From Escherichia phage Envy: a stretch of 45,206 nucleotides of DNA. The notes under the pieces are model-generated. The model saw nothing but the letters and a program-made list of their open reading frames with translations, did no database searches and had not been told where the DNA came from. The stretch lies in the sequence record NC_031081.1; one strand, written 5' to 3'. This document shows positions 1-45,206 of this stretch, piece after piece. The position numbers were made by a program, and so were the translations under genes. Numbering within the stretch: the stretch's first letter is position 1; each line of letters begins with the position of its first letter.

Positions 1-127
1 GCGCTGGGCTTTATCCTGCATTGTGTGCAAGGCGTGTTAATGGTGGCATGGATGATTAGACATCCGACCCGCTGGCTGGATGACGGCTATAGCGAAGCTG
101 CCGTCGATTGGGTGGAGAAGAACATCA
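1..127. repeat. terminal direct repeat of the window, identical to 45080..45206; circular or terminally redundant genome, unit about 45079 bp
   Basis: first 127 bases read identically to last 127 bases. Confidence 0.9.
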
Positions 128-201
128 ACCGCCCGCCGTTAAGCTGGATCGAGAACGCGACCAACTACGTTACCCGAAATCTTTTTAATGAAAATGCTTG
201 A
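1..201 (+). CDS. small membrane protein, 3' part; same gene as 45038..45206, wraps across window edge
   Basis: frame continues from ATG at 45038 (MNKVFAILLMFVIGALGFILHC...), hydrophobic helices, stop near 199-201. Confidence 0.45.
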   Translation, partial: ALGFILHCVQGVLMVAWMIRHPTRWLDDGYSEAAVDWVEKNINRPPLSWIENATNYVTRNLFNENA

Positions 202-226
202 CCGCTCAGGCGCAACCAAGTAAATT
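198..226 (+). promoter_or_regulatory. possible sigma70-like promoter (TTGACC-17-TAAATT) with two GCAACCAAG direct repeats just downstream
   Basis: hexamer spacing read by eye upstream of 292 CDS. Confidence 0.3.
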
Positions 227-291
227 AGCAACCAAGCCGAACGGGGTGGCTTCCAATAACCCCGATACATGTGAAAATGAGGAATTGGAAA

Positions 292-1002
292 ATGGCTAAA
301 GTCAACCTGAAAAATGTGCGCGTATGTTTCCTTAAAATTTGGGAACGTGATACCCCTAAACAGGATGGACAAAAACCGGCATACCGTGCAGTGATTCTTC
401 TTGATAAAGAAGATCCGCAGGTGGACAAAGTGGAAGCGGCAGCGCGCGCAGTGCTAACCGACAAGCTGAAATCCGAGAAGAATGCTGATAAGTGGATGGA
501 CCGCCACTACGCCCAGGATTCTAAGGAATGCGCAGTTCGCGACGGTGACGAGCGCGACGAAGTAACCGAAGAATTCGAAGGCATGTTGTACATCAACGCC
601 AAATCGTTCAAACAGCCGATCATCCAGACTTCCGAAGGCGAGAAGCAGACGGAGCAGGGTCTGACCATCGACGGCGACGAAATCGAAGGGAAGGAAATCT
701 ATTCCGGTTGCTATTGCAACGTTTCCTTAGATATTTGGGCCTGGAACAATACCAACGGCAAAGGCTTAGGCTGTGGTCTGCTGGGTATGCGCTTCCGTGA
801 TGACGGCGAAGCCTTCGGCGGTGGCGGGTCTTCATGTTCCGACGAAGACCTGGGCGACGATGACGAAGACGACAAGCCGAGTAAGTCCAAAAAGTCCAAG
901 CGCCGCGATGACGACGACGAAGACGAAAAACCTCGCAAACGTCGTAAACCACGCGATGACGAAGATGAAGACGAAGCGCCACGTAAACGTCGCCGCCGTT
1001 AA
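292..1002 (+). CDS. putative ssDNA-binding protein (DUF2815-like core) with charged low-complexity C-terminal tail
   Basis: N-terminus MAKVNLKNVRV... recalled as DUF2815-like; GAGGA RBS before ATG 292; C-terminus DDDEDDKPSKSKKSKRRDDDDEDEKPRKRRK...RKRRRR. Confidence 0.5.
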   Translation: MAKVNLKNVRVCFLKIWERDTPKQDGQKPAYRAVILLDKEDPQVDKVEAAARAVLTDKLKSEKNADKWMDRHYAQDSKECAVRDGDERDEVTEEFEGMLYINAKSFKQPIIQTSEGEKQTEQGLTIDGDEIEGKEIYSGCYCNVSLDIWAWNNTNGKGLGCGLLGMRFRDDGEAFGGGGSSCSDEDLGDDDEDDKPSKSKKSKRRDDDDEDEKPRKRRKPRDDEDEDEAPRKRRRR

Positions 1003-1020
1003 GGGCAAAGCCCACTATTC

Positions 1021-1046
1021 AAGCCCGCTTAATGCGGGCTTTTTAA
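1021..1046 (+). terminator. rho-independent terminator
   Basis: AAGCCCGC-ttaat-GCGGGCTT hairpin followed by TTTTAAT. Confidence 0.6.
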
Positions 1047-1060
1047 TAGGACAATGAAAA

Positions 1061-1231
1061 ATGCGGATTAAAGCCAGCGAAGTAAAAGTCGGAATGAAAG
1101 TATGGTCTAAGCTACTGGGGGAATATTTCACAGTTGCCGAGATTCGCAACAACGGTGAAGAGATCGCCCTGTCCGACGGCATCTTCTCCATGATCGGCAG
1201 CGCTGACGCCGTAGTGAGGATTAAGCAATGA
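1061..1231 (+). CDS. small hypothetical protein (about 56 aa), translationally coupled to DNA polymerase
   Basis: ORF below track size cutoff; AGGA RBS; stop overlaps polymerase ATG (ATGA). Confidence 0.35.
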   Translation: MRIKASEVKVGMKVWSKLLGEYFTVAEIRNNGEEIALSDGIFSMIGSADAVVRIKQ

Positions 1232-3519
1232 AAGACTTCGAACGCCTGTTTCTCGATACCGAGACATTTAGCGGGGTGGACCTGAAGAAAGTAGGTGCGT
1301 ACGCCTACGCGGAGCACCCAACCACCGAGATTATGATCTGCACCTACGCCATAGACGAGGGCCGCGTGCAGACATGGGATTGCACCGAGTCCCCTAAAAT
1401 GCCGCGTGAACTTCGCAAGGCGCTCCGCCGGGTATCCCGCAAGAAAGCAAAAATCGTCATGGCTAACGGCCTCCTGTTTGACCGCCTGGTTATCCGTGAG
1501 AAGTGGGGTATTGACCTACCAGTTAGCCAGATCGAAGACACCATGATTATGGCCTTCCGTCACGCATTACCCGGCAGCCTTGATATGCAATGCCAGGTAC
1601 TGGGCGTAGATGCTGAACATGCGAAGGATAAAGCAGGCAAGGCGCTGATTAAGCGATTCTGTAAGCCAACGCCGAAGACTTACAAGGTCCGCCGCTATAC
1701 CCGCGAGACTCACCCGGAAGAGTGGGCCAAATTCCTCAAGTATGCGAAATACGACATCATCGCAATGCGTGAAGTGTACTGGCGTATCCCGGATTGGGGT
1801 AATACTCCGAAGGAAGACCAGATACTGGCAATTGACCAGTTGATCAATGACCGCGGATTCTACGTGGATACCAAACTGGCCTACGCCGCTATTAAAGCCG
1901 TGGAAGCGCACAAAGAAGAACTGAAAGAAGAGGCTATGGAGAAGTTTGGCGGTAAGCTAACCGGCAACGACTTCCTGCCATTGCTGCGCGATATTGCTCC
2001 GGCTTTCACTATCCATAATGCGCAGAAATCCACGCTGCACGACCTTCTTGCGGATCCTGACTTCCCGGATGAGGGCAAAGTGCTGATTGAAATGCGCCTC
2101 GGTGCGTCATCAACGGCATCGACCAAATACAATCCGCTCGTTAATGGCCTATCCGCCGATGGTCGCCGCCGTGGGTGTCTTCAGTATGGTGGTGCAAAGC
2201 GCACGCTGCGCTGGGCAGGTAAAGGTTTCCAACCTCAAAACCTGGCACGCGGAGAGTATAGCGACGATCACGAAGGGAAGATTAAGCGCCGCGAAGGTGA
2301 GAGCGACGTCGCTTTTTGGGTCCGGTCGCACATGCTCACCAACGGCATCAACTCCCTGTTACGCGGTACCGCGCACTGGGCGTATGACATATCTAAGCTG
2401 ACCGCCTCGACCGTCCGCGGGTGCATCATTCCGGCGAAGGGCAAGAAGTTTGTCGTCGCGGACTACTCCAACGTTGAAGGGCGTGGCCTTGCCTGGATCG
2501 CTGGCGAGAAAACCGCGCTAATGGTGTTTAAGGCCGGACGCGATATCTATTGCGAGACTGCCGGTAAGATGTTCGGCCTTGACCCGGATTACATCAAAGC
2601 CAACCGCAAAGACTTGCGCCAGATCGGAAAGGCGTGTGAATTGGGACTGGGCTATGGTGGCGGCGTTGCGGCGTTCTTGCAGTTCGCTAAAAACCTGGGC
2701 CTCGACCTTTACACTATGGCGGACGTGATGAAAGGCACGTTCCCGGATCACATTTGGGCGGCGGCGAAACGCGGCTATGAGTACGCCCGCATTAACGAAG
2801 CGAAGCGCCCGCCGAAGCCTGGTAAGAAAGACGAGCGCCCAACTTACATACTGCCGAAAAACGTATGGCTGACGTGCGACGCGATCAAACGTATGTGGCG
2901 TGAGGCTCACCCGAAGACGGTAGCCTTTTGGGCCGAGCTTGAGGACGCGGTGTTGTGTGCAATCCGCAATCCGGGCAAAGCATACTGGGCTGGCGCGAAC
3001 GTTCGCCCGGACGGAAGGAAAGCGCTCAAGATTGTGCGCACGAAGGCGAAGCACGACCCAACCTTCGACGAGGAGCGCGACGACCCGGACGCCGCGGGGT
3101 GGTGGTTGAAAATTGAGTTGCCGTCGGGGCGCATCATGAGCTACCCGGGCATCGCGCTGTCTGTCACGACCGAGATCGACGAAGATACTGGCAAGAAACG
3201 CACCAGCACCCGCATTAAATACCAGGGCGAGAACCAGACGACGCGCCAGTGGGGATTCCAGTACACCTACGGCGGCAAACTGACGGAGAACATCGTACAG
3301 GCGTTGTGCCGCGATATTCTCGCATGGTCCATGCCTGGCGTTGAAGCTGCGGGCTATGAAATCGTCCTGTCAGTACACGACGAATTGATCACCGAAGTGC
3401 CAGACACTGACGACTACACGACCGAGGAGCTTTGCGCGCTGATGTGCGACCTGCCAATTTGGGCGAAAGGCTTCCCACTTGCCGCAGAGGGCGATTGCAT
3501 GTATCGCTACCGCAAGTAG
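1228..3519 (+). CDS. family A DNA polymerase with N-terminal DnaQ-like 3'-5' exonuclease
   Basis: 763 aa; FLDTETFSG exo motif; RQIGKACELGLGYGGG (motif B-like) and LSVHDELITEV (motif C-like). Confidence 0.9.
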   Translation: MKDFERLFLDTETFSGVDLKKVGAYAYAEHPTTEIMICTYAIDEGRVQTWDCTESPKMPRELRKALRRVSRKKAKIVMANGLLFDRLVIREKWGIDLPVSQIEDTMIMAFRHALPGSLDMQCQVLGVDAEHAKDKAGKALIKRFCKPTPKTYKVRRYTRETHPEEWAKFLKYAKYDIIAMREVYWRIPDWGNTPKEDQILAIDQLINDRGFYVDTKLAYAAIKAVEAHKEELKEEAMEKFGGKLTGNDFLPLLRDIAPAFTIHNAQKSTLHDLLADPDFPDEGKVLIEMRLGASSTASTKYNPLVNGLSADGRRRGCLQYGGAKRTLRWAGKGFQPQNLARGEYSDDHEGKIKRREGESDVAFWVRSHMLTNGINSLLRGTAHWAYDISKLTASTVRGCIIPAKGKKFVVADYSNVEGRGLAWIAGEKTALMVFKAGRDIYCETAGKMFGLDPDYIKANRKDLRQIGKACELGLGYGGGVAAFLQFAKNLGLDLYTMADVMKGTFPDHIWAAAKRGYEYARINEAKRPPKPGKKDERPTYILPKNVWLTCDAIKRMWREAHPKTVAFWAELEDAVLCAIRNPGKAYWAGANVRPDGRKALKIVRTKAKHDPTFDEERDDPDAAGWWLKIELPSGRIMSYPGIALSVTTEIDEDTGKKRTSTRIKYQGENQTTRQWGFQYTYGGKLTENIVQALCRDILAWSMPGVEAAGYEIVLSVHDELITEVPDTDDYTTEELCALMCDLPIWAKGFPLAAEGDCMYRYRK

Positions 3520-3585
3520 CGGAAATGTTGCTTTTAGCGGAAACGTTGGGCATTATTGTCTGGCGTTTTCTTTTTCGAGGTGTAT

Positions 3586-4188
3586 ATGAAACATTGTGGG
3601 CGTTGTAATACGGGTAAAGATGAGTCCGCTTTCAACAAGGGCCAGTCGTGGTGCGCCAAATGCATGGCGGCATATAAGAAAGAGAGACGGGATAAGGAAA
3701 GAGGCGCGCCGCCGAGAGAAGTATGGCGAGAGTACACCGGGGAGATCGTAACATGTCGTACGTGCGGTGAGCGCAAGCCGCTCACGCCGGAAAACTTCCG
3801 GCCCGGAAGCCAAGCAAACGGGTCACATATTCGTAAAGAATGCCGATCGTGCGCTAATAAGTCACGCCGTGAGTACAACCACCGGACACCAGAGATCCGC
3901 GCTTACTATAAACTCTTTCAGTACCGTAAGGCAGACGAAAGGAAGGGGCTAAACACCGACCTTACTACAGAGGACGTGCTGCGCCTTACTTCTCAGCCGT
4001 GCGCATACTGCGGATTCACCGGCGACAATGGCGCGGACCGACTCGACAACGCAGTAGGCCATACGAAAGATAACTGCGTGCCGTGCTGCGTAGAGTGCAA
4101 CATAGCCCGCGGGGATCGGTTTACCCCGGACGAAATGAAGAAGTTTATCGGACCTGCCATCGCTGCCGTAAGGAAAAGCCGACAATGA
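3586..4188 (+). CDS. HNH endonuclease with two N-terminal zinc-ribbon-like modules
   Basis: CAYCGF...DNAVGHTKDNCVPCCVECNIARGD HNH-like region; two CxxC...CxxC modules; GAGG RBS before ATG 3586. Confidence 0.7.
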   Translation: MKHCGRCNTGKDESAFNKGQSWCAKCMAAYKKERRDKERGAPPREVWREYTGEIVTCRTCGERKPLTPENFRPGSQANGSHIRKECRSCANKSRREYNHRTPEIRAYYKLFQYRKADERKGLNTDLTTEDVLRLTSQPCAYCGFTGDNGADRLDNAVGHTKDNCVPCCVECNIARGDRFTPDEMKKFIGPAIAAVRKSRQ

Positions 4189-4463
4189 CACCAGAAGGCA
4201 AGGTGCAGCGTCACCTTATGAAACGGGTTAAAGAGGTTGGCGGATTCTGCCGAAAACTGGCATGGGAGGGGCGCGCAGGTGCGCCCGACCTGATTATTAT
4301 CATCAACGGCATAATAGTGTTCGTCGAAGTGAAGCGCCCAGGCGGAAAACCGAAGCCGCACCAGGTACGTGAACATGAGCGAATGGCCCGCCGCGGTGCT
4401 GACGTTCGCGTTATCGACAACATATCCGACTGCGATTTATTGGTTGCTGAATTGGTCGCATAG
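4185..4463 (+). CDS. VRR-NUC domain nuclease
   Basis: GAPDLIIIINGIIVFVEVKRPGGKPKPHQ matches VRR-NUC pattern; ATGA overlap with HNH stop. Confidence 0.7.
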   Translation: MTPEGKVQRHLMKRVKEVGGFCRKLAWEGRAGAPDLIIIINGIIVFVEVKRPGGKPKPHQVREHERMARRGADVRVIDNISDCDLLVAELVA

Positions 4464-4503
4464 CGGTATAGTGTGCCGGTTAGCCATATCGAGGATTTTA
4501 GAG

Positions 4504-4677
4504 ATGATTGAAGAAAAACGTTGTAGTAATTGCGGCTGTGTAAAGCCGCTATCCCAGTTCCACAAATACACCGGTAAGACTGCGCGCAGTCCAGACGGGT
4601 ATCGGGCAGAGTGCAAATCGTGCCGCAATAAGAAAGAGCGCGAACGGCAGCGCCGCTACCGTGCAGAACAAAAATAA
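4504..4677 (+). CDS. small zinc-ribbon protein (57 aa), paralog of the HNH N-terminal modules
   Basis: CSNCGCV...FHKYTGK...CKSCRNKKERERQRRY; internal ATG of track ORF 4369..4677 with upstream AGGA. Confidence 0.45.
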   Translation: MIEEKRCSNCGCVKPLSQFHKYTGKTARSPDGYRAECKSCRNKKERERQRRYRAEQK

Positions 4678-4684
4678 TTAATAC

Positions 4685-4707
4685 GGCGGGCTTGTCCCGC
4701 CATTTTT
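4685..4707 (+). terminator. rho-independent terminator
   Basis: GGCGGG-cttgt-CCCGCC hairpin then ATTTTTGG. Confidence 0.6.
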
Positions 4708-4720
4708 GGGAGACATGACG

Positions 4721-4939
4721 ATGAAAGAACATTACCGGCTCACCAAGCTGGGCGAATGTAAACCGGGCGATCGCGTATGGTTTATCGCAGGCATGAATGA
4801 TCCGCTGCCGTTGACGGTGTGCTGGCAAAAATTTAAGAGCTTCCGGGCTACCGGTGTGCACATCGGACACGCCACCAACTACGACGCCACAAAAAGGAAC
4901 TGGAACAGTGAAACAGAAGTCTGGAAAAAGGCGGAATAA
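4721..4939 (+). CDS. hypothetical protein (about 72 aa)
   Basis: GGGAGA RBS upstream; ATG at 4715 or 4721. Confidence 0.45.
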   Translation: MKEHYRLTKLGECKPGDRVWFIAGMNDPLPLTVCWQKFKSFRATGVHIGHATNYDATKRNWNSETEVWKKAE

Positions 4940-4943
4940 AGAT

Positions 4944-6368
4944 ATGGCACGTTTCCGACGTCGCGAATATCAGAAGTTGATAACCGCGTTCATCCTCAAG
5001 CATAAGCGCTGCAATATTTGGGCGACAATGGGGTCGGGTAAAACCGGCGCGACCATGTGGGCGCTGAATAAAATGTTCCAGACTGGCGTCCTGTCCCATC
5101 ATGAGGACCGCGTACTGGTGCTGGCCCCGCTGCGTGTTGCGTCGGGTACATGGCCACCGGAACAGGAGAAATGGCGATTCTCATCCCTGCTGGTCGTAGA
5201 CGGCACCGGGCCGGAGAAGGACCGTATTGCGGCGCTTGAGAGCGACGCTAACGTGGTTTGTGTTAACTACGATGTGGTTGAGTGGCTGGTCGACTATTAC
5301 GGCGATGCGTGGCCCTTTACGGTCGTTGTTGCCGATGAATCGACTAAGCTGAAAGGCTATCGTAGCAAGCAGGGGAGCAAGCGCGCCCGCGCACTGGCAG
5401 CGATTGCACATAAACACGTCAAGCGCTGGATTAACCTTACCGGCACACCAGCGCCAAACGGGCTAAAAGACTTATGGGGTCAGACGTGGTTTGTCGACGG
5501 TGGCGAACGCCTCGGCAGTAGCTATAAGGCATTTACCGACCGCTGGTTCATTAGCAAGCCTGTTAAGCCTGGCAGCTTCACTATGCAGCACGCTCCGCTA
5601 AAGAACTCCGAGAAAGAGATACAACAACGTCTGTCAGATGTATCCCTCACCGTTGACGCGGCTGAATACTTCGGGTGCGACAAGCCAATCTATACGCCGG
5701 TTGTTGTGGACCTGCCGAAGAAAGCGCGCAAGATTTATGACCAGTTTGAAAGCGAGCTATTTGCAGAACTGGAAAGCGGAACAGTGGAAGCGGCGAACGC
5801 GGCGTCGAAGACAATTAAGTGCCTTCAGCTTGCATCCGGCGCTGTGTATAAGGTGGACGAAGACGGCGAACGGACCGACGAGTGGGTGAAGATTCACGAC
5901 GCGAAGCTGGACGCGCTGGAAAGTATTGTGGAGGAGTTGAACGGAGCGCCGTTGCTCGTTGCGTATCAGTATAAGCATGACCTGGCACGTCTTAAGAAGA
6001 AATTTCCGCACGGCGTTGCGTTGGGTAAAGGTAAGCAGGGCAATAAGGATATGGAAGCATGGAACAGGGGCGAGATCCCCATCATGTTTGCACACCCGGC
6101 ATCGGCGGGCCACGGCCTTAACTTGCAGGACGGCGGTCATCACCTGGCAATCTTCTCCGATACCTGGAACTTTGAGCACTTTTCGCAGATCGTTGAGCGT
6201 ATCGGGCCGGTTCGCCAGATGCAGGCCGGGCACCCTCGACCGGTATTCGTCTACATTATCCAGGCGCGCGGGACACTGGACGAACTGGTCGCGGAGCGTC
6301 GCGACAGTAAGCGAGACATTCAGGACGATTTAATGGAATACATGAAAGCTAAAAAGGCGCGCAAATGA
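4944..6368 (+). CDS. SNF2/DEAD-like superfamily 2 helicase
   Basis: Walker A MGSGKTG, DExx-like VVADES, NLTGTP; internal ATG at 4944 with RBS. Confidence 0.8.
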   Translation: MARFRRREYQKLITAFILKHKRCNIWATMGSGKTGATMWALNKMFQTGVLSHHEDRVLVLAPLRVASGTWPPEQEKWRFSSLLVVDGTGPEKDRIAALESDANVVCVNYDVVEWLVDYYGDAWPFTVVVADESTKLKGYRSKQGSKRARALAAIAHKHVKRWINLTGTPAPNGLKDLWGQTWFVDGGERLGSSYKAFTDRWFISKPVKPGSFTMQHAPLKNSEKEIQQRLSDVSLTVDAAEYFGCDKPIYTPVVVDLPKKARKIYDQFESELFAELESGTVEAANAASKTIKCLQLASGAVYKVDEDGERTDEWVKIHDAKLDALESIVEELNGAPLLVAYQYKHDLARLKKKFPHGVALGKGKQGNKDMEAWNRGEIPIMFAHPASAGHGLNLQDGGHHLAIFSDTWNFEHFSQIVERIGPVRQMQAGHPRPVFVYIIQARGTLDELVAERRDSKRDIQDDLMEYMKAKKARK

Positions 6369-7060
6369 TAATCTGGTCATTGTTTGACGGCAGCGGCTTG
6401 ATGATTGAGCGTGCTGCCGAGATGGGGCATAAGTGCTACTGTTTTAACTACTCCGAAGCCGATCACGGGTCGTACCTGGACTACCGGATTTATGGTCGCG
6501 GGATCCGATATCGCAATGAGTTTATTGATCTGGACTTTGTAGACCGCGCGATGAATGGCGATTTCGGTACGCCAGATATCATCTACGCATTCCCGCCGTG
6601 TACTGATCTGGCGGTGAGCGGTGCGCCAGCTTTCCCGCGCAAACGCGCCCGCGACCCGGCCTTCCAGCTTAAGGCGGTGCGCACCGCGAAGATCGCCGCG
6701 TACCTGGGTGACTTCTTCGAAGTGCCGTATATGATTGAGAATCCGCGCAGTGTGCTTTCCACCCAGTGGCGCAAGCCGGATCACTCATTCGACCCGTGGG
6801 AGTATGGGGGATATCTGCCGGAGGATGACGTACACCCGCTCTTCCCGGAATACATCAACGCCCGCGATTCATATCCGAAGCTGACCTGCTTATGGACCGG
6901 CAACGGCTTCCGTATGCCAGAGAAGAGACCTGTTTTCGTTGAAAAAGGGTACTCGAAGCAGTATAGTCGCCTCGGAGGCAAATCAGCCCGCACAAAATTA
7001 ATCCGGTCGCTCACTCCGCGCGGCTTCGCGATAGCGGTTAACGAGGAAAATTTAAAATGA
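6365..7060 (+). CDS. compact DNA (cytosine-5)-methyltransferase-like protein
   Basis: LFDGSG (motif I-like), AFPPC (motif IV-like Pro-Cys), MIENP (motif VI-like); only 231 aa; ATGA overlap with helicase stop. Confidence 0.45.
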   Translation: MIIWSLFDGSGLMIERAAEMGHKCYCFNYSEADHGSYLDYRIYGRGIRYRNEFIDLDFVDRAMNGDFGTPDIIYAFPPCTDLAVSGAPAFPRKRARDPAFQLKAVRTAKIAAYLGDFFEVPYMIENPRSVLSTQWRKPDHSFDPWEYGGYLPEDDVHPLFPEYINARDSYPKLTCLWTGNGFRMPEKRPVFVEKGYSKQYSRLGGKSARTKLIRSLTPRGFAIAVNEENLK

Positions 7061-7377
7061 ACGCTACATACGAACCAATCGATTTTTCGGTCGCAATGAC
7101 TAACCAGCTATTCACCTACGACAGCAAAACCGGAGTCATCCGCCTGAAGTCCACCGGATGCAAGATTGGCAACATCAACACCGCCGATGGCGGAACCCGT
7201 ATCGAATGCAACGGCAAGACGCTGTCTGGCGCACGCGTGGCGTGGATTATTGCGACGGGCAATACAATCCCTCCAGGCTTCGCCGTTGTGTGCCGCCAGC
7301 GCACTCCAGGGCACTACGGCAACCGCATAAGCAACCTTTATCTTGTGGATGTGATGAGCGACCCAAATTTCTTTTAA
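7057..7377 (+). CDS. hypothetical protein, possibly degenerate HNH-like
   Basis: 106 aa, ATGA overlap with upstream gene; GHYGNRISNLYLV weakly resembles HNH core. Confidence 0.5.
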   Translation: MNATYEPIDFSVAMTNQLFTYDSKTGVIRLKSTGCKIGNINTADGGTRIECNGKTLSGARVAWIIATGNTIPPGFAVVCRQRTPGHYGNRISNLYLVDVMSDPNFF

Positions 7378-7385
7378 TAAATTGG

Positions 7386-7414
7386 TTGCAGTACGGGATT
7401 GGTTGCATTATATT
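7386..7414 (+). promoter_or_regulatory. sigma70-like promoter (TTGCAG-17-TATATT) with two ATTGGTTGCA direct repeats
   Basis: hexamers and spacing upstream of 7461 CDS. Confidence 0.45.
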
Positions 7415-7415
7415 G

Positions 7416-7443
7416 AGGGTGTTCCGAAGGGAACGCCCTTTTT
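7416..7443 (+). terminator. terminator-like hairpin ending the upstream operon
   Basis: AGGGTGTTCC-gaa-GGGAACGCCCT then TTTTAAT. Confidence 0.45.
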
Positions 7444-7460
7444 AATATGAGGATTTGACA

Positions 7461-7703
7461 ATGAAACGAGTATTTTTTGATTACGACGGTGATTTACGGT
7501 TATGGGTGTGCATTGTGCTGTTCTTATTCTTTTGCCTCCTGCTGCCGATTTCCTGCACGTATAACCTCGATAAATATGAATGCCGTATTGTCTACGCAGA
7601 ACTAACAGGTCGTAACACCCAGTGGCGCTATGGCACTTGCTGGGTTGAAATGGACGGCAAATTTATACCACGCAAAGAAATTCGCATGACGGATATTAAA
7701 TAA
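7461..7703 (+). CDS. small membrane protein (about 80 aa)
   Basis: GAGGA RBS 7 nt before ATG; hydrophobic stretch LWVCIVLFLFFCLLLPI. Confidence 0.5.
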   Translation: MKRVFFDYDGDLRLWVCIVLFLFFCLLLPISCTYNLDKYECRIVYAELTGRNTQWRYGTCWVEMDGKFIPRKEIRMTDIK

Positions 7704-8161
7704 TGAAAATTTTACAAGAAGAGAAAGCGTATTGGGTAGCACAGTGTCTTGAAGCCCGCGAGAAAGCGGAAGGAGCTACCGCGCTGGCGGACACCTACCT
7801 GGCGAGCTATGAAGGCGAGGAGAAGGTCCGAAAGGAATTAGAGGAACGCTTCGAACTGCTGGGCGAACTGATCACCATTATGCAGCGCACCGGGTACACA
7901 ACATCCGTATCGCTCACCCGGCTAACCGCCGATGCCCTGCGCGAGCATTACAAACTGGCCGAGGAGTACGTCCGTCCGAAGGGCAGCCAGTCTTCGATCC
8001 CGCGGAAAGGACTGGTGCATATAGCGTGGCGTGCAAACGGCAGCTACTATTCCGATAGCCGACCGCTCAGTAAGGAGGAGATGTCCAGAGTCCAACGCGT
8101 GCTATCCAGCGGAAAGAAAACCGCCCTGTATGCGATAGATCCAGACTATGCAGAAGAGTGA
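7703..8161 (+). CDS. hypothetical protein (152 aa)
   Basis: ORF coupled to neighbours (TAAATAATG). Confidence 0.55.
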   Translation: MKILQEEKAYWVAQCLEAREKAEGATALADTYLASYEGEEKVRKELEERFELLGELITIMQRTGYTTSVSLTRLTADALREHYKLAEEYVRPKGSQSSIPRKGLVHIAWRANGSYYSDSRPLSKEEMSRVQRVLSSGKKTALYAIDPDYAEE

Positions 8162-8633
8162 GCAGAAAGATAGCTGGCGCACGCCGCCAGCTTTATTTAA
8201 ACCGCTGCGCCGTAAGTTCCGATTCCGTTACGATATGGCGGCAAGCGACGCCAACCACCTGCTACCGCGTTACTTCACGGCAGAGCACAGCGCGCTTGAT
8301 GTGGACTGGTCCGAGTTGAAAGGGTGGAAGTGGTGCAATCCGCCGTATTCCGATCCGCTGCCGTGGGTCGAGTGCGCAGCGCACGGACGCCGGACTGTCA
8401 TGCTACTGAATCAGGACACGTCGACGAAGTGGGCGAGGCTGGCCCGGAAGACTGCAAACCTGATAATTCTTCTGGACTGGCGGATTAGATTCATTCACGC
8501 CGTCACCGGTGAAGTCGGGCCGAGCAATAACAAGTGCCAGCAATTGATAATATTTGACGAAGCGCCGCCCAGCGGCAGCGCACAAATTGAAATAATGAGC
8601 GAGAGTGAGCTACATGAATATCTTAGTCGTTGA
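8148..8633 (+). CDS. Dam-like DNA N6-adenine methyltransferase
   Basis: WRTPPALF...FRYDMAASDANHL...WCNPPY (NPPY catalytic motif). Confidence 0.75.
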   Translation: MQKSEQKDSWRTPPALFKPLRRKFRFRYDMAASDANHLLPRYFTAEHSALDVDWSELKGWKWCNPPYSDPLPWVECAAHGRRTVMLLNQDTSTKWARLARKTANLIILLDWRIRFIHAVTGEVGPSNNKCQQLIIFDEAPPSGSAQIEIMSESELHEYLSR

Positions 8634-8838
8634 CCGCAGTATGCGCGTCGTGGACGAAATTGTTAAACGCTACCAAATTAACCCGAGGGAGAACAAAGTT
8701 CGGCGGGTAAGTCGCCCGGAGCAATTGCTCGGCCTGGACCTTACCGGCTGGCTTGTAATGACTGCTAGCAGCCATCTTGTGTGTGGCACGTTTTCCGCCC
8801 GTATTGTTCGTGAAAATTTGATCAAGGAGTTGAAATGA
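8614..8838 (+). CDS. hypothetical protein (about 74 aa)
   Basis: internal ATG of track ORF; overlaps Dam 3' end by about 20 nt in another frame. Confidence 0.35.
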   Translation: MNILVVDRSMRVVDEIVKRYQINPRENKVRRVSRPEQLLGLDLTGWLVMTASSHLVCGTFSARIVRENLIKELK

Positions 8839-9350
8839 AATTACTGATTTGCGATTTGGATGGCGTTATTAACGGTTCAAGCGATGCGCGTGCCGACCTG
8901 GTTCCGGGCATAAAAACAAAATCCACCTTTTGGGCGAAGTGGCACAAAGCGCATATACGCGAAGATCTGAACATGGATATGCTGCCGCTGCTGACCATGT
9001 ACAAAGAGCAAGGCTTCGAGATCGCGTATCTGACCAACCGGCAGCGAGAATGCTGGGAGACTACCGTCGAGCAATTGGAAGTATTCCCCGTAGGCCGGTT
9101 GTTTATGCGCCACATGCTGGACGATACCCCGCCGCCAGAGTTTAAAGCGTGCGCCGTGTTCAAAATGGTCTGCTATGCGGACGTATCGGAACTGGTCATC
9201 ATTGAAGACTGCCCGAAGAACATCGCGGCCATTCGACGGGCGTGCAGCGATCTGGTCTCGAAAATTTATGCGATAAACGTTGCAAAATTTACTTGCAACC
9301 AACCTATTGGTTGCACTATAGTTAACTCGTCGGGGCGATATGGCCCCTAA
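8835..9350 (+). CDS. HAD-superfamily hydrolase-like protein
   Basis: N-terminal LICDLDGVI (HAD motif I DxDG); 3' end overlaps the next promoter. Confidence 0.55.
   Translation: MKLLICDLDGVINGSSDARADLVPGIKTKSTFWAKWHKAHIREDLNMDMLPLLTMYKEQGFEIAYLTNRQRECWETTVEQLEVFPVGRLFMRHMLDDTPPPEFKACAVFKMVCYADVSELVIIEDCPKNIAAIRRACSDLVSKIYAINVAKFTCNQPIGCTIVNSSGRYGP
9293..9322 (+). promoter_or_regulatory. sigma70-like promoter (TTGCAA-18-TATAGT) overlapping inverted repeat TGCAACCAA-ccta-TTGGTTGCA
   Basis: hexamers plus perfect 9-bp inverted repeat. Confidence 0.45.
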
Positions 9351-9363
9351 AAAGGACCACATA

Positions 9364-9918
9364 ATGAAAGCATACGAATACTGCAAAAACGCCGCCACCA
9401 CTATGGAACAGCGCGGAAAAGAAAACGGCTATGACAACGCGAAAGAAGAGCGTAGCGCTAAACAGATCGCTGACGTGTTTAACGCGCTTACCGGTCGCGA
9501 CCTGACCGAGCAAGAAGCCTGGACCTTCTTGATCTGCCTGAAGCTGGTACGCCAGCACCGTAAGCACCAGGACGATAACATCGTTGACCTGGTAGCATAT
9601 GCCGCACTGCTGGGCGAGTCGTACATGACCGTGCATGACGAGATCCAGATCGACACAACGGCAGCACAATTCGACAGCCTCAAAGACCTGTCCGTACGAC
9701 TAGATGGCGAGATTAATGCGTATAACAGTGCGATGCGCGTTGCCGAAGGTGTGGTGGCCTCGTTCGGGAAGACTGTCAAAGCCGCCAATTTCGGCGTAGC
9801 GGCCCAGGACGTCCAGCCTATGGTCGTGCTCACTGGAGAGGATGGGTCCAAAATCCTCATGACGCCGGAAGACTTCCGCAACATGGAAAAAACACTGGTA
9901 CGTAGCGCACTGAAATAA
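9364..9918 (+). CDS. hypothetical protein (184 aa)
   Basis: AAGGA RBS 8 nt before ATG 9364; WTFLICLKLVR...DNIVDLVAYAALLGE motif recalled from small phage helical domains, unverified. Confidence 0.55.
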   Translation: MKAYEYCKNAATTMEQRGKENGYDNAKEERSAKQIADVFNALTGRDLTEQEAWTFLICLKLVRQHRKHQDDNIVDLVAYAALLGESYMTVHDEIQIDTTAAQFDSLKDLSVRLDGEINAYNSAMRVAEGVVASFGKTVKAANFGVAAQDVQPMVVLTGEDGSKILMTPEDFRNMEKTLVRSALK

Positions 9919-9960
9919 TTCTAATCGCGGGCTTCGGCCCGCATCAATGAGGACCACACG

Positions 9961-10536
9961 ATGTACGGCGAATATGAAATATCCGGTAAACAATTCCACC
10001 TGGCGGCAATGATAGCAAGCATCGAGTTTGACCAATGGCGCTTAAAGTCCGACGCGTGCAAGCAAAGCCGACTGGTCGGTGTGCTGGGCGAAATGTTTGC
10101 GGGCATGTACCTTGAAGGGCAAGCAGGCGGGCGCAGTTGTATACCGCAAGGTTTGCTCATGCGTACCGGCTTGTTTAGTGCCAATACCATTGATCGCGGC
10201 GATATCATCATGGTCGGCAAGCGCAAGGTGAAGTCCGGTCCCGACTTCCGCGAGCATGTGATCGATGCCGTCTGGACCTACGAGGTTAAAGCCACCAGCG
10301 GCATTCGCCGCGGACTGGTTGAGGCACGTTGCGCTCGCGAGTATCTTGCCCGTCGAGTTGCTGGTGTTATCCTGGTGAGCGTAGATTTCGGACAACATAA
10401 CGCGCACGGCGTGATTGAAGATATCGCGGAACCATACGTCATTGTTAATGACTGGCCCTTAGTGGAAGTGGAGGGAAAGGAGTATTACGAAAGCCCGTTG
10501 GTGCGGCGCAAAATGGCCTGGGAAAACTCAAACTAG
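9961..10536 (+). CDS. hypothetical protein (191 aa), weak PD-(D/E)xK-like D...EVK signature
   Basis: AGGA RBS; IDAVWTYEVKAT segment. Confidence 0.55.
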   Translation: MYGEYEISGKQFHLAAMIASIEFDQWRLKSDACKQSRLVGVLGEMFAGMYLEGQAGGRSCIPQGLLMRTGLFSANTIDRGDIIMVGKRKVKSGPDFREHVIDAVWTYEVKATSGIRRGLVEARCAREYLARRVAGVILVSVDFGQHNAHGVIEDIAEPYVIVNDWPLVEVEGKEYYESPLVRRKMAWENSN

Positions 10537-10566
10537 AAAAAGGGGCCGCATGGCCCCTTCTATTTA
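10537..10566. terminator. bidirectional rho-independent terminator between convergent genes
   Basis: AAAAAGGGGCC-gcat-GGCCCCTTCTATTTATTT. Confidence 0.65.
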
Positions 10567-12981
10567 TTTCTTCAACGCCGCGATCTCGGCCTTCAAATCC
10601 TCCACCTGCTTATTGAGATATTGAACACACCCCATCAAGTCCATTACGATCGGGTTAACGTCGATGGATGGGCGGTCCGTCATCTTCTCCCCGATCTTGT
10701 TGCCGTCTTCGTCGAGAATATCCTCGATCGGGAACTCGTGGTGCTTAACGTACTGCGGCGCAATTAACTCCGCTTCTTCGGCGATAATACCGAAGCGCTG
10801 GCGGGCCTGCTCATCATCCTTATACACGAAGTTAACAAGGCGCTGGCTGTTAATGCGGTCCATAGCTTCGCTTGCGTCCGCATCGGCAATATCTTTCTTA
10901 TACTCGCGCCCTGATGTGCCTTGCAGCGCGATAGTCCCCGATGCGGTAGTCGGGAAGTTAAGCATAATTTCGCCGGTACGGTTCCCATCCTTACGTCGCA
11001 TAAACAGGCGAAAATGTCGAGTGCCGCTCTTGTCTAGTGCCGGTTCGAAGAACGTCCTACCGCCTACGACGTCGTTCGGCACGGTTTCGCCTACGGTGTA
11101 GTACGGTTCGAATGCAAATTGCAGGTAAGACCCGCGGCTTACTGCCAGGCTACCAACGACATCTGACCCTGAACTGTTCACCGTAAACTTGCCCGGCAAG
11201 GTCATCTCGCCTTTGGTGTTAAAGTCGATGCCTGAACTCTGCGCCGTCTCCAGGTTAGTGATCGCCAGGCGGGCGTAAGTCTCACCGTCGATATTCGCAC
11301 GGACGCGCAGCTTTGCTTCCGAGTGTAAAGAAGTGCCAACACGATATTCAGACACAATGCTTCCGCCGTCTGCCGTAGTGCCCGCTGGCGGTTTAGTGGC
11401 GTCGCCGTTGATTACCGACCACGACGTATTAGCGGCGGCGAATCCGCCTGACGCTCGAATAACCCACACGCCCATGAAGTTATTGGGGCGCAACTCCGAT
11501 ACGGTCCGGCCATAGATCGCGTTGACCTTCGAGGCGTCCATGTTAATGATGCCGTAGGAGACTGCGCCGTTACCAACAGGTAGGTTGCCTGGCGACCGAT
11601 ATTGCGAAGCCGCTCCACCAGCCCCGTGGAACGCGCCACTTTCATGGTTGATAATACTTGCGGCCCCGCCGCCGTGTAATTCGACGCGGCCTGTGATGTT
11701 AGGTGCTCCTGATTCGTAGATATACCCATCGTTGCCACTTTGCCCGCCGTCGCCCCTGCCGAACAAGCCGAATATGGACCCAGGCTGAACGCCATTACGG
11801 TCCGGCACTCGGAAGGTAGTTGTGCCGTCACCCGTAGAATACTTTCCGCGCTGATTTGGGTTTGCCAGCCAGGTCTCGTCACTAATTGGCGACAGCATTT
11901 GCGCATACGCCCAAAGCTCAGGCCAATCAGCTCGGTTTAACAATTGACCGTCGGACACCACTTCGTAAGGTTGAATATACGCGCGGCTGTCCCGTAAATG
12001 GAAATCACCTACGCCATAGTTCATGACGCCGTTCATTGTAGGGCCGACAGTGCCGGTGTTGATCAGATTCTGCACCCAGCGCTTTGTCGTGGCGTCGTAG
12101 TCACCAACAGGGTCGCCAGCCAGTGGTGTTGCCCCGTCCGGGCGAACGTTAAGCCAGGCTTGCGGTTTGTCGGTGAGTCCCGCCAGGTTGCCTGATTTTG
12201 TTAGCAAGTTATCCGCGTTAACGCTTTGCGCCCACTCCTCGGCCTGATCGCGGAATCCCTGCGCGGCTGTGCTGGCAGCTTGCGCGTCCGTCTTCGCGGT
12301 GTTGGCCTCGTCCCTCATAACGCCGGTGTCAGTCTTGATCTGGTTCGTCTGGTCTTTGATGGCCTGCGTATCAGTCTTAATCTGGTCCGTCTGCGTCTTG
12401 ATGGTATTGGTGGCGTCGTGGATAGCCTGCGTATCCGCCTTAATCTGGTCAGTCTGCGTCTTGATTGTATTGGTATCGTTTTTGAAGCCTTCGGCCTCAT
12501 CCCGAAATCCTTGCGCTGCGGATTTCGATGCTTCGGCTTGCGCTGCGAGGTCGCGCATCTCAACGGGGTCTACGTTCTTAAGCAATTCCGACAGGTATCC
12601 CCATGACATTCCCTGCATGACTTGCCCGTTAGGTAGCGTCACGGTGATTTCTTCAGCGTCGCCGAAGATTGCACGCCAGTTGTTTTCATCTGCGATCATC
12701 AATCGCAACGCTTTCTGTGCCTGTACGGTAACGCCCATCGTTGCCAGCGACATGGTATCGCGCTTAACACCATCCCAAGCAAGGCCGGTTGCCGTTGGGC
12801 CGTCGAACGGCAACACTAGCGTAAGCGCCGTGTTACTTTCGATTGATGCGATCGCCACTGTGTAAGGCACTTGTCCTACCACCAGCGTTAAGAAGTCGCC
12901 AGCTTTAAACGCGGTAAACGTTGTGCCGACTCCTACTACCGCCGTGCTATTGTTCGTTACGGATAGCGTACCCGCTGCCAT
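10564..12981 (-). CDS. tail fiber protein with C-terminal intramolecular chaperone (peptidase S74-like)
   Basis: about 805 aa from ATG at 12981 (GAGGA RBS); repeat-rich coiled coil, Gly-rich domain, C-terminal region typical of self-cleaving chaperone domains. Confidence 0.75.
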   Translation of the reverse strand: MAAGTLSVTNNSTAVVGVGTTFTAFKAGDFLTLVVGQVPYTVAIASIESNTALTLVLPFDGPTATGLAWDGVKRDTMSLATMGVTVQAQKALRLMIADENNWRAIFGDAEEITVTLPNGQVMQGMSWGYLSELLKNVDPVEMRDLAAQAEASKSAAQGFRDEAEGFKNDTNTIKTQTDQIKADTQAIHDATNTIKTQTDQIKTDTQAIKDQTNQIKTDTGVMRDEANTAKTDAQAASTAAQGFRDQAEEWAQSVNADNLLTKSGNLAGLTDKPQAWLNVRPDGATPLAGDPVGDYDATTKRWVQNLINTGTVGPTMNGVMNYGVGDFHLRDSRAYIQPYEVVSDGQLLNRADWPELWAYAQMLSPISDETWLANPNQRGKYSTGDGTTTFRVPDRNGVQPGSIFGLFGRGDGGQSGNDGYIYESGAPNITGRVELHGGGAASIINHESGAFHGAGGAASQYRSPGNLPVGNGAVSYGIINMDASKVNAIYGRTVSELRPNNFMGVWVIRASGGFAAANTSWSVINGDATKPPAGTTADGGSIVSEYRVGTSLHSEAKLRVRANIDGETYARLAITNLETAQSSGIDFNTKGEMTLPGKFTVNSSGSDVVGSLAVSRGSYLQFAFEPYYTVGETVPNDVVGGRTFFEPALDKSGTRHFRLFMRRKDGNRTGEIMLNFPTTASGTIALQGTSGREYKKDIADADASEAMDRINSQRLVNFVYKDDEQARQRFGIIAEEAELIAPQYVKHHEFPIEDILDEDGNKIGEKMTDRPSIDVNPIVMDLMGCVQYLNKQVEDLKAEIAALKK
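12290..12500. repeat. about 33-bp periodic direct repeats inside tail fiber gene (encode TQTDQIKTDTQAIKD-type heptad repeats)
   Basis: repeated GTCTTGATCTGGT/CGTCTGCGTCTTGAT units. Confidence 0.55.
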
Positions 12982-13002
12982 AGCTAAATCCTCATAAATT
13001 GG

Positions 13003-13030
13003 TTGCAATCCTGGTTGAGCGGTGTAATAC
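13003..13030 (+). promoter_or_regulatory. sigma70-like promoter (TTGCAA-16-TAATAC) for the lipoprotein gene, preceded by ATTGGTTGCA
   Basis: hexamers upstream of AGGAGA RBS and ATG 13062. Confidence 0.45.
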
Positions 13031-13061
13031 TAAAACTCACCCAAATATAGGAGATGATACC

Positions 13062-13280
13062 ATGAAAACCTTAATTATGATTTGTGCGGTTCTTTTGTCC
13101 GGTTGTGCCAACATGCCCGCTAAAGTCTGCGACGCCACATACCAGAATAGCGGCATGGATTATGCGGTACCTGTGTATGGTGTTGCGGACTTCTCCGGGC
13201 ATAAAATGCTAAGGGCGGGTTATCCGTTTAGCTTCCAGTACGTGTCTGTAGACCATTTCAAAAGCACAACCTGCAAATAA
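13062..13280 (+). CDS. small lipoprotein (72 aa), candidate superinfection-exclusion protein
   Basis: MKTLIMICAVLLSGC lipobox; AGGAGA RBS; own promoter and terminator; opposite strand between tail fiber and tail tip genes. Confidence 0.6.
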   Translation: MKTLIMICAVLLSGCANMPAKVCDATYQNSGMDYAVPVYGVADFSGHKMLRAGYPFSFQYVSVDHFKSTTCK

Positions 13281-13301
13281 GCCCCTTTCGGGGCTTTCTT
13301 C
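13281..13301 (+). terminator. rho-independent terminator
   Basis: GCCCC-tttc-GGGGC then TTTCTTC. Confidence 0.6.
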
Positions 13302-13974
13302 AATCATAATTGGCAGTGTTAATCGCCATAATCGCGTTGCCGTTGTTAGTATACCCCACCACATCCCCCGTGGCGTTCCCTGACGACGCTGCCGATATAC
13401 GCGTTCGCGACCCATCAAATCTGGCCCCCGTGTACGCCGTTACCGATATTACCTGCGGCTGGCCCTGCACAAAAAACCGGATCAGCGTAGACCCCAATAT
13501 TCCCGGTGCGACGGCGTAGCTGCCGTTTAGCGTCTGATCAATGTTAATCCCCCCGTTAGCGCCAGGCGACCCGACGGTAACTAAATCGCTCAGTACGCGA
13601 CTCTCATTAGTAAGCACTAGCTTCCCCGTCTTATCCCAAATAGCGAAGCCCCACCGCGGAAGGGTCTGTGGGAATATGGCAAAGATGTAAGCCGTCATCG
13701 TGAAGCCTTGCCCGAATGGATTGCTGGCGCTCACCTTCACCACATTACCAACGCGAGAAGACCCTACGACGGTCGGCTGGGCGGTGTGCGTAGTTTTCAC
13801 AAACGCTATTGCAGGGTAGTCACCGCCCAAATTAATATCGGCAGCCGCCGACTGCGCAGTGCCGTTAGCCGAAGACCCAACAACCACACGGCGGAATAGA
13901 CAAAACGGCGTCGATTCTGGCGTGATAAACGGGTTGCCGTTTGGTAAGTCAATCAACGCGCCGTAATTAGCCAT
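13300..13974 (-). CDS. hypothetical tail-associated protein (224 aa)
   Basis: track ORF; start overlaps stop of upstream gene. Confidence 0.5.
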   Translation of the reverse strand: MANYGALIDLPNGNPFITPESTPFCLFRRVVVGSSANGTAQSAAADINLGGDYPAIAFVKTTHTAQPTVVGSSRVGNVVKVSASNPFGQGFTMTAYIFAIFPQTLPRWGFAIWDKTGKLVLTNESRVLSDLVTVGSPGANGGINIDQTLNGSYAVAPGILGSTLIRFFVQGQPQVISVTAYTGARFDGSRTRISAASSGNATGDVVGYTNNGNAIMAINTANYD

Positions 13975-14276
13975 TATGCTCGCTCCACAAAAACAATAAC
14001 GTCACATTCAGATGCGGAGTAAACCCCGCCACCTACCGCACTTGCCGCGGAAACCGTGATAGTGTTCCCGCTGGCGGTTATTCTGCGGCCTGGCCCGACC
14101 GCGCCTTTATCCAGTGCGACCACGTATCCGACCTTCATCCCCGCCGGTACAGGGAATGACCATGCGCCTGATTTTTGTCCTTCCGCAAGATGAATCCTTC
14201 CGATCACGCTTACCGGTTTAATGCCGTAGTTGTTTGGGCGTCCTTGCGCGTCCCACGTTGCGATACCGAATGCCAT
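13974..14276 (-). CDS. hypothetical tail-associated protein (100 aa)
   Basis: track ORF directly downstream of J-like gene; GAGG RBS. Confidence 0.5.
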   Translation of the reverse strand: MAFGIATWDAQGRPNNYGIKPVSVIGRIHLAEGQKSGAWSFPVPAGMKVGYVVALDKGAVGPGRRITASGNTITVSAASAVGGGVYSASECDVIVFVERA

Positions 14277-14285
14277 AAATAACCT

Positions 14286-14312
14286 CGTTAAAAAGGGGCC
14301 GAAGCCCCTATA
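14286..14312 (-). terminator. terminator/attenuator hairpin after J-like gene
   Basis: AGGGGC-ttcg-GCCCCT followed by TTTTAA on minus strand. Confidence 0.45.
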
Positions 14313-17300
14313 CTACCAGCTACCAGTAAGCTCACCAATCTGCACGCGGAGAACGCCGTTTCCGTCCTTCACGCTGATTCTTGTGTTCGTCTGTTTCATC
14401 CCGCCGCCGCTACCGGTGCCCAGGTTGATAAACGTTCCATCTTTCCCTAAGCGCCAGCCGCGCGTGCTGCCGTCGTAGTTATTCGATTGCAGCGTGTCTG
14501 TTATCTGCGCGAAGTTGATGGACGCGTTCTTGATGCGTGCCGTGTCGATATACACCGCGCCACCGTCCACAATAAACGCAGACGACAGCGTCCCATTGGA
14601 CGGATGCATGATGTAGAACTGGTCCGCCTTGAACGCAATACGCGATTTAACCGCGTTGCCAGACGTCACAACGGAAAGCTGCATACCCGCATCATAATAA
14701 GTCCCGTTATATGTCACGCCAGCCTTAAGGCTATACGTGGCGCTACCACCAGAGTGGTTAAACGAAGACGTCATCTTCTGCTCGATCGCGGCGGACTGCT
14801 GACCGAACTGTGCCGCGACCTGGGTCTTATACTCCGCCAGAGCGCCCGCTACGTCCGCCGTTGCCGTTTGCACTGACTGGATGGCGGCTTCCTGTTCCGA
14901 AAACTTAGCGGCAACCGTTTGCTGGTACTGGGCGAACGCTTGTTCCTGCGTACTCTGCGCGGTCTGCAACGTGTGGATTGCCGCTTCCGCATCGTCAAGG
15001 CGAGTACCGATCAACGTTTCCAGTTGCGCTACCGCCTGGTGGGCATCGGCCGCCACGTTATACGCGACCGAGATTTCTGCATAAATCCCCTTGTACTCGG
15101 CGCGGGCGTTAAACAATTGCTGTGCGTCGGTGAGCATAGCCTCATAAATGCCTTGCGGCATGGTGTCGATCGCTTCCTGGAAGCGTTTACCGTCCTCAGA
15201 AGTCAAGAACTCGTCGTCCAGCCCCTTCATGTACTCGTCAACATTGTCACTCACCTGCCCTTCAAACGGGGCCGACCAGTCCGACAGGTTGCCGATTTTA
15301 TCCGCTACACGGGCGCGCAACTGCTGATAGATGCCGAACTCCAGCGACGTTTGCGCATACTCCGACCCCGGGTATGGGACGTTGGTTAGGAATTTCCATT
15401 CCGTTTCACCCGTCTTGCGAACTTCAAGCTCGGTGTACGAAATATCCGTCGCGGCGTTGTTGTGGTTCCACTTCCACAAAATTTGGTGAAGGCCCGAAAT
15501 CGCGTTGGTGATGATAGGCGCGTTAAGACCGCCGAGACGACCTTCCACCGGCGTGATAGCGGACGACACCCACGGAGATGAAATCTCGCCCATACCGATC
15601 GCGCGGACGCGTGCCTGGTAGTTACCGGAGAACACGTTAGGGATGTGCGCCCCATTCGACGCCGTGCGTGGGATATTCACCCAGTCGTTACCCCACTGGA
15701 TTTCCATATTCTGAAGGCTGGTACGCCTCCACTGGATTTCATACACCACGGCATCCTTCACCGGAGGGAATACAATATCCACGTTGGTGATTAGCTGCCC
15801 TTGCGATGAAATCTGCGACGGGGTGATGGTCACGGATTCCGGCCCCTTCATTACCCCGTCAGGCACTTGCGTAAAGATACCCGGATCAAGGCGCGCGCCA
15901 TTATCAACGGCATCATACTTGCTATCGTTGTACTCAATCCCGCGCACCGAGAAAGTGCTCGTAGAGTCGTCATACTCCAGGTCGGTGATGCGGAATTTCT
16001 GCAACTGGATATCGTCGCCATCAACGCAAAACGGCTGGTCAGGAATAGGGTTGGCGTCCAGTGCGGTTTTTAGCGTTACCTTGTTGCCGTTGACGCTGGC
16101 GATCTCGCGAGTCTCCACATTACCGCTATCGGTGCGTACCAGGAACTTATCGCCAGGGCGGAATGTGATTTCGCTGTCCGTGTTCAGCACGGTACGAGTT
16201 CCGGGGTCCGACAACAGTCGACCGCCGCGCGTCTCAAAACCGCCAGAAATGTTTGTATCCGCGATCGCGACTACGCTACCGGGAATAAAGAATAACCCTT
16301 CCATGCCAACTTTAAAGCTAACTTGCTGGTCAAGCTGGTTGGAAATTAGCGCCCAGTGCCCGCGACGCTGCGCTTCAGATTCACGCGTACAGCCGATCGC
16401 CGTAATATCGAGACGGTTAATCTTATGGCGGCGTACCAGTTCGACACGTTGCCCCGTTGCGATAGCATCTTCATAGTGGTTCTTCGGGTTGCCGTATGCT
16501 ACTGCGAACGTGGAGTACCGAGTTTTCTGGCTACCGGACGCGTAGTCGAAGCGCCCATCAATAACCGAGGCGTTGGTGATAGTGTGCGACACTGCTGCGA
16601 CCGGTTGGTCACTGACGATATTCAACATCTGGTTGCCCCACCAGGTCATTCCGGCGAAGATGGCGGCTAAATCCTTAAGCACGGTCCAGGCATCCGTCTG
16701 TGACTGAATGTACATATCATTCTTAAAGCGGATTTCTCGACCACCGTTGCCGTCGCTGACCAACTGATCGCAGCGCTGCGCAATCTGGTAGAGCGCGTAT
16801 CGGTTTAGCATTTGCGGTTTGATACGCCGACCGAGGCCGAAGCGCTCAGTAATACAAATATCGTACCAGTGCCACGCAGGGTTATCCGTCCATGCGCGTT
16901 TAAACGTGCCGTCCCAGTCCCCGGAATAGGTATGATTAATCGGGTCGTAGTTGTTCGGTATTAGAACTTTGCGGCCTTTGCACTTGATGGACACGCGCGG
17001 GATGTTCTGGAACGCTTTGGCGTCGAACTCCACAAACAACAGCGCGGTTAGCGGGTAACGCAGGCGGGCGTCAATAATCTCAGTGATGGACTGCACCCGG
17101 ATATCATTAACCACTTTCGCCGATGTGGAGTCTGCCGTTATGCGGTGCACCTCCACGCGCCAGCCGGTATTCACGTTCGGCGGTAATTCGATGCGGTGGT
17201 CGCGCTCATACAGCGACATTGTTTTACCAACGGCAGCGAAGGTAAACTCACGCGGATCAGCGTTGTCCGTATACACAACGATCTTATAGTCAATGCGTCC

Positions 17301-17732
17301 GCCAACCAGGTCGCCATTATCTTCGTTAGTGTACAGGGCCGGAATTCCGATGCGAATGCGAACGGCGTCCAGACTGGTATCGTTAATCTGGCGTACCCAC
17401 GGCGTACCGTTTTCCAGTTTTACGCCGACAGATTGCTCACTTTCCACCGCTGAAAATCCGTGGATCACATCCTGGTGCTGTGTGCCGGGGCGGAACTCCA
17501 CACGCGCGCCAGGGAAGTTTTCGGACAAGTCAGCGTTCTGGATCGGCGTTCCATCAAGGTAAACACGCTGCCGCAATTCGCTGGCGCTGGTAATACTTTC
17601 GAATTCCCCTTCCCCCAGCGCAAGCAAGATGCGGATTTTAGCCAGCGAATGCAGGCTATCTGGCGTCTCCTGTGGGGTGTGCTGTTTGCCGCCGCCGCCT
17701 TTATGCCCTGTGACGTCGTAGATAATCGTCAT
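14313..17732 (-). CDS. host specificity / central tail fiber protein (lambda gpJ-like)
   Basis: 1139 aa; N-terminus MTIIYDVTGHKGGGGK...; follows I-like gene. Confidence 0.85.
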   Translation of the reverse strand: MTIIYDVTGHKGGGGKQHTPQETPDSLHSLAKIRILLALGEGEFESITSASELRQRVYLDGTPIQNADLSENFPGARVEFRPGTQHQDVIHGFSAVESEQSVGVKLENGTPWVRQINDTSLDAVRIRIGIPALYTNEDNGDLVGGRIDYKIVVYTDNADPREFTFAAVGKTMSLYERDHRIELPPNVNTGWRVEVHRITADSTSAKVVNDIRVQSITEIIDARLRYPLTALLFVEFDAKAFQNIPRVSIKCKGRKVLIPNNYDPINHTYSGDWDGTFKRAWTDNPAWHWYDICITERFGLGRRIKPQMLNRYALYQIAQRCDQLVSDGNGGREIRFKNDMYIQSQTDAWTVLKDLAAIFAGMTWWGNQMLNIVSDQPVAAVSHTITNASVIDGRFDYASGSQKTRYSTFAVAYGNPKNHYEDAIATGQRVELVRRHKINRLDITAIGCTRESEAQRRGHWALISNQLDQQVSFKVGMEGLFFIPGSVVAIADTNISGGFETRGGRLLSDPGTRTVLNTDSEITFRPGDKFLVRTDSGNVETREIASVNGNKVTLKTALDANPIPDQPFCVDGDDIQLQKFRITDLEYDDSTSTFSVRGIEYNDSKYDAVDNGARLDPGIFTQVPDGVMKGPESVTITPSQISSQGQLITNVDIVFPPVKDAVVYEIQWRRTSLQNMEIQWGNDWVNIPRTASNGAHIPNVFSGNYQARVRAIGMGEISSPWVSSAITPVEGRLGGLNAPIITNAISGLHQILWKWNHNNAATDISYTELEVRKTGETEWKFLTNVPYPGSEYAQTSLEFGIYQQLRARVADKIGNLSDWSAPFEGQVSDNVDEYMKGLDDEFLTSEDGKRFQEAIDTMPQGIYEAMLTDAQQLFNARAEYKGIYAEISVAYNVAADAHQAVAQLETLIGTRLDDAEAAIHTLQTAQSTQEQAFAQYQQTVAAKFSEQEAAIQSVQTATADVAGALAEYKTQVAAQFGQQSAAIEQKMTSSFNHSGGSATYSLKAGVTYNGTYYDAGMQLSVVTSGNAVKSRIAFKADQFYIMHPSNGTLSSAFIVDGGAVYIDTARIKNASINFAQITDTLQSNNYDGSTRGWRLGKDGTFINLGTGSGGGMKQTNTRISVKDGNGVLRVQIGELTGSW

Positions 17733-18346
17733 TCGTTCAAGTCCTCGGTTACGATTCCGGCTGAAATAATAGCGCCGCCGATCTCACGCTCGCCCCATAA
17801 TACACCAAGAGCCGTGCCTTGCGCGGTAGTGTTTACTGGGCCGCCGAACGCATACGACGCTTTGTTATCCACGTCCTGCCTTGTCTGCAATCCTTTCGGT
17901 TGTGGCGACAGCAATTGCATAACGCCACCCAGCGCCATCGACATCCCGAACGAAAACGTCGCCGTCCCGATAGCGGCAGCGGTTGCAGCCGAAGCCCCGA
18001 AAGCGGCAGTAGCAAGTCCGCCCGTATAGAACGACGCCACTACGATCGCGACACCCGCCAGCAATTGTCCCAACCCTCTTTTTGCGCCAGTCATAACCGG
18101 CGCGATGGTGACGACGCGGTTGCCGTGGAACTCACCCAGCTCATCATAGCCGGTCATCGTGTGGTCGCCTTTGCGCACCTTGAACATCATATTGTCCAGG
18201 TGGGCTGACATTAGAAAGTCCTGTAAGCCGGGTAACTTCACGCACAGGCCGGTAATACCCTCGCCCGGAGTGAAGCAGTCCAGCTTATGAACTTTACCGA
18301 ATCGACGTCCCAAAACGCCGTACAATTTAAACGTTGTCATTGCCAT
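17729..18346 (-). CDS. tail assembly protein (lambda gpI-like)
   Basis: 205 aa, Gly/Ala-rich hydrophobic C-terminal half; position between K-like and J-like. Confidence 0.65.
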   Translation of the reverse strand: MAMTTFKLYGVLGRRFGKVHKLDCFTPGEGITGLCVKLPGLQDFLMSAHLDNMMFKVRKGDHTMTGYDELGEFHGNRVVTIAPVMTGAKRGLGQLLAGVAIVVASFYTGGLATAAFGASAATAAAIGTATFSFGMSMALGGVMQLLSPQPKGLQTRQDVDNKASYAFGGPVNTTAQGTALGVLWGEREIGGAIISAGIVTEDLNE

Positions 18347-19077
18347 TCTGTGATATTCCCCGGTAGGTCTTTATGACGTACCCATTTAACCACATTGTCC
18401 CGGAAAAATCCTGACCGGAAGGGTATCACGCTCGACAGACTGCCGTAGATATGGTGTAGGAGTTGGTTGCCTGGAAGGAATATCCCGGCGTGGTTAGGCA
18501 CTGGCGCGCTAATCTGCATGATGACCATCGCCCCCGGCGTATTCTCCTCGCATTCCCTGAATCCAGCGCCGTACCAGTTATCCATATACAGATTTTCGCC
18601 TGTCTCCCACCAGTTATACGGCACGCGGAAGTCTGGCAAATTTACTCCCTGCTTTTTGTGCCAGTCCATGACGAGGCCGTAACAATCCGTAATTCCGAGA
18701 ACAAATCGGCGGCCTACCAGCGGCGGGTCTTCCGGGTCAATCTCAATAAAGTCGCCATATTCGTTAGTGATGGTCCACACTACGCCGCTGCCGTTGCATC
18801 CGTTAACGTCGCCCAGTGAGGGGGTTAACTCGCGCTGACCTGGGTGTGAGTGGACTACGCGCACGACGTCGCCCATATCCTCGGCATCCATCCAGGCCAT
18901 ATCACTAATCGTAAAAGCGTCTTTGCGGGAGCGCACGCCGGTCGGGTCTTCGAATACGTTCAGACATGGTACGAACACTTGCTTACGACCCACCATGACA
19001 ACCAGGCCGCAGGCTTCTTCCGGCAGACATGCCGCGACATGCGCGGCGATATCGCTTTTAACCTTCTTCGTTAACAT
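18337..19077 (-). CDS. tail assembly protein (lambda gpK-like, MPN/JAMM plus NlpC/P60)
   Basis: EACGLVV...VVHSHPG...SLGD JAMM-like motif; later Cys...His region. Confidence 0.75.
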   Translation of the reverse strand: MLTKKVKSDIAAHVAACLPEEACGLVVMVGRKQVFVPCLNVFEDPTGVRSRKDAFTISDMAWMDAEDMGDVVRVVHSHPGQRELTPSLGDVNGCNGSGVVWTITNEYGDFIEIDPEDPPLVGRRFVLGITDCYGLVMDWHKKQGVNLPDFRVPYNWWETGENLYMDNWYGAGFRECEENTPGAMVIMQISAPVPNHAGIFLPGNQLLHHIYGSLSSVIPFRSGFFRDNVVKWVRHKDLPGNITEWQ

Positions 19078-19079
19078 AA

Positions 19080-19868
19080 CTACCCCTTAATTAATCTGGA
19101 CCCCGGAAAGCCGCCGAAGTCCAGCACCGCCGCTTTAGGGTCCGCGAGCCCTTGCCCAAATCGAAGATAACAGTCTGACAAACAGCCGCCGCATCGGTCC
19201 ATGTTCATCGCGATGACTTCATTACCTCGCTCGTCATAATACTTTATACCAGGCTTCGCAAGGTTCCAGGTGCACCCGTCCCCGCTGGCGTACTTCCCGT
19301 TGAGCGCCCACTCGCACATATTCATGATTTGGCGACGGGGAACGACCTGCCCTTCCATATCCGCAGGCGAGGATAGTGCGAAGGTAATTTGCTTGCCCGG
19401 ATTTCGGCCCACCTGGGAGTCGATGTAATACTCCTGAACTCGTTTCTGCGTCGGGTCTGGATCTGTCCCATTGTCCAGGAACTTCGCGAACGTATCAATG
19501 ATCTCAACCTTCGCGCCCAGTAGCTGGTCGTGGTTCAGCGACAGCCGGGTTATTATGCCGCCAATATCGACGATTGTTAGTTGCGGTTCTGCCGCCGTCG
19601 ATGTGGAGAAGTTAAGGCCGGACAAATCGAAGGGCCAAAATTCGAACTCCTGCCCGCCGAAGAAGATTGATTTAGGTTTTAGCTTATCCTCGTCACCACC
19701 GGCGGCAGCAATATCCTCGGCAGTGTGCGGAATAAAGCAGTAGTGGAAATAGTGATGGCCCGCGCCGATCGCACCGTCGCCTGGTTCCACGTCCTGCGCG
19801 TCAATGTGAATCAGGCGAACGCGACCCGATGGGTCAAAGCGCGTCGCCTCGCGATAAAGTTTATTCAT
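19080..19868 (-). CDS. minor tail protein (lambda gpL-like)
   Basis: 262 aa; C-terminal cysteine cluster MCEW...DGCTW...DRCGGCLSDC. Confidence 0.7.
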   Translation of the reverse strand: MNKLYREATRFDPSGRVRLIHIDAQDVEPGDGAIGAGHHYFHYCFIPHTAEDIAAAGGDEDKLKPKSIFFGGQEFEFWPFDLSGLNFSTSTAAEPQLTIVDIGGIITRLSLNHDQLLGAKVEIIDTFAKFLDNGTDPDPTQKRVQEYYIDSQVGRNPGKQITFALSSPADMEGQVVPRRQIMNMCEWALNGKYASGDGCTWNLAKPGIKYYDERGNEVIAMNMDRCGGCLSDCYLRFGQGLADPKAAVLDFGGFPGSRLIKG

Positions 19869-20503
19869 CTTACGAATCCAATAGCAGTCTTAAGGGTGGC
19901 GGACACCGTTGCCGTGTAGTGCCCGTTGTCTGTGTACGACAAGCTCGAACGCTCGACCACGAATAAACCTGTTTCGCCATCCGGCGCGGTGACAACAAAC
20001 GGTTTGACGAAGTGCCCGCGAAGGAAGTTGTAAACCAGTTTAGGGTTGCACCACTTGTCAGTAGTCAGTCCGATGAATTGCACGGGGAACTGTTTCGTTT
20101 CGGCGTTCGGGCCGTCCGCGATGTTCTGACCGTAACCGTTACCAAACTGCAATTCCTCGGACCGGAAAGCCAACTGCACGTCTCCGCCACCTTGCAATTG
20201 CATGTGCCAGTAATAGGGCCATTCGTTTGATCGCGGGTCGTGCGCTTCGATTAGCTCATAAGCTGCACCGGCTTTTGTCGGTCCGGCCCAGTTATCCGCC
20301 AGGGTGATGACGGTGTTAGAGTTGAATGCCGCAATTTTTCCGGTGTAGTCGTTGCCGTCGATGCGGGTAAATACGCGGACCTTCCCGATCTCGCTCAAGA
20401 ACGCGGTTCCCACGCCTGTGATGGTCTTACTTCCCTTAGTTAGTGTGATTGTACCTTGCGCCATAAAAAAGCCCCCACGTTGTAGTGAGGGCCATTTTAT
20501 CAT
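19865..20503 (-). CDS. minor tail protein (lambda gpM-like)
   Basis: FGNGYGQ resembles gpM FGDGYSQ; ATGA overlap with tape measure stop (alternative start 20464). Confidence 0.6.
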   Translation of the reverse strand: MIKWPSLQRGGFFMAQGTITLTKGSKTITGVGTAFLSEIGKVRVFTRIDGNDYTGKIAAFNSNTVITLADNWAGPTKAGAAYELIEAHDPRSNEWPYYWHMQLQGGGDVQLAFRSEELQFGNGYGQNIADGPNAETKQFPVQFIGLTTDKWCNPKLVYNFLRGHFVKPFVVTAPDGETGLFVVERSSLSYTDNGHYTATVSATLKTAIGFVR

Positions 20504-23142
20504 CGTTTGTAAAGTACACCACCCGGTTTCGTCGCCTTCACGATCTCGGCCTTGACCGACTCGGTGATTTGCTTTCCGAACGCCTGCGCGGTGCGCGGGT
20601 CTGGACCGCTAACACTGGTATCCGTCTTACCGGTCCCCATGTTAACGTTGGTCGTTACAATCATTCCCCCGACACCGCCTGCCGCGGCAACGCCAAGTTT
20701 ACCGTCTGGCCCGCGCTTAAGCGGCATGATGGCCTCGGGGCCAGCCTCCCCCATCAATCCTGCGCCCTTAGCGAACGCCTGGACGCCATAACTGAAAAAG
20801 GTGGGCTGGCTTACCACTTGCCCCGAATAGGCCGCGAGGTTGCCCCCTGCGTACGCTCCGCCGTCCGCATTCTTAGTGAGGCCGGAGAAAATAGCGCCGA
20901 ACAATCCGTTTTTGCCGCCGTCACCGCCGAAAGCGCTAACGATGGACTTGAACGCCTGCGAGGTAGCCAGCTTTATTAATTCGCTCAGAATGGACTTAAC
21001 CATATCTTTTGCGTTCAGCTTGCCAGTCTCGAAAAACTCGTTCATCGTGTCCTGCATAGCGCCGAACGTGAATTTTGTGAGTGACGTCATCTGCGTATAG
21101 CCGTTACCCATTTCATCAACACTATCCTTAAGCCCGCGGCTGAAGCCATCCCATAGCGAGGCGTTAGCACCGGTCTGTGCTTCCTGCACTTCGCGCAGCT
21201 TAGACACCGCCAGATCAATATCGGTATCGTTAGCGCCCACCCGCTTCAGGCGATCAATTAGCTGCAATTCTTCGCGCAGGTTAGCCGCTTCGCGAGTGGA
21301 AAGCGCATATCCCGCCGCGGTGGCTTTTAGCTCGGCGTTCTGGTTCTTGATGAATGCATCGACCTGGGCGTGTGCTTTGATCTGCTTCTCTTTCGCGTCC
21401 AGCAATTTGGCTTCTTCGACGATCTGCTCGCGTACCGATTTAACCGCCTCGAACGCCGCCGTTTGCTGCTTTTCTGCTGCCGTGAGTGCGCGCTCCTTGC
21501 TCGCGGTGATTAACTGCTCATTATCGGCAATCAGCTTGTTCAGGGACGCTTGCGCGCGTTGCGTGCGGGTCTGCGTCGATGCGTTGGCTTCGATCTGCTT
21601 TCCAGACTCACGAAGCTGGGCTAATTCGCTTCGCGCGACTTCCAGCATTTTCAGCCCGGCATCGACTCGAACTGCCGCCGCTTTCTTCGGCGCGGGGTCT
21701 TTGTAACGCTCGTTGACCTGCTTCACCGCCTCGGCTAGTTCTTTCTCGTTAATAACACCGCGCATATTCAGCAAATTTAGGCGGGCGATCTCGTCGGCTC
21801 GCCGCTTCGCGTTGGTTGCGTACTCCTTCTCAAACGCGGCGCGGTCGCGGGCGGCGCGGTTTGCCTCCTCGTTCGCCTTTGCTGCTTCATCCGCGGCGCT
21901 GGCGCTGTCTCGCTCGGCACGGTTGCGAAGGGTGAGCGACGCTACTACCTTTTCCTGGGCGACCAGTTCGCTGTAAAGCATGTTAATACGCGCTTTCTGC
22001 GCTTCGGTCATCACCCCACCGGCAGCGTTTACCGCCCTCATCTCGGCATAGTACGCCGTGGTCATGCGCTGCAAGGACTCACGCGCTTTCATCTCGGACT
22101 CATTCGAGGACTGCGCGCGGCCCACATCCAGGATGGCATCCCACATAGATTTAGCTGCCGATGTAACTACGTTCATCGACCGCTCAAGCGTACCCATGTT
22201 GGACTTTACCTCATCGGTCATGCTGGAGAACGACGCAGCGGCTGTTTTGTTAGCCAGAGCAACCGCGTCCGTTTCACGACCCATATCTACAAGCGATTGC
22301 ACCTGCTGGATCTGCGCCTCGGTAACGACATGATACTTATCCGCCAGCGCACGCAGTCCGCCCACTGGGTCGTTCGACAATTTTGAGATGGATTCAACCA
22401 CGTCAGAGATCGGCTGATTAGACGCCTTCGCAAAGTCATTCACCACTTTCGCCAGCGTTCCGAAGTCTGCACCTGCTTTCACCCCCGCCGCCGCCAGCGC
22501 CTGGATTGTGTCACGCGTCTTGCGGAACGACCCGCCCATGCGCTCGGCGTTCTCGGATAGCACCAGGATCTGGTTTGCCGTTAGGCCGGAAATGTTACCT
22601 GACAGCGCCAGCGTCTTGTTAAGCGCTGAGACCTGGTTCTCTGCGCGGGACGTAATTGCCACCCCTACGCCTAAAGTTGCCGTTAGTGCTGCAATGCCGA
22701 TCCCTACCGGACCGAGGACGCCCGCGACATAACGCAGCGTGTTACCAAATCCCCCGAACGCCCCAGTAAGCTGTGGTAACTGCTGAAGCATAACGCGGTG
22801 CACCGGCATACCCATCTCAAGCGTTACCGCAATATCCTGTAACTGGAATGCGGCGTTGCGTGAGGCAAAGCCCAGGTTTTTGGTCGACATGCCTAACCTG
22901 TTGGCAAGCCGCTCCTGTTTCGTCATACCGTCGGCGGCGCGCTGCGATTCGTTCGCCAGCTTTTCCATTCCGCCCGCGGCGTCACTCGTCACCTTTTTGG
23001 ATTTGCCGAGGGTGTCGTTTAATTTCTTAACCTTGTTTTCTGTGTTCTCGGATTTCTGTGCGAACGAGTCCAGCACAGTATTTGCCGTTCTGATTTGTGC
23101 AACATCCGCCTTTAGCGTGATGCCTGCTGCCTGATCTGCCAT
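20500..23142 (-). CDS. tail tape measure protein
   Basis: 880 aa, coiled-coil rich with Gly-rich C-terminus; after chaperone G/G-T and before M-like gene. Confidence 0.85.
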   Translation of the reverse strand: MADQAAGITLKADVAQIRTANTVLDSFAQKSENTENKVKKLNDTLGKSKKVTSDAAGGMEKLANESQRAADGMTKQERLANRLGMSTKNLGFASRNAAFQLQDIAVTLEMGMPVHRVMLQQLPQLTGAFGGFGNTLRYVAGVLGPVGIGIAALTATLGVGVAITSRAENQVSALNKTLALSGNISGLTANQILVLSENAERMGGSFRKTRDTIQALAAAGVKAGADFGTLAKVVNDFAKASNQPISDVVESISKLSNDPVGGLRALADKYHVVTEAQIQQVQSLVDMGRETDAVALANKTAAASFSSMTDEVKSNMGTLERSMNVVTSAAKSMWDAILDVGRAQSSNESEMKARESLQRMTTAYYAEMRAVNAAGGVMTEAQKARINMLYSELVAQEKVVASLTLRNRAERDSASAADEAAKANEEANRAARDRAAFEKEYATNAKRRADEIARLNLLNMRGVINEKELAEAVKQVNERYKDPAPKKAAAVRVDAGLKMLEVARSELAQLRESGKQIEANASTQTRTQRAQASLNKLIADNEQLITASKERALTAAEKQQTAAFEAVKSVREQIVEEAKLLDAKEKQIKAHAQVDAFIKNQNAELKATAAGYALSTREAANLREELQLIDRLKRVGANDTDIDLAVSKLREVQEAQTGANASLWDGFSRGLKDSVDEMGNGYTQMTSLTKFTFGAMQDTMNEFFETGKLNAKDMVKSILSELIKLATSQAFKSIVSAFGGDGGKNGLFGAIFSGLTKNADGGAYAGGNLAAYSGQVVSQPTFFSYGVQAFAKGAGLMGEAGPEAIMPLKRGPDGKLGVAAAGGVGGMIVTTNVNMGTGKTDTSVSGPDPRTAQAFGKQITESVKAEIVKATKPGGVLYKR

Positions 23143-23205
23143 TATGCAGTCCCCTTTTTTATGCAGTTGCCGATTGACATTGTATCAGCGAATTTAAAAC
23201 AAACC

Positions 23206-23535
23206 TTATTCAGTCTCAGACGAGGGGGGCCATTGACCCCCGTCTAGTCTGAAAGACTGGGCTTTGTCCCGCCTGTCCCGATCGGCTAAACCCCGCGGCA
23301 GCACTGGCGGGGCGGGGGTGCTGTCCCGCTTTGTCCCGCCCCTTGTTTGTCCCGCTTTTTGTCCCGTTTGGTTTATGCAGTAAAACTGAATAGGTATGCG
23401 CTTTTCAGAGGGGTGCCAGATCGGGACGTCCCGCTTGTCCCGCTTTTAGTTTATGCAATAATAGTAAATAAGTATGCAGTTTTTGAGGGGCGGGACAAAA
23501 CGGGACGTCCCGCTTGTCCCGCTTCATTATGCGGG
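23206..23535. repeat. noncoding element copy A: conserved hairpin, GTCCCGC iterons (8 or more), palindrome GGGACGTCCC, three AT-rich TTTATGCA units
   Basis: first ~58 bp and a ~53-bp iteron block identical to copy B at 39428..39625. Confidence 0.8.
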
Positions 23536-24218
23536 GTTTTGTTGCGCCATTTCATCAAGCGCGATTCGCTCCATTAGCTTGATATCTTTAAACGCTCGCT
23601 GCTCGTTTTCGACACCGTGCATCTTAAATAACCACTCCAGCACGCCGTAGTCGATGCCGTATGCGCCACCAAATCCGGTGCGCCATTGCGTGGAGCAATC
23701 TGTGAAGACTGCGACTACCTTCGCGTTGTCAGGCCATAGCGCAACAGGCGGACAAACATCTTCGGGGGCCGCACCCCATAAACTTGCGGCTAAATCTTCG
23801 GAGGGTGGCGGCGGGCCATAAAAGCGTCGCGCCGCCTCAATTAGTTTTTTTCACGCAATCCCATCAGTTCAAGATAGTACGACGTGTGGAACACCCCGAA
23901 CGCGCGCGGATAGTTTACCACCAGGCGGCGGACGTTCTCCGCGTTAAATTCGTCTGGCAGATTCCAGCCTTCTGCGACGTGCATGATGGCCTCGACCATA
24001 ACGTTAAAGCCGTCCGGGTCATTGTCGTCATATTCCGACAACTTTCGTTCGGTGTCCTGCATGGTTTGCGAAAATTCGTCGATCGGGCGGTGGCGCACGG
24101 TAAACGTCATTTTTCCCGGTTCGTTTTCACCGGGGCGCGGGATCTCAATCGGCAGCTTAAAGGTCGGCTTAGGGTCAAGTGTGAAGAGTGGTGCTTTTGC
24201 CATTGTAGTATTCTCCAA
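23527..24218 (-). CDS. tail assembly chaperone -1 frameshift fusion (G-T-like)
   Basis: slippery heptamer A_AAA_AAC at about 23844-23850 before G stop; -1 frame stays open about 92 codons to about 23527. Confidence 0.5.
23841..24218 (-). CDS. tail assembly chaperone (gpG-like)
   Basis: 125 aa acidic protein between major tail and tape measure genes. Confidence 0.7.
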   Translation of the reverse strand: MENTTMAKAPLFTLDPKPTFKLPIEIPRPGENEPGKMTFTVRHRPIDEFSQTMQDTERKLSEYDDNDPDGFNVMVEAIMHVAEGWNLPDEFNAENVRRLVVNYPRAFGVFHTSYYLELMGLREKN

Positions 24219-24220
24219 TA

Positions 24221-24250
24221 AAAAAGGGGCCGTACTGGCCCCATATTAAC
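24221..24250 (-). terminator. rho-independent terminator after major tail protein gene
   Basis: GGGGCC-agtac-GGCCCC then TTTTTT on minus strand. Confidence 0.6.
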
Positions 24251-24272
24251 ACCCGCTATTTAAGCGACCAAA

Positions 24273-24998
24273 TTACGACAGCGCTTCAACCAGGTCCTTA
24301 CGGTAAATAACCATATCGGATTGCATGGTCAGAGTGGACTCCACCGTCTCCACGTTGTTTACTTCAGCCGATGGAATCTTCCGGAAAGACACCTTAGCCG
24401 GGTAAATGCGGATCTCACCTTTGCCGCTTGCCGCTGCCGGGTTAGTGAACTTAATCACAGTGGTTTTCTGTGTGTCGTCCAGGTCTTCCAGAATCGGGCG
24501 GATCGGGTCTTCTTCGTCATGGGTGAAGGTGTAAGTCTGGACCAACGGGTTTTTCGTGGTATTCAGACTAATCGCGGTATTCACCTGCAACGGCTGGAAG
24601 GTAGTAGTCTGCTGGTCGCCACCAGACACGGCGACGTTAGTGATAAACGGGAAGTCGATAAAGCTCGACACCTTCACCACCTCGCCTGGTGTGCCTACGC
24701 CGAAAGCACCGGTCGGGTATTTGGTGGCGTCTTGAGTATCGAAGCGCGCCAGTGTAACGTCGTTCCCCGATACTTTACCAACGATGAACGCGCGGTTCAG
24801 CGCACGGACCCACGGGGTTTTAGTGAACATAACAACGTCGCCAACAGCCAGACCGTGAGACTCCGCGCAGGTAATTACGCAACCTTGCGTAAGGTCGGAG
24901 ATCGACGCGGCGGCGTTGGTAGCTGCCGTAACAGCGATGCCGTTGCCCAGTACGGACCCAATCTGGACGCTAGACCCGTTAGGAAGTTGATAACCCAT
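24273..24998 (-). CDS. major tail (tube) protein
   Basis: 241 aa; immediately upstream of chaperone G; followed by terminator. Confidence 0.65.
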   Translation of the reverse strand: MGYQLPNGSSVQIGSVLGNGIAVTAATNAAASISDLTQGCVITCAESHGLAVGDVVMFTKTPWVRALNRAFIVGKVSGNDVTLARFDTQDATKYPTGAFGVGTPGEVVKVSSFIDFPFITNVAVSGGDQQTTTFQPLQVNTAISLNTTKNPLVQTYTFTHDEEDPIRPILEDLDDTQKTTVIKFTNPAAASGKGEIRIYPAKVSFRKIPSAEVNNVETVESTLTMQSDMVIYRKDLVEALS

Positions 24999-25059
24999 AA
25001 TGAACGCTCCTGTTTAGATATACGGTTTAATGATACAGCACGCGCAGAATAGCGCCAAA

Positions 25060-25482
25060 TCAGGCGCAACAGGTGTAGGGTACTGTAACCACGATGCGGG
25101 CGCGATCAACGTCTTCAATCACTGAACTGGTGTATGGCGCGTCCTGAATCTGAAATGACGCACCGGAAATCTTCACCGCCAGCCACTTATCAGACGTAGC
25201 GATGGCGTCCGCCAGTTCGCTCGCGTACTGTGTTCCAGTTCCTGCGGGAAACACCACGGCAACCTGATATACGCCAGCATAGATCCGACCCTTCTGCTGT
25301 AAGCCCACAAACTGGGTCGGGGCCGGTAGCAGGTACGGCTCCAGGTAGACACCGCTGCCGTTTGCGTGGTCGCCGCTCACGTTCTCCCAGTTAACCATAA
25401 TCGGACGCTGGCTTGTGCTCAGGCTTGCCGATAACTCTTCAACCACGCTGTTAAGCGCTTTGCGGATTGCGGTATTGCTCAT
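25060..25482 (-). CDS. putative tail terminator/completion protein
   Basis: 140 aa; position between neck genes and major tail gene. Confidence 0.45.
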   Translation of the reverse strand: MSNTAIRKALNSVVEELSASLSTSQRPIMVNWENVSGDHANGSGVYLEPYLLPAPTQFVGLQQKGRIYAGVYQVAVVFPAGTGTQYASELADAIATSDKWLAVKISGASFQIQDAPYTSSVIEDVDRARIVVTVPYTCCA

Positions 25483-26075
25483 TATTTCACCTTCGAATTA
25501 ATTTCTGCCGCTACGACGCGAACAATCCCCGCTGGCGCTTGTTTACTCCAGCCATACTCAAGTCGCTGCGCGTATGGCACGTTGTTAGTAAACCAGATCG
25601 ACCCGTATTCACTCGAATCATAGTGCGCCAACACTTCACGCCCAGCGGCTAATGTTGCCGTTCCGGCCTTGTCCACGCGGTCAATAGCGCCAACAGCCGG
25701 GCGGTCGAACGTAACCTGCCAGTTTCCCCGGAAGCGTCCGCCGGTGTAATTCTTCGCAGCCCAGCCACGCTGGCGGAACGTGACGTTGCCGTTTTTAGTC
25801 TTGAATGATACCAGCACGCTGGCGTGCTTTTTCTGCCCGCGCTTCAGTTTGCCACCATTCTTGCGACGCTGCGCGGCGTTCACCTTGTTCGCGTGCTGGC
25901 GGGCCAGCGCGTAAGCCCTGTTAATTTTCCACCGGCGAGGGTCGCCCACCGGGGAGATCTCAATAAGGCGTCCGAGTATTTGCATCCCGTACGCCCGCAC
26001 CGCCTTATCGTTGTTCTCCTTCGTCTTATCCACCCACGTAGCAATAGTGGCGGCGAATGAGTAGACTTCAGCCAC
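25482..26075 (-). CDS. putative neck / head-tail joining protein
   Basis: 197 aa; synteny. Confidence 0.45.
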   Translation of the reverse strand: MAEVYSFAATIATWVDKTKENNDKAVRAYGMQILGRLIEISPVGDPRRWKINRAYALARQHANKVNAAQRRKNGGKLKRGQKKHASVLVSFKTKNGNVTFRQRGWAAKNYTGGRFRGNWQVTFDRPAVGAIDRVDKAGTATLAAGREVLAHYDSSEYGSIWFTNNVPYAQRLEYGWSKQAPAGIVRVVAAEINSKVK

Positions 26076-26076
26076 G

Positions 26077-26430
26077 TTAGCCCCTTAGCTGTAGTTGAAA
26101 CAGCATGGTCGTCCCCGCCGGTTGCAGTGGGTTAGGGTTAACGACCCGGTAGTCAGTGCCGTTCAGGTTAACAAGGTCGCCCACCCGCAATTGCTCAACC
26201 GCCCGACATAAAAACTTCACATCACCGGCAACGATACGCGTTCCGTCGATCTCGCTAGGCTTGTACTCCTCGCGAAGACCTATGACGTCGAACGACGTTG
26301 GCGGGATTACCACTTCGTCGCCGTCTACGCGGTCAACCGACCCCGGACGCGTAACCGTAACGGTCATGCCGAATTTTTTAATCAGCGGATTCACTTTCCG
26401 CTTTAATCCTGCGTAATTAAAGCCCGCCAT
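26077..26430 (-). CDS. putative head closure / head-tail adaptor protein
   Basis: about 117 aa from second ATG with CAGGAGG RBS. Confidence 0.45.
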   Translation of the reverse strand: MAGFNYAGLKRKVNPLIKKFGMTVTVTRPGSVDRVDGDEVVIPPTSFDVIGLREEYKPSEIDGTRIVAGDVKFLCRAVEQLRVGDLVNLNGTDYRVVNPNPLQPAGTTMLFQLQLRG

Positions 26431-26534
26431 TATCATCCTCCTGTACCGGTGGTTCTGGTTCTGGTGCTGGCTCCTGTTCTGGTTGGCGTTTAGTATTTGC
26501 GGCGATAATAGCCGCCAGTAATGCAGGATTCATA

Positions 26535-27035
26535 TCACCCCCTGTATACGTCGAAATTGCCTGCGGCGTTGCCGCCTGAATCAACCCAGTGGCCTAACAA
26601 GCCATCCCACCACGGGAACGACACCCCGCTACCAATCGACGCCGGGTCATATTCCATCGTGATCGGGCCGACCGTTTCGCGAATAGTCTCTTTACCATCG
26701 CCGACCGGAGAAATATCGATCTCGTCCGCCACCAACATCGCCAACCGGTAAACAGCTTGCTCAACGGCAACGGGGGTTGATGCGAAGTCTACGATCTGCC
26801 CGGCAGGCACTACCGCCACAACTTCAGTGAGCGTGTCCCGCACCGGCTTACCGTCTGACGGGTAATTAATGCGGGGCCATGCGTCGATTCCGGTCTGGTC
26901 TGCTTGTTCGCCGATCCAGTTGATGCCGTTAAGGAAGTCGTTAACGGTGGTAAGGTGTCGCGTTGCATCGCCTAGCGTAATTTCAACGCCTCGCGCAGCG
27001 GCATAATCGACAAAGGTTTGCGGGTCGCCATACAT
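26535..27035 (-). CDS. putative head-tail connector protein
   Basis: about 167 aa from internal ATG with AGGAG RBS; downstream of capsid terminator. Confidence 0.45.
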   Translation of the reverse strand: MYGDPQTFVDYAAARGVEITLGDATRHLTTVNDFLNGINWIGEQADQTGIDAWPRINYPSDGKPVRDTLTEVVAVVPAGQIVDFASTPVAVEQAVYRLAMLVADEIDISPVGDGKETIRETVGPITMEYDPASIGSGVSFPWWDGLLGHWVDSGGNAAGNFDVYRG

Positions 27036-27050
27036 TGTATTCACTCCTAT

Positions 27051-27076
27051 AAAAAAGGCGGGCATAAGCCCGCCCC
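27051..27076 (-). terminator. rho-independent terminator after major capsid gene
   Basis: GGGGCGGGC-ttat-GCCCGCC then TTTTTT on minus strand. Confidence 0.65.
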
Positions 27077-27093
27077 TTTGGGATGTGCGCCCG

Positions 27094-28194
27094 TTAAGAC
27101 GCGGTAGTCGCCGTCAGCGTAACCAGTACGCCAGCGGTTTCCTTGATGTGTCGGGTAGGCACTGCCTGTGCGGCCTGGGTCTTACGACGACCTTTAGTAT
27201 CGCCATCACCCACAGCGCCAACGTCCTGCACGGTTGCCGGTGCGTTGTCTACCTGGCCCTGGTCCAGTTCCCAGTTAGCGGAAGTGGTAATATCGTCCAG
27301 TTTGAACGAGCGCACACCTTCGATCGGGGTACGAGCGGACGCCTTCAGACGGTAGCCTTTAACGGCCACGTTGAAGTCGAACTCGCCCTGCCACCAGCGT
27401 TCGATGTTCTCGTTACCGCCTTTCTCCTGCGCCAGCATATCGAGGCCGTTGGTGGTAACTGCAACCGCGCCAGGAACCAGACCCAGCATGTTACCAGCGC
27501 CCATAGCATCGGCAGCGGCATCGGAGATAATGAATCGACGGCCCAGGCCATCACCCATTACCTGTAGATCGCCAATTGCGAATACCTGTTCAGCAGAAGG
27601 GAGTGCCTGGTACGCAATGAAGTTTGCCCAGGTAACGCCGTCCATAAACCAGGACTTAATCAAAGACGCCTGATCGCCGAACTTAGAAGCCGCCAGCGGG
27701 AAGTCTGCCAGGGTCGGGAAGGTACGACCGCCAACGCCGTCAACGCGCGCCGGTTGGGTGTATTTTGCCGCTGCGTTGCTTTCGATCGCCGCTTTACTTG
27801 CGCCGATACCAGCTTTCAGGTAGTGCAGCATAATCGCTTGAGTAGCCTGTGCCGCAATCTCAGCCGCAACGCTGTTAACGTTGGTTTCGATCTTAGCCAT
27901 CATAGCCTTAGTGATTGCTACCGGACCCACTTTTGCGGAAAGGTTAACCGAGTTGGTCAGCATACGCGCCAGAACTTTCGCGGTTGCCGGAGTGCCGACA
28001 GGGGCGTAGGCGTTACGGTCGGTAACGAGGTTGGCGATCAAGCCTACGGACATTTTCTCAATAACATCCTTCAGCACTTCACCAGTACCGAGAACAACAG
28101 CGCCATTGGCGGCGGCGTTGAAAACGTTCAGGTTGTCGGGGATCATTTGCGTAACCGCGGTAACGAGTTTACGCTGGAACACTTTTAAAGACAT
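27094..28194 (-). CDS. major capsid protein
   Basis: 366 aa; follows scaffold gene; AAAGGA RBS; strong terminator downstream. Confidence 0.75.
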   Translation of the reverse strand: MSLKVFQRKLVTAVTQMIPDNLNVFNAAANGAVVLGTGEVLKDVIEKMSVGLIANLVTDRNAYAPVGTPATAKVLARMLTNSVNLSAKVGPVAITKAMMAKIETNVNSVAAEIAAQATQAIMLHYLKAGIGASKAAIESNAAAKYTQPARVDGVGGRTFPTLADFPLAASKFGDQASLIKSWFMDGVTWANFIAYQALPSAEQVFAIGDLQVMGDGLGRRFIISDAAADAMGAGNMLGLVPGAVAVTTNGLDMLAQEKGGNENIERWWQGEFDFNVAVKGYRLKASARTPIEGVRSFKLDDITTSANWELDQGQVDNAPATVQDVGAVGDGDTKGRRKTQAAQAVPTRHIKETAGVLVTLTATTAS

Positions 28195-28291
28195 ATCGAA
28201 ATCCTTTGAGTTGTGAGCATTCGCCCAGTGACGTTAATGTTACCTTAGATTTACGCGCTCGCAAAATTGCCCGCTTTCGCGGGCAATCTGC

Positions 28292-28996
28292 TTACTCGTC
28301 GTCGCCCATCTTAGCGATGATTTCACCTGCCTGTTTCGTAAGGTCAGTGATACCGAAGCTGTGGCCCATAGTGATTTTCGACTTCACATCTTCGACAACC
28401 TGCGTCGGTTTGCTAGGCGCGCCACCGGCTGGCGTGCCAGCCAGGACGGATGCAAAATCGGCGTTATTACGGAACTCTTTTTCAAGCTCTTCCATAGTCA
28501 GCGCGGACGGTTTGCCATCCTGCAAGACACGCACTTTCAAGCTGCCGTCTTCGCCGTCTTCCAGCGTCAGGCGGTCCATTACGTGGCGTTGCATGATGCC
28601 CGCATTCTTACCGAATAGCTTCGATGCCAGGTCTTTGGCAGCGCTGCCGATGGTTAGATCGTGGATCTGCTTGCGGTAGGCTTCGATTTTTCCCGATGTG
28701 TCTGCTTCGTGTTTCGCAAACTTATCCTTCCAGGACTTGTCGATCGCTTCGAGGTCGCCATTTTTGCGCGCGGCGGCTTCCTCTTTCTCTTTCGCAAGGC
28801 GCTCAGCTTCGGCGCGGCGTTCAGCTTCTGCTTTCTTCTCGCTCACCAGCTTCGCGTTGTTGTCTTTCAGACCCTTGATTTCCGCCTGTACTTCTTCTGC
28901 GGTCATGAACGTTGACTTATACCCGTCACCATCGGCAACAAAAAGCGCCTTCATACCTTCCGGCAACGCGTCATATTCTGCTTTAGTAAGTTTCAT
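28292..28996 (-). CDS. capsid scaffolding protein
   Basis: about 234 aa from internal ATG with AGGGGGA RBS; coiled coil EKKAEAERRAEAERLAKEKEEAAARK. Confidence 0.6.
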   Translation of the reverse strand: MKLTKAEYDALPEGMKALFVADGDGYKSTFMTAEEVQAEIKGLKDNNAKLVSEKKAEAERRAEAERLAKEKEEAAARKNGDLEAIDKSWKDKFAKHEADTSGKIEAYRKQIHDLTIGSAAKDLASKLFGKNAGIMQRHVMDRLTLEDGEDGSLKVRVLQDGKPSALTMEELEKEFRNNADFASVLAGTPAGGAPSKPTQVVEDVKSKITMGHSFGITDLTKQAGEIIAKMGDDE

Positions 28997-29086
28997 GCTA
29001 TCCCCCTGGGATTGTGGCAGAGCAGGCCACCCGCTCGACTTCACGCTTCTAATATTATCAGCGATAAAAATAATCGCAAAATTCGC

Positions 29087-29116
29087 TTGCAATCCTCGTA
29101 TTGGTTGCACTATATT
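29087..29116 (+). promoter_or_regulatory. sigma70-like promoter (TTGCAA-18-TATATT) followed by operator-like palindrome TTGGT-tgcac-ACCAA (29116-29130)
   Basis: -10 plus leader shares about 23 identical nt with promoter at 39245..39273. Confidence 0.5.
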
Positions 29117-29145
29117 GGTTGCACACCAACAACGAGGACACACAA

Positions 29146-29910
29146 ATGAGACTGACGAAAGACATTAAAAACCAGATTCTGGCTAACATCCTGCGCGACC
29201 ACGAAATCGCGACCGAAGCCAAATCAATCATGATGGACTCTCGAAATCTGGCGTACGCCATTACGCTGGACTGTATGCCGGAAGGCATTCGCACTTTCGC
29301 CGAGCTACTCTCGCGCATTAAAGCAATCGGCGATGACCCGTCGCAGATGTACGGAGTAAGCGTATACACCAACAAGGCGACGTATAGACATGACGACGAC
29401 AACCCATATGGTATAGGCAGCGTTTACGACGCCACTTTCGAAATCAACGCAGGCGGAAACGTCCGTACCGTGTCATTGAGCGGAGACGGATACCGATTCC
29501 GAGTACATCGAGGATACTGGGAGTATAAATACATGAATAAACTATCCCCCGATCTCGGCGATATTGTGCCAGGGTATGAGGAAATTTTGTTAGCGTCAGT
29601 GTGCGAAGTCGACGACGACGGGAAAGCGCTGCCGATATATAAGCCACGCGGTCGTATAGACTACCCGGCGGGTCATGATTTCTGCAAGCGCCTGGACCGT
29701 AACGACAAGGCCCGCCGTGAGTTGCGTGCTAAGTATGACGCGTTCAAACTAACTGTTACCGGCGTGCTGGATATGCACAATACAGATAAGAAGCTGATCA
29801 AGGCGTGGCCTGAAGTTGAACAGTTCATTCCTTACCCGGACAAGCCGAAGTCCACGGCGGTGGCGCTGGACGTGAAAACACTAAACGAGATTTGCGGTAT
29901 TCCGCGCTAA
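29146..29910 (+). CDS. hypothetical protein (254 aa); opposite-strand insertion in the head gene module
   Basis: GAGGA RBS; own promoter and terminator. Confidence 0.6.
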   Translation: MRLTKDIKNQILANILRDHEIATEAKSIMMDSRNLAYAITLDCMPEGIRTFAELLSRIKAIGDDPSQMYGVSVYTNKATYRHDDDNPYGIGSVYDATFEINAGGNVRTVSLSGDGYRFRVHRGYWEYKYMNKLSPDLGDIVPGYEEILLASVCEVDDDGKALPIYKPRGRIDYPAGHDFCKRLDRNDKARRELRAKYDAFKLTVTGVLDMHNTDKKLIKAWPEVEQFIPYPDKPKSTAVALDVKTLNEICGIPR

Positions 29911-29913
29911 CGA

Positions 29914-29945
29914 AAAGGGGGCCATCACGGCCCCCGAATTATTTT
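29914..29945. terminator. bidirectional rho-independent terminator
   Basis: GGGGGCC-atcac-GGCCCCC then GAATTATTTT. Confidence 0.65.
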
Positions 29946-30155
29946 CTGCAACTCCAGCACTTGCGCCCGCAGCTTCGCACCACACTCCATATTCTTAACA
30001 TCAACCAGCAAGTCTTCGTCTGGATCTGCCGAGGCATTCTCAAAGGTGCAAGGCGGTCTATAGACCGACTCGGTTAGCGGCATCAATGGCGCTTTGCTTG
30101 ATCCGCACGCGCTCAGCATCAAAACTGCAATCAGGACGGTTAGGACGCGTAACAT
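29925..30155 (-). CDS. outer-membrane spanin (Rz1-like lipoprotein)
   Basis: MLRVLTVLIAVLMLSAC lipobox, Pro-rich mature part; overlaps i-spanin 3' end in another frame. Confidence 0.55.
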   Translation of the reverse strand: MLRVLTVLIAVLMLSACGSSKAPLMPLTESVYRPPCTFENASADPDEDLLVDVKNMECGAKLRAQVLELQKIIRGP

Positions 30156-30396
30156 ATTTCACAACCTCTTTCGTGATAGTCCGGTATTCCACATCGCGGG
30201 CTTGCTCAGCCTTCACTGCCCCCTCGACAACCTTAGTTTGCTGCCGTTGGGCTTTCGCTTGCGCTTCTTGCGCCGCTCTCGCCTCAACGCCAGTGCGGTA
30301 GGAATAACCCTGCCAGAATCCAACCGCCAGACCTATAACCAGTCCGATCGCCGCGTATTTAATCACGCCATAGCCCCCTGTTTTTAAGCTGCGCAA
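30058..30396 (-). CDS. inner-membrane spanin (Rz-like)
   Basis: N-terminal TM segment then coiled-coil periplasmic domain; overlapped by o-spanin. Confidence 0.55.
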   Translation of the reverse strand: MRSLKTGGYGVIKYAAIGLVIGLAVGFWQGYSYRTGVEARAAQEAQAKAQRQQTKVVEGAVKAEQARDVEYRTITKEVVKYVTRPNRPDCSFDAERVRIKQSAIDAANRVGL

Positions 30397-31462
30397 TAGT
30401 CATTAGTTCGCCCGTATCGGTGAACATCTTCGGCACTTTCACGCCTCGCATAATCTGGTCGGCGCGTTGCACCCCGTATAATTCTTCCAGGATATGGCGC
30501 GGCTGGCGCTGCACCCAGGAGAAGAAATCAGTCTGCGCGTCGACCTGCTCACTCAGCAATCGGCCCGCGTCAGCCTTCAGTGCCGGACGCTTACCACTGG
30601 GCCAATCTTCCATGCCCTTAACTTTCCACGTCTCCGTCGAACGGCAGCAATAATGCAGCTTGCCCGGTCCAGCGCCATATTGTGATCCCGCCACCACTTT
30701 CCCGCCGCGTTTTCCTTTGGTGTCGGGAGTGACGTCAACAGGATAAAACAGGCGATCGCGTAGCTGGCACATAGGGGAAGTATGAGTGTCCAATGTGGAC
30801 AACCATTGGCGACCTTCGAGAATATCGTCATTAGCTTTCACCATTAATTCGCGGGCGGTCGCCGCATAGTGGTTGACTGCGGACTTAACAACGCTTGAGA
30901 TTGCTTGCGCACTACGACCGCCGAGCGCGCGCCTCACGTCCGCGATAATTTCCATAGTCGGCTTGCCCTGGATGAATCCGGCGCGCACCTGATTGCCGAT
31001 CTGCGTCCTTGTCCACTCTGAAAGTGAATCCGGCCATTGCATCATGGTGTTACCCTGGAACGGGTTTTTCATCGCAGTCGCTGCGATCTGCGCGCCTGTT
31101 ACTACACCCACCACCTCGACCGCAGGTACGGCGACCACCGGCTGGATCGCTGCCGTTAATGTGTCGGCGAGATAATCGGCCTCGGTGTCGGCAAACTCCT
31201 GAAGGCTTTCAGCCAGCGCCTTAAACTCGGTGCGCAGTTCTGTTTTAACGGTCTTGTCGAGTTGCGTTAACAGAGTGGTAAGTGCCTTGTTGTTCATGGA
31301 CTTTTCGCCATCAAGTAACTCGGTCAGCTTACCCAGTAACGTGGGCCGGAACTTCGCCCACATAGCCAGCACCCGCCGCGCCTGGTCATTGCTCAGGCGC
31401 TGGGTGAAGATGTGACGACGGATCATGCGATCCGCCATATGTTGATTAATCGTTCTCGCCAT
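30359..31462 (-). CDS. head morphogenesis protein (Mu F / SPP1 gp7-like)
   Basis: QWLSTLDTHTSPMCQLRDRLFYP matches Mu-F signature; directly after portal gene. Confidence 0.7.
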   Translation of the reverse strand: MARTINQHMADRMIRRHIFTQRLSNDQARRVLAMWAKFRPTLLGKLTELLDGEKSMNNKALTTLLTQLDKTVKTELRTEFKALAESLQEFADTEADYLADTLTAAIQPVVAVPAVEVVGVVTGAQIAATAMKNPFQGNTMMQWPDSLSEWTRTQIGNQVRAGFIQGKPTMEIIADVRRALGGRSAQAISSVVKSAVNHYAATARELMVKANDDILEGRQWLSTLDTHTSPMCQLRDRLFYPVDVTPDTKGKRGGKVVAGSQYGAGPGKLHYCCRSTETWKVKGMEDWPSGKRPALKADAGRLLSEQVDAQTDFFSWVQRQPRHILEELYGVQRADQIMRGVKVPKMFTDTGELMTIAQLKNRGLWRD

Positions 31463-32966
31463 TGTCCGCTACCTTGTCCGGGTCTTCTTCGGTAGATTCT
31501 ACCGCATCAGGGGACATTTGAGGCAATGGATTCTGATTTCGCAATTCGTCTTCCACCTGCTCGACGGTTTGCGAGTCGTCAATGACGCCCTGCGCCATCA
31601 TCCACTTGATGAAGTCAGCAAGTCGGACCGTACCAGTCTGCACACCTGCCATCATCGCGGTCATAAGCTGCGCATCAACCGCGATTTCGGTGTAGAACTT
31701 GTTCAGCGTTACGCGCTGGTCAGCGGTGTCACCCGTGAATAACTGGACGATTTGCAGCGCACGGTTGAAAGCCTTCTCAACGTTACCGGCAATCAGTGAC
31801 AGGATACTGTTATCAGTCTGCGCATCATAGGCCGCCTCGGTTGCCGTCTTAGGTGCGGTCCCCTTCTCGACCAGGGCCGCGCCCAGTTTAGCCATTTGCA
31901 ATTCGCGACGCTCACACAGTGCTACCGACAAGTTTCGCTCCTCCGCCTGGATCAGTTTAGCGTCCATGTTCTGACCAAGAATAACGCCCTTAGTCGCACC
32001 GAGGGCAATGCCTCCCTTCAGGTTCTTGTCAGCCCATGATTGAGTCAAGCCCGTCGCAACCAGGGTAGGCTGGCCCACAATGTGCGCAATCTCGGCGACG
32101 TCTGCTTCGGCGTTGTAGTGCTTAATGTTGATGGATGCGATATCCGCCAGCGGAGCGGCGTCAGGCGTTGCGTTGTTGTCCACAGCACCACACCAGCAAA
32201 ATGGCAGTTGAGTAAGCGCATTACCGTCGGCATCCACCAGCGGCACAAGGTCGGTGCGGGTGAAGCCGCGCGGCAAGTCCATTTGCACTTCTGACGTGTC
32301 TGCGTTGTAAAACCAGCGGCGGGCGTGTGCCGCACCGTTAATCATGCGAAGCTCAGTCCAGATCGTTACTTCGTGGTTTGCGAAATCGTCCGGGTCTTCG
32401 GTGCTGATTTCGTCCGTTTCCTTCAGCACAATTAGCGTATCGACGCCGTGGGTCTGCCGCCAGTTAATGATCTGCTCAGCAGTATACAGGCGGATAAGCG
32501 GGCGATGTGTCGCCATTTCAGCGGCTGTCTGCGGCACTACGTTACCCAGTTCATCAAAGTTAGCCTGGCGGTCGTAGTCCACCATAAAGCCAGCGCGGCC
32601 CGATTGCAGCACTTCAGACATAGCACCGCGCAGGAGTTGTGGCAGTGGCATCCCGCTGCCGTCTACGTCGTCAATCAGGTCAGCCATTGCCCCGGAAAGG
32701 TCCAGACTTACCGGTTTAGCAAAGGCAACGCCTAACAGCGCGTTAAGTGTGCGGGCGGTGGCGTTCAGGAATACAGCGCGTTGCTTGTACGCCTTATACC
32801 GCGCCCGTGCTTTCGGGTCAGTATTGTCGCCACTGGCGGGATGAGGCAGGTACAAGGGGCCGCACGCCTTCACGGCGCGCTCCCCTGCTACACAGTCACG
32901 AATCATTTTCCACTCTGGCGCGATGCGCGCATAGAGAGGGTGCTGGTTGTCAACGTTAACGGTCAT
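31446..32966 (-). CDS. portal protein
   Basis: 506 aa; immediately after TerL; acidic C-terminus. Confidence 0.75.
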   Translation of the reverse strand: MTVNVDNQHPLYARIAPEWKMIRDCVAGERAVKACGPLYLPHPASGDNTDPKARARYKAYKQRAVFLNATARTLNALLGVAFAKPVSLDLSGAMADLIDDVDGSGMPLPQLLRGAMSEVLQSGRAGFMVDYDRQANFDELGNVVPQTAAEMATHRPLIRLYTAEQIINWRQTHGVDTLIVLKETDEISTEDPDDFANHEVTIWTELRMINGAAHARRWFYNADTSEVQMDLPRGFTRTDLVPLVDADGNALTQLPFCWCGAVDNNATPDAAPLADIASINIKHYNAEADVAEIAHIVGQPTLVATGLTQSWADKNLKGGIALGATKGVILGQNMDAKLIQAEERNLSVALCERRELQMAKLGAALVEKGTAPKTATEAAYDAQTDNSILSLIAGNVEKAFNRALQIVQLFTGDTADQRVTLNKFYTEIAVDAQLMTAMMAGVQTGTVRLADFIKWMMAQGVIDDSQTVEQVEDELRNQNPLPQMSPDAVESTEEDPDKVADNGEND

Positions 32967-32976
32967 GGTCGTTTCC

Positions 32977-34362
32977 TTAGTAGAAGTCTACAGTTGGAAC
33001 AACGGCGATCGGACGAATCACTGGGAACAGGTGCGCAATTGGATAGCCCGCGGCATCGTTCATGTGGTCCACACCGGCGGTTTTATCCGGCTCGCCTTTC
33101 TTCAGGTCGTAGACCTGCTGTTCCAGACATTTCGCTAGTGTAGGGCATTTATCCAGGTTGACAAAATACTGGCGCACGCCCTTCGAGTTGCACATCATCG
33201 TATTCATCGCGATCAATCGGTCTTTCACGGGAGGGTTAACGCTGTCATACTCCACCTCGAAGCCCGCGTCTTCCAGTTGCGCGATATCGGACGACGATGC
33301 GTTGACAGTCTTGCGAGACTTGCCGCTGCTATCCGGGTAAACAACAACACGACCGGCAGCACAATGATCGGGGTATCGCTCCTCGATCGCCTCAATCATA
33401 GCCGGGGTATCAAACAGGTCCACAAATTCATCCACTGCGTGAATCTCGTCGCGGAACTCCTTGTTTTCGGTGATGCGCTGCCGTCTGACGTACACGACCG
33501 CCGCCATTTTCGTGACGTTAAAGTCCATACCGATAATCAGCGTGTCGTCCGGCTGCACTTCTTCGGTGCTGGCGTTCTCCTCGCGGTTGAACATCTTGTA
33601 CACCGCGCCCGACGTAAGGTTAACAAACAGGCCGTTCAGGTACGCATCAATCAGGTTAGCCGGGTACTGACTGCGCAGCGTGTCGATAAAGTCTGCCGGT
33701 AGATGGTGGTTGTCGGTGGTCTTCGCCCGGATCAGGCGCTTTTGGCTATCCTTCTCCACCTCGAAGATTTGATACATCGCCCGGTAGCCTTCAGGCGTTG
33801 ACACGATGACGAACTGGCGGACGAAGCCCGCACGCAGACGACCGAGCAATTTGTGATACGCCGCCAGCGCGACGTCTTGCTTAGTAGTGTCGAATTCATC
33901 GGCGACAATCCATGCGGCGTTGACCCCGATCAGGCGGGTATAGTTCTCCATTGATTCACAGATAACGCGGGTCCATTTCCCTTTCACCAGCACGCTATAA
34001 ATCTTGTCCTGCTTATTGAACTTCCACCGGAATCCAGCCTCGTCGAATGCCTTCTCCAGTTCCGGATACATGATTTTAACCAGGAGCGGAATAGTCGGTT
34101 CTGTAACGATGCCGTCATGCCCTGGGTTCAGGGTTAAAAGCTGGATGACCTTACGCGCAGCGACCCACGACTTTCCACCGCCGAAGCCGGAACACAGGCC
34201 GAGGATTTTAGTCTTCGTGTCCCGCAGTAGTTCGACCTGGTGCGGCAGGCAATCAGGCTGGTAAAGACGCACCGCCTGCGCAACGCGTGTCGGGCGCGGT
34301 GGTCGGTTGCGCTTTGCAATCGCGCGCTCAAGTGCGCGGTGTTCTGCCGCATAGTTACGCAT
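32977..34362 (-). CDS. terminase large subunit
   Basis: 461 aa; Walker A-like GFGGGKS; C-terminal nuclease-like region; TAATG coupling with TerS. Confidence 0.9.
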   Translation of the reverse strand: MRNYAAEHRALERAIAKRNRPPRPTRVAQAVRLYQPDCLPHQVELLRDTKTKILGLCSGFGGGKSWVAARKVIQLLTLNPGHDGIVTEPTIPLLVKIMYPELEKAFDEAGFRWKFNKQDKIYSVLVKGKWTRVICESMENYTRLIGVNAAWIVADEFDTTKQDVALAAYHKLLGRLRAGFVRQFVIVSTPEGYRAMYQIFEVEKDSQKRLIRAKTTDNHHLPADFIDTLRSQYPANLIDAYLNGLFVNLTSGAVYKMFNREENASTEEVQPDDTLIIGMDFNVTKMAAVVYVRRQRITENKEFRDEIHAVDEFVDLFDTPAMIEAIEERYPDHCAAGRVVVYPDSSGKSRKTVNASSSDIAQLEDAGFEVEYDSVNPPVKDRLIAMNTMMCNSKGVRQYFVNLDKCPTLAKCLEQQVYDLKKGEPDKTAGVDHMNDAAGYPIAHLFPVIRPIAVVPTVDFY

Positions 34363-34913
34363 TATTCACCCTGGCCTTTACCGGTAGGTTCGACAACGAC
34401 GTCGCCGTTATCATCTTCGTCGTCATCCAGCGGTACATCGTCGCGGACGCCGTGGTTTGCTTTAAGCAGGAACGTAGCGAAGCCCGCCGCGATGGTTACG
34501 CCGCCAGCTTCCATCAGGAAAGTTTTCTGCAACTCCATTGCGTCCGCCATCGCCTCGGCAAACTCCTCATGCGCACGCGCCCAGCGATACAAGCAAGCTA
34601 CGCCCACGCCGATTTCAGCGGCAAATCGGCCGAAGGTTGGCATTTTGTTCCGGGGGATTACTTGCGCAGCGCCTTTATCGGAGTAGTTGACCTGCCATGC
34701 GTCGGCGTCGGCAAAATAGCGGCGAAGCTGGTCGCAGTAAACGGATCGGTAGTCAGTAGGGCGTCCACATTTGCCGCCTTTACGGCGCTTTCCGTACTCG
34801 ATTTCAGGTCCGAGATTGGTGTGCTCGGTTTGCTCGCCTGGTTTACGGCGAGGGGTTACTGCTACTCGTCCGTCCAGTTTGGCGCGTCGGCCCTTAACTT
34901 TAATTTCTGCCAT
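34362..34913 (-). CDS. terminase small subunit
   Basis: about 183 aa from internal ATG (MAEIKV...); KMPTFGRFAAEIGVGVACLYRWARAH helix-turn-helix typical of TerS; acidic tail. Confidence 0.6.
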   Translation of the reverse strand: MAEIKVKGRRAKLDGRVAVTPRRKPGEQTEHTNLGPEIEYGKRRKGGKCGRPTDYRSVYCDQLRRYFADADAWQVNYSDKGAAQVIPRNKMPTFGRFAAEIGVGVACLYRWARAHEEFAEAMADAMELQKTFLMEAGGVTIAAGFATFLLKANHGVRDDVPLDDDEDDNGDVVVEPTGKGQGE

Positions 34914-35043
34914 GATATAAGCCCTTTTGTTCATATGCGCCGACCATCGGCAACATAGGAGACGGCCCTGCCATCTAAGGGGGATTATAACAGGCACAAA
35001 AAAGCCCACCAAATCGGCAGGCTGGGAGGCTTATGGGTTGCCG

Positions 35044-36186
35044 TTACTTCAACATTTCCGGGCTAATGGTTAAGCGCGCTACTTCGCCGTAGTTGGCGCT
35101 ATAGGTGATGACGTTTGCGCTGCGACCGCTCATCCAACCGCCACGACTGGCGTAGGCGTCTTTCGCTGCGAGCGTCCGGTGCTGTTCAACAATCATGTTG
35201 CGGGATTCTACAATCTTCTGGTGGTGCAAGTGGCCTACGTGCGCGTAGCTGTACTCACTGGCCCCGAAAGCCTGTCTGAATTTAGAAATCATGACGGTTT
35301 CGATAGCGTCAAAGCGCGCTTTATGCCCGTGGTGGAAAAATAGCGTGGTCTTGCCGTGCTGCACCATTTTGTAGACGTCCGGGGACGTATCCACATCGAC
35401 GCGCGGCTCGTTCTCGTACAGCGTGTTGAACATCTCAGCCAGCCAAATCATACCCGACTCGTCATGATTTCCCTGGACGATTAGCAGTTTGACTTTGTGG
35501 TGTTTTTGCAGCGCCAGTTCGACTACGTTGCGCACCATGCGAATCATGTAGCGGACCAACTTCTGGTATCTGGTGTCTGCGTCCAGGATGTGACCACTGG
35601 CTGGGGTGACGGCATCGAGGCTATCAAAATGCGCCATATCACCGAGGATATTGATTACGGCAGTTCCTGCGTCTGGTGCGCGGGCGAAGGCTTCGACAAA
35701 CCAGCGGTAAAACAGGTCTTCAGCGATTGCCATATCCCAGTCCTCGCCAGTCTCCTCACCCCATGCCAACATGCCCAGGTGGAAGTCGGACACGGTGTAC
35801 AGGTTGAGTAGGTCAAGTGCCTGGATCGGGACAGGCGGGGCGTTTACTGGCGCTGCCGGTGTGATTTCGCTGTTCATACCCTCGACAACAGCGCGCATAG
35901 CTTCTAGTTGGCGCTCCTTGTCCTGCTCAGTGATAACCCACGACATGACCTCTTCGCCATTGCCGCGTACCAGGGCCGATACGCGCTTAACTCCGAAGCC
36001 ATCAGCAACGCGCTTGCGGATTACAGCGTCATTGCCGTGTCCAATGCCTTTTTTCGACAGGCGGGCTTTCCGCATATAAACATTGCGTAGGGCAATCCCG
36101 TATTTCTTCGCAATATCTTTAACCGTAGTCCCTGCCTGAATTTCTGCGATCAATTGCTCATCGGTAATTTTAGTTTGCGGGTGCAT
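35044..36186 (-). CDS. HTH domain fused to calcineurin-like metallophosphoesterase
   Basis: N-terminal TTVKDIAKKYGIALRNVY HTH; phosphoesterase motifs ILGDMAHFD, LIVQGNHDE, FFHHGH, HVGHLHH. Confidence 0.7.
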   Translation of the reverse strand: MHPQTKITDEQLIAEIQAGTTVKDIAKKYGIALRNVYMRKARLSKKGIGHGNDAVIRKRVADGFGVKRVSALVRGNGEEVMSWVITEQDKERQLEAMRAVVEGMNSEITPAAPVNAPPVPIQALDLLNLYTVSDFHLGMLAWGEETGEDWDMAIAEDLFYRWFVEAFARAPDAGTAVINILGDMAHFDSLDAVTPASGHILDADTRYQKLVRYMIRMVRNVVELALQKHHKVKLLIVQGNHDESGMIWLAEMFNTLYENEPRVDVDTSPDVYKMVQHGKTTLFFHHGHKARFDAIETVMISKFRQAFGASEYSYAHVGHLHHQKIVESRNMIVEQHRTLAAKDAYASRGGWMSGRSANVITYSANYGEVARLTISPEMLK

Positions 36187-36248
36187 ATTTAATTAATTCC
36201 TGATTATGGGGCCAGGGACAATATATCACGGGACTTATCGAGGCGGGC

Positions 36249-36277
36249 AATAAAAAGCCCGGAATTAACCGGGCTTG
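36249..36277 (-). terminator. rho-independent terminator
   Basis: AAGCCCGG-ttaatt-CCGGGCTT then TTTTAT on minus strand. Confidence 0.55.
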
Positions 36278-36281
36278 TGGT

Positions 36282-36443
36282 TTACTCTTCTGGATCTGCG
36301 GGCGGTGGCGGACTCGGCAGCTTCGCGTCAAATACGCCAGCATGACTGATAGTGTCCGCGATAATGGCGCGAGCGCCTGGGTCTTCGGTTTTAGCCAGCG
36401 CGGCGAGCGCGTCCGCATTATGATCAAGAATACTTTTTAACAT
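36282..36443 (-). CDS. small hypothetical protein (about 53 aa), not in ORF track
   Basis: GAGGTGA RBS, ATG just after endolysin stop, ends just before terminator. Confidence 0.35.
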   Translation of the reverse strand: MLKSILDHNADALAALAKTEDPGARAIIADTISHAGVFDAKLPSPPPPADPEE

Positions 36444-36459
36444 ATCGTGTCACCTCGTA

Positions 36460-36951
36460 TTATGCAGCGTTACGACCGATTCGCTCGGCAACGTCCCACT
36501 GCTTACCATCGAATAGCGCTTGCCTGCCGATTGCACGGCGCACCAGACCCTTAAGCACTTCGCCACCTTGCTTGCGGAACTGCGGCAGAGTAGCTCGTAC
36601 CTTCGCCCAGTCGCCCAAGCGCACCGCGTCGTCGAAGTCATTGGCAATATGGTCCGGTACGATCGGACCTTGACCTGCATTGATAACCAGGTCCACCAGC
36701 GCGTCGAATTGCGCCTGGTTAATGCTCTTATGCGCGTATTTGTTCACCCAGTCCTCAGCATACGCCACATCGCGCTTAAGTAGCTCCAGCGCTTCCGCGC
36801 GGGTAATGCTTCGAGGCGGGTTAGTGCCGGTGTGACCATAGCCCCAGGTATACAGGCCGCGGGCCTGCTCTTTCTTAGTCGCAAAATACGGCACTGGGCT
36901 GAATTGCTCCCATGCTGCCGTGAATCGTAGACCGTTGTCACTGAATCGCAT
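36460..36951 (-). CDS. endolysin (phage lysozyme, GH24-like)
   Basis: E...GLYTWGYGHTG and QAQFDALVDLVINAG motifs typical of lambda R / T4 e-type lysozymes. Confidence 0.7.
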   Translation of the reverse strand: MRFSDNGLRFTAAWEQFSPVPYFATKKEQARGLYTWGYGHTGTNPPRSITRAEALELLKRDVAYAEDWVNKYAHKSINQAQFDALVDLVINAGQGPIVPDHIANDFDDAVRLGDWAKVRATLPQFRKQGGEVLKGLVRRAIGRQALFDGKQWDVAERIGRNAA

Positions 36952-37183
36952 GTTTTACCCCATTCAAAACAGCATTACGCAGCGTGCGCAATGCAAACAG
37001 CCAGATTAACGCGGTCCAGGTGGTGTCTGATACGTCTCCTGTTTGCAACAATCCGATAACGCAGATCATCGCCGTTAGCAGATATAACACCCGGCCTAAA
37101 ATGCCATCCTGGATGGACGGCGCATACACGTTAAACAGGGACGAAGCCCCTATGATAACAAACAACAGGACGGAGATAATCAT
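36938..37183 (-). CDS. holin-like membrane protein
   Basis: 81 aa with about 3 hydrophobic helices; overlaps endolysin start. Confidence 0.5.
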   Translation of the reverse strand: MIISVLLFVIIGASSLFNVYAPSIQDGILGRVLYLLTAMICVIGLLQTGDVSDTTWTALIWLFALRTLRNAVLNGVKHAIQ

Positions 37184-37470
37184 TTTGCGCCCCCCGGAAG
37201 TCGGAACGACTCAATAGTCTCCCTGATCCGGGCGGCTATTGGCATCCAGAAGATTGCAGTTACGAAGCCCAAACCGGCGACAGTGCGCTCGCCAGATAAG
37301 CCGGCCCACTCGGCGATAGCTGGCGCACCAAATATGGCACACAGGAAGCCAACTACGATATATAAAACGAAGTTTAGCGGCCCTTTCGTAGCCTCGCCAT
37401 GAATGCGTGCGCCTACGAAGCCGCCAGCCAGACACGCAAGGGCGAATAACCACTCGTTTAGCTTATCCAT
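37180..37470 (-). CDS. holin-like membrane protein
   Basis: 96 aa with 2-3 hydrophobic helices; ATGA overlap with next gene. Confidence 0.5.
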   Translation of the reverse strand: MDKLNEWLFALACLAGGFVGARIHGEATKGPLNFVLYIVVGFLCAIFGAPAIAEWAGLSGERTVAGLGFVTAIFWMPIAARIRETIESFRLPGGAK

Positions 37471-37522
37471 AAAAAAGTCCCAGTAAGTTTTAGCTCACTG
37501 GGACTATATCACGCTTGCATAA

Positions 37523-37810
37523 TTAATCGAAAATGGACCACTTGCCGACGCCTTTCCACTCCCACCCTTCCGATCGGACGGCCTCGAACATTCGCCCGCC
37601 GATCATATCGCGATACCATAGCCACCACATGCGCAACCTGGTAGGGTGCTCCGTGATGCCACGGCGCTTGTATATCTGGAACGTCATGCGGGTAATGCTG
37701 GCTGCTTCCACCGCGGGCCAAATCAGGAACACCCATACCAACAGCGCCAGCACCGTGGCAAAGAGTGTCGCGCACCCCAATCCAAACCAATATATCAAAT
37801 CGTGTAGCAT
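37523..37810 (-). CDS. small membrane protein (95 aa)
   Basis: GAGGGGG RBS; hydrophobic segment LGCATLFATVLALLVWVFLIW. Confidence 0.5.
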   Translation of the reverse strand: MLHDLIYWFGLGCATLFATVLALLVWVFLIWPAVEAASITRMTFQIYKRRGITEHPTRLRMWWLWYRDMIGGRMFEAVRSEGWEWKGVGKWSIFD

Positions 37811-37931
37811 CGTACTGCCCCCTCTGGTTTGCCAATGTGGCGCGCCCAGGCGCGCGCAACGAAGTAGTTACGGAATACACGACCGCCAACCTCAAAGCGG
37901 TTATGCATTAGCATATCACGGACCGTCGCAC

Positions 37932-38486
37932 TCATTTCTGAATCACCGAGCGCGGATCGGTAGACTTCATGCTGCCGTCCGGGTAGACCAGGATCACACC
38001 AATGCCAAAGCGCTCTGCGTCCAGATTAGCCAGGCGCATCGCATCACATTGCTGGGTGATGGCTTTCCGGGCGTTGTCGATATGCTGGCGCACCTTGTTC
38101 TCGTCGTATTTGGTATATGGGTGCTCCGTACGGGTAATCGCTTTCGCTTCGACGCCAGGGCGCTTAGGTGCATAGTTCCGGCCTACGCGGGTGTAGTTCA
38201 CCAGGGTGGCGGGGTTTATTGTTGCGCCCGCAACCAGAGTGCTGTCGATAGTAATCCATTCCTTCCCGACTGACTTCACGACCCAGGTGTAGTCATTGCC
38301 ATCACAACGCAGCACATCACCTACTCGTACGTCGTGATGCACAACCTGCAAATGCTCATGCAGGGTGTCTTTCCTGTACCAGTATACGCGGTCGCTGGCT
38401 TCATGGTACATGCGCACAAAGTTCGGCAGCACTTCGATCGGGGTGAAGAATAGCCCGTTATGTTTATTGCGGAATAGTAATTTCAT
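37932..38486 (-). CDS. hypothetical protein (184 aa)
   Basis: track ORF; start overlaps stop of upstream small ORF. Confidence 0.55.
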   Translation of the reverse strand: MKLLFRNKHNGLFFTPIEVLPNFVRMYHEASDRVYWYRKDTLHEHLQVVHHDVRVGDVLRCDGNDYTWVVKSVGKEWITIDSTLVAGATINPATLVNYTRVGRNYAPKRPGVEAKAITRTEHPYTKYDENKVRQHIDNARKAITQQCDAMRLANLDAERFGIGVILVYPDGSMKSTDPRSVIQK

Positions 38487-38635
38487 TGCTCAGTCTCCTC
38501 GATCTCGTCAACAGTCTTATAGTCGCCATCGCATACCGTAGCGATGCCGTCCATCTCATAATCAGCTATGCAGTCGTCTACTGAAATAAACTTCTGCGAG
38601 AATCCAGCCATTAGCGCTCTTTGCATTGGTGTCAT
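38483..38635 (-). CDS. small hypothetical protein (about 50 aa), not in ORF track
   Basis: fills gap; ATGA overlaps at both ends. Confidence 0.35.
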   Translation of the reverse strand: MTPMQRALMAGFSQKFISVDDCIADYEMDGIATVCDGDYKTVDEIEETEQ

Positions 38636-38901
38636 TTGCTCAGTCTCTTGTGTTTGCCAACCTGCGCAACGATTGGCTTACGGCGTAATGTAATACGGAT
38701 GCCGATTGGTTGCAATGATGTTTTCACCGGCAGTCCGTGTTCGTTCATGAACTGGTGCAGCATTTTGGTCTGCGTCAGCGGCTTGACGTCATCCCGATAG
38801 CTCCAGAACACAGAATCACCCTCAATCGCATTCTGCGCCCATAAACGGATGCTATGCAGGGGAATATACCAGGATAACCATTTAGCGCGTCTACGTGCCA
38901 T
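38632..38901 (-). CDS. hypothetical protein (89 aa)
   Basis: track ORF in coupled gene chain. Confidence 0.5.
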   Translation of the reverse strand: MARRRAKWLSWYIPLHSIRLWAQNAIEGDSVFWSYRDDVKPLTQTKMLHQFMNEHGLPVKTSLQPIGIRITLRRKPIVAQVGKHKRLSK

Positions 38902-38910
38902 TTTATCCCC

Positions 38911-39216
38911 TTATTTCGCAAGTAAGGCGTGTAGCTCACGCTGAGCCGTGATGCGAGCGATGTTAGTCACTGCCGTCTCTCCGATGCCAAACCGGTACGC
39001 AAGACGCTCACGGGCGAATTTCATCGCATACTCGCAGATTGCCACACGCAATGGTTCCAGTTCATCCAGGCTGACGCCCATGTTGTCGAACGCTGCAAAG
39101 ATTGCCTGCTGCGCGAACATTACAGCCTGGCGTGCGTGGTCGGCGTTGCCGTTTGTGTGCTTCGCTTCATAGAGCGCTGCGACCGCTGATGTGTAATTCC
39201 AGATTAATGCTTTCAT
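38911..39216 (-). CDS. hypothetical protein (101 aa)
   Basis: GAGGA RBS; downstream of promoter 39245..39273. Confidence 0.55.
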   Translation of the reverse strand: MKALIWNYTSAVAALYEAKHTNGNADHARQAVMFAQQAIFAAFDNMGVSLDELEPLRVAICEYAMKFARERLAYRFGIGETAVTNIARITAQRELHALLAK

Positions 39217-39244
39217 CGTTCAGTCCTCTTGTTGGTGTGCAACC

Positions 39245-39273
39245 AATATAGCAGGGCGCCAGGCAGGGTGCAA
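39245..39273 (-). promoter_or_regulatory. sigma70-like promoter (TTGCAC-17-TATATT) with palindrome TTGGT-N5-ACCAA at 39232-39246
   Basis: -10 and leader near-identical to promoter at 29087..29116. Confidence 0.5.
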
Positions 39274-39427
39274 CCAATATTAATCACGCGCATGAAAAAG
39301 TTGATCGCTATCTGCTGTGACTGCAAACCGCATTTTCACTCAGCATAATACAACCTGCATTGGTTGCCTAGTTCATCGACGACCGCACTTAGCATCATGC
39401 TGCCGTGTATTTTGCAATCCCCGGATT

Positions 39428-39625
39428 TTATTCAGTCTCAGACGAGGGGGGCCATTGACCCCCGTCTAGTCTGAAAGACTGGGGTGCTGTCCCGCTGTCC
39501 CGCTCCTCTGGAAGCCGCGCCATCCGTGGCGGGACGGGGGTGCTGTCCCGCTTTGTCCCGCCCCTTGTTTGTCCCGCTTTTTGTCCCGCTTACTTTATGC
39601 AATAAAACTGCATAACTATTCACTA
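39428..39625. repeat. noncoding element copy B: same hairpin, GTCCCGC iterons and TTTATGCA AT-rich unit as copy A
   Basis: identical ~58-bp hairpin module and ~53-bp iteron block at same relative spacing (108 bp). Confidence 0.8.
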
Positions 39626-39673
39626 TATTCACACTACACGGCAACCAATACGACCAGATAAAAACACTCAAAA

Positions 39674-39755
39674 TGGCGACCAATGCGCGCAAATTTTAAT
39701 CGTCTAGCGATATGGGAATCCCCATATTGGCGACCAATGCGCGCAAATTTTAATC
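39674..39755. repeat. two 28-bp direct repeats (TGGCGACCAATGCGCGCAAATTTTAATC) flanking palindrome ATATGGG-aatc-CCCATAT; second copy overlaps primase stop
   Basis: perfect direct repeat, period about 54 bp. Confidence 0.7.
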
Positions 39756-42014
39756 TTTTAAGTCGTCATCGGTCGCCGAAAGCGTGATGGGTATCTTCGT
39801 TTTGATGACGATATTCGACGACCCATAGATGGCCCCGGTGTGCGGATCGGTATAAAAACCGAGCACGCCGCGCTCGACCATATCGTCAATTGCCTTCGTC
39901 GATGTGCCACCTTTCGCAAGCCCAGCCTGGCGGACAATTGCCGATTTGCTGAATCCGGTATGGTCCGGGTTATCTTCCATCAGTTTTTCCAGCGCTGCAT
40001 AAAGCACTTTCTCTTTTTCGTTGCGCGGTCCTGCGGCGTTCTCTTCCTTAACTGCGGCCTTGCCAGCGGCCTTTGCCTGCTCAATGGCGAACGGTGCCAG
40101 GGCGACCGGTACGAGGTAAAGAGTCTCGTCGCGTGGCGTGGAGGCAATCGGCTTGACGTCCCATCCGGCAACCACGTCGCCGAAGTCTGGCCCGGTGCTG
40201 GTGGACTGGTGCGCCTCGAACGCTTCTGACTTGCGGAGATCCACCTTCACCTTGCACTTGAGCAGGACGAAGCCACGCGGCGCTTGCTTGATGCCGTTAC
40301 GTGCTTTTTCGTGATACAGGTTCAATTGGCCTGGCTGGTTGTCGTCCGGCTGTTCAAGGAAGAAAGCAGAATCGACAGCACCATGAAGCGCGCCGGATCC
40401 GCGTGGCGTTCGGCTTCCGTTTGCACCCTTAGCCGGGTGGTGGATGACGCCCGCACTGCCACCTGTATTTTCCGCGATGGCCTTCAGCGCTTTGACCACT
40501 TCGCCCATATCGCTGGCGTTGTTCTCGTCGAACGGTTTTGCATCGGCGGACCGCAGCGCAACAGTCTGGTTGAGTGAGTCGAACGCCACCAGGCCAACCG
40601 GCTCGCCGTTAGCGGTGCGGTTGATGAAGCTGATAACTTCACGCAAGCCGGATTTGCTGGTGATATCCCAGCCTCGTGATTGCAGATCGATAATGTGCAG
40701 CTTGTCCAGGTCGTGCTCATATTTAATCTGCAATGCTTCCTTACGCTGGTTAGAGGCTTCGCCACCTTCCGCGTCGAAATAGAAGCAATGAGACTGGACG
40801 ACCTTCGCACCGCCGAACGGAATACCGGCGGCAACCGCGCCCATTTGGCCCAGCACATAGAACGATTTACCGATGTTCGACTCGCCCGCCATATACCAGG
40901 TCGATTTAAAGTTAATCAACCCCTCGATGATCGGGTCGTGCTTACTGAACAGCGCAACCGGCTCGTTGTCCAGGTCTGCATCAGTACACACGCCGTACTC
41001 GTCGCCGTCTCCGACCGCATCAACGATATGTTCATAGCACGATTCCACTTCCTCATCGTCCAGTCCCGGAAGGATGGCGGCGATTTGCTTACGTGACATG
41101 TTGTGCGGCTCGACGTTCAGGTGGTCCGGGATCCCGATAAGACGTAGCGCCAGGTGCTGGTGTCTGTTCAGTTCCGAGCAACACTCGTTGCCGGTGTGCA
41201 TACACTTGAAACGGATCTCGCCATCCTTGACCATGATAGCCGTCGACCCTTCGCCGCTGTGCAGATGTTCGTTCGGGCACGGCACTTCATAACCGCGACC
41301 GGAAGATAACTCATCGAATCCTGCCTGGAAGCACCAGTCCAGAATGCCGTCTGCCACTGCGTCGTCGCCCTGGGTAAGCTCGCGGCGTACTTCCTCCTTC
41401 TCCACGCCCAACTTATCCGCCAGGCGAAGCAGACGACGGACGCGGGCACGCTTGCCGTAGTGGCACTTAATAACAGACTGCTGGTGTGGCAGGTACATCA
41501 GGCGGTTTGTGTCTTTCGTGCAATCGTCGAAGTCCACATCTGACAGACCAAGTTGGTGTAATAGCGCATACTGGACACGGCCCAGGTCTTCAGCCGGTAC
41601 AGGCTTGTCCGTGAGTACCAGGAATCGAGCGCAACGCGTGCCGCCTTTCAGCGGGTGGCGGTCGCCGGTTGTGGTGTGAAATACATGTTCCAGTCCCGCG
41701 TCGATGAACGCCTTACGGCAGCGGCGCAGGGTGCGGGTGTCGGTACGGTCAATATCGAAGAACAGGATCGAGCGGTCCACTGCACTGGTCTTGCGGCGCA
41801 AGCCGTCACTGGTATACGCCACGATACCATCGGCCTTACGCTTGCGGCGCGCATACTCGGCTTTATCTTCCGTTTTGTTGATATGCACCGAGGAGATTTC
41901 TTTCGCATCATTGATAAATTCGAAAAACTCTTCGGTAGTCATCTGGAAGTTTTCCGCCCTGGCTTTTTCGCCTTTTTTAGCGGGTCGTGTTACAGCGAAT
42001 TTAATCAAGCTCAT
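39750..42014 (-). CDS. DNA primase-helicase (prim-pol-like N-terminus, RecA/DnaB-like ATPase C-terminal half)
   Basis: 754 aa; LFFDIDRTD acidic motif; Cys/His cluster; Walker A GESNIGKS. Confidence 0.75.
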   Translation of the reverse strand: MSLIKFAVTRPAKKGEKARAENFQMTTEEFFEFINDAKEISSVHINKTEDKAEYARRKRKADGIVAYTSDGLRRKTSAVDRSILFFDIDRTDTRTLRRCRKAFIDAGLEHVFHTTTGDRHPLKGGTRCARFLVLTDKPVPAEDLGRVQYALLHQLGLSDVDFDDCTKDTNRLMYLPHQQSVIKCHYGKRARVRRLLRLADKLGVEKEEVRRELTQGDDAVADGILDWCFQAGFDELSSGRGYEVPCPNEHLHSGEGSTAIMVKDGEIRFKCMHTGNECCSELNRHQHLALRLIGIPDHLNVEPHNMSRKQIAAILPGLDDEEVESCYEHIVDAVGDGDEYGVCTDADLDNEPVALFSKHDPIIEGLINFKSTWYMAGESNIGKSFYVLGQMGAVAAGIPFGGAKVVQSHCFYFDAEGGEASNQRKEALQIKYEHDLDKLHIIDLQSRGWDITSKSGLREVISFINRTANGEPVGLVAFDSLNQTVALRSADAKPFDENNASDMGEVVKALKAIAENTGGSAGVIHHPAKGANGSRTPRGSGALHGAVDSAFFLEQPDDNQPGQLNLYHEKARNGIKQAPRGFVLLKCKVKVDLRKSEAFEAHQSTSTGPDFGDVVAGWDVKPIASTPRDETLYLVPVALAPFAIEQAKAAGKAAVKEENAAGPRNEKEKVLYAALEKLMEDNPDHTGFSKSAIVRQAGLAKGGTSTKAIDDMVERGVLGFYTDPHTGAIYGSSNIVIKTKIPITLSATDDDLKD

Positions 42015-42024
42015 TGCCGTTGCC

Positions 42025-42354
42025 TTACTTTGAAGTTTTATTATTGCGTACCCAGGAGCGCACTGTGCTCTGATTAATTCCGGTCAACTCGGCAATCATC
42101 GCCCAGGATTTACCTTCCTCACGTAGACGGATAACCTGTTTTTTGTATTCTTCCATTTCTTCATTGTGTTTTTGCAGCTTGCTTGCTGCCGTGCCGTTGA
42201 GCAATTCCAGCTTCGCGCGCAATTCTTTTTCGGTAAGTCGCAGACGTTCGATTTCAAATAGCACCGCACCCACGGCATCGGTATACGCCCAGGACCGGCT
42301 AGTCTCACTGCAAACAGTCTTCGTTAACATTTCGATTGCGTCGTTTACATTCAT
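42025..42354 (-). CDS. HTH DNA-binding protein, putative early regulator
   Basis: 109 aa; C-terminal HTH SWAMIAELTGINQSTVRSWV; first gene of minus operon. Confidence 0.6.
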   Translation of the reverse strand: MNVNDAIEMLTKTVCSETSRSWAYTDAVGAVLFEIERLRLTEKELRAKLELLNGTAASKLQKHNEEMEEYKKQVIRLREEGKSWAMIAELTGINQSTVRSWVRNNKTSK

Positions 42355-42368
42355 TGTTCTGCCCCCAG

Positions 42369-42383
42369 TTGGTTAATGACCAA
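42369..42383. promoter_or_regulatory. operator-like palindrome TTGGT-taatg-ACCAA in leader of minus-strand early operon
   Basis: perfect inverted repeat between -10 and RBS. Confidence 0.45.
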
Positions 42384-42385
42384 TG

Positions 42386-42414
42386 AAACTACACCTAAAA
42401 CCGCAGGGTGTCAA
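42386..42414 (-). promoter_or_regulatory. sigma70-like promoter (TTGACA-17-TAGTTT) for minus-strand early operon
   Basis: consensus -35 on minus strand. Confidence 0.45.
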
Positions 42415-42427
42415 CTCCTCTGGAATA

Positions 42428-42458
42428 TTGAAACGGGCGCGCACGCGTGTAATAATAC
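42428..42458 (+). promoter_or_regulatory. sigma70-like promoter (TTGAAA-16/17-TAATAAT)
   Basis: hexamers; followed about 30 nt later by a terminator. Confidence 0.45.
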
Positions 42459-42463
42459 TTTCC

Positions 42464-42521
42464 GTCTCATTGTCTCTTATTGGTTAGCGCCGTCGCATTT
42501 TGCTTCGGCGCTTTTTTTTTG
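42464..42521 (+). ncRNA. candidate short promoter-to-terminator transcript (about 55 nt): small RNA or leader attenuator
   Basis: lies between promoter 42428..42458 and hairpin plus T-run 42486..42521; no ORF. Confidence 0.3.
42486..42521 (+). terminator. rho-independent terminator-like hairpin with 9-T run
   Basis: AGCGCCG-loop-CGGCGCT then TTTTTTTTT. Confidence 0.5.
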
Positions 42522-42531
42522 AAATTAGTTG

Positions 42532-42560
42532 TTGACTCCCTTCTGCAACCAATCTAATAT
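42532..42560 (+). promoter_or_regulatory. strong sigma70-like promoter (TTGACT-17-TAATAT) for plus-strand early genes
   Basis: near-consensus hexamers, 17-nt spacer containing TGCAACCAAT. Confidence 0.55.
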
Positions 42561-42620
42561 TCACTCCGTCGACAGGGCATACCGCCCGGACACCTAAACT
42601 TAACCAATCGGAGATACACC

Positions 42621-43136
42621 ATGTTTGAACAAATCGTAAACTTGATTACTCGCGGCGTAGTAGCGCTGGAAACCATCGCTAAGCATTATGAAACCGTTGG
42701 CGCTGCCGTTGGTAAGCAGGAAGATAAAAAGCCATCTAAGGCGAAAAAAGAAGTCGTCGAAGACGACGACGATGGCGCTGAAGACGAAGCACCGGCGAAA
42801 ACCAAAAAAGCACCGGCTAAAGGTAAGGCTAAAAAAGAAGTCGTAGAAGATGACGACGACGATGCCGAAGACGAAAAACCGGCTAAGTCTAAAAAAGCAC
42901 CGGCAAAAGGCAAAGGCAAGAAAGATGCCGATCCGCTGGCAGAGATGCGCGACGAGATCAAACAGTATGCCGCGATTATTGCCGGTGGTGACGACGACGA
43001 CGCGAACGACGAATTTGACGACCTGCTGGAATCGTTCGAGATCAAATCAATCGCCAAGCTGGAAGATGAAGACGTCGAAGACTTCCACAAAGATCTTAAA
43101 GAAATCGTCGAAACTTATTTCGAACTGGAAGATTAA
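42621..43136 (+). CDS. acidic low-complexity protein with tandem 29-aa repeats
   Basis: 171 aa; repeats KKEVVEDDDDGAEDEAPAKTKKAPAKGKA x2; first gene after promoter. Confidence 0.6.
   Translation: MFEQIVNLITRGVVALETIAKHYETVGAAVGKQEDKKPSKAKKEVVEDDDDGAEDEAPAKTKKAPAKGKAKKEVVEDDDDDAEDEKPAKSKKAPAKGKGKKDADPLAEMRDEIKQYAAIIAGGDDDDANDEFDDLLESFEIKSIAKLEDEDVEDFHKDLKEIVETYFELED
42744..42917. repeat. 87-bp tandem repeat x2 inside CDS 42621..43136
   Basis: two adjacent units about 85 percent identical. Confidence 0.7.
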
Positions 43137-43184
43137 TATTATCCGGCCCGCTAATCTGCGGGCCTATTTTTAGAGGACGAGACA

Positions 43185-43436
43185 ATGGCACGCTTCACGC
43201 TAATTGAGGCGGTGGATTCCCGCGACCAGCGCCCGTACTATTGGCTATTCGAACGCATCGGCAGCTTTCAGTCACGCGTTGCCGTAATAGACAAACGCCG
43301 CAACACCCCCGCGCAAATTAAGCGCACCACCTTTATTAATCCCGACTTTTATATTTGGGCGGATTCAAATCTGGAATATGTTCGCTTCGCAGTTGCATCC
43401 GAAGCAAAAACAATCGACCGCTGGGAGACAAAATAA
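43185..43436 (+). CDS. hypothetical early protein (83 aa)
   Basis: AGAGGA RBS before ATG. Confidence 0.55.
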   Translation: MARFTLIEAVDSRDQRPYYWLFERIGSFQSRVAVIDKRRNTPAQIKRTTFINPDFYIWADSNLEYVRFAVASEAKTIDRWETK

Positions 43437-43615
43437 TGAAATTCTTCGTCATGGCAACTTGCCACGAATTAAACGATCACACTTCTTTTATTGTTGAAAA
43501 CACCAACGCAAGCAATTGCTTTGTGGACGCGCAAAATGAAGTTAAGCGCCGAGTCAAAAAAGCTGGCCTGGCGAATGTGAAATATGTAATTGTCCAGTTT
43601 ACACGGGTGGAATAA
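43436..43615 (+). CDS. hypothetical small protein (about 59 aa)
   Basis: internal ATG of track ORF; TAATG coupling at both ends. Confidence 0.4.
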   Translation: MKFFVMATCHELNDHTSFIVENTNASNCFVDAQNEVKRRVKKAGLANVKYVIVQFTRVE

Positions 43616-45045
43616 TGGCGATTAAACCAAAACGTAGAACGCAATCCGGTAGCAATACGGAACACTCATTACTCGGCCCGTCCGGTGCTAAAAAATGGAT
43701 GGGTTGCCCCGCCGCCCTGGTGGTGGAAAAAGATATCCCGAACGAATCCGGGCAAGCGGCGATTAACGGTACGAGTATGCACACCGTATCTGAAGTCGTG
43801 CTCAACCGTATTATCGCCGGTGAGAAGCTGATAACCGCTAAGACGTACAAAGGGTGCTACGTCGAGAACGAAGGTAAGGGACCGGTAAAGGCACACCCGA
43901 AAGCACCGAAAGGCGGCGTGCTGGTCAACGACGACATGGTGAAACAGTGCGACGCATACATCGACCACTGGCGACCGCTCCTCGAAGTGGCGGAGTTTGT
44001 TCAGCTTGAGATGCGCGCCGATCTCACCCGCGTCCTACACTCTGGCTTCGAGATCGACGGCAACCGGGTTAAGACGTTCGGAACTGCAGATATGGTCATG
44101 GTCATGAAGAAGACCGACGGCACGTACATGCTGATTGTTGGCGACCTGAAGACGGGGCGGCATAAGGTCGAGGCGAAAGAAAACAAACAGCTGATGTTGT
44201 ATGCGCTGGGCCTGCTGCGCAAGCTGAAAACCATGTACGACATTACGACCGTGCGCCTGGTTATCTTCCAGCCGTATTGCGGCGGGGCGTCGGAGTGGGA
44301 TATTTCGGTAGAAGCGCTGGAGATATTCGCGAAGTTTGCGGCCAAGCGTGCTATCGCCGCCCTGGAAGCGTACGCCCGCGGCAAAAAGGGACTCACCCGT
44401 GCCGACTTCCGACCGAGCGTTGATGCGTGTCAGTGGTGCAGATTTGCGGATCAGTGTAGCGCCCGCGCTAAGGCTGCAATCGACACGATGACCCCACCAA
44501 CGGCAACAGACGAAGACCTGGGCGACGACGTGAGTATTGCGACAGAGGAAGAATGCGCCAATCACGACCGCAATATGGCCCGCGAAGCCCGGAAGGCGGC
44601 CCGACGTGCGAAGCGTGGTAAGAAAGAAGCGGCCCCCGGCGCTATGAGCGCGGCGGAACTGCGCAAGGCTTATGAAGGCCTTGATGCGATGCGCCAGCAC
44701 ATCAAGGCTATCGAGTCCGCGGTATTCAAGGCGGTCATGGCGGGCGAAGGTGAATCGCTAGGCCTCAAGATGGTTGCCGGTAAGGAAGGGATCCGCAAGT
44801 GGGCGGACGAGAGCGAAGTGATTGAAATCTTCACGAAGGCCCGGATCAAGCGCGATGTGATGTACAAAGAAACATTGCTCAGCCCGACCGATGCCGAGAA
44901 GGTACTGAAGGACGAAAAACCGAAAGTGTGGGCGAAGCTGTGTGATAAAATCACGCGCGCACCAGCTAAACCGGTATTAGCACCCATCGACGACCCGCGC
45001 CCTGCGTGGTCTGTAGCTACTGACGAGGACTTAAGCAATGAATAA
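43615..45045 (+). CDS. PD-(D/E)xK nuclease, DUF2800-like, with C-terminal Cys cluster
   Basis: GPSGAKKWMGCPAAL, VGDLKTGRHKVEAKENKQLMLYALGL and CQWCRFADQC recalled as DUF2800-type features. Confidence 0.65.
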   Translation: MAIKPKRRTQSGSNTEHSLLGPSGAKKWMGCPAALVVEKDIPNESGQAAINGTSMHTVSEVVLNRIIAGEKLITAKTYKGCYVENEGKGPVKAHPKAPKGGVLVNDDMVKQCDAYIDHWRPLLEVAEFVQLEMRADLTRVLHSGFEIDGNRVKTFGTADMVMVMKKTDGTYMLIVGDLKTGRHKVEAKENKQLMLYALGLLRKLKTMYDITTVRLVIFQPYCGGASEWDISVEALEIFAKFAAKRAIAALEAYARGKKGLTRADFRPSVDACQWCRFADQCSARAKAAIDTMTPPTATDEDLGDDVSIATEEECANHDRNMAREARKAARRAKRGKKEAAPGAMSAAELRKAYEGLDAMRQHIKAIESAVFKAVMAGEGESLGLKMVAGKEGIRKWADESEVIEIFTKARIKRDVMYKETLLSPTDAEKVLKDEKPKVWAKLCDKITRAPAKPVLAPIDDPRPAWSVATDEDLSNE

Positions 45046-45206
45046 AGTATTCGCAATCTTATTGATGTTTGTTATCGGCGCGCTGGGCTTTATCCTGCAT
45101 TGTGTGCAAGGCGTGTTAATGGTGGCATGGATGATTAGACATCCGACCCGCTGGCTGGATGACGGCTATAGCGAAGCTGCCGTCGATTGGGTGGAGAAGA
45201 ACATCA
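45038..45206 (+). CDS. small membrane protein, 5' part (continues at 1..201 through terminal repeat)
   Basis: ATG overlapping nuclease stop; hydrophobic N-terminus. Confidence 0.45.
   Translation, partial: MNKVFAILLMFVIGALGFILHCVQGVLMVAWMIRHPTRWLDDGYSEAAVDWVEKNI
45080..45206. repeat. terminal direct repeat, identical to 1..127
   Basis: identical sequence at both window ends. Confidence 0.9.

Follow-up and report, generated by a model that had tools for sequence, protein, structure and literature searches.

The morons of lambdoid phages, as described by Hendrix and colleagues, are said to be extra genes that carry their own promoter and terminator and are found between conserved neighbors. 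A second point of comparison is the gene nmad5, whose genetics were described by Yamashita et al. (2025, Commun Biol 8:290; PMC11846954) in the phages SM_S22 (as CDS6) and SM_A8 (as CDS7). In that study, SM_S22 without nmad5 was viable, and the gene resisted cloning and appeared to be toxic. The substitution K216E led to escape from the membrane NTPase Tmn, while phages with a deleted nmad5 were still Tmn-sensitive and the wild-type gene gave no protection against Tmn. Independent escape mutants of the two phages were altered at this one residue, and reversion made them sensitive again; the authors read Nmad5 as a DNA modification enzyme (PMC11846954). For phage T2, a preprint (Wu et al. 2026, PMC13001434) reports RIIB as a direct trigger of Tmn and describes it as an early factor of the replisome that is membrane-anchoring.

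Here, we describe a locus that shares features with both systems. It is located in the window, by which we mean the whole 45,206-nt stretch of DNA of Escherichia phage Envy (NC_031081.1), a genome of the genus Dhillonvirus. An earlier note had pointed to a 254-aa open reading frame (ORF) that runs against the flow of the structural genes, between the spanin pair and the scaffold gene, and encodes a protein that was not recognized. The ORF and its position proved to be exact (29146-29910, + strand), and the protein turned out to be a full-length member of Pfam PF18757 and PHROG 1965. The Nmad5 family and the published genetics of a near-identical sister-phage copy (PMC11846954) were already known, and we point out below which observations are new.

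Identification of the gene as nmad5

27094-28194, − strand: major capsid protein gene
28292-28996, − strand: scaffold gene
29146-29910, + strand: nmad5 coding sequence, 254 codons and a TAA stop (ORF list, Pfam, PHROG, dN/dS)
29925-30155, − strand: o-spanin gene
30058-30396, − strand: i-spanin gene
30359-31462, − strand: head morphogenesis gene

The gene is oriented opposite to every flanking gene, and both the ORF list and the sequence place its start at the ATG at 29146. A longer, TTG-initiated ORF (29101, 269 aa) was dropped, since it would begin 5' of the −10 hexamer and lacks a ribosome-binding site. The − strand ORFs inside the gene (29058-29402, 29444-29647 and 29673-29828) were without support, and a search of Rfam found no RNA family in 28900-30200. 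The encoded protein matches PF18757 (184.2 bits, E 4.2e-54, gathering threshold 27 bits) over its full length, with residues 1-253 aligned to profile positions 1-206 of 206, and PHROG 1965 over positions 3-205 of 208. It is 87-100% identical to the product of the same-locus gene in about 148 Dhillonvirus records, several of which are already annotated as Nmad5 in GenBank, and 94-96% identical to Nmad5 of SM_A8 and SM_S22. That the ORF is nmad5, encoding a stand-alone protein of the Nmad5 family, is in our view practically certain. Together, the Pfam score and a dN/dS of 0.11-0.16 (against seven relatives) put its coding status beyond doubt, and the gene is under purifying selection where it is retained.

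The depth of homologs came from an exhaustive search of representatives; a third, word-indexed search seeded with distant phage homologs added almost nothing. The family comprises 929 clusters at 50% identity, found in phages of Escherichia, Pseudomonas, Vibrio, Bordetella, Acinetobacter and Salmonella. Of the 929 representatives, 150 were listed; nearly all of these stand alone, with a length of about 190-250 aa, and none of the 150 is long enough for a fusion to an enzyme domain. All conserved family residues are present in the window protein (R2-L3, G104, T213, L217, W221-P222-E223, P229, L246-N247, G251 and P253), each of them common to 83-100% of 141 diverse members. Two motifs stand out, T213-x3-L217-x3-W221-P222-E223, which encloses K216, and the C-terminal LNxxxGxP (L246-N247-x3-G251-x-P253). 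The Dhillonvirus proteins additionally have about 50 residues, around 81-90 and 121-160, that are absent from most members.

Among the near-invariant residues, G, P, L and W predominate, and the sole polar ones are R2, N14, T213, E223 and N247. Neither a recognizable catalytic fold nor a catalytic residue set was found in the protein, and sequence-profile searches of the PDB, built from 28 and from 141 sequences, had no significant match. Structure prediction, which the earlier note had proposed as a route to the identity of the protein, yielded a confident AlphaFold model without a match among solved folds, a modeling result that is new here. In a Foldseek search against viral models, the only matches were other uncharacterized Nmad5 proteins, and a search on Nmad1-4 returned nothing relevant. 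Of the guesses made in the earlier note, superinfection exclusion is unlikely because the protein is soluble (GRAVY −0.49), and host takeover is compatible with the apparent toxicity on cloning.

An opposite-strand slot with exchangeable cargo

28997-29924, both strands: accessory slot, from the scaffold start to the o-spanin stop (loci of relatives)
29917-29935, both strands: bidirectional intrinsic-terminator hairpin GGGGGCC-ATCAC-GGCCCCC (scan on both strands, folding, conservation)

The earlier note had read the layout as that of a moron or accessory gene and had proposed looking for the gene at this locus in related phages, among which its presence indeed varies, even between close relatives. 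In the window, the slot holds nmad5 only. In relatives, it is 629-1521 bp long and carries the cargo combinations A, B, D, C+A, B+A, D+A, C+B and E+A, with the letters standing for different genes. The opposite-strand slot is thereby shown to be modular, with five interchangeable cargo genes and nmad5 as the terminator-proximal cassette, a finding that is new here. The gene is absent from the locus in HK578, TheodorHerzl and three further relatives (L009, L012 and L017), and there were at least three natural losses, every one with a sequence scar, an observation that is likewise new: in HK578, ATGAGACTGACGAAA is fused to the terminator; in L017, only the last ~12 nt of nmad5 are left; and phages with B alone show a third, separate junction. 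The Dhillonvirus capsid gene is present in 157 records and nmad5 in 148. Eiauvirus, the sister genus, has no nmad5 at the corresponding position; the head-morphogenesis and scaffold genes of its member eiAU are 86 bp apart, and relative to eiAU the inserted block also takes in the spanins.

The strong terminator described in the earlier note corresponds to a hairpin with an all-GC stem of 7 bp that is T-rich on both sides, is kept in all relatives and is common to the convergent nmad5 and o-spanin genes. Its energy is about −17 kcal/mol for the + strand RNA and about −20 kcal/mol for the − strand RNA (z about −2.5), and the annotation of HK578 gives a rho-independent terminator on both strands at this hairpin.

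Given its own predicted promoter (see below) and terminator, its place as variable cargo, its natural losses, its absence from the Eiauvirus position and the viability of the deletion mutant, we consider it very probable that nmad5 is an accessory gene, dispensable for plaque formation. The likeness to lambdoid morons lies in the autonomous, opposite-strand unit of promoter, gene and terminator, which is variable and dispensable and interrupts head genes that adjoin each other in a related genus. There are differences, however. The phage appears to be virulent, as no integrase or repressor is annotated in the near-identical phage Gluttony, so there would be no prophage expression or lysogen benefit for nmad5. 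In addition, the Dhillonvirus slot has multiple cargos and is never empty in the sampled relatives. Finally, a foreign base composition of nmad5 was not found: its GC content is 51.5% (genome, 54.5%), and its GC3 of 0.61 equals that of the scaffold and capsid genes.

The position between head-morphogenesis and spanin genes on one side and scaffold and capsid genes on the other could by itself suggest a role in virion structure or assembly. This reading is effectively refuted. The gene is on the opposite strand with a predicted promoter and a terminator of its own, and rather than being conserved in all relatives it is missing in HK578, TheodorHerzl and others whose capsid proteins are 97-99% identical. 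Furthermore, the head-morphogenesis and scaffold genes of eiAU are adjacent while its Nmad5 is encoded elsewhere in the genome, homologs are in early regions in all other phages examined, and the deletion mutant is viable (PMC11846954).

A predicted promoter shared with other loci of the genome

29052-29079, − strand: candidate promoter of the scaffold and capsid genes, divergent from that of nmad5, −35 TTGCGA (29079-29074), 16-nt spacer, extended −10 TGaTAATAT (29060-29052) (read from sequence)
29087-29116, + strand: sigma-70-like promoter, −35 TTGCAA (29087-29092), 18-nt spacer, −10 TATATT (29111-29116) (scan, conservation)
29099-29110 and 29113-29124, + strand: TATTGGTTGCAC as a direct repeat of two copies, which overlap the −10 hexamer, the spacer before it and the likely start region
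29125-29145, + strand: 5' leader with ribosome-binding site GAGGA (29134-29138) (read from sequence)
7386 and 9293, + strand: other promoters of the same architecture (genome scan)
39273, − strand: another promoter of the same architecture (genome scan)

A generic promoter scan did not rise above chance (4 found, 3.0 expected). The predicted promoter of nmad5, which the earlier note had also seen, is instead supported by its conservation and its recurrence: it is almost invariant in 16 Dhillonvirus relatives, whichever gene comes after it, and its architecture is found at four sites of the genome (0.55 expected), all of them immediately 5' of a same-strand ORF. That the putative nmad5 promoter is one of four alike is new here. 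The same promoter family also heads cor (superinfection exclusion), as well as an operon that includes a homologue of CDS0035 of SM_S22, possibly the anti-Tmn gene from the literature.

Sites resembling TATTGGTTGCAC with at most 2 mismatches number 12 in the window against 3.5 expected, and none of 100 shuffles reached 12. The ribosome-binding site lies 7 nt 5' of the nmad5 ATG, in a leader that forms the common left boundary of the slot cassettes; in two-gene versions of the slot, the leader AACAACGAGGACACA.AAATG again precedes nmad5, after a GGGGCGAAAGCCCC hairpin. On the other strand, a block from 29050 to 29092 is almost invariant across the 16 relatives. The divergent scaffold and capsid promoter within it is proposed as a candidate only, because it has 8 of 12 matches and falls under the scan threshold.

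Genomic contexts of Nmad5 homologs

Outside Dhillonvirus, Nmad5 is encoded in early replication and recombination modules, only some of which have thymidine-hypermodification genes; this observation, too, is new. In two phage contigs of ~40 kb, it heads an operon with a PD-(D/E)xK exonuclease, an Enc34 ssDNA-binding protein and DNA polymerase A, and in one further contig it adjoins the exonuclease and polymerase A. The lambdoid phage mEp235 has it in the pL operon, between N and kil/erf/ssb/exo, Vibrio phage Athena1 just 5' of replication protein O, and eiAU after the helicase-primase gene. In Yuavirus and in contig L031, it lies within a hypermodification cluster, adjoining DNA polymerase A.

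The last of these contexts bears on the reading that Nmad5 itself modifies DNA bases, or is an obligate cofactor of an enzyme that does, with Tmn sensing the modified DNA. Nmad5 stands for nucleotide modification associated domain 5 (title of PF18757), and the family name comes from the neighborhood, an origin that we took from the Pfam title and the gene contexts. In the Yuavirus phages (Sphaerotilus SN1 and Pseudomonas M6) and L031, the gene lies between genes for a 5-hmdU kinase and pyrophosphorylases and one for a thymidylate-synthase-like hydroxymethylase, the reading is that of PMC11846954, and two DNA methyltransferases are encoded elsewhere in the genome (annotation of Gluttony). The Yuavirus proteins are full-length Pfam matches with ~37% identity to the window protein over the C-terminal 80 residues. 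Their genes, however, are flanked by those for 5-hmdU kinase, aGPT pyrophosphorylases, a radical-SAM enzyme, a PLP enzyme and the hydroxymethylase, all of which the window is without: a tblastn search of the window with thymidine-hypermodification enzymes gave no homolog, with all matches at E above 0.2 and over 13-54 residues. No nucleotide-modification gene was found beside nmad5 here, where the neighbors are spanins and scaffold; membership of the family stands regardless, because context is outside the Pfam definition. Most family contexts that we examined also lack modification genes, and the protein has neither a known enzyme fold nor conserved residues of a catalytic type. Moreover, the BASEL preprint describes Dhillonvirus phages as comparatively sensitive to restriction of types I and II, in contrast to the genera with deazaguanine modification. 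A deletion should mimic a lost modification, yet deletion of nmad5 gives no escape from Tmn (PMC11846954). We therefore consider the label "DNA modification enzyme" unsupported for this nmad5, and the reading itself improbable.

K216 and sensitivity to Tmn

29791-29793, + strand: codon K216 (AAG), wild-type K in the window; K to E gives Tmn escape in the sister phages

The window phage resembles SM_S22 and SM_A8 in its genus, in the locus between spanins and scaffold, in the strand arrangement, in the 254-aa protein and in the wild-type K216. It differs in that the slot of SM_A8 has an additional 104-aa gene upstream, and in that the SM_S22 coding sequence in GenBank reaches 80 codons further, into the promoter and the scaffold gene. 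Because of this 80-codon extension, the residue is numbered K296 in PMC11846954, its true position being K216. Among 141 family sequences, this column holds K in 56%, Q in 21% and R in 12%, and never D or E.

One interpretation of the published genetics is that Nmad5 is itself the trigger of Tmn, without another important role, and that K216E abolishes its recognition. Precedent comes from the single T2 protein that triggers Tmn directly (PMC13001434), and one residue was struck in independent escape mutants of two phages, with reversion restoring sensitivity (PMC11846954). Like RIIB of T2/T4, Nmad5 is a non-essential phage protein in which mutation leads to Tmn escape, but the two have no sequence or fold relationship, and nonsense, loss-of-function mutants of RIIB escape Tmn while deletion of nmad5 does not. 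Since the deleted phage is still Tmn-sensitive (PMC11846954), Nmad5 is not the sole trigger, and its low dN/dS and family-wide conservation indicate a selected function of its own. We hold it to be quite doubtful that the protein is no more than the trigger. A further candidate identity, Ksap1, the Dhillonvirus trigger of KpAvs2, was rejected, as that protein is small and restricted to Dhillonvirus.

Anti-defense, another guess of the earlier note, would make Nmad5 a dedicated protein against a host system other than the tested Tmn allele, with K216E retargeting it or broadening it to Tmn. By experiment, the gene is tied to defense solely through the Tmn escape of the K216E allele. The variable accessory slot with its own putative promoter fits this, as does the promoter family shared with cor and with the operon of the CDS0035 homologue. 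The gene is also non-essential and apparently toxic, its escape allele is gain-of-function-like (PMC11846954), and its repeated natural loss is consistent with a cost-benefit trade-off. Against it, wild-type Nmad5 does not protect from Tmn (PMC11846954), and the very broad family with its near-invariant motifs suits a conserved core target over a fast-evolving immune protein. There is also no match in PADLOC, a weak argument considering that this library holds defense rather than counter-defense proteins. Because the position is conserved, K216E more likely harms a native interface than tunes it. On balance, a dedicated anti-defense role appears rather unlikely, if a stronger contender than a modification enzyme or a mere trigger.

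Discussion

We tentatively favor a reading in which Nmad5 is an early, non-catalytic binding or adaptor factor that acts on phage DNA replication or recombination. The neighborhoods of homologs would point to replication, and the few polar invariants, the stand-alone proteins and the lack of a relative in the PDB would suggest a non-catalytic protein. Neighborhood indicates association only, and many unrelated accessory genes are found in the early regions of phages; enzymatic activity, carried by few conserved polar residues, would also be compatible with a new fold. The gene would be expressed separately from the structural genes by its own promoter, probably a near-copy of the one heading the operon that lies 3' of the helicase-primase gene. 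The protein may act via one conserved surface, formed by the N-terminus (R2, L3) and T213-K216-L217-W221-P222-E223, and via the conserved C-terminal peptide L246-N247-x3-G251-x-P253. In thymidine-hypermodifying phages, it might serve the modification step alongside replication. The same interaction surface would matter to the sensing of infection by Tmn: the charge reversal of K216E blocks detection and removal of the protein does not, which suggests that the mutant traps or masks the real trigger. This is one among several readings that fit a gain-of-function allele. Taken as a whole, we regard the mechanism of an early, non-catalytic replication or recombination factor whose surface is relevant to Tmn as a plausible proposal that may well prove wrong.

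More speculatively, and with considerably less confidence, Nmad5 could be not a modification enzyme but a widespread, replisome-associated protein with a new fold, in which the conserved surface of N-terminus, K216 and WPE docks a partner from replication or recombination. Tmn would survey that complex in Dhillonvirus as a functional counterpart of T2 RIIB, with K216E as a trapping allele that hides the trigger. The slot would then be no classical moron but a site of recombination-driven exchange for accessory factors of DNA metabolism, among them Nmad5 and a clamp-like protein.

Several implications follow from the analysis. K216 of nmad5 and the anti-Tmn gene are relevant to the prediction of host range and to the engineering of therapeutic Dhillonvirus phages. 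The locus is a clean natural slot for cassette exchange, with defined boundaries and deletion scars, and could act as a tolerated insertion site in phage engineering. With the modification label unsupported, the work that is worthwhile shifts toward the identification of partners, rather than nucleoside chemistry alone. Given the size of the Nmad5 family, its function, if determined, would annotate many phage genomes.

Genomic setting of nmad5

We show that the gene at 29146-29910 of Escherichia phage Sloth (genus Dhillonvirus), here called nmad5, is an accessory gene from the Nmad5 family that is autonomous, dispensable and conserved. As the earlier note had claimed, it is transcribed against its surroundings, with nmad5 on the plus strand and all neighbouring genes on the minus strand:

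27094-28194(-), major capsid protein
28292-28996(-), scaffold
29134-29138(+), GAGGA, nmad5 ribosome-binding site, 7 nt 5' of the ATG
29146-29910(+), nmad5, ATG at 29146 to TAA at 29908-29910, 254 aa
29925-30155(-), o-spanin
30058-30396(-), i-spanin
30359-31462(-), head morphogenesis
beyond the head morphogenesis gene (-), portal and large terminase

The region 28900-30200 is 100% identical in Escherichia phages Sloth, Gluttony, Lust and Pride, and is matched by 153 phage records, nearly all from Escherichia Dhillonvirus. Pairwise dN/dS values of 0.11-0.16 against seven relatives indicate that the protein is under purifying selection, and the GC3 of the gene (0.61) equals that of its neighbours, a composition that is not foreign.

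Promoter and terminator

A generic promoter scan, which alone did not exceed chance (4 found versus 3.0 expected), returned TTGCAA-18-TATATT upstream of nmad5. Across 16 Dhillonvirus loci, hardly any variation occurs between about 29000 and CACACCAAC (29129), regardless of the gene that follows, and the pattern TTGCAN-N17/18-TATAKT, enclosing a ATTGGTTGCA motif, has four full sites in the genome versus 0.55 expected, every one directly 5' of an ORF on the same strand:

7386-7414(+), full promoter-like site
9293-9322(+), full promoter-like site
29087-29116(+), full promoter-like site, upstream of nmad5
39273-39245(-), full promoter-like site

This near-invariance and the recurrence at four sites make the predicted promoter at 29087 credible. 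The promoters of nmad5 and at 39273(-) share about 30 nt, TATATTGGTTGCACACCAACAA(C)GAGGAC, which differ by a single-base indel and cover the -10 hexamer, start region, leader and ribosome-binding site. The ATTGGTTGCA motif has 12 sites in the genome versus 3.5 expected (looser sites at 4438, 12997, 38704(+), 39639 and 42543(-)), and might also act as the operator site of a phage regulator.

Several other genes lie near such elements. ORF 7703-8161(+), under an nmad5-type promoter, is 74% identical to CDS0035 of phage SM_S22 and belongs to PHROG 10530, labelled ‘DNA ligase’, a label that the Gluttony annotation itself marks as unsupported by evidence; judged from the gene numbers, this ORF could be the published ‘ORF35’ directed against Tmn, a membrane NTPase of host defence. 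Immediately 3' of an nmad5-type promoter, 9340-9918(+) encodes 192 aa with a DUF6378 domain (E 1e-9) and has a GC hairpin, GGGGCGATATGGCCCC, within its leader. About 65 nt 3' of a ATTGGTTGCA motif, an opposite-strand gene within the tail module (13062-13280(+)) encodes a homologue of the superinfection-exclusion protein Cor (PHROG 1119, E 3e-27).

The terminator at 29917-29935 is an all-GC hairpin of 7 bp, with folding energies of about -17 kcal/mol as plus-strand RNA and about -20 kcal/mol as minus-strand RNA. It is flanked by A/T-rich runs on both sides and kept in all relatives, and a rho-independent terminator is annotated on both strands at its equivalent in HK578. The hairpin terminates nmad5 as well as the convergent spanin operon. 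With an almost invariant promoter element and a conserved hairpin, the proposed bracketing of the ORF by a promoter and a strong terminator stands, and expression of nmad5 would be separate from that of the late structural genes. Because the terminator ends the spanin operon, transcription must start anew for the scaffold and capsid genes, which a conserved candidate minus-strand promoter (TTGCGA-16-TGaTAATAT, 29079-29052) could provide. The invariant region of divergent promoters that separates the scaffold gene from nmad5 also holds an inverted repeat, GCGAT-N7-ATCGC (29062-29078), which may be an operator.

A modular slot with independent losses of nmad5

We compared 21 loci across the interval between scaffold start and o-spanin stop (the slot; 28997-29924 in Sloth), which ranges from 629 to 1521 bp and holds combinations of five cargo genes, always opposite in strand to the structural genes.

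Cargo genes of the slot and their arrangements (L-numbers are comparison loci)
Cargo A: nmad5
Cargo B: 172 aa, PHROG 3007 and weak sliding-clamp-like Pfam/PHROG matches; L006 2508-3026(-)
Cargo C: 104 aa, no known function; L003 1752-2066(+)
Cargo D: about 135-140 aa, no known function; L005 2579-3001(-)
Cargo E: about 54 aa, no known function; L010 slot
Arrangement A: Sloth, SM_S22, slur05, L021
Arrangement B: TheodorHerzl, L009, L012
Arrangement D: HK578
Arrangement C+A: SM_A8, L016, L018, L019
Arrangement B+A: EP23
Arrangement D+A: L013, L020
Arrangement C+B: L017
Arrangement E+A: L010

Where present, nmad5 is always the last slot gene, adjoining the terminator. Most two-gene slots have a GGGGCGAAAGCCCC hairpin between the cassettes, followed by the leader AACAACGAGGACACA.AAATG, the same leader that lies 3' of the promoter in Sloth. 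Among the 21 loci, HK578, TheodorHerzl, L009, L012 and L017 lack nmad5. In HK578 (L005 about 2520-2580), the first five nmad5 codons, ATGAGACTGACGAAA, are joined directly to the terminator, a deletion through a direct repeat of the CTGACGAAA type; EP23 has the CTGACGAAA repeat at both nmad5 ends. L017 has kept no more of nmad5 than its final ~12 nt, and in the B-only phages (L006/L009/L012) the B stop codon is joined to the ...TAAC of the nmad5 3' end. These three different scars demonstrate independent losses. In 157 records of our phage collection, the capsid shares at least 80% identity with that of Sloth, and 148 records have Nmad5 at no less than 60% identity, so the gene is common yet dispensable in nature, as it is in the laboratory. 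The variable cargo, the natural losses and a viable published deletion mutant agree with the accessory-gene layout that had been proposed; a structural role for this gene of the head module is extremely unlikely.

Comparison with phage eiAU of the sister genus Eiauvirus, whose capsid is 60% identical to that of Sloth, bears on the origin of the slot. In eiAU, 86 bp separate the head-morphogenesis gene from the scaffold gene, whereas in Sloth the spanins and the nmad5 slot lie in between; the eiAU spanin is beside the holins, whereas the Sloth spanin pair (29925-30396(-)) is remote from the genes for holin and endolysin. Spanins, terminator and slot were therefore gained as a block by the Dhillonvirus head module. 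The Nmad5 homologue of eiAU, gp32 (Pfam E 2e-68), is in an operon 3' of the helicase-primase gene, and the Sloth counterpart of this operon begins at the 39273(-) promoter. From these sequence comparisons, we infer that nmad5 relocated into the head module along with a copy of the 39273(-) promoter.

The Nmad5 protein and its family

The earlier note did not recognise the protein. In fact, it matches Pfam PF18757 (“nucleotide modification associated domain 5”; 184 bits, E 4e-54) along the whole profile (1-206/206) and also belongs to PHROG 1965 (no function assigned); some GenBank relatives carry an Nmad5 annotation. An AlphaFold2 model built with a 141-sequence alignment is confident (pLDDT 89.9, pTM 0.83) and comprises, in order:

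three helices at the N-terminus
a small beta-sheet
an insertion specific to Dhillonvirus, about residues 121-160, of lowest confidence
a long helix, 178-209
two short helices, 214-227
a C-terminal helix, 243-250

Near-invariant residues are R2, L3, N14, G104, G113, T213, L217, W221, P222, E223, P229, L246, N247, G251 and P253. Since the model marks residues 2 and 213 both as isolated bridge residues, the N-terminus may join the T213-E223 motif in a single patch.

An exhaustive profile search gave 929 Nmad5 representatives at 50% identity. Among the best 150, almost all are stand-alone proteins of ~190-250 aa, and all are too short to be fused to an enzyme domain. The family has homologues in phages infecting Escherichia, Salmonella, Klebsiella, Vibrio, Pseudomonas, Bordetella and Acinetobacter; the annotations of the matches listed are without exception hypothetical or uninformative. 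The contexts inspected were:

lambdoid mEp235, in the pL operon, between N and kil/erf/ssb/exo
Vibrio phage Athena1, just 5' of replication protein O
phage Pondi, among small early genes
two ~40-kb phage contigs, heading an operon with a PD-(D/E)xK exonuclease, an Enc34 ssDNA-binding protein and DNA polymerase A
one further contig, adjoining exonuclease and polymerase A
Yuavirus SN1 and contig L031, within a cluster of thymidine-hypermodification genes adjacent to DNA polymerase A

The context shared among these is an early replication/recombination module, with modification genes in a subset only. That Nmad5 is truly a modification enzyme or cofactor, as its family name and this subset might imply, seems quite improbable; no homologues of hypermodification enzymes were found in the Sloth genome, and Dhillonvirus phages have been described as comparatively restriction-sensitive, unlike deazaguanine-modified genera (BASEL preprint).

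In most Stx2a-converting phages, each record matches the lambdoid homologue in two separate places (for example, LC616069.1 11131-11652 and a second place); the listed match covers residues 34-207, and residues 1-37 match separately in LC616031.1. This suggests that the gene is inserted into or disrupted in most Stx2a phages; it is intact in Stx1a phages and mEp235.

Nmad5 and the Tmn defence

The same gene at the same locus has been studied in the Dhillonvirus phages SM_S22 and SM_A8 (Yamashita et al. 2025, PMC11846954), whose Nmad5 proteins are 94-96% identical to that of Sloth. Both the family and this particular orthologue have been described before, so there is little new in the gene itself. 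Tmn-escape mutants of both phages share one substitution, K216E in SM_A8 and K296E in SM_S22; its reversion restores Tmn sensitivity and its engineered introduction confers resistance. The deletion mutant is still Tmn-sensitive, and nmad5 could not be cloned, apparently through toxicity (PMC11846954). The numbering differs because the GenBank CDS0006 of SM_S22 (L002 1506-2510(+)) is 80 codons too long, starting within the scaffold gene, 5' of the promoter. Sloth has K216 (codon 29791-29793), which lies within the T213-E223 motif. As position 216 is K, Q or R in 89% of the 141 sequences and acidic in 0, the escape substitution flips charge at the most conserved site of the family.

T2 RIIB, described as an early, membrane-anchoring replisome factor, triggers Tmn directly (2026 preprint PMC13001434). 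With the deletion mutant still sensitive, we regard it as very doubtful that Nmad5 is itself the Tmn trigger. A dedicated anti-defence protein, a role to which the resistance conferred by K216E could point, is a possibility we consider rather unlikely. Because K216E escapes Tmn and deletion does not, the simplest reading is that K216E Nmad5 would still engage its partner and thereby mask or trap the real Tmn trigger. We tentatively favour Nmad5 as a replication-associated binding factor: a binding or adaptor protein, not an enzyme, that would act in phage DNA replication or recombination, with the conserved patch and the C-terminal peptide as its probable interaction sites.

Follow-up and report, generated by a model that had tools for sequence, protein, structure and literature searches.

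What does a protein that joins a helix-turn-helix (HTH) to a metallophosphoesterase (MPE) do, and why is it encoded immediately before the packaging genes of a phage? The question is raised by a locus in the 45,206-nucleotide stretch of DNA analyzed here (the window), which is 100% identical to the record of Escherichia phage Sloth (KX534339.1) across the 3.2 kb tested, equals that record in length, and is a rotation of it; Sloth is a Dhillonvirus from the human bladder microbiota. A preliminary description of the locus regarded both the domain fusion and the position before the small terminase gene as unusual, and proposed that the product is either a DNA-targeted nuclease or a regulatory phosphatase tied to packaging.

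The HTH-MPE gene and its neighbors

The HTH-MPE gene is complete and occupies positions 35044..36186 on the minus strand, encoding 380 amino acids from an ATG start to a stop codon at 35044-35046. A ribosome-binding site, AGGAA, lies 10 nt 5′ of the ATG (36197..36201, minus strand), and the aligned siblings have either AGGAA or a near variant such as TGGAA or TGAAG at this place. The open reading frame is a real gene, with an end-to-end match to PHROG 704. The product is identical to ANY29961.1 of KX534339, where it is labelled 'hypothetical protein'.

The location directly upstream of the terminase genes is also confirmed. Downstream of the HTH-MPE gene and on the same strand are first TerS (34362..34913; PHROG 3064, E = 4e-73, with weak matches to GP3_package and Sf6_terminase, and present as a CDS in the record) and then TerL (32977..34362; Terminase_6N, E = 1.1e-13, and Terminase_6C at 30.1 bits against a cut-off of 22.6), both of which we treat as neighbors outside the HTH-MPE unit. 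On the 5′ side are two holins, an endolysin, and a 53-aa ORF.

Domain organization and catalytic motifs

An AlphaFold2 model of the HTH-MPE protein, built on 136 divergent sequences, has a mean pLDDT of 93.2 and a pTM of 0.82, and divides the protein into four parts. At the N-terminus is a three-helix HTH at residues 9-45 (helices 9-17, 22-29, and 33-45; 36052..36162, minus strand), a tri-helical fold that superposes on known DNA-binding HTH domains. It is followed by a conserved beta-hairpin and long helix at residues 64-107 (35866..35997, minus strand), recognized from the models and from conservation, in which the AlphaFold2 model places the hairpin at residues 64-88 and the helix at 90-107; G77 and W83 of the hairpin are at least 90% conserved in 136 relatives, and the hairpin-helix module is retained in a Campylobacter phage version of the protein without the HTH. 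A structure comparison of this module with the PDB gave no match. A proline-rich linker at residues 108-120 (35827..35865, minus strand), which is variable in the alignment and modelled with lower confidence (pLDDT ~71), leads to the MPE catalytic domain at residues 121-380 (35047..35826, minus strand).

The catalytic domain has the MPE fold, and the preliminary description of an N-terminal HTH joined to a complete MPE motif set is correct: GDMAH (182-186, the GDxxH motif), GNHDE (239-243, with GNHD at 239-242), and GHLHH (318-322, with GHxH at 318-321) are all present, as are the DxH motif at 134-136 (D134/H136) and H286. Among the 136 relatives used to score conservation, which share 32-47% identity, all five motifs (D134/H136, G182-D183-H186, N240-H241-D242, H286, and G318-H319-x-H321) show conservation of at least 90%, up to complete invariance. 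The invariant residues are D134, H136, G182, D183, T194, N240, H241, H286, G318, and H321, and those conserved at 90% or more include H186 (96%), D188, D202, R206, H285, H288, and H319. Metal ligands that are kept so strictly point to an active enzyme.

The domain search proposed in the preliminary description gave the full-length match to PHROG 704, with the Pfam models for both halves of the window protein falling below threshold. Metallophos_2 scores 22.2 bits against a threshold of 27 and Metallophos 20.0 against 21.5, although both scores are still significant (E = 1.6e-4 and 1e-3, respectively), and we note that the family is a divergent branch of the calcineurin-like metallophosphoesterase superfamily. 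The Pfam HTH models match at E ~0.002-0.06, with GerE for example at 18.4 bits against a gathering threshold of 23.5. The orthologue NPat matches Sigma70_r4_2 at 26.6 bits (gathering threshold 25.7), and among 120 relatives there are Pfam matches to Sigma70_r4_2 in 13 (best 1.5e-9), to HTH_1 in 26, and to GerE in seven.

A widespread family with a standard architecture

PHROG 704, annotated as 'DNA repair exonuclease', matches the window protein with an E value of 7.9e-161, aligning residues 5-380 with profile positions 2-390 of 390; the next-best family is PHROG 284 'exonuclease' (2e-13). By tblastn, ~2,060 phage records contain a homologue, and in 1,680 of them the match spans at least 80% of the query; among the hosts of these phages are Escherichia, Klebsiella, Salmonella, Vibrio, Campylobacter, Flavobacterium, and Rhodobacter. 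When 1.84 billion cluster representatives (clusters at 50% identity) were searched exhaustively with HMMER, 4,641 clusters matched at E ≤ 1e-3, of which 1,129 reached E ≤ 1e-30; the best 150 of the 4,641 have a median length of 390 aa.

The same HTH is present in 125 of 140 full-length representative clusters (~89%) and the hairpin-helix module in 130 of 140, counts that are partly circular because the HMMs, made from the N-terminal alignment, were trained on a subset of the same representatives. The HTH-MPE fusion is the standard architecture of the family, and the view that fusion to a DNA-binding domain is unusual has to be given up. The family extends to phage T1, in which ORF16 (AAP49983) is 45% identical over 377 aa, the full length including the HTH (E = 2e-109), and is annotated as 'exonuclease, HHpred 99% to E. 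coli SbcD', and to the Guernseyvirinae, whose homologues are 75-81% identical to the window protein. Labels in the records include 'phosphoesterase', 'DNA repair exonuclease', 'metallophosphoesterase' (in Kagunavirus), 'winged HTH domain-containing protein', 'sigma-70 region 4 domain-containing protein', and, in Jerseyvirus, 'HTH-type regulator/nuclease SbcD'. Because these public labels name both the HTH and the nuclease parts, the two-domain architecture has already been noticed; the gene and its family are likewise already in public annotation, PHROG 704 being a very widespread phage family. The wider structural family in BFVD is found in phages of many hosts, with labels such as 'DNA polymerase II small subunit' or 'metallophosphatase'. 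We found no biochemical or genetic study of the PHROG 704 family in the literature searched, and the family goes unmentioned in the phage Tn-seq and daunorubicin papers.

Comparison of Sloth with a Kagunavirus shows that HTH-MPE is the best conserved protein between the two, at 75% identity, relative to 66% for the helicase, 65% for the DNA polymerase, 41% for TerL, 29% for the portal, and 27% for the major capsid protein; it is also among the few non-tail proteins common to Sloth and T1. The top conservation in the first comparison and the presence in T1 argue for a strongly constrained, self-contained activity. It is a near-core gene of several large enterobacterial siphovirus groups, including T1 and members of model phage collections.

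Transcription signals around the gene

The HTH-MPE gene is bracketed by features that resemble transcription signals. After the 53-aa ORF and 5′ of the gene there is a terminator-like hairpin followed by a T-run (36255..36276, minus strand), which only some of the siblings have. Closer to the gene, ~33 nt 5′ of the ATG, is CCGTGATATATTG (36219..36231, minus strand), which contains an extended -10-like TGnTATATT and is, by its conservation, a candidate promoter/operator: CCGTG(G/A)TATATTG is kept in 9/9 Dhillonvirus genomes compared, while the sequence 5′ of the element differs completely. The 13-mer is unique in the genome, and its 18 near-matches (18.7 are expected) are at the level of chance, such that there is no genome-wide repeat motif. 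On the 3′ side, ~20 nt beyond the stop codon, is a second terminator-like hairpin, with TTTTTT (35003..35023, minus strand), which is conserved in the siblings with the Sloth-type arrangement. Between this terminator and TerS is TGTTATAAT (34984..34992, minus strand), a neighbor feature that is conserved in siblings and is the only perfect match to the extended -10 consensus in the genome, where 0.68 would be expected by chance.

A sigma-70 promoter scan gave no site on the strand of the HTH-MPE gene, and TGNTATAAT is found once in the genome, which is the chance expectation; because this count and the near-matches of the 13-mer are both at chance level, the promoter assignments are made from position and conservation only. 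In some siblings a 70-aa ORF (PHROG 20931) separates the MPE gene from TerS and overlaps the stop codon of the former (ATGA), and T1 and Shelanagig have an annotated terminator behind the gene or behind the small ORF that accompanies it. We infer from these signals that the HTH-MPE gene probably forms a transcription unit by itself or closes one, with a proposed start near 36210, and that a separate unit, with a predicted start near TGTTATAAT (about 34975), would open with the packaging genes.

Gene order across lineages and the terminase question

If the position before TerS were meaningful, as the preliminary description supposed, it might point to a packaging-linked nuclease or phosphatase that aids TerS and TerL, as HNH endonucleases do for HK97-type terminases. 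We therefore compared gene orders using 80 IMG/VR loci, found in a search with a 9-sequence alignment and falling into 24 clusters at ≥80% identity, and combined seed-based mapping of the loci with an unbiased Pfam scan that covered, in representatives of 23 lineages, the next two genes downstream. In addition to the Dhillonvirus group, in which the gene directly precedes TerS, two lineages (L084 and L090) have a terminase within two genes downstream, but this adjacency amounts to only three of the 23 dereplicated lineages, and the three use unrelated TerL types (Terminase_6N, Terminase_3, and GpA). Moreover, the T1 orthologue is ~32 kb from the terminase and the Guernseyvirinae copy lies among tail genes; in the window itself the terminator-like hairpin and the promoter-like TGTTATAAT element intervene before TerS, at a place where some siblings have an extra gene inserted; and the window TerL already carries an RNaseH-like nuclease domain of its own. 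A role in packaging is in our judgment hardly credible, and the proximity to the terminase is best accounted for by gene order: in a few lineages the gene sits where the early module meets the late one.

The position of the gene differs among phages. In the Dhillonviruses it has the lysis cassette on one side and TerS on the other; in Webervirus and T1 it ends a block of helicase, resolvase or VRR-NUC, and Dam genes, with the lysis cassette next; and in the Drexlerviridae it is in the replication block, before lysis. In Jerseyvirus and Kagunavirus it belongs to a small, oppositely oriented island flanked by the tail-tube and tail-chaperone genes. A 2026 pangenome study reports the exonuclease as persistent in 508/522 Drexlerviridae, with PNK and a dNMP kinase most often directly after it (PMC13164509). 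The gene-order pattern in that study, obtained independently, is the same as the one described here.

The gene also has neighbors of another kind. An HAD_PNKP phosphatase is downstream in at least four lineages, often together with a P-loop kinase and sometimes with a ligase. An HAD PNKP-type 3′-phosphatase and a P-loop dNMP-type kinase are near the gene in Webervirus and Kagunavirus, and both are joined by a ligase in metagenomic lineages. In Erwinia phage S2, a podovirus, the gene lies between an exonuclease/endonuclease pair and a 3′-phosphatase/kinase followed by a further ORF and a ligase, and in a Campylobacter myovirus the homologue adjoins a ligase and a Holliday-junction resolvase. 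These neighbors (3′-phosphatase, dNMP-type kinase, ligase, resolvase, and exonucleases) suggest a function in DNA end processing, repair, and recombination-dependent replication, and/or in host DNA breakdown coupled to nucleotide salvage.

The recurring order of MPE, HAD_PNKP phosphatase, and P-loop kinase, with a ligase added in some lineages, also accords with a different activity, in which the MPE would be a 2′,3′-cyclic or 3′-phosphodiesterase that heals RNA or DNA ends in concert with the phosphatase, kinase, and ligase, for instance in the repair of tRNAs cut by host anticodon nucleases. Elsewhere Sloth has genes for an HAD 'polynucleotide kinase' protein and for a small protein that resembles a ligase, and there is a precedent in the MPE module of bacterial Pnkp, which performs 2′,3′-cyclic phosphate healing (PMC2190708, PMC3675462). 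We nevertheless consider end healing to be an unlikely role for the HTH-MPE protein.

The varied positions of the gene have been considered in one further light, in which it encodes a phosphodiesterase directed against host defence, breaking down an immune signalling nucleotide such as a cyclic oligonucleotide. The gene would then be an insulated, self-regulated counter-defence cassette, in which the MPE would cleave an immune nucleotide or defence-generated nucleic acid and the HTH, like an Aca protein, would repress its own promoter at the conserved CCGTGRTATATTG over the -10 region. Such a role would explain why the cassette moves among genome positions in related phages while being highly conserved. 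However, near-core persistence in the Drexlerviridae (508 of 522) and the top rank in intergenus conservation are unlike the behavior of fast-evolving accessory anti-defence genes, the gene sits in DNA-metabolism contexts, its top fold matches are nucleases, and PADLOC gives no meaningful match; we regard both the activity and the cassette arrangement as quite unlikely. A PADLOC match of DrmC to the HTH (E = 0.009) was dismissed as spurious.

Function of the HTH-MPE protein

The closest solved folds to the MPE domain are DP1, SbcD, and Mre11. Because non-nuclease MPEs also score well in the fold comparison (LpxH 14.0, MJ0936 13.5, YfcE 12.8, and Rv0805 12.2), the modelled fold favors a DNA nuclease without proving one. 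The active site points in the same direction: motif II of Mre11 is GDLFH, i.e. of the GDxxH form, and the GDMAH of the window protein, with a motif III of GNHD that includes the histidine, constitutes an Mre11-like, nuclease-type active site. Of the two options put forward in the preliminary description, the nuclease is therefore retained as the likelier, on the strength of this motif, the fold matches, and the DNA- and nucleotide-metabolism neighbors in relatives, and it is the tie to packaging that is discarded.

One form of the phosphatase option is a Ser/Thr (or Tyr) protein phosphatase that would reprogram the host in the manner of the lambda phosphatase. Lambda Ser/Thr phosphatase and the PPP phosphatases do share with HTH-MPE the superfamily, its set of metal-binding motifs, and its metal-binding scaffold. 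However, motif II of the PPP phosphatases is GDxxDRG and that of HTH-MPE is GDxxH, and there is no close similarity to the PPP fold, the lambda phosphatase being absent from the top 60 fold matches of HTH-MPE, as is Pnkp. A protein phosphatase seems very unlikely.

We judge it slightly more likely than not that HTH-MPE is a DNA nuclease that acts alone, depends on a metal, and serves phage DNA and nucleotide metabolism, with its own predicted HTH as a DNA tether. It would be a DNA phosphodiesterase, the metal probably being Mn2+, with exo- and/or endonuclease activity and belonging to the Mre11/SbcD/PolD-DP1 structural type. The N-terminal HTH and the hairpin-helix module would together hold the catalytic domain on DNA, replacing the Rad50/SbcC ATPase partner and the capping domain. 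The enzyme may act on DNA ends or breaks in the course of recombination-dependent replication and of repair, and/or it may degrade host DNA and feed nucleotide salvage, like gp46/47 of T4; these T4 homologues of Mre11 and Rad50 (gp47 and gp46, respectively) serve recombination-dependent replication and repair as well as host DNA breakdown. In the window the gene would be transcribed as its own small unit and would be functionally independent of the terminase.

Several observations weigh against this reading. The sequence link to Mre11 and SbcD is negligible, with Thermotoga maritima SbcD at E = 0.81 in the PDB profile search, and the phage MPE nucleases T5 A1 and Bxb1 gp47 are not detectably of the same family; in addition, the HTH could serve in autoregulation rather than in targeting of DNA. 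If HTH-MPE is nonetheless an Mre11-like nuclease that dispenses with Rad50 through a DNA-binding module of its own, it would be a tidy addition to the biology of phage DNA metabolism that overturns nothing, and it might account for the breakdown of host DNA, or for recombination-dependent replication, in the T1-like phages. A host-DNA-degradation function, T1 'gene 2.5', was reportedly described by Roberts and Drexler in 1981. We have not adopted the equation of gene 2.5 with ORF16, since its place in the map order does not clearly coincide with that ORF.

Comparison with known nucleases and phosphatases

Mre11, SbcD, and DP1 differ from HTH-MPE in several respects. There is no room in HTH-MPE for a capping domain C-terminal to the nuclease core, the N-terminal HTH and hairpin-helix module being found instead, and a Rad50/SbcC or polymerase partner is not encoded; no Rad50/SbcC-type ATPase gene is annotated anywhere in the sibling Dhillonvirus Zumzum, nor does one adjoin the window gene. 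The Pfam and NCBIfam models for Mre11 or SbcD do not match the window protein, and NCBIfam as a whole yields nothing significant, PdeM (a ligase-associated nuclease) being at E = 0.17. The PDB profile search gives matches to the HTH only at E ≥ 0.04 and no close solved structure, and a search with the single sequence finds only designed armadillo-repeat proteins, a spurious match to residues 67-100. The label 'proof-reading exonuclease / DNA polymerase II small subunit', which is used by some authors, was also rejected, as was any DP1-like role as a polymerase small subunit, because T1 has the gene and no DNA polymerase is annotated in its record.

Among phage proteins, A1 of T5 provides an instructive parallel. 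Predicted to be a metallophosphatase that carries a DNA-binding domain at its N-terminus, it is both essential and sufficient for host DNA degradation (bioRxiv 10.64898/2026.04.02.716235; bioRxiv 10.1101/2022.08.27.505566). It thus resembles HTH-MPE in its superfamily, in the order of a DNA-binding N-terminus and an MPE C-terminus, and in a similar context of motif III (NHDxxxSxWL), and some relatives of A1 carry Pfam HTH domains. It differs in its length of 556 aa, in its assignment to PHROG 1745, and in being a pre-early gene on the first-step-transfer DNA. Alignment of the two family profiles by hhalign covers 22 columns around motif III with a probability of 26%, and A1 is for this reason taken as an analogue and not as a relative. 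We also note that escape mutants of SECphi4-type Dhillonviruses implicate SSB and DNA polymerase, not the HTH-MPE gene (bioRxiv 10.1101/2022.08.27.505566).

A second parallel is with the MPE of Cluster A mycobacteriophages (A10ZJ24 gp48 and Bxb1 gp47), of which A10ZJ24 gp48 is reported to have phosphodiesterase activity and to disrupt the integrity of host DNA (PMC12287305). Like HTH-MPE, these are phage MPE proteins with the five motifs, but they are shorter (~255 aa), are without the HTH or hairpin module, and belong to PHROG 221; Bxb1 gp47, which is annotated as a recombination directionality factor, matches PHROG 221 and not PHROG 704. Homology to HTH-MPE through Bxb1 gp47 was rejected, the hhalign probability being 5.4% over motifs III-V only. 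Phage MPE proteins that attack DNA are nevertheless precedents for the activity predicted here, with T5 A1 and the mycobacteriophage MPE as analogues rather than relatives on the evidence of these profile comparisons, and the true counterparts of the window protein are the other members of PHROG 704, which have the same full-length arrangement of HTH, hairpin-helix, and MPE and differ from it only in genome position.

Conservation and genome position of the HTH-MPE gene

Comparison of the genome of Sloth with that of the Kagunavirus fKuEco01 (MT711525.1) shows that the most highly conserved protein is the 380-aa helix-turn-helix metallophosphoesterase (HTH-MPE, PHROG 704; 35044–36186, minus strand), at 75% identity; the DNA polymerase and helicase are 65–66% identical, TerL 41%, and the capsid and portal proteins 27–29%. 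The position and orientation of the HTH-MPE gene differ between these two phages. If tail genes and a single methylase-like ORF are set aside, it is also the sole protein that Sloth has in common with phage T1 (AY216660.1). This pattern fits either a very strong constraint on the protein or exchange of a cassette between phage lineages.

In Kagunavirus and Jerseyvirus, both Guernseyvirinae, the MPE gene lies within a small, oppositely oriented island that is inserted into the tail module, with the tail-tube gene on one side and the tail-assembly-chaperone genes on the other (3139–5661 in locus L008 and 3747–5346 in locus L002). The island contains an Imm-like superinfection immunity gene, the MPE gene, and after it either a HAD phosphatase and a dNMP-type kinase or a 76-aa ORF; the tail module is an odd placement for genes of DNA metabolism. 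Counterparts of the genes that adjoin the MPE gene in other lineages are present in Sloth on the opposite genome arm, all on the plus strand: a 'DNA ligase' that at 152 aa is very short for a ligase (7703–8161, PHROG 10530), a HAD 'polynucleotide kinase'-type phosphatase (8835–9350, PHROG 415), and a protein of 192 aa whose PHROG matches, to 'phosphofructokinase', are weak (9340–9918).

Sequences flanking the HTH-MPE gene and annotation of its neighbors

Between the endolysin and HTH-MPE genes is a 53-aa ORF (36282–36443, minus strand, PHROG 11068) that may encode a lysis accessory function, such as a spanin-like protein; a terminator-like hairpin comes after it, at 36255–36276. A 13-mer, CCGTGATATATTG (36219–36231, minus strand), occurs once in the Sloth genome and is retained in all nine Dhillonvirus genomes compared, in contrast to the sequence flanking it on the 5′ side; it may serve as an extended -10 promoter, as an operator recognized by the HTH motif of HTH-MPE itself, or as both.

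On the other side of the gene, a 70-aa ORF (PHROG 20931; 22411–22623 in locus L004, with L014–L017 as further loci compared) is present in about one-half of the sibling Dhillonviruses and shares an ATGA overlap with the stop codon of the MPE gene, an arrangement that suggests translational coupling. At the corresponding stretch, 34993–35043, Sloth lacks this ORF and instead has a terminator and TGTTATAAT. The longest TerS ORF (34362–35012, minus strand) starts at a TTG within that upstream terminator. The match to the PHROG, the CDS in GenBank, and the promoter-like element agree in favoring a true start at the ATG at 34913. The 506-aa ORF directly after TerL (31446–32966, minus strand) is a 'minor tail protein' in GenBank KX534339, which is probably a misannotation; its equivalent in the sibling genome Zumzum is annotated as a portal protein, and its position suits a portal.

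Resemblance to T5 A1

The A1 protein of phage T5 (1706–3376 in the T5 locus) and the Sloth MPE family have in common an unusual context after motif III, the GNHD motif of the MPE domain, reading ESNHDLALSRWL in A1 and EGNHDxxSSxWL in the MPE family. Comparison of A1 with the MPE family profiles gave no alignment beyond this context, and the likeness could reflect either very remote homology or convergence.

Follow-up and report, generated by a model that had tools for sequence, protein, structure and literature searches.

Paired iteron and hairpin elements of Dhillonvirus genomes as candidate replication origin modules

In satellite phage P4 the alpha protein joins a primase, an SF3 (D5-like) helicase and a C-terminal winged helix; its sites are ori and crr, 4.5 kb apart, and its type I iterons read TGTTCACC. 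The pri-rep-ori modules of the Staphylococcus aureus islands (SaPI) place the origin 3′ of the helicase gene, with island-specific iterons flanking an AT-rich segment, and their specificity sits in the helicase C-terminal domain and switches between related elements. At oriV of RSF1010 (IncQ), RepA, RepB′ and RepC are separate proteins, the iterons are 20-mers, and the ssiA and ssiB hairpins are single-stranded start signals for the primase. Iteron origins beside self-loading helicases are well known. Such helicases are discussed in PMC9371898, and for the archaeal plasmid pRN1 the available part of the description has about 166 bp downstream of ORF904 as essential for replication (PMC4234260).

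Few coliphages are isolated as often as dhillonviruses (157 genomes in this analysis, with members in the BASEL collection), and the literature searched defines no replication origin for them or for their Guernseyvirinae-like relatives. The 2009 record of Sodalis phage SO-1 (GQ502199.1) does annotate a repeat ‘region A’, between gp16 and the tape-measure gene, and a repeat ‘region B’ (repeat_region 40178-40657), after the helicase/primase gene. These regions, present as annotation only, are orthologous to the two element copies described below and occupy the same two positions; the SO-1 element is 92% identical to our copy B. The available portion of the record text speaks of direct, inverted and palindromic repeats, of mutual similarity, and of a ‘possible ...’ function. 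Our searches of the literature on Dhillonvirus, SO-1, SSL-2009a and Guernseyvirinae found no described origin, no experiment bearing on one in any of these phages, and no analysis of these regions. The repeat itself is already known from that annotation, and the function that we infer for it, replication origin, is of a well-known kind; new here are the architecture shared across genera, the switching of iterons, and a candidate reader domain.

The window, by which we mean the whole 45,206-nt stretch of DNA that was analysed, is the genome of Escherichia phage Envy (NC_031081.1), genus Dhillonvirus, and all coordinates below are window positions. Its ends share an identical overlap of 127 nt, which leaves 45,079 bp for the actual circle or permuted unit. 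Minus-strand genes run from about 42354 to 10564, in the order HTH protein, primase-helicase, small genes, lysis, terminase, head and tail; plus-strand genes for replication and modification functions start at 42621 and continue past the window end as far as 10536. Both copies of the element lie inside the long co-directional minus-strand array, at module boundaries, and the minus strand is also the functional orientation of the element, a point that the original prediction missed. GC skew tracks gene orientation and is lowest near 42.5 kb, where the divergent promoter region lies, some 3 kb away from region B; it is uninformative, speaking neither for nor against region B as an origin.

The original prediction was that a hairpin module and a repeat block downstream of the primase-helicase gene recur 16 kb away at the same internal spacing, with a differing segment between them, and all of this was borne out. 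The copies are direct repeats 16.2 kb apart that align without gaps, matching at 168 of 197 positions (85% identity). Two blocks are identical, the 56-nt hairpin module (23206-23261 and 39428-39483) and a 54-nt block holding four iterons, CGGGGGTGCTGTCCCGCTTTGTCCCGCCCCTTGTTTGTCCCGCTTTTTGTCCCG (23313-23366 and 39535-39588), and their starts are 107 nt apart in both copies (108 nt when counted, as originally, from GGGGG). Apart from the end overlap, the 20-mers shared by A and B are almost the only exact duplicates in the genome. Copy B begins 125 nt past the primase-helicase stop codon, 3′ of that gene.

Read on the gene strand in 13 Dhillonvirus genomes, the element has the order AT-rich box, four direct CGGGACA iterons, inverted iteron, GC-rich spacer, two direct iterons, a hairpin of about 20 bp, and copy-specific flanks; the features of the window are given in Table 1. 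GTCCCG occurs 35 times in the window against 26 ± 4.7 expected, a small genome-wide enrichment, and 20 of the 35 sites fall within 23266-23521 and 39489-39588. Base composition is extreme at both copies. The AT-rich patch of copy B is the third-lowest-GC 40-mer of the genome (0.225), and the lowest (0.20) is the region A box at 23444-23483; at the other end of the scale, the 40-mer at 39499 in copy B (GC 0.775) is within the genome's top 0.15%, and the copy A spacer, at 0.825 (position 23290), is among the highest. The AT-rich box of the element carries a TTATGCA/TGCATAA inverted repeat. TTATGCA was considered as a DnaA box and rejected: it matches only the first seven of nine positions and fails the relaxed consensus. 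Region A has further modules reaching to 23526, which the originally predicted coordinates left out.

Table 1. Positions of the paired elements and neighbouring genes in the window
Feature	Coordinates	Strand	Remarks
Region B	39217-39749	-	Whole non-coding interval from primase-helicase stop to next gene, from ORF and annotation maps; ‘region B’ of SO-1
Copy B, shared 197-nt element	39428-39624	-	
Copy B hairpin	39433-39481		Long, imperfect, about 20 bp; G-run/C-run apex
Copy B hairpin-proximal direct iteron pair	39489-39502	-	CGGGACA on gene strand
Copy B GC-rich spacer	39503-39544		Includes inverted iteron, 39530-39535
Copy B array of four direct iterons	39545-39588	-	Spacing 12, 16 and 10 nt
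Copy B AT-rich patch	39590-39629		Holds box TGAATAGTTATGCA (gene strand, 39609-39622) and TTATGCA/TGCATAA inverted repeat; candidate unwinding element
CGGCAGC word, gene strand	39399-39405	-	About 30 nt 3′ of copy B hairpin
Region A	23143-23526	-	384-nt non-coding gap from tail-chaperone genes to tape-measure gene; ‘region A’ of SO-1
Copy A, shared 197-nt element	23206-23402	-	
Copy A hairpin	23211-23259		Identical to copy B hairpin
Copy A iterons	23266-23366	-	Two at 23266-23280 and four at 23323-23366, around GC-rich spacer
Region-A-only extra modules	23368-23526		Two AT-rich boxes alternating with two iteron clusters
Region A extra AT-rich boxes	23368-23400; 23444-23483		
Region A extra iteron clusters	23422-23442; 23491-23521		Each with palindrome CGGGACGTCCCG
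TGATACAAT, extended -10-like, gene strand	23179-23187	-	About 30 nt upstream of tape-measure ATG
Tape-measure gene	20500-23142		Flanks region A
Tail assembly chaperone genes	23841-24218		Pfam Phage_TAC_4; other flank of region A
Terminase genes	32977-35012		4.4 kb from copy B, about 9.6-11 kb from copy A
Gene after region B	38911-39216		Next gene past primase-helicase
Primase-helicase gene	39750-42014	-	AEP/PrimPol fold with Zn-finger, AAA_25 RepA-like helicase, C-terminal winged helix, acidic tail ...DDDLKD
Winged helix of primase-helicase	39795-40022		About residues 665-740
Small HTH protein gene	42025-42354		Just upstream of primase-helicase; Pfam HTH_23 and Sigma70_r4_2

The element was found in all 157 Dhillonvirus records of the phage collection, at fixed positions, and every complete record has it in at least two places. 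The A and B copies of 13 of these genomes were aligned. Identity in the iteron block and in the hairpin was, respectively, 0.90 and 0.94 between A and B of the same genome, 0.88 and 0.93 between A and B of different genomes, 0.89 and 0.95 among A copies, and 0.93 and 0.91 among B copies. The segment between the identical blocks and the 3′ flank behave differently, with A-B identities of only 0.55 and 0.42 against 0.79-0.91 for orthologous copies (in the spacer, 0.87 for A-A and 0.79 for B-B). Since iteron block and hairpin are 88-95% alike in all comparisons while spacer and flanks are copy-specific, we conclude that both copies are under purifying selection. Gene conversion or concerted evolution was rejected as the source of the A/B identity, because A-B identity within genomes is barely above that between genomes. 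Within the genus the hairpin stem is invariant and only the apical loop varies (TCAATGG, TCAGCGG, TCTGGCA, TATTGT and others). The distribution of loop variants, and of the alleles of the iterons before the hairpin, over A and B copies from different phages is mosaic and suggests some exchange.

Directly after the primase-helicase stop, the same ordered architecture recurs in relatives whose protein is 37-70% identical: contigs L169 and L171-L174 at 67-70%, and L025, L027 and L030 at 37-46%. PhiEap-2 (L054) and Cornellvirus VSiP (L152) have it as well, and a modified version occurs in Eiauvirus eiAU-183 (L168) and Serratia phage Tsm2 (L151). The number, order and orientation of the iterons stay constant and the repeated word changes by lineage. 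The word is CGGGACA in the window phage, L169 and L173; GTGGCAA in L170 and L171; GTGCCAA in L172; GGTGCCA in L174; AGGGATA in L025; TCCGACA in L027; GGGGATG in L030; ACGGACA in phiEap-2; GGGGGAGA in VSiP; and CGCCCCG in eiAU-183. Such a pattern probably betrays a specific DNA-binding partner that evolves fast, as with O/ori in lambdoid phages and Rep/ori in SaPIs. Conserved in sequence across the lineages are the box TGAATAGTTATGCA, the G-run/C-run apex of the hairpin, and CGGCA(G/A)C about 30 nt after the hairpin, the last occurring in every lineage whatever its iteron word.

Adjacency of the iterons to the primase-helicase gene extends over more than 10 lineages. No such element was found after that gene in L021-L023, L028, Kagunavirus or Jerseyvirus, which counts against an origin; in the last two genera the gene is not followed by a comparable gap. 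A scan of IMG/VR with the hairpin pattern, which was too strict, gave one match; a scan with the 14-nt box gave at least 120, nearly all due to chance, and filtering left known relatives and phiEap-2 only. For a complete GTGGCAA-lineage genome there were no matches in IMG/VR and 48 in metagenomes, all of them unrelated coding sequence.

A second site is also found in other genera. Large non-coding regions occupy the same two positions in eiAU-183, after the primase-helicase gene and in the gap between chaperone and tape-measure genes; the two share that phage's own word, a 52-nt module at 88% identity and a hairpin like that of the window phage, GAGACGGGGGTG...CACCCCTCGTC. In Tsm2 the second site, which lies in the head module, is weaker and collinear and carries the Tsm2 word. 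VSiP has one site only, again a point against an origin. Two sites are recurrent but not universal. The switching of both sites together in Eiauvirus, and more weakly in Tsm2, supports an origin function.

The hairpin can fold on both strands. The 56-nt module, folded as DNA, reaches -13.4 kcal/mol (z = -3.85 against shuffled sequences), and the whole 200-nt element is only marginally more stable than its shuffles (z = -1.9 to -3.5). A MAFFT alignment of hairpins from 11 lineages was inconsistent with the structure at the outer stems, and folding z-scores for each lineage were used instead; they range from -2.3 to -4.0 in eight of nine lineages. The hairpin is retained in 9-10 lineages with different lower stems that still pair (CAGTC/GACTG, ATCATCTA/TAGATGAT, ATCCTC/GAGGAT, TCTCC/GGAGA and GAGGAG/GTCCTC). 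A second conserved structure had been proposed, a GC-rich stem in the spacer of about 35 bp (CCCCGC...GCGGGG in A, CCGCGCC...GGCGGG in B). This stem is not maintained among the 13 Dhillonvirus genomes, and consensus folding with RNAalifold did not recover it in either copy. The sole consensus pairing in the spacer joins the fourth direct iteron to the inverted iteron, an inverted repeat at a putative protein site.

The primase-helicase offers a candidate for the protein that reads the repeats. Its N-terminus was modelled with a pLDDT of 85, with the AEP domain of cyanophage S-2L PrimPol as top fold match (E = 1e-5), and the DxD motif and Zn-finger are invariant. The helicase part is RecA/RepA-like (Pfam AAA_25); a PDB sequence search with the protein gave only a marginal match, to RepA (1g8y). 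The AF2 model of the C-terminal winged helix has a core pLDDT of about 85, and its top Foldseek matches are all winged-helix DNA-binding domains (MarR, histone H1, LexA, ORC), at weak E-values of 0.01-0.4. No segment of the protein diverges more than the winged helix. In two sub-clades FSKS..GGT occurs together with CGGGACA, and FSRR..GGS occurs with GTGGCAA; in one FSKS..GGT sub-clade the protein outside this domain lies nearer to the GTGGCAA clade. This link covers three alignment positions in 8 close and 7 distant sequences that are phylogenetically non-independent. From the models and this link we infer that the winged helix may be the reader of the iterons. The small HTH protein encoded upstream cannot set iteron specificity, since its helix-turn-helix motif is almost unchanged across four iteron classes while the word switches. 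More plausibly it serves a separate motif, TTGGTTGC, which does not change in those lineages and has 23 sites against 4.3 expected, at promoter-like places between genes. A search of plasmids for a replicon using this primase-helicase yielded only a 44-kb phage-like E. coli record, a further point against an origin.

We consider it somewhat probable that both elements are iteron-type replication origin modules, B being the ancestral origin and A a paralogous second origin or a crr-like cis partner. The reading follows from the adjacent gene, the switching iterons, the AT-rich and GC-rich patches, the hairpin whose arms differ between lineages and still pair, and the winged helix, which together are the standard anatomy of an iteron origin. 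Copies of a short word cluster in non-coding DNA beside the primase-helicase gene, and the 40-mers that rank lowest and third-lowest in GC genome-wide lie against iteron arrays, as candidates for an unwinding role. That there are two iteron sites, one of them beside the primase-helicase, had been part of the original prediction; both sites do share the short repeats, and an origin-type function, partly supported, is the best-supported reading of them. On the other side, a late tail operon is an unusual place for a replication origin, and the copies, as direct repeats, form no convergent or divergent pair.

Such an origin might fire as follows. The AEP-primase/RepA-type-helicase fusion would bind the CGGGACA repeats (four direct, one inverted, two direct) with its C-terminal winged helix, and multimerisation on the array would open the adjoining AT-rich patch, where the helicase would load itself. 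The hairpin, extruded as a single strand, and the CGGCAGC word might mark the start point of the primase or the position of the helicase ring. A T7-like replisome, with a Pol A polymerase, a gp2.5-like SSB and the acidic-tailed primase-helicase, would then take over. A wider version of this proposal, which we put forward as a doubtful one, would have a composite origin of TGAATAGTTATGCA box, switchable iterons, hairpin and CGGCAGC common to Dhillonvirus, Eiauvirus, Cornellvirus-like phages and uncultivated enterobacterial siphoviruses. Its reader would be the self-loading AEP-primase/RepA-helicase/winged-helix protein, the hairpin would be a single-stranded DNA start or loading signal for the AEP primase, and the tail-operon copy would be an obligatory looping partner, crr-like by independent evolution.

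The position of both copies at module boundaries of a co-directional minus-strand array would also suit a cassette for transcription control, which we nevertheless hold unlikely. Its repeats would be operators for a phage regulator and its hairpin would gate minus-strand read-through, at B from the early primase-helicase operon into the next module and at A from the chaperone genes into the tape-measure and distal tail genes, with a promoter after each element. Promoter-like sequences do occur in these places. The extended -10-like TGATACAAT after A, a putative promoter, is kept in all 13 A copies examined; downstream of copy B we read from the sequence an extended -10-like TGCTATATT with TTGCAC 17 nt upstream, and a promoter scan found no strong sigma-70 site in region B; and L025 and L027 have clear promoters just past the element (TTGACT/TTGACA-N17-TATTAT/TATTGT). 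Promoters beside origins are common, so these sequences do not discriminate between the two explanations. The hairpin makes a poor terminator: on the gene strand it is followed by GAATAAAATCC in copy B and GAATAAGGTTTG in copy A, with no T run (U-tract), and the terminator scan did not call it. The sole obvious regulator nearby is the HTH protein, whose motif stays almost constant as the word changes and which fits TTGGTTGC better, and neither the tight link to the primase-helicase nor a genome-extreme AT-rich patch would be expected of an operator. In nine of 10 lineages the non-mRNA strand of the hairpin folds slightly better, which speaks weakly against any mRNA structure. This bears on the gating hairpin and equally on a structured RNA in the minus-strand transcript, either an RNase III-type processing or stabilising hairpin, of the kind that occurs between T7 genes, or a put-like antitermination RNA, to which the repeats would be incidental. 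A long imperfect hairpin in transcribed intergenic positions, its structure kept across lineages with differing stem sequences, agrees with such an RNA. We think it quite improbable all the same: the Rfam 15 covariance scan of the whole window gave no matches at the gathering score, the 200-nt element is of marginal stability, there is no excess of wobble pairs on the mRNA strand of the hairpin, and the lineage-specific direct and inverted repeats, the AT-rich box and the adjacency to the primase-helicase are left unexplained.

In the pac site of phage P1, arrays of short repeats flank a central site, and the resemblance raises the question of pac-like sites, where the small terminase would bind the repeats to start headful packaging. 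Where pac sites are known, they fall within the small-terminase gene or next to it; here the terminase genes are kilobases from either copy (Table 1), and the gene to which the element is linked across lineages is the primase-helicase. Dhillonviruses do package by headful (PhageTerm on Opt-212; PMC9022532). The eiAU-183 record starts inside its region A, the phiEap-2 record ends about 320 nt past its element, and the phiEap-2 genome is reported to be linear from restriction digests (PMC4913238). These two records linearised beside elements and the claim of a linear phiEap-2 genome are what keeps packaging alive as a very improbable explanation; record starts may be arbitrary or assembly breaks at repeats, and no terminus mapping places an end here. 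Two copies per genome with identical blocks, and the mosaic of iteron alleles and loop variants, might finally bring to mind a selfish or mobile MITE-like repeat, or a neutral duplication kept alike by gene conversion. That idea is scarcely credible given positions that are fixed in 157 genomes and used again in Eiauvirus, the lack of terminal inverted repeats and target duplications, flanks that are conserved between orthologues, and a within-genome A-B identity so little above the between-genome value that it points to selection, not homogenisation.

Should the elements indeed be origin modules, no concept would be overturned. They would form, with the primase-helicase, a compact and testable replicon of that gene plus about 250 bp, and the lineages would offer a natural series of switches in iteron/winged-helix specificity for the study of how replicon specificity evolves. 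Phage engineering should in that case spare 23143-23526 and 39217-39749.

Among known systems, SaPI islands share with the Dhillonvirus element an origin, here a candidate one, directly 3′ of the helicase gene, with short lineage-specific iterons and an AT-rich segment. The helicase families differ, the SaPI primase is encoded by a separate gene, and SaPIs have no second copy or conserved hairpin. RSF1010 oriV likewise has iterons followed by a GC-rich and then an AT-rich stretch, together with large hairpins and a RepA/AAA_25-type helicase; it has two opposed ssi hairpins and three separate proteins, whereas each element here has one hairpin, and no DNA sequence similarity was found between the element and RSF1010 oriV. 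ORF904 of pRN1 is a primase-polymerase/helicase fusion with a winged helix and an origin downstream of its gene, as here, but its helicase is of SF3 type, its host is archaeal, and the available part of the description holds no iteron array (PMC4234260).

The original prediction likened the two sites to the ori/crr arrangement of P4. The comparison stands as a working analogy, with a primase-helicase-winged helix protein and two separated iteron sites, and falls as a claim of P4 family membership, given the different helicase class and iteron word. In both systems primase, helicase and C-terminal winged helix are united in one polypeptide, and short (6-8 bp), irregularly spaced repeats form two separate sites, of which one follows the gene closely on its 3′ side. 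Here the helicase is of the RecA/RepA-like AAA_25 type, not SF3/D5, and the primase has the AEP/PrimPol fold; the word CGGGACA/TGTCCCG is unrelated to TGTTCACC, and 16 kb separates the sites, against 4.5 kb in P4. A long hairpin and a conserved AT-rich box are further features of each site here. The element system and that of P4 are analogous in architecture and not homologous.

The word GCRACCAA, or TTGGTYGC on the opposite strand, occurs at 23 sites in the window against 4.3 expected; the sites are intergenic for the most part, usually paired, and some lie on either side of region B, the non-coding stretch directly 3′ of the primase-helicase gene. They frequently overlap -35-like TTGCAx hexamers, as in the example tabulated below. 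Relatives with other iterons (the short repeated words of the candidate origin element) carry the identical word, and more distant lineages have a counterpart of their own, CAGCCAACA. The near-invariant helix-turn-helix protein encoded at 42025-42354 probably uses this word as its promoter/operator motif.

Sequence features of the window, with positions
Feature	Position	Remark
GCRACCAA / TTGGTYGC sites	157-235, 4440-4459, 7382-7406, 9295-9314, 29101-29122, 39239-39277, 39360-39367, 39641-39737, 42545-42552	
TTGCAC-N17-TGCTATATT (-35-like overlap)	39245-39273	minus strand
38-nt unit (GGCGACCAATGCGCGCAAATTTTAATC...), two copies	39669-39706 and 39723-39760	89% identity
Primase-helicase C-terminus, ...TDDDLKD	39750-39770	acidic tail
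Identical 127-nt overlap	1-127 and 45080-45206	both window ends
21/42-nt periodicity	12290-12457	inside ORF 10564-13008, annotated tail fibers protein
Coding repeats	42737-42910 and 849-980	87-nt duplication and acidic GAC/GAA-rich repeats; ORFs 42621-43136 and 271-1002

Two copies of a 38-nt unit, each with one GCGACCAA motif, straddle the primase-helicase stop codon. In four IMG/VR relatives (L021-L023 and L028, 43-45% identity) the C-terminal winged helix of the primase-helicase is retained, and 3′ of the gene there is no iteron element, the space being taken by ordinary terminators and reverse-strand genes; their origin, if of iteron type, must be located elsewhere. The hairpin loop in Enterobacter phage phiEap-2 and in contig L027 includes the lineage's own iteron in inverted orientation (TGTCCG, TGTCGGA).

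The overlap of the window ends is an assembly artefact and the genome is circular or circularly permuted; in GenBank the entry carries the label 'partial genome'. The phiEap-2 record (KT287080.2; 5290-5884) ends ~320 nt past its iteron-hairpin element, and on the strength of AhdI/SacI digests the phage's paper reports the genome to be linear, not circular (PMC4913238). In Eiauvirus eiAU-183 (42367-42720 and the record start) the public record is linearised within the repeat region itself, and the gap between the chaperone and tape-measure genes additionally contains a reverse-strand ORF, gp54. Tandem repeats within coding sequence of the window are also tabulated.

The acidic tail of the primase-helicase keeps the pattern D/E-D-L-x-D/N in all relatives, and brings to mind the acidic tail through which T7 gp4 contacts its polymerase. 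A Pol A polymerase is likewise encoded by the phage, and a gp2.5-like SSB is annotated in its relatives, so its replisome looks T7-like.

Follow-up and report, generated by a model that had tools for sequence, protein, structure and literature searches.

At the 3' end of the primase-helicase gene of this phage, long direct repeats flank a palindrome, and the question that the locus raises is whether this arrangement is a protein-binding site, possibly an origin or a packaging-related site. The window, that is, the whole stretch of 45,206 nucleotides that was analysed, matches the record of Escherichia phage Sloth (KX534339.1), a virulent siphovirus of the genus Dhillonvirus, in a rotated form. 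Its termini carry an exact 127-nt duplication (window 1-127 equals 45080-45206), which is also present in the GenBank record. This duplication is an assembly overlap of the kind that a circular assembly with k = 127 leaves, and the true genome length is 45,079 bp. Because of the duplication, the record position is the window position plus 7643 below window position 37437 and the window position minus 37436 from there on. We found 157 related phage records. The primase-helicase gene end and its downstream region were aligned in 16 relatives, and the copy state was scored in 60 of 153 GenBank records, sampled at even spacing. More distant comparisons were made with phage CHD5UKE2 (primase 87% identical), with the metagenomic relatives L447, L449 and L451 (66-68%) and with the Guernseyvirinae phages TS33 and VSiP (44%). 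A literature search on Dhillonvirus promoters and on the box, iteron or palindrome sequences described below found nothing relevant, and Rfam covariance models run over the whole window gave no family at gathering score.

The sequence TGGCGACCAATGCGCGCAAATTTTAATC occurs exactly twice, at 39674-39701 and 39728-39755, 54 bp from start to start, as the preliminary description had stated, and is expected zero times in shuffled sequences even with three mismatches allowed. Since the primase-helicase gene (39750..42014; 754 aa) is on the minus strand, both repeats are downstream of the gene and copy 2 (39728..39755, minus strand) is the gene-proximal one. The described overlap of this copy with the primase stop is also correct: the TAA (TTA on the plus strand, 39750-39752) and the last codon lie inside it, at 39750-39755. 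The gene-distal copy (39674..39701, minus strand) contains a non-coding remnant of the gene end (GATTAA) and is the counterpart of the sole copy in single-copy relatives. Each copy carries one box of the consensus ATTGGTYGC on the minus strand, box A (ATTGGTCGC, 39730-39738) in the gene-proximal copy and box B (ATTGGTCGC, 39676-39684) in the gene-distal copy. A degenerate third copy of the core, box C (ATTGGTTGC, 39641..39649, minus strand), is kept in all Dhillonvirus relatives and lies 13 nt upstream of a TATAGT sequence and an A+T-rich hairpin. Each repeat also holds an 8-bp palindrome, TGCGCGCA. Between the repeats, ATATGGGAATCCCCATAT is present at 39710-39727 as described, but it is not a perfect palindrome, having 7-bp arms (ATATGGG/CCCATAT) around a 4-nt centre, AATC. 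The duplicated unit is 32 bp long and comprises the four final codons of the gene with their stop, a further 11 nt and a single ATTGGTYGC box. The palindrome inserted between the units measures 22 bp (39708-39729), and 28 bp is the length of the identical stretch in the window phage only. As the 54 bp equal 18 codons, both stops share one reading frame, to which we attach no meaning.

The repeat pair is a dispensable 54-bp insertion/duplication polymorphism at the primase-helicase 3' end. The alignment of 16 relatives reveals a clean 54-bp indel. Two-copy genomes (the window phage, L006, L012, L014, L015, which is Gluttony, and L020) read, in gene orientation, 32 bp, the 22-bp palindrome and the 32 bp again, with 26-31 of the 32 positions identical between copies. 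In L012 both copies read CTAAAAGACTAA, coding L-K-D-stop, the second being a non-coding remnant. The second copy and the palindrome are both missing from the single-copy genomes L005, L007-L009, L011, L013, L016 and L019, and L010 has also lost the remaining proximal box. In the sampled GenBank records, about 33 had two copies versus about 25 with a single copy. In neighbour-joining trees built from each of the flanks, one-copy and two-copy states are interspersed, and the insertion is missing from both outgroups, L016 and L018 (primase identity 87% and 65%). The element therefore arose inside the genus and was then repeatedly lost or moved by recombination; repeated loss is as expected from recombination between the element's own direct repeats.

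The exact identity of the copies over 28 bp was found only in the window phage among the records. Over about 960 nt (39200-40160), the window phage differs from its near-twin Gluttony at just three positions, 39678, 39694 and 39728, all within the repeats and all making the copies identical. Thus, the exact 28-bp identity is not conserved and stems from a recent conversion or, less probably, from an artefact of the consensus. The suggestion that the spacing of 54 bp, or five helical turns, and the palindrome are meaningful finds no support, as neither is conserved: about 40% of Dhillonvirus genomes are single-copy without the palindrome, one is boxless, and in more distant relatives the boxes differ in number, spacing and orientation. 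Comparison across relatives, which had been proposed as the check, therefore divides the locus into a repeat pair that is not conserved and a core box that is. Because box number, spacing and orientation are free to vary, the duplication is tolerated and not required. It resembles direct-repeat-mediated indel polymorphisms of phage intergenic regions, in which one repeat unit plus spacer is present or absent, scattered over the tree, with homogenised copies; the spacer here differs in being a non-local 22-bp palindrome common to unrelated phages and KilA-N genes.

The box itself is far from random. The ATTGGTYGC box, searched as GCRACCAAT, occurs 16 times in the genome versus 0.99 expected, and none of 100 shuffles reached 16; with one mismatch allowed the numbers are 27 and 12.5. 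CHD5UKE2 likewise has 16 copies, in syntenic places. Copies of the core are found at 10 or more places in the genome, most of them promoters, and nearly all ATTGGTYGC copies follow the local direction of transcription, 20-60 nt upstream of gene starts. A further perfect ATTGGTTGC box lies at 38705-38713, antisense inside a small leftward CDS, and is found at the same place in CHD5UKE2. Of the original proposal of a protein-binding site, the part that survives is the 9-bp core, which behaves like such a site in being about 16-fold over-represented and syntenic in relatives; the five-turn spacing and the palindrome do not.

Boxes lie in the -35, the spacer or the -10 of seven to eight sigma-70-like promoter arrangements upstream of gene starts, and this is operator geometry. 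In four of them (4439-4472, 7381-7414, 12998-13030 and 39278-39239) the TTGC of the box is the -35. The box ends 1-2 nt before the -10 in the promoters TTGCAA-N18-TATAGT at 9293-9322 and TTGCAA-N18-TATATT at 29087-29116. It does so too in the rightward early promoter TTGACT-N17-TAATAT (42532..42560, plus strand), where an inverted box at 42545-42553 fills the spacer. Boxes overlapping the -10 and +1 (TATATTGGTTGC) are present at 29111-29122 and 39252-39239. The promoter TTGCAC-N17-TATATT of the next leftward gene (39239..39278, minus strand; gene start 39216) is formed or overlapped by two boxes. A generic promoter scan detects three of the box-promoter arrangements, and a further one, at 198-226, has two box-like copies, which lie within 198-240. 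However, the TTGC of the box itself acts as a weak -35, so part of the recurrence could reflect common promoter architecture and not an operator. One of these sites has an unusual neighbourhood: at 7381-7445, two boxes follow a stop codon (7377) and precede a strong intrinsic terminator (7415-7440). TATATT at 7409-7414, the putative -10, abuts the terminator stem, so that a transcript from there would miss the 5' half of the hairpin, and the site looks like an overlapping terminator and promoter.

The boxes at the primase end are set apart from those in promoters. Scanning and manual reading gave no convincing sigma-70-like promoter on either strand at 39640-39760. Boxes A-C read ATTGGTYGCC versus ATTGGTTGCA in the promoter boxes, and this difference, which is conserved in relatives, may reflect two proteins or two affinities. 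The majority of boxes are single or directly oriented, which is unusual for a dimeric Cro-like repressor.

The likeliest candidate for the protein that would bind the box is the 109-aa product of the gene (42025..42354, minus strand) immediately upstream of the primase gene; its C-terminal part is a helix-turn-helix (HTH_23 / Sigma70_r4_2). GenBank labels this gene 'gam' / 'DNA recombination nuclease inhibitor gamma', which is a misannotation; the product is a small HTH protein. Across 17 homologues of the protein, whose N-terminal halves are unrelated, the last 60 residues hardly vary. Boxes or box-like dyads are present at its own promoter and also fill the spacer of the divergent early promoter. 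The three relatives with 66-68% primase identity keep both the HTH and the ATTGGTTGC box and have different iterons, and the Guernseyvirinae have a Cro-type HTH (HTH_3) at the same gene position and a different box. Since the box is constant with the HTH while the iterons change, it appears to be tied to the HTH protein, and neither to the iterons nor to the primase. The evidence for this tie is correlative and comes from sequence comparison of about five lineages. The arrangement is similar to the promoters served by lambda Cro/CI at OR/OL and by phi29 p4 at early/late promoters, where several promoters share a short site lying over the -35, the spacer or the -10. As with Cro/CI-type operators, the box is found in the divergent early promoter region by the putative regulator's gene and is constant where the DNA-binding domain is constant. 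It differs from the operators of small phage HTH proteins in that the sites are mostly single or direct and not dyads, a promoter-less array lies by the origin, the phage is virulent and the binding is a prediction.

The primase-helicase has a RepA-like AAA_25 helicase core (Pfam sees AAA_25 only), and a sequence search of solved structures with it gave no match. Boxes at its stop codon reach well beyond the genus. In L447, L449 and L451, ATTGGTTGC is the commonest 9-mer of the locus. These relatives have boxes in the divergent early promoter and in the promoter after the origin, and two to four around the primase stop, one of them inside the ORF (GAATTGGTTGCC, coding ELVA). In TS33 and VSiP, the primase stop is followed by a related box, ATGTTGGCTGY, then by the shared GAATAGTTATGCA and different G-rich iterons, and more boxes occur at the next promoter. 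In Guernseyvirinae (L085 10800-10880; L086 37080-37170), an inverted box pair brackets the primase stop, one box being inside the ORF (CAGCCAACA, coding QPT) and the other after the stop (GTTGGCTG). As variable boxes occur at the primase stop in all relatives, the conserved feature is a box array where the primase stop meets the origin, and the duplication in the window phage is one way to add a box to it.

Downstream of the stop, a 530-bp non-coding stretch (39217-39749) separates the primase-helicase gene from the next gene. From 39749 to 39217, in gene orientation, it contains boxes A, B and C, the TATAGT, an A+T-rich hairpin, iterons, a G+C-rich hairpin, an inverted box and the two-box promoter. 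The A+T-rich hairpin, TTATGCA-N7-TGCATAA (39595..39615), is inside a trough of 33-38% G+C at 39580-39670. Depending on the relative, its 7-nt loop reads GTTTTAT or ATAAAAC on the gene strand, with no link to the 54-bp insertion. A loop that can read either way suggests inversion through the hairpin, and both orientations are as expected if a hairpin or cruciform forms in vivo. The iteron cluster (39488..39589, minus strand) comprises six direct copies of GCGGGACA in 102 bp plus one inverted copy near 39529-39536; the genome contains 17 copies versus 2.15 expected. The G+C-rich hairpin, AGACGAGGGGGG-CCATTGA-CCCCCGTCT nested in CAGTCT.../...AGACTG (39433..39481), is conserved in relatives with changes in its loop, and in phage CS16 the matching position is annotated as a terminator. 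The inverted box is a single origin-type box, ATTGGTTGCC (39359..39367, plus strand), which is kept in relatives.

The module at 39430-39650 is likely a replication origin, judged from its layout, in which iterons adjoin an A+T-rich region and an initiator/helicase gene. GC skew was of no help as an origin indicator, as it merely tracks the direction of transcription. A second iteron module (23200..23530, minus strand) is located between the tape-measure gene and the upstream tail genes. About 190 bp of it, at 23200-23400 and including the G+C hairpin, are nearly identical to 39430-39600, and it has no ATTGGTYGC boxes. It carries extra GCGGGACA/GTCCCGC units, and the G+C hairpin AGACGGGGGTCAATGGCCCCCCTCGTCT is in both modules. 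Nearly all Dhillonvirus records have two matching places for the iteron module. The iterons differ among the 66-68% relatives, being GCGGGACA, GGTGCCA or GTGTGCCAA. At L449 12520-13090 and L451 2700-3190, GGTGCCA or GTGTGCCAA replaces GCGGGACA, and the layout, the CAGTCT...AGACTG/G+C hairpin and the ATTGGTTGC boxes are kept. A winged-helix-like segment at the primase C-terminus was considered as the iteron reader and was rejected, because L447 and L449 have nearly the same helix and different iterons. The module is similar to the origins of plasmids P1, F, pSC101 and RK2 in having accessory boxes, an A+T-rich unwinding region and clustered 8-bp iterons beside an initiator/helicase gene. Unlike in iteron origins with DnaA boxes, the boxes here are not DnaA boxes and also serve promoters, and the 28-bp repeats are not the iterons. 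Satellite phage P4 has a two-site arrangement, ori and crr, together with the alpha primase-helicase. The second, distant iteron cluster here is reminiscent of crr, an analogy only of layout; the primase-helicase differs from P4 alpha and from plasmid initiators in its RepA-like AAA_25 core, and origin activity is a prediction for the Dhillonviruses.

We favour, with moderate confidence, the reading that the repeat pair is a tolerated 54-bp duplication that adds one operator for the HTH regulator at the primase-origin boundary. The functional content of the duplication would be one extra copy of the box. The box would be the recognition site of a DNA-binding regulator of the phage, of which the 109-aa HTH protein is the likeliest candidate. 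The regulator may bind early and middle promoters within or across their core, in the geometry of an operator, and may also bind the box array between the primase stop and the origin-like module, including the duplicated 28-mers. A bound array could mark or insulate the boundary between the primase unit and the origin, block read-through into the origin, or organise the origin as an accessory element. The accessory role is modelled on the boxes that flank iterons in plasmid origins. This explanation leaves the palindrome unaccounted for.

The palindrome CGATATGGGAATCCCCATATTG (39708..39729) has a perfect form, CGATATGGGAATTCCCATATCG, in relatives. In the window phage its outermost pair is broken by a C>T change at 39728, and the same change extends the repeat. 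Its consensus, CGATATGGG(A/G)AT(T/C)CCCATATCG, is not a local sequence. IMG/VR contains at least 120 matching stretches in about 20 unrelated flank contexts. Among 119 of these matches with full flanks, 43 adjoin hok-like genes in lambdoid prophages, 37 adjoin an intrinsic terminator that precedes ninB, at least 14 are inside KilA-N genes and 3 are in Dhillonviruses. BLAST of two of the lambdoid-prophage contexts against annotated phages gave no match or an uninformative one. In species-representative genomes (596 Gb), at least 80 stretches were found versus about 0.3 expected, in Cyanobacteria, Bacteroidota, Firmicutes, Spirochaetes and Proteobacteria. About half of these are in KilA-N ORFs, where the palindrome codes for DMGIPIS.

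Because the exact-string search had itself selected the string, codon usage was tested separately, on 22 dereplicated KilA-N genes that protein patterns had retrieved. Exactly GAT ATG GGR ATY CCC ATA TCG is used by 15 of them, and synonymous sites vary freely in the DGYINAT and GTWVHP motifs of the same genes. A DIGIPIS variant reads GAT ATC GGA ATT CCG ATA TCG, in which the paired compensatory changes to ATC and CCG restore a perfect palindrome. The frozen synonymous sites together with this variant show selection on the palindrome at the nucleotide level, as a hairpin or as a dyad binding site. It is kept inside KilA-N genes from Cyanobacteria to Enterobacteria, and phages also place non-coding copies downstream of replication genes. 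Its readers may be KilA-N proteins of resident prophages or a host factor; a search of the window phage for a KilA-N gene as partner found none. It resembles the REP/BIME extragenic palindromes as a short stable palindrome at gene 3' ends, beside terminators and in many genomes. It differs from them in being far shorter, in having one fixed sequence across phyla, in being also coding (DMGIPIS) and in having no RAYT-type transposase. We tentatively raise the possibility, to which we give a rather low probability, that the palindrome is an undescribed widespread cis-element, either a hairpin or a site for a dimeric protein, possibly of KilA-N type, and that in the Dhillonviruses it is a functional acquisition beside the origin and not filler.

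It is unlikely, on balance, that the element acts at the level of RNA, with the palindrome and the pairing of the repeat copies forming a 3' stem-loop that stabilises the primase mRNA, or partly terminates or insulates transcription before the origin. Folding energies are compatible with such a role: the minus-strand RNA of 111 nt reaches -35.1 kcal/mol (z = -3.4) in a fold where the 7-bp stem of the palindrome sits atop pairing of GCGCGC and UUGGUCG/CGAUUAA between the copies, and the version of L006 reaches -32.1 kcal/mol (z = -3.05). The frequent position of the same palindrome elsewhere, at gene 3' ends beside intrinsic terminators, and the compensatory G>C / C>G variant in KilA-N genes point in the same direction. 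However, no T-run follows the stem (on the gene strand, the palindrome runs into CGCTAGAC), and a scan found no intrinsic terminator at the repeats. The palindrome alone, on the mRNA strand, is marginally above shuffled stability (z = -1.3), and much of the extended stem is a by-product of TGCGCGCA in each repeat. Moreover, the structure is impossible in the roughly 40% of relatives with one copy.

The origin proposed in the preliminary description is retained in another form, that of a 9-bp core adjoining an origin-like module of A+T-rich hairpin, iterons and initiator-type gene; the 28-bp repeats do not stand as its iterons. Iteron arrays comprise at least three clustered, origin-specific repeats, and here there are two copies with three cores, and the core is dispersed genome-wide. 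That the repeats are true iterons, bound by the primase-helicase or another initiator to start replication, is quite improbable in our estimate. The idea draws on their proximity to the A+T-rich region and to the initiator-type gene, and on the presence of boxes at the primase-origin boundary in every relative, including the Guernseyvirinae. Against it, the box is spread over promoters throughout the genome and not confined to the origin, and it does not change between phages whose primases are down to 66% identical and whose clustered iterons differ in sequence. In addition, the second iteron module is without boxes, and the number of proximal boxes varies from 0 to 4.

We consider it similarly improbable that the locus is a neutral scar, a product of slippage or illegitimate recombination that trapped the palindrome by chance, with boxes near the primase stop being incidental. 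Such a scar would be polymorphic, repeatedly gained and lost and missing in outgroups, as the insertion is; its length would be a multiple of three by chance only, and the identity of the copies in the window phage stems from recent homogenisation. Yet the box core within the insertion is strongly non-random and positionally conserved. Chance is also insufficient to explain the same 22-bp palindrome in about 20 unrelated contexts, given the excess over expectation in 596 Gb noted above.

A pac or cos site, with terminase binding the repeats around the palindrome, is very improbable: a general resemblance to repeat-rich pac sites and several GenBank records that end within a few hundred bp invite the idea, but the terminase genes (about 32977-34913) are about 5 kb away, the element is missing in about 40% of relatives, and the record ends coincide with the approximately 190-bp repeated iteron module, where assemblies break (the CHD5UKE2 record starts and ends inside module II, and the window record has its 127-nt assembly overlap), so the suggested packaging function is not borne out. 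A miniature mobile palindromic element whose insertion yields a 32-bp target-site duplication is just as remote: the anatomy is exactly that of an insert flanked by a direct duplication of its target, and the same 22-bp insert is found in many unrelated genomes, but none of 24 other palindrome contexts has flanking direct repeats above shuffle level (only the two Dhillonvirus contexts have them), about half of the other occurrences are coding sequence in KilA-N genes, and no transposase is associated with the palindrome. CRISPR-type off-target spacer integration was also considered. The E. coli type I-E system has a repeat of about 28 bp and a 33-bp spacer, and the candidate was rejected on size, as here a 32-bp duplication flanks a 22-bp insert.

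In conclusion, the eye-catching repeat at the primase-helicase 3' end is explained as a dispensable polymorphism. The repeat pair itself is ordinary and belongs with known kinds of element, operator boxes and the surroundings of iteron origins. Dhillonviruses are common therapeutic and model coliphages, represented in the BASEL collection and among urinary isolates, and their regulation and origin are uncharacterised. This study provides a concrete regulon candidate, the ATTGGTTGC box with the conserved 109-aa HTH protein, together with a probable two-site iteron origin, and these candidates would be useful for annotating and engineering these phages. The palindrome is the only potentially novel lead, and it could offer a new route to the targets of KilA-N proteins.

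Follow-up and report, generated by a model that had tools for sequence, protein, structure and literature searches.

What is a promoter for when a terminator stands within tens of bases of it and a second promoter of the same orientation comes directly after? The question is raised by a gap between genes of Escherichia phage Envy (NC_031081.1), whose whole stretch of 45,206 nucleotides is the window analyzed here. The phage is assigned to the genus Dhillonvirus, which comprises lytic siphoviruses (PMC8594841), and it is counted as virulent since there is neither an integrase nor a repressor among its annotated genes. The gap, 266 bp long (42355-42620), parts two diverging early operons and is therefore the main early control region. 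The leftward operon consists of the genes for a 109-aa HTH protein and a 754-aa primase/helicase and of six small genes. The rightward operon encodes a 171-aa acidic protein, two small proteins and then a PD-(D/E)XK exonuclease; further rightward follow a Gp2.5-like ssDNA-binding protein, DNA polymerase I and more genes. Late genes fill the remainder of the minus strand.

An earlier reading of the sequence alone had called this place a divergent early control region between the HTH gene and the first plus-strand gene, a description that the gene layout on both sides bears out. The three sigma70-like promoters that it had placed there (one minus, two plus) are all present, as is its palindrome. 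It had further proposed that a hairpin with a 9-T run, about 30 nt after the first plus promoter, would end a transcript of about 55 nt. The hairpin exists and starts 30 nt past the -10 element of that promoter, and the two elements together predict an RNA of 55-57 nt, from 42464 to about 42520. The genes, promoters and candidate protein-binding sites are as follows:

42025..42354, minus strand: HTH protein gene (109 aa), the first leftward gene, with the primase/helicase gene next
42369..42383, no strand assigned: palindrome TTGGTTAATGACCAA, a candidate operator that overlaps the predicted PL start site
42385..42413, minus strand: PL, with -35 TTGACA (42413-42408), a 17-bp spacer and -10 TAGTTT (42390-42385)
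42428..42456, plus strand: PR1, with -35 TTGAAA (42428-33), a 17-bp spacer and -10 AATAAT (42451-56)
42532..42560, plus strand: PR2, with -35 TTGACT (42532-37), a 17-bp spacer and -10 TAATAT (42555-60)
42544..42553, minus strand: a copy of the 10-mer ATTGGTTGCA inside the PR2 spacer, a candidate regulator site
42621..43136, plus strand: acidic gene, the first rightward early gene (171 aa, acidic, with lysine-rich repeats)

Residues 65-105 of the HTH protein match the Pfam families HTH_23, Sigma70_r4_2 and HTH_28, and a search of PDB sequences gave generic HTH matches only. In GenBank the gene goes by 'nuclease inhibitor gamma', 'transposase' or 'resolvase', names that nothing beyond the HTH backs. 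The acidic protein has no Pfam match; it matches phrog_3127, a family of unknown function.

All three promoters are already annotated, by consensus, in the record of phage HK578 (JQ086375), and the terminator in that of phage WF5505 (MK373790). PR1 has an extended -10 element (TG at 42448-49, giving TG-n-AATAAT) and fits the consensus at 10 of 12 positions. A simple consensus score ranks it first among the sigma-70-like sites of both strands in the entire 45-kb genome. The -10 of PL fits the consensus at three of six positions only, for which reason our promoter scan passed over it; both of its hexamers are conserved in the alignment of relatives. PR2, also conserved in relatives, begins 11 bp past the T-run and is the predicted promoter of the rightward early operon.

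The cumulative GC skew has its minimum at 42-43 kb and replication genes lie on both sides of the gap, as would suit a short transcript that primes or activates an origin of replication there. We regard this as highly improbable. The skew minimum coincides equally with the switch in transcription direction, the phage has a primase of its own, and the segment 39480-39600, past the end of the primase/helicase gene, is much the stronger candidate for an origin: seven to eight GCGGGACA iterons and 38-nt repeats stand there in a 530-bp gene-free stretch.

The promoter-terminator unit

The transcript predicted from PR1 divides into three parts:

42464..42520, plus strand: predicted small RNA, 55-57 nt
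42464-42485, plus strand: predicted unpaired 5' region, GUCUCAUUGUCUCUUAUUGGUU, about 22 nt
42486-42512, plus strand: predicted terminator hairpin, A-GCGCCG (42486-92) against CGGCGC-U (42506-12)
42512-42520, plus strand: predicted U-tail, T9

Within the hairpin an inner stem of 3 bp (GCA/UGC) is added to the outer one. A terminator scan tool missed the structure only because of its 8-nt loop limit. The genome holds two runs of at least seven Ts, and the run at 42512-20 alone has a stable hairpin ahead of it (-15.9 kcal/mol); this is the only strong canonical intrinsic terminator of the genome. Folding of the 57-nt RNA gives -16.2 kcal/mol (z = -3.75 against shuffles). The best sigma-70 match of the genome and its strongest terminator are thus found about 57 bases apart. 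Given the rank of PR1, the single hairpin at a T-run of that length and the z-score of the fold, we take the pattern to be more than chance.

It is likely that a discrete RNA of 55-58 nt is made. The host sigma-70 RNA polymerase would initiate at about G42464, and termination in the U-run at about 42518-42520 would free an RNA of 55-57 nt. Since PR1 is the strongest consensus promoter of the genome, large amounts of the RNA would be expected as early as the first minutes of infection. Because PR2 comes directly after, the terminator would isolate the output of PR1 as a separate product. By sequence prediction, the unit thus has the marks of an independent one, with its own promoter, a Rho-independent terminator and no conserved ORF.

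A terminator close to a promoter and ahead of an operon of the same orientation could also be an attenuator, at which PR1 transcripts halt unless a phage or host factor gives read-through into the rightward operon, whose expression would thereby be raised or timed, as in lambda PR'-tR'. Once transcription had run through, the 5' stretch could fold onto the ribosome-binding site (RBS) of the acidic gene in the same transcript. Several features make this very unlikely. The rightward operon does not need read-through because PR2, starting 11 bp past the T-run, would supply it on its own. The stem finds no pairing partner in the 23 nt that precede the hairpin, and there is no alternative antiterminator fold. 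Ten early proteins, of the 62 proteins of the phage, were scanned and none is antiterminator-like. Finally, the T-run is 8-14 nt long in every relative, which suggests efficient termination.

The most likely reading is therefore, as judged from these sequence features, that the PR1-terminator unit is an independent small RNA gene and not an attenuator. The freed RNA, with an unpaired invariant 5' stretch, a terminator hairpin and a long U-tail, would have the layout of an Hfq-type RNA. In its sequence the 3' module of that type is present: the U-rich UCUCUUAUUGGUUA lies directly ahead of the terminator stem, and the U-tail is above the minimum of 6-7 nt. That the RNA acts as a base-pairing regulator, made from a self-contained small RNA gene, we consider slightly favored over the other readings taken together. 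Seen directly in the sequences are the elements, their rank in the genome, the conservation and the covariation of the stem; from these we infer both its production and its action by pairing.

Conservation of the predicted RNA

We compared 25 versions of the region, aligned over flanks that are 77-100% identical. Among these relatives, four of the 29 columns of PR1 vary. All seven columns between its -10 element and the predicted +1 vary, 1-nt indels included. From G42464 on, the pattern changes: only one of the 23 columns in the 5' part of the RNA varies, and the sole change is a 1-nt deletion in the clade of phage Ioannina. Conservation is thus seen to set in at the predicted sigma-70 start site of PR1.

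The relatives carry five distinct versions of the RNA, in each of which all ten predicted stem pairs are kept. In the Ioannina clade the stem GCGCCG/CGGCGC has become UCCCCG/CGGGGA, so that in two pairs both partners have changed (G-C to U-A and G-C to C-G). A further pair of that clade has gone from A-U to G-U, a change that would be tolerable only in the plus-strand RNA. The covariation stems from one clade and effectively from one or two events, and 24 of 500 shuffles equal it; as support for the predicted stem it is statistically modest. The internal loop of the hairpin varies freely among relatives.

The sequence-only reading had left open whether the unit makes a small regulatory RNA or is an attenuator needing antitermination. 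The start-site conservation, the invariant 5' region and the compensated stem speak for the former, and the attenuator found no support. Its claim that the short transcript holds no ORF agrees with the alignment, in which no ORF is conserved across the region. A 48-aa plus-strand ORF annotated over the region in some records suffers frame shifts or truncation among relatives, and a 19-codon ORF on the minus strand, opposite the RNA, is broken by 1-nt indels. At a minimum, annotations should cease calling ORFs over the RNA region.

The conservation also bears on an explanation in which the act of transcription from PR1 matters and the RNA does not. Transcription from PR1 might activate PL by divergent supercoiling, hand terminated polymerase on to PR2 or PL, or exclude host silencing proteins. 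The arrangement of the promoters would suit such a role: the -35 elements of PL and PR1 stand back-to-back with 14 bp between them, PR2 follows 11 bp past the T-run, and the strongest consensus promoter of the genome is set beside a PL with a weak -10. The GC content at 42001-43000, 0.476, is also the lowest of the genome. Such an effect would put no constraint on the transcript, yet the RNA is the most conserved non-coding stretch of the region, and we consider this explanation quite unlikely.

Every one of the 153 Dhillonvirus records in GenBank contains the element. Scans of IMG/VR and metagenomes for the exact pattern found it in Dhillonvirus contigs only, plus chance hits, and gave no seed variants and no further stem variants. 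Searching the whole window against Rfam at the gathering score gave no match; at E<=10, the gap and one relative gave only sub-threshold matches driven by the terminator. When the RNA was compared by BLAST with 5,426 E. coli genomes, at a sensitivity too low for short target sites, nothing matched; at that sensitivity, we can discard the idea that the RNA copies or mimics an sRNA of the host or of a prophage. The Ioannina-type stem (GGUUAUCCCCG...CGGGGA) resembles the E. coli type I-E CRISPR repeat as read on its non-crRNA strand, and we judged the likeness to be coincidental.

Our search of the literature gave no study of promoters or sRNAs in Dhillonvirus and no map of its transcripts. The predicted RNA product of the region is previously undescribed: it is named in neither JQ086375 nor MK373790, nor in any paper found.

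Candidate targets and shared DNA motifs

The 5' stretch of the RNA, GUCUCAUUGUCUCUUAUUGGUUAG, is pyrimidine-rich and contains two GUCUC units, on account of which it is anti-Shine-Dalgarno-like. We ranked the 62 start regions of the genome by their ungapped complementarity to it. The four candidate targets nearest to the gap are listed here with their ranks:

42600..42616, plus strand: ribosome-binding region of the acidic gene, UUAACCAAUCGGAGAUA, the best candidate target (rank 1 of 62)
42359..42376, minus strand: 5' UTR and Shine-Dalgarno (SD) sequence of the HTH gene, UUAACCAACUGGGGGCAG, the second candidate target (rank 4; -19.4 kcal/mol)
43179..43191, plus strand: SD-to-start stretch of the second rightward gene (83 aa), GAGACAAUGGCAC, a candidate target (rank 5; -16.1 kcal/mol)
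43416..43431, plus strand: ribosome-binding region of the third rightward gene (59 aa), GACCGCUGGGAGACAA, a candidate target (rank 2; -18.5 kcal/mol)

The site at the acidic gene shows 17 nt of complementarity, one mismatch included, to nt 8-24 of the RNA (about 42472-42487; -17.9 kcal/mol) and lies on the same strand, 114 nt downstream of the RNA 5' stretch. The flanks of this site vary, but 16 of 18 relatives keep the site itself unchanged, and the sole substitution, in HK578, falls at the one unpaired position. In the predicted fold of the PR2 leader it stands in an unstructured part and would be accessible. The other three genes offer weaker matches. The site at the second rightward gene, whose candidate partner is nt 1-13 of the RNA, is invariant in 18 relatives. 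The HTH-gene site differs considerably among relatives, whose scores span 17 to 38; in WF5505 it reaches -23.9 kcal/mol with 16 contiguous pairs.

The four start regions nearest to the gap take ranks 1, 2, 4 and 5 of 62 in ungapped complementarity, in a test whose four-gene group and scoring scheme were picked after the data had been seen. The Mann-Whitney p is 5e-4, and a sum as high as theirs was reached by none of 2000 shuffles of the seed. By ensemble co-fold energy they rank 2, 4, 5 and 8 of 62. The predicted duplexes at the four sites have energies of -16 to -19 kcal/mol and lie over the SD or the AUG. Judged by duplex energy alone, the neighbors do not stand out, either in a scan of the genome or in one of all start regions, because the seed is anti-SD-like; the two flanking sites take ranks 2 and 5, at about 1.9 sd, and are no outliers.

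We repeated the test in the divergent phage Ioannina, with mixed results. The ungapped ranks there are 2, 23, 24 and 33 (p = 0.10, not significant), and the gapped energy test gives ranks 1, 4, 5 and 16 of 64. Co-evolution of RNA and targets is not detectable in the Ioannina clade, where cognate pairs score no better than swapped, non-cognate ones.

The mechanism that we propose is that the RNA pairs through its anti-SD-like 5' stretch with the ribosome-binding regions of the flanking immediate-early genes, the best candidates being the first three rightward genes, beginning with the acidic gene, and the HTH gene on the other side. Bound in this way, their messages would be translated less or not at all, and it is plausible on this evidence that the RNA is a brake on immediate-early translation. 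The explanation is weakest where it names the targets; that the neighboring early genes are the targets is a tentative proposal, which we consider rather doubtful.

The complementarity has to be read together with a family of DNA motifs in the same region. The sequence TTGGT-N5-ACCAA occurs at three exact sites in the genome, the palindrome at PL among them, each just upstream of a gene start. The palindrome is conserved in relatives, HK578 excepted; in that phage the 5' part of the HTH gene and its upstream region have been replaced. The 10-mer ATTGGTTGCA has ten exact and five one-mismatch copies in the genome, a total of 15 that 0 of 100 shuffles reach, and its copies usually end 1 nt ahead of a -10 element. 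The copy in the PR2 spacer is invariant in all relatives, and the adjoining spacer bases vary. Three of the four genomic copies of TTGGTTA/TAACCAA lie inside the gap. The 5' part of the RNA and the motif family have an ATTGGTT core in common, and part of the RNA-target complementarity could reflect protein-binding sites or an old duplication instead of RNA pairing.

From these motifs an explanation can be built in which the RNA is real but its 5' part is constrained as DNA. It would belong to an array of binding sites through which a phage regulator, probably the HTH protein encoded by the adjoining gene, controls PL, PR1 and PR2, and the transcript would have no sequence-specific role. The members of the array would be the ATTGGTT segment, the palindrome, the 10-mer in the PR2 spacer and a site near the RBS of the acidic gene. 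The clustering of TTGGTTA/TAACCAA in the gap, the placement of the ten exact 10-mers next to -10 elements and that of the three TTGGT-N5-ACCAA sites at gene starts would all fit. However, the sites in the RNA gene and at the RBS match the 10-mer at only seven of ten positions and lack its GCA, and a site of 7-10 bp leaves the 23-nt invariance from +1, GUCUCAUUGUCUC included, unexplained. In addition, HK578 retains the conserved HTH domain without the palindrome. We consider this explanation unlikely.

Relation to known regulators of phage development

With pairing by the RNA as the preferred reading, the closest likeness is to trans-acting sRNAs of the Hfq type, such as DicF, from enterobacteria and the prophages they carry. 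Like these, the predicted RNA falls within 50-100 nt in length, is served by a promoter of its own and begins with a conserved seed that is unpaired. It also shares with them a U-rich stretch before a Rho-independent terminator and a long unbroken U-tail (Hfq binding being putative), as well as predicted pairing over SD and start codons. Described phage sRNAs come nearly all from temperate phages or prophages (review PMC12197685). Unlike most phage sRNAs of the Hfq type, the present RNA would come from a strictly virulent siphovirus and from its strongest early promoter; it has no relation to an Rfam family and no E. coli homologue.

The arrangement also resembles that of StxS and lambda 6S RNA, where a strong promoter is followed within tens of nt by an intrinsic terminator and a short RNA arises ahead of an operon of the same orientation. 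In the Stx phage the short RNA StxS, from termination at tR' downstream of PR', is itself a regulator (Sy et al. 2020, PMC7547250, cited in PMC12197685). The PR'-tR' operon has no promoter of its own and requires antitermination by Q, whereas here PR2 comes directly after the terminator; among the ten early proteins scanned, no Q-like or N-like protein was found. Moreover, the phages of StxS and lambda 6S RNA are temperate and the unit is late, whereas the present unit is early and the phage virulent.

Another parallel is offered by antisense RNAs of temperate phages. The c4 RNA and the CI RNA of P4 lie upstream of their target on the same strand. Both are cut from a longer operon transcript and serve in prophage immunity. 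Like them, the present RNA would be encoded shortly before the gene proposed as its target and on the same strand, and it is complementary to the RBS region of that gene. It differs in having its own promoter and terminator and in belonging to a virulent phage, and the complementary stretch, of 17 nt with one mismatch, is not as long. The c4 RNA of phages P1 and P7 is described in PMC12197685.

If the RNA controls the immediate-early genes, it would be an RNA-based timing device in the lytic cycle, and the far stronger conservation of this region than of its surroundings would be accounted for. At its furthest, the proposal is that the abundant 57-nt RNA is a master post-transcriptional switch that times the early-to-middle transition in a strictly virulent coliphage genus. 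It would act through GGAGA(C/U)-type RBSs of the phage's own immediate-early genes on both sides of the control region, and possibly on host mRNAs. This we offer as a speculation that we think rather unlikely. If it were true, the RNA would be a counterpart of T4 RegA and RegB. In T4, early genes are shut off at their ribosome-binding sites by RegA, a repressor protein, and RegB, an endoribonuclease. The likeness would lie in early messages being recognized by the sequence of the SD region (GGAG-type) and silenced after an initial burst. The agent here would be an RNA and not a protein, and the analogy is a functional one only.

To our knowledge, very few regulatory sRNAs with an assigned role are known in virulent phages. 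The present candidate is short and sharply defined, and it is invariant over more than 150 sequenced isolates. It is also easy to test, since the genus is present in the widely used BASEL collection (Bas14-18) and grows on E. coli K-12.

Small promoter-terminator units have precedents in the control regions of phages. The lambda oop and P22 sar RNAs, each about 70 nt long, are made from such units and are antisense in cis to a gene on the opposite strand. Unlike these, the predicted RNA has no gene or conserved ORF opposite it at 42464-42520; like them, it would come from a small, self-contained transcription unit within the early regulatory region.

Repeated elements in the control region and across the phage genome

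The 10-mer ATTGGTTGCA is present in the whole window in 10 exact and 5 one-mismatch copies, and a count of 15 was reached in none of 100 shuffles. Most copies are intergenic and pairs are frequent.

Positions of the ATTGGTTGCA copies
4439, 4451, 7381, 7398, 9294, 9306, 12998, 29100, 29114, 38705, 39238, 39269, 39359, 39640, 42544

In three cases (7398, 9306 and 29100) a -10-like TATAnT starts 1 nt past the end of the copy. The 10-mer is a candidate regulatory site, operator or activator, for a phage regulon, and PR2, the promoter of the rightward early operon, would belong to that regulon. Exact TTGGT-N5-ACCAA palindromes are also overrepresented in the window, with 3 observed versus approximately 0.04 expected.

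Exact TTGGT-N5-ACCAA palindromes
29115-29129, directly upstream of a gene start
39232-39246, directly upstream of a gene start
42369-42383, control-region copy, directly upstream of a gene start

Because there are three exact copies, each upstream of a gene start, the control-region palindrome is placed in a small operator-like family.

Downstream of the primase/helicase gene is a gene-free stretch of 530 bp (39217-39750) in which GCGGGACA (TGTCCCGC) occurs 7-8 times. It also contains additional ATTGGTTGC copies, together with a 38-nt repeat (TTAAAATTTGCGCGCATTGGTCGCCA...) that is present two to three times. Given this repeat content, the stretch is likely a replication origin.

The control region itself contains internal repeats. 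The motif GTTGAC(A/T)CCCT around the -35 element is common to the leftward promoter PL and PR2 (42405-42415 and 42531-42541), the PR2 spacer and -10 element AACCAATCTAATATTCAC (42547-42564) is similar to the ribosome-binding site region of the acidic gene, AACCAATCGGAGATACAC (42602-42619), and ACACCTAAA is present twice (42391-42399 and 42590-42598). These repeats suggest that the control region was built through local duplication.

Start-region complementarity and a leader segment in relatives

Genome-wide, GAGAC/GTCTC is rarer than expected (47 copies versus approximately 88). Despite this depletion, GAGA(C/T) is found in the Shine-Dalgarno region of 9 of the 62 genes. Among these nine are genes one to three of the rightward early operon, along with two from the leftward operon. 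In the divergent Dhillonvirus Ioannina, the primase/helicase start region GAGACAAUGAGA (L080, 37820) is complementary over 12 nt, without a mismatch, to nt 2-13 of the predicted small RNA, and is its top match among 64 Ioannina start regions. The orthologous start region in Sloth, the phage of the window, has 9 nt matching the small RNA, compared with 12 in Ioannina.

In most Dhillonviruses, though not in Sloth, the PR2 leader contains an extra, near-invariant segment of approximately 137 nt.

Extra PR2-leader segment
2170-2330 in phage bob (L003), also in L002, L004 and 10 other loci; stands in place of window 42577-42588

For this segment, the fold predicted by RNAalifold has several stems and an energy of -45.9 kcal/mol, and one of its pairs is present in three types (A-U, C-G and U-A). 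A coding role was ruled out, as the frame is broken by indels, and an Rfam search with the segment returned no match, even at E<=10. Possibly, the segment is a structured leader RNA not described before.

Gene annotations and window ends

The 109-aa HTH protein (42025-42354) is named 'DNA recombination nuclease inhibitor gamma', 'transposase' or 'resolvase' in GenBank. Pfam and PDB searches support only its C-terminal HTH (residues 65-105), and the names look like propagated over-annotation. Several relatives, e.g., Zumzum, Oekolampad and SM_S22, have a hypothetical protein annotated across the small-RNA region (window 42376-42522). This ORF is probably not a gene, because among relatives it shifts frame or is truncated, with lengths of 7-51 aa.

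Positions 1-127 of the window are identical to 45080-45206, and within the window the first 127 nt of the GenBank record adjoin that record's last bases. Since a 127-nt terminal overlap is typical of untrimmed circular assemblies, the true genome length would be 45,079 bp.

Follow-up and report, generated by a model that had tools for sequence, protein, structure and literature searches.

A phage protein family with a conserved N-terminal helix and an acidic C-terminal bundle on a length-variable linker, encoded beside the replication-recombination genes of Dhillonviruses

The gene at 42621-43136 of Escherichia phage Envy (NC_031081.1; the whole stretch analyzed, 45,206 nucleotides, is called the window here) encodes a three-part protein whose conserved functional elements are an N-terminal helix and a C-terminal acidic bundle. 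The 29-residue repeats between them make up a disordered tether of polymorphic length rather than a surface that mimics DNA. Comparative sequence evidence indicates that the gene behaves as a core, syntenic member of a replication-recombination module across several phage groups, and we lean, tentatively, toward an accessory or hub protein of that module, carrying its acidic domain on a flexible tether. What the present analysis adds to this family, catalogued as phrog_3127, is its tripartite architecture, the polymorphic linker, the synteny with DUF2800 and the hairpin behind the gene.

The open reading frame described in a sequence-only reading of this DNA is real: it begins with ATG, a GGAG motif ends 7 nt before it, and its translation is as highly acidic as had been claimed, with 51 D/E, 29 K/R, a net charge of -22 and a pI of 4.46. 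The surrounding 1.3 kb shows 100% identity with Sloth, an Escherichia phage of the genus Dhillonvirus (KX534339.1), and matches 153 phage records, nearly all of them Escherichia and Shigella Dhillonviruses. Several of the records checked annotate a 60-codon N-terminal extension, whose variable leader sites number six, two and one at the first, second and third codon positions, respectively; most of the 38 diverse aligned relatives begin exactly at the N-terminal helix. On these comparisons the extension is probably a mis-annotation, and the long annotated isoforms (229-247 aa) that start upstream in the leader were rejected, as the leader variation is not coding-like. The features of the gene and its surroundings are collected in Table 1.

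Table 1. Coordinates of the studied gene, its parts and the neighboring features in the window
Feature	Position	Strand	Basis or remark
Best promoter match in the region, TTGAAA-17-AATAAT, extended -10 TG, 10/12	42428-42456	+	
Sigma-70-type promoter-like site, TTGACT-17-TAATAT, 9/12	42532-42560	+	Kept in 6 Dhillonviruses; promoter annotated in HK578
Shine-Dalgarno GGAG	42610-42613	+	Kept in 6/6 aligned phages
CDS, 171 aa	42621-43136	+	ANY29912.1 "hypothetical protein"; phrog_3127
N-terminal amphipathic helix, aa 1-30 (core aa 1-24)	42621-42710	+	Conservation; AlphaFold helix 2-28
Disordered charge-segregated polyampholyte linker, aa 31-102	42711-42926	+	pLDDT <50; charge analysis
Repeat unit 1, aa 42-70, KKEVVEDDDDGAEDEAPAKTKKAPAKGKA	42744-42830	+	TRF; unit alignment
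Repeat unit 2, aa 71-99, KKEVVEDDDDDAEDEKPAKSKKAPAKGKG	42831-42917	+	TRF; unit alignment; one unit absent from HK578
C-terminal acidic three-helix bundle, aa 103-171	42927-43133	+	Conservation; AlphaFold
Intrinsic terminator/attenuator, GGCCCGC-TAATCT-GCGGGCC then TATTTTT	43145-43174	+	Between the gene and the next ORF (43185)
Small ORF, 83 aa, phrog_4965	43185-43436	+	Conserved in Dhillonviruses
Small ORF, 59 aa, phrog_9934	43436-43615	+	Conserved in Dhillonviruses
DUF2800/PD-(D/E)XK nuclease	43615-45045	+	Three genes downstream

The division into three parts emerges from a comparison with about 140 homologues. A search of 5.8 billion proteins yielded 104 close relatives, and 38 diverse members of the family were aligned. 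Called lengths among the close relatives reach 239 aa; counted from the MFEQ start, the complete ones measure 115-179 aa, with residues 1-31 and 102-171 almost invariant and 22-86 aa between them. Across the 38 diverse members, the helix is the most conserved element of the family (24 aa, net charge about -1, with L8, R11, A15, E17 and A20 nearly invariant). The linker spans 26-99 aa in the same set, has a net charge of -0.6 +/- 3.8 and contains no nearly invariant residues. The C-domain, of about 65 aa, has a net charge of -13.4 +/- 4.5, nearly invariant R110 and F155 and a conserved GD-D-D/E loop; in the window protein its charge is -19 (65 C-terminal residues counted), within a family range of -4 to -21.

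Structure prediction with AlphaFold2 agrees with this division when it is supplied with the 38 diverse sequences. Residues 105-167 reach a pLDDT of 80-96 and are predicted to form helices at 105-122, 126-138 and 149-167, the N-terminal helix (2-28) has a pLDDT of 70-78, and most of residues 29-99 fall below 50, as expected for disorder. A first run, based on an alignment of close relatives only, was uninformative (pLDDT 46). The N-terminal helix has hydrophobic residues at heptad positions a, d, e and g and polar ones at b and c only, a pattern from which we infer that it is buried in a groove or an oligomer rather than anchored in a membrane. Three distant relatives of 208-212 aa (P0109, P0111 and P0116) carry the acidic C-domain in two tandem copies, so duplication in this family acts on the folded domain too, not on the linker alone.

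The tandem 87-bp duplication that had been proposed at 42744-42917 was recovered by TRF (period 87 bp at 42736-42925, 2.2 copies, 81% matches, score 250), and its two units share 70/87 nucleotides and 25/29 amino acids. At period 87 the best register gives 73/87 matches, compared with 38.7 +/- 3.4 (maximum 53) in 2000 codon shuffles of the linker, which is far beyond what low complexity or compositional bias alone would give and identifies a true duplication. The units differ at nine synonymous and four non-synonymous codons, which indicates that the duplication is old, that the peptide sequence has been maintained and that the units are under purifying selection.

The sequence-only reading had described a highly acidic protein with tandem charged repeats of 29 residues. 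The duplication and the acidity stand, but the repeat region carries no net charge (21 acidic and 21 basic residues), and the acidity is concentrated in the last 70 residues, outside the repeats (27 acidic, 6 basic). The disorder and charge analysis suggested at the time finds the C-domain folded and acidic and the linker disordered and net neutral, with 0.60 of its residues charged, a net charge of -0.01 per residue and a kappa of ~0.46 (z = 6.1 versus shuffles). The other comparison suggested then, of repeat copy number in related phages, gives zero, one or two units: linker lengths in the close relatives fall into three groups that correspond to these copy numbers, and the alignment of HK578 with Sloth has an 84-nt gap where one unit is missing. 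The charged repeats thus form a disordered, net-neutral linker whose unit number differs (0, 1 or 2) between near-identical phages, and they are not the functional core of the protein. Across linker variants the acidic and basic counts co-vary (r = 0.87), so that net charge stays near zero, and the basic patch directly before the C-domain is retained even by the shortest variants. Copies of the 29-residue unit may be gained and lost through recombination or slippage between the 87-bp units.

By profile comparison the window protein belongs to phrog_3127, a family catalogued without an assigned function, and matches it over the full length (E = 4.4e-54; aa 1-171 aligned to profile positions 1-178 of 178). 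Judging by an exhaustive profile search of 1.84 billion representative proteins, which returned just 46 clusters, the family is small and phage-specific. Within Dhillonvirus, the gene is found in essentially every genome: its region matches 153-154 records, compared with 158 (154 full-length) for the polymerase gene. The region is also the more conserved of the two, with 116 records at 90-95% DNA identity versus 62 for the polymerase gene.

Its neighborhood is equally stable. The minus strand to its left encodes an HTH protein and a primase-helicase; on its right come two small ORFs, then the DUF2800/PD-(D/E)XK nuclease (Pfam E = 2e-66) and, at a greater distance, DNA polymerase I, with an Enc34-type SSB between nuclease and polymerase in syntenic relatives. 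The products of the two small ORFs, phrog_4965 and phrog_9934, have no Pfam or NCBIfam match. A DUF2800 homologue is encoded downstream on the same strand in 67/72 IMG/VR loci, at a distance of 42-1269 nt (median 609); among the five exceptions, three have less than 300 nt of downstream sequence, and two (L021 and L071) have 1.2-1.8 kb in which no nuclease was detected. Similarly, a Cornellvirus (Guernseyvirinae) has a distant homologue at the same position with a DUF2800 nuclease downstream. The nuclease also follows after zero to two genes in five of six metagenomic contigs whose family members are 23-35% identical to the query; the sixth ends one gene past the family gene. In three of these six contigs the family gene is not the first of its operon. 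Since the nuclease is kept nearby while the place in the operon varies, adjacency to the nuclease, not operon position, is the conserved feature. This core and syntenic behavior across several phage groups is not that of a sporadic anti-defense accessory gene.

Two further observations concern this side of the genome. The 109-aa HTH protein at 42025-42354 (minus strand) is labeled "DNA recombination nuclease inhibitor gamma" in the Sloth record; its only matches are HTH_23, Sigma70_r4_2 and phrog_9366 "transposase," no Gam signal was found in it, and on these matches the label looks wrong. The heptamer GTCCCGC, often as TGTCCCGCTTTT, forms dense clusters at 23266-23522 (9 copies) and 39489-39589 (7 copies), and the whole window holds 23 copies versus 8.7 +/- 3.0 expected. 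One cluster sits just downstream of the primase-helicase gene, and the clusters may be iterons or regulator-binding sites.

As for expression, a position at the head of a rightward operon behind sigma-70-type promoters, with early and probably high expression, remains a plausible description of the gene. The more specific claim that it directly follows the strongest early promoter holds only in part: a promoter-like 9/12 site lies directly upstream (relatives have TTGACA with TATTAT or TATCAT there), but the best site, at 10/12, is cut off by a terminator-like hairpin about 30 nt past it (GCGCCG...CGGCGC followed by nine T; dG -16.2, z = -2.7). This promoter-hairpin unit (42428-42520, plus strand), upstream of the gene's own promoter, is kept in six Dhillonviruses and could yield a small RNA of ~60 nt.

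Between promoter and ribosome-binding site, the phages HK578, slur05, Opt212, ZCEC12 and bob contain a highly conserved leader insert of ~136 nt (at about 3170-3310 in the HK578 locus, L001), which the window lacks (deletion point 42591/42592). In the leader of phage bob, two compensating changes in the stem around a CCC-GAAA-GGG hairpin convert CCAGG...CCTGG into CCCGG...CCGGG. The leader gave no Rfam hit, and a known RNA family was rejected on that ground; the folding energy of the whole leader is no better than that of shuffles (z = +0.56). The insert is a candidate cis-regulatory RNA.

A GC-rich hairpin also follows the stop codon of the gene. It is found in 64/72 IMG/VR loci, compared with 2% of random 50-nt windows, with stem sequences that vary by lineage, and a GC hairpin occupies the corresponding place in 9/9 diverse loci. 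In the Jersey-like group the U-tract after it has just 3-4 residues; instead of terminating fully, the hairpin may therefore attenuate transcription or stabilize the mRNA. With host-type promoters driving the gene and the hairpin insulating the genes downstream, the product would probably appear early and in larger amounts than the replication proteins encoded downstream. Set against an early role is the name "late protein" that UniProt gives to the homologue in Salmonella phage MB78, although this is a name only.

Beyond phrog_3127, comparisons with known families gave no specific match. The match to Pfam DUF6669 (PF20374) covers the C-domain only and, at 14.6 bits and E = 0.024, stays below the gathering threshold of 27 bits; with just 2/38 diverse members matching at all, membership was rejected. 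The Pfam Ocr and ArdA models gave no hit at E up to 1 with the window protein and 38 relatives, and NCBIfam and PDB searches by sequence and profile, from the single sequence and from the profile, gave nothing above threshold. A C-domain profile search of the protein database found no new members and no domain fusions. With Foldseek, no PDB entry fell below E = 0.3, and viral models yielded only uncharacterized relatives, namely eiAU gp46, Salmonella phage St162 and the MB78 "13.88 kDa late protein." Aligned by hhalign, the C-domain profile reaches a probability of 0.2% (E = 0.31) against lambda Gam, whose homology was rejected on this value, and <1% against Red-beta. The chains compared included the C-terminal domain of Red-beta, in complex with lambda Exo, and lambda NinB; the three-helix bundle of this Red-beta domain/lambda Orf (NinB) is a binding module for lambda exonuclease and SSB. 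The sequence-only reading had named a clear homologue among structural or replication proteins as evidence against its proposal; none was found. Membership in the histone H1-like/HC2 proteins was rejected, as 1/38 members matches Pfam HC2 (E = 0.01) and the repeat region is net neutral, not net-basic. The anti-Tmn protein of Dhillonvirus (ORF35 of SM_S22; PMC11846954) was likewise set aside as a different gene; the studied gene is present in both SM_S22 and SM_A8, and its product is all-helical.

We favor the hub role because of the core-gene behavior of the family and its tight synteny with the nuclease, SSB and PolA module, made up of a DUF2800 RecB/AdnA-like end-resection nuclease, a T7 gp2.5-like SSB, DNA polymerase A and the primase-helicase. 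The 24-residue amphipathic helix, with its wide hydrophobic face, would mediate self-association or docking, the net-neutral linker of 29-residue repeats would act as a tether, and the acidic bundle might dock onto a partner's basic or DNA-binding surface, in the manner of the acidic tails found in SSB and T7 gp2.5. Early abundant expression, oligomerization of the helix, docking of the acidic domain and the identity of any partner are all points that we infer. Several considerations weigh against such a hub. The synteny can mirror shared expression timing instead of physical contact, the family is far rarer than the widespread DUF2800-SSB-PolA module and so is not an obligatory part of that machinery, and a dose raised by the hairpin suits a protein that titrates an abundant target no less than it suits a replisome accessory.

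Titration is also what a serious rival explanation, which we consider possible but doubtful, would involve: early in infection the acidic bundle, perhaps made multivalent by the N-terminal helix, would act as a nucleic-acid mimic that blocks a DNA-binding enzyme of the host. The candidate targets are RecBCD, a type I R-M or BREX complex (as for Ocr) and a nucleoid protein; RecBCD is the most plausible, since lambda gam and T7 5.9 also lie just upstream of their own phage's exonuclease, an established gene order. Such a decoy would profit from the conserved, strongly negative charge of the C-domain, from the host-type promoters directly upstream and from the hairpin, which could lift the dose as suits a titrating inhibitor; a place upstream of a RecB-like nuclease and an annealing-type SSB would parallel gam-bet-exo and T7 5.9-6. 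The sole annotated "Gam" is, moreover, the HTH protein described above, and no recognized RecBCD inhibitor was noticed in the region examined. However, the protein resembles Gam, Ocr, ArdA and other solved mimics neither in sequence nor in fold, its universal, syntenic and slowly evolving gene is atypical of arms-race genes, and RecBCD is scarce, so that a high dose would be needless for its titration. With regard to restriction, the three BASEL Dhillonviruses checked (Bas14-16) have 0-1 EcoKI and EcoCFT_I sites, which suggests site avoidance over an Ocr-like inhibitor and renders published restriction phenotypes uninformative on such a role; the genus is less resistant to type I/II R-M than Queuovirinae (BASEL paper, PMC8594841).

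The remaining explanations place the activity elsewhere. It is unlikely that the repeat region is itself active, as a blocky polyampholyte with KKAPAKGK segments like those of histone H1 and AlgP tails, which could bind DNA or form condensates and, with multivalency from the N-terminal helix, organize phage DNA or a replication compartment. The marked charge segregation, the maintained net neutrality, the purifying selection on the units and the basic patch that survives in the shortest variants are all consistent with this idea, but natural proteins of 115-124 aa have a linker of 22-31 aa and no acidic block, and these variants, nearly devoid of a linker, make a DNA-binding or condensate role less likely. 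The linker sequence is also unconserved across the family, in which both termini are conserved, and the HC2 match is that of a single member. Very improbable, in our view, is a transcription modulator that binds RNAP through an acidic bundle resembling sigma-70 region 1.1 or small phage RNAP-binding proteins. The gene does open an early operon next to an HTH regulator, and weak compositional matches to the sigma-70 non-essential region and RpoD (E ~0.007-0.017) occur in single members; these matches are far below the cut-offs, there is no fold match to sigma region 1.1, AsiA or Gp2, and the conserved neighbor is the nuclease-polymerase module, not a regulator. In three relatives, indeed, there is no adjacent HTH gene, and the family gene follows a helicase or small genes. 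Finally, the family could form an oligomeric hub, built on the N-terminal helix, that displays several DNA-like acidic bundles on charge-blocky arms. Such a multivalent decoy or scaffold might capture a host DNA-end or DNA-binding machine or nucleate a replication-recombination compartment, with arm length tuned through gain and loss of repeat units; that it represents an unrecognized class of early protein seems improbable.

Dhillonviruses and Jersey-like phages rank with the coliphages and Salmonella phages that are isolated most often, and both therapy collections and defense-system screens make use of them. Escape mutants in Dhillonviruses implicate the SSB (retron Eco8) and the polymerase (Borvo). 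The DUF2800 protein Bas14_0045, from a phage named Bas14, is reported in a 2026 preprint (doi 10.64898/2026.07.14.737667) to be a non-essential AdnA/RecB-like resection nuclease and to trigger retron type IX. It belongs to the same Pfam family as the DUF2800 protein of the window, and its numbering fits that of Dhillonvirus TheodorHerzl, in which the studied gene is gp48. The studied gene and its accession were not found in the escape-mutant literature on SECphi4 and BASEL phages, supplement included. Our analysis concerns a core protein, probably highly expressed early, that adjoins a nuclease and an SSB whose Dhillonvirus counterparts reportedly trigger retron defenses. Whether it serves the replisome or disarms a host enzyme, the answer would fill a gap in our picture of cell takeover by Dhillonvirus and Jersey-like phages, and the natural series of linkers with zero, one or two units offers a ready-made test of how important tether length is. 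Should it turn out to be an ordinary accessory protein, the chief gain is the corrected annotation, including the start codon, the domain map and the repeats as a linker rather than a DNA mimic.

Among known systems, T7 gp0.3 Ocr and ArdA resemble the studied protein in being very acidic and in being encoded by the first gene behind early host-type promoters. They differ from it in sequence and fold, and the studied gene is a core, syntenic part of a replication module. Ocr, moreover, is a rigid elongated dimer with no disordered linker, whereas the studied protein lacks such a rigid, elongated, B-DNA-mimicking fold. Lambda Gam and T7 gp5.9 are closer in setting, as small acidic helical proteins encoded immediately upstream of a phage end-processing nuclease and an annealing or SSB protein, although Gam is a coiled-coil dimer and the studied protein consists of a helix, a disordered linker and a three-helix bundle. 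The acidic C-terminal tails of E. coli SSB and T7 gp2.5, together with the ribosomal stalk protein bL12, which combines an anchor, a flexible hinge and a domain that recruits partners, offer a likeness that is a design analogy only: the studied protein has neither an OB fold nor bL12 homology, and its docking module would be a folded three-helix bundle instead of a short tail. What they have in common with it is the plan of an N-terminal anchor or oligomerizer, a variable flexible linker and an acidic docking module, here in a T7-like replication setting.
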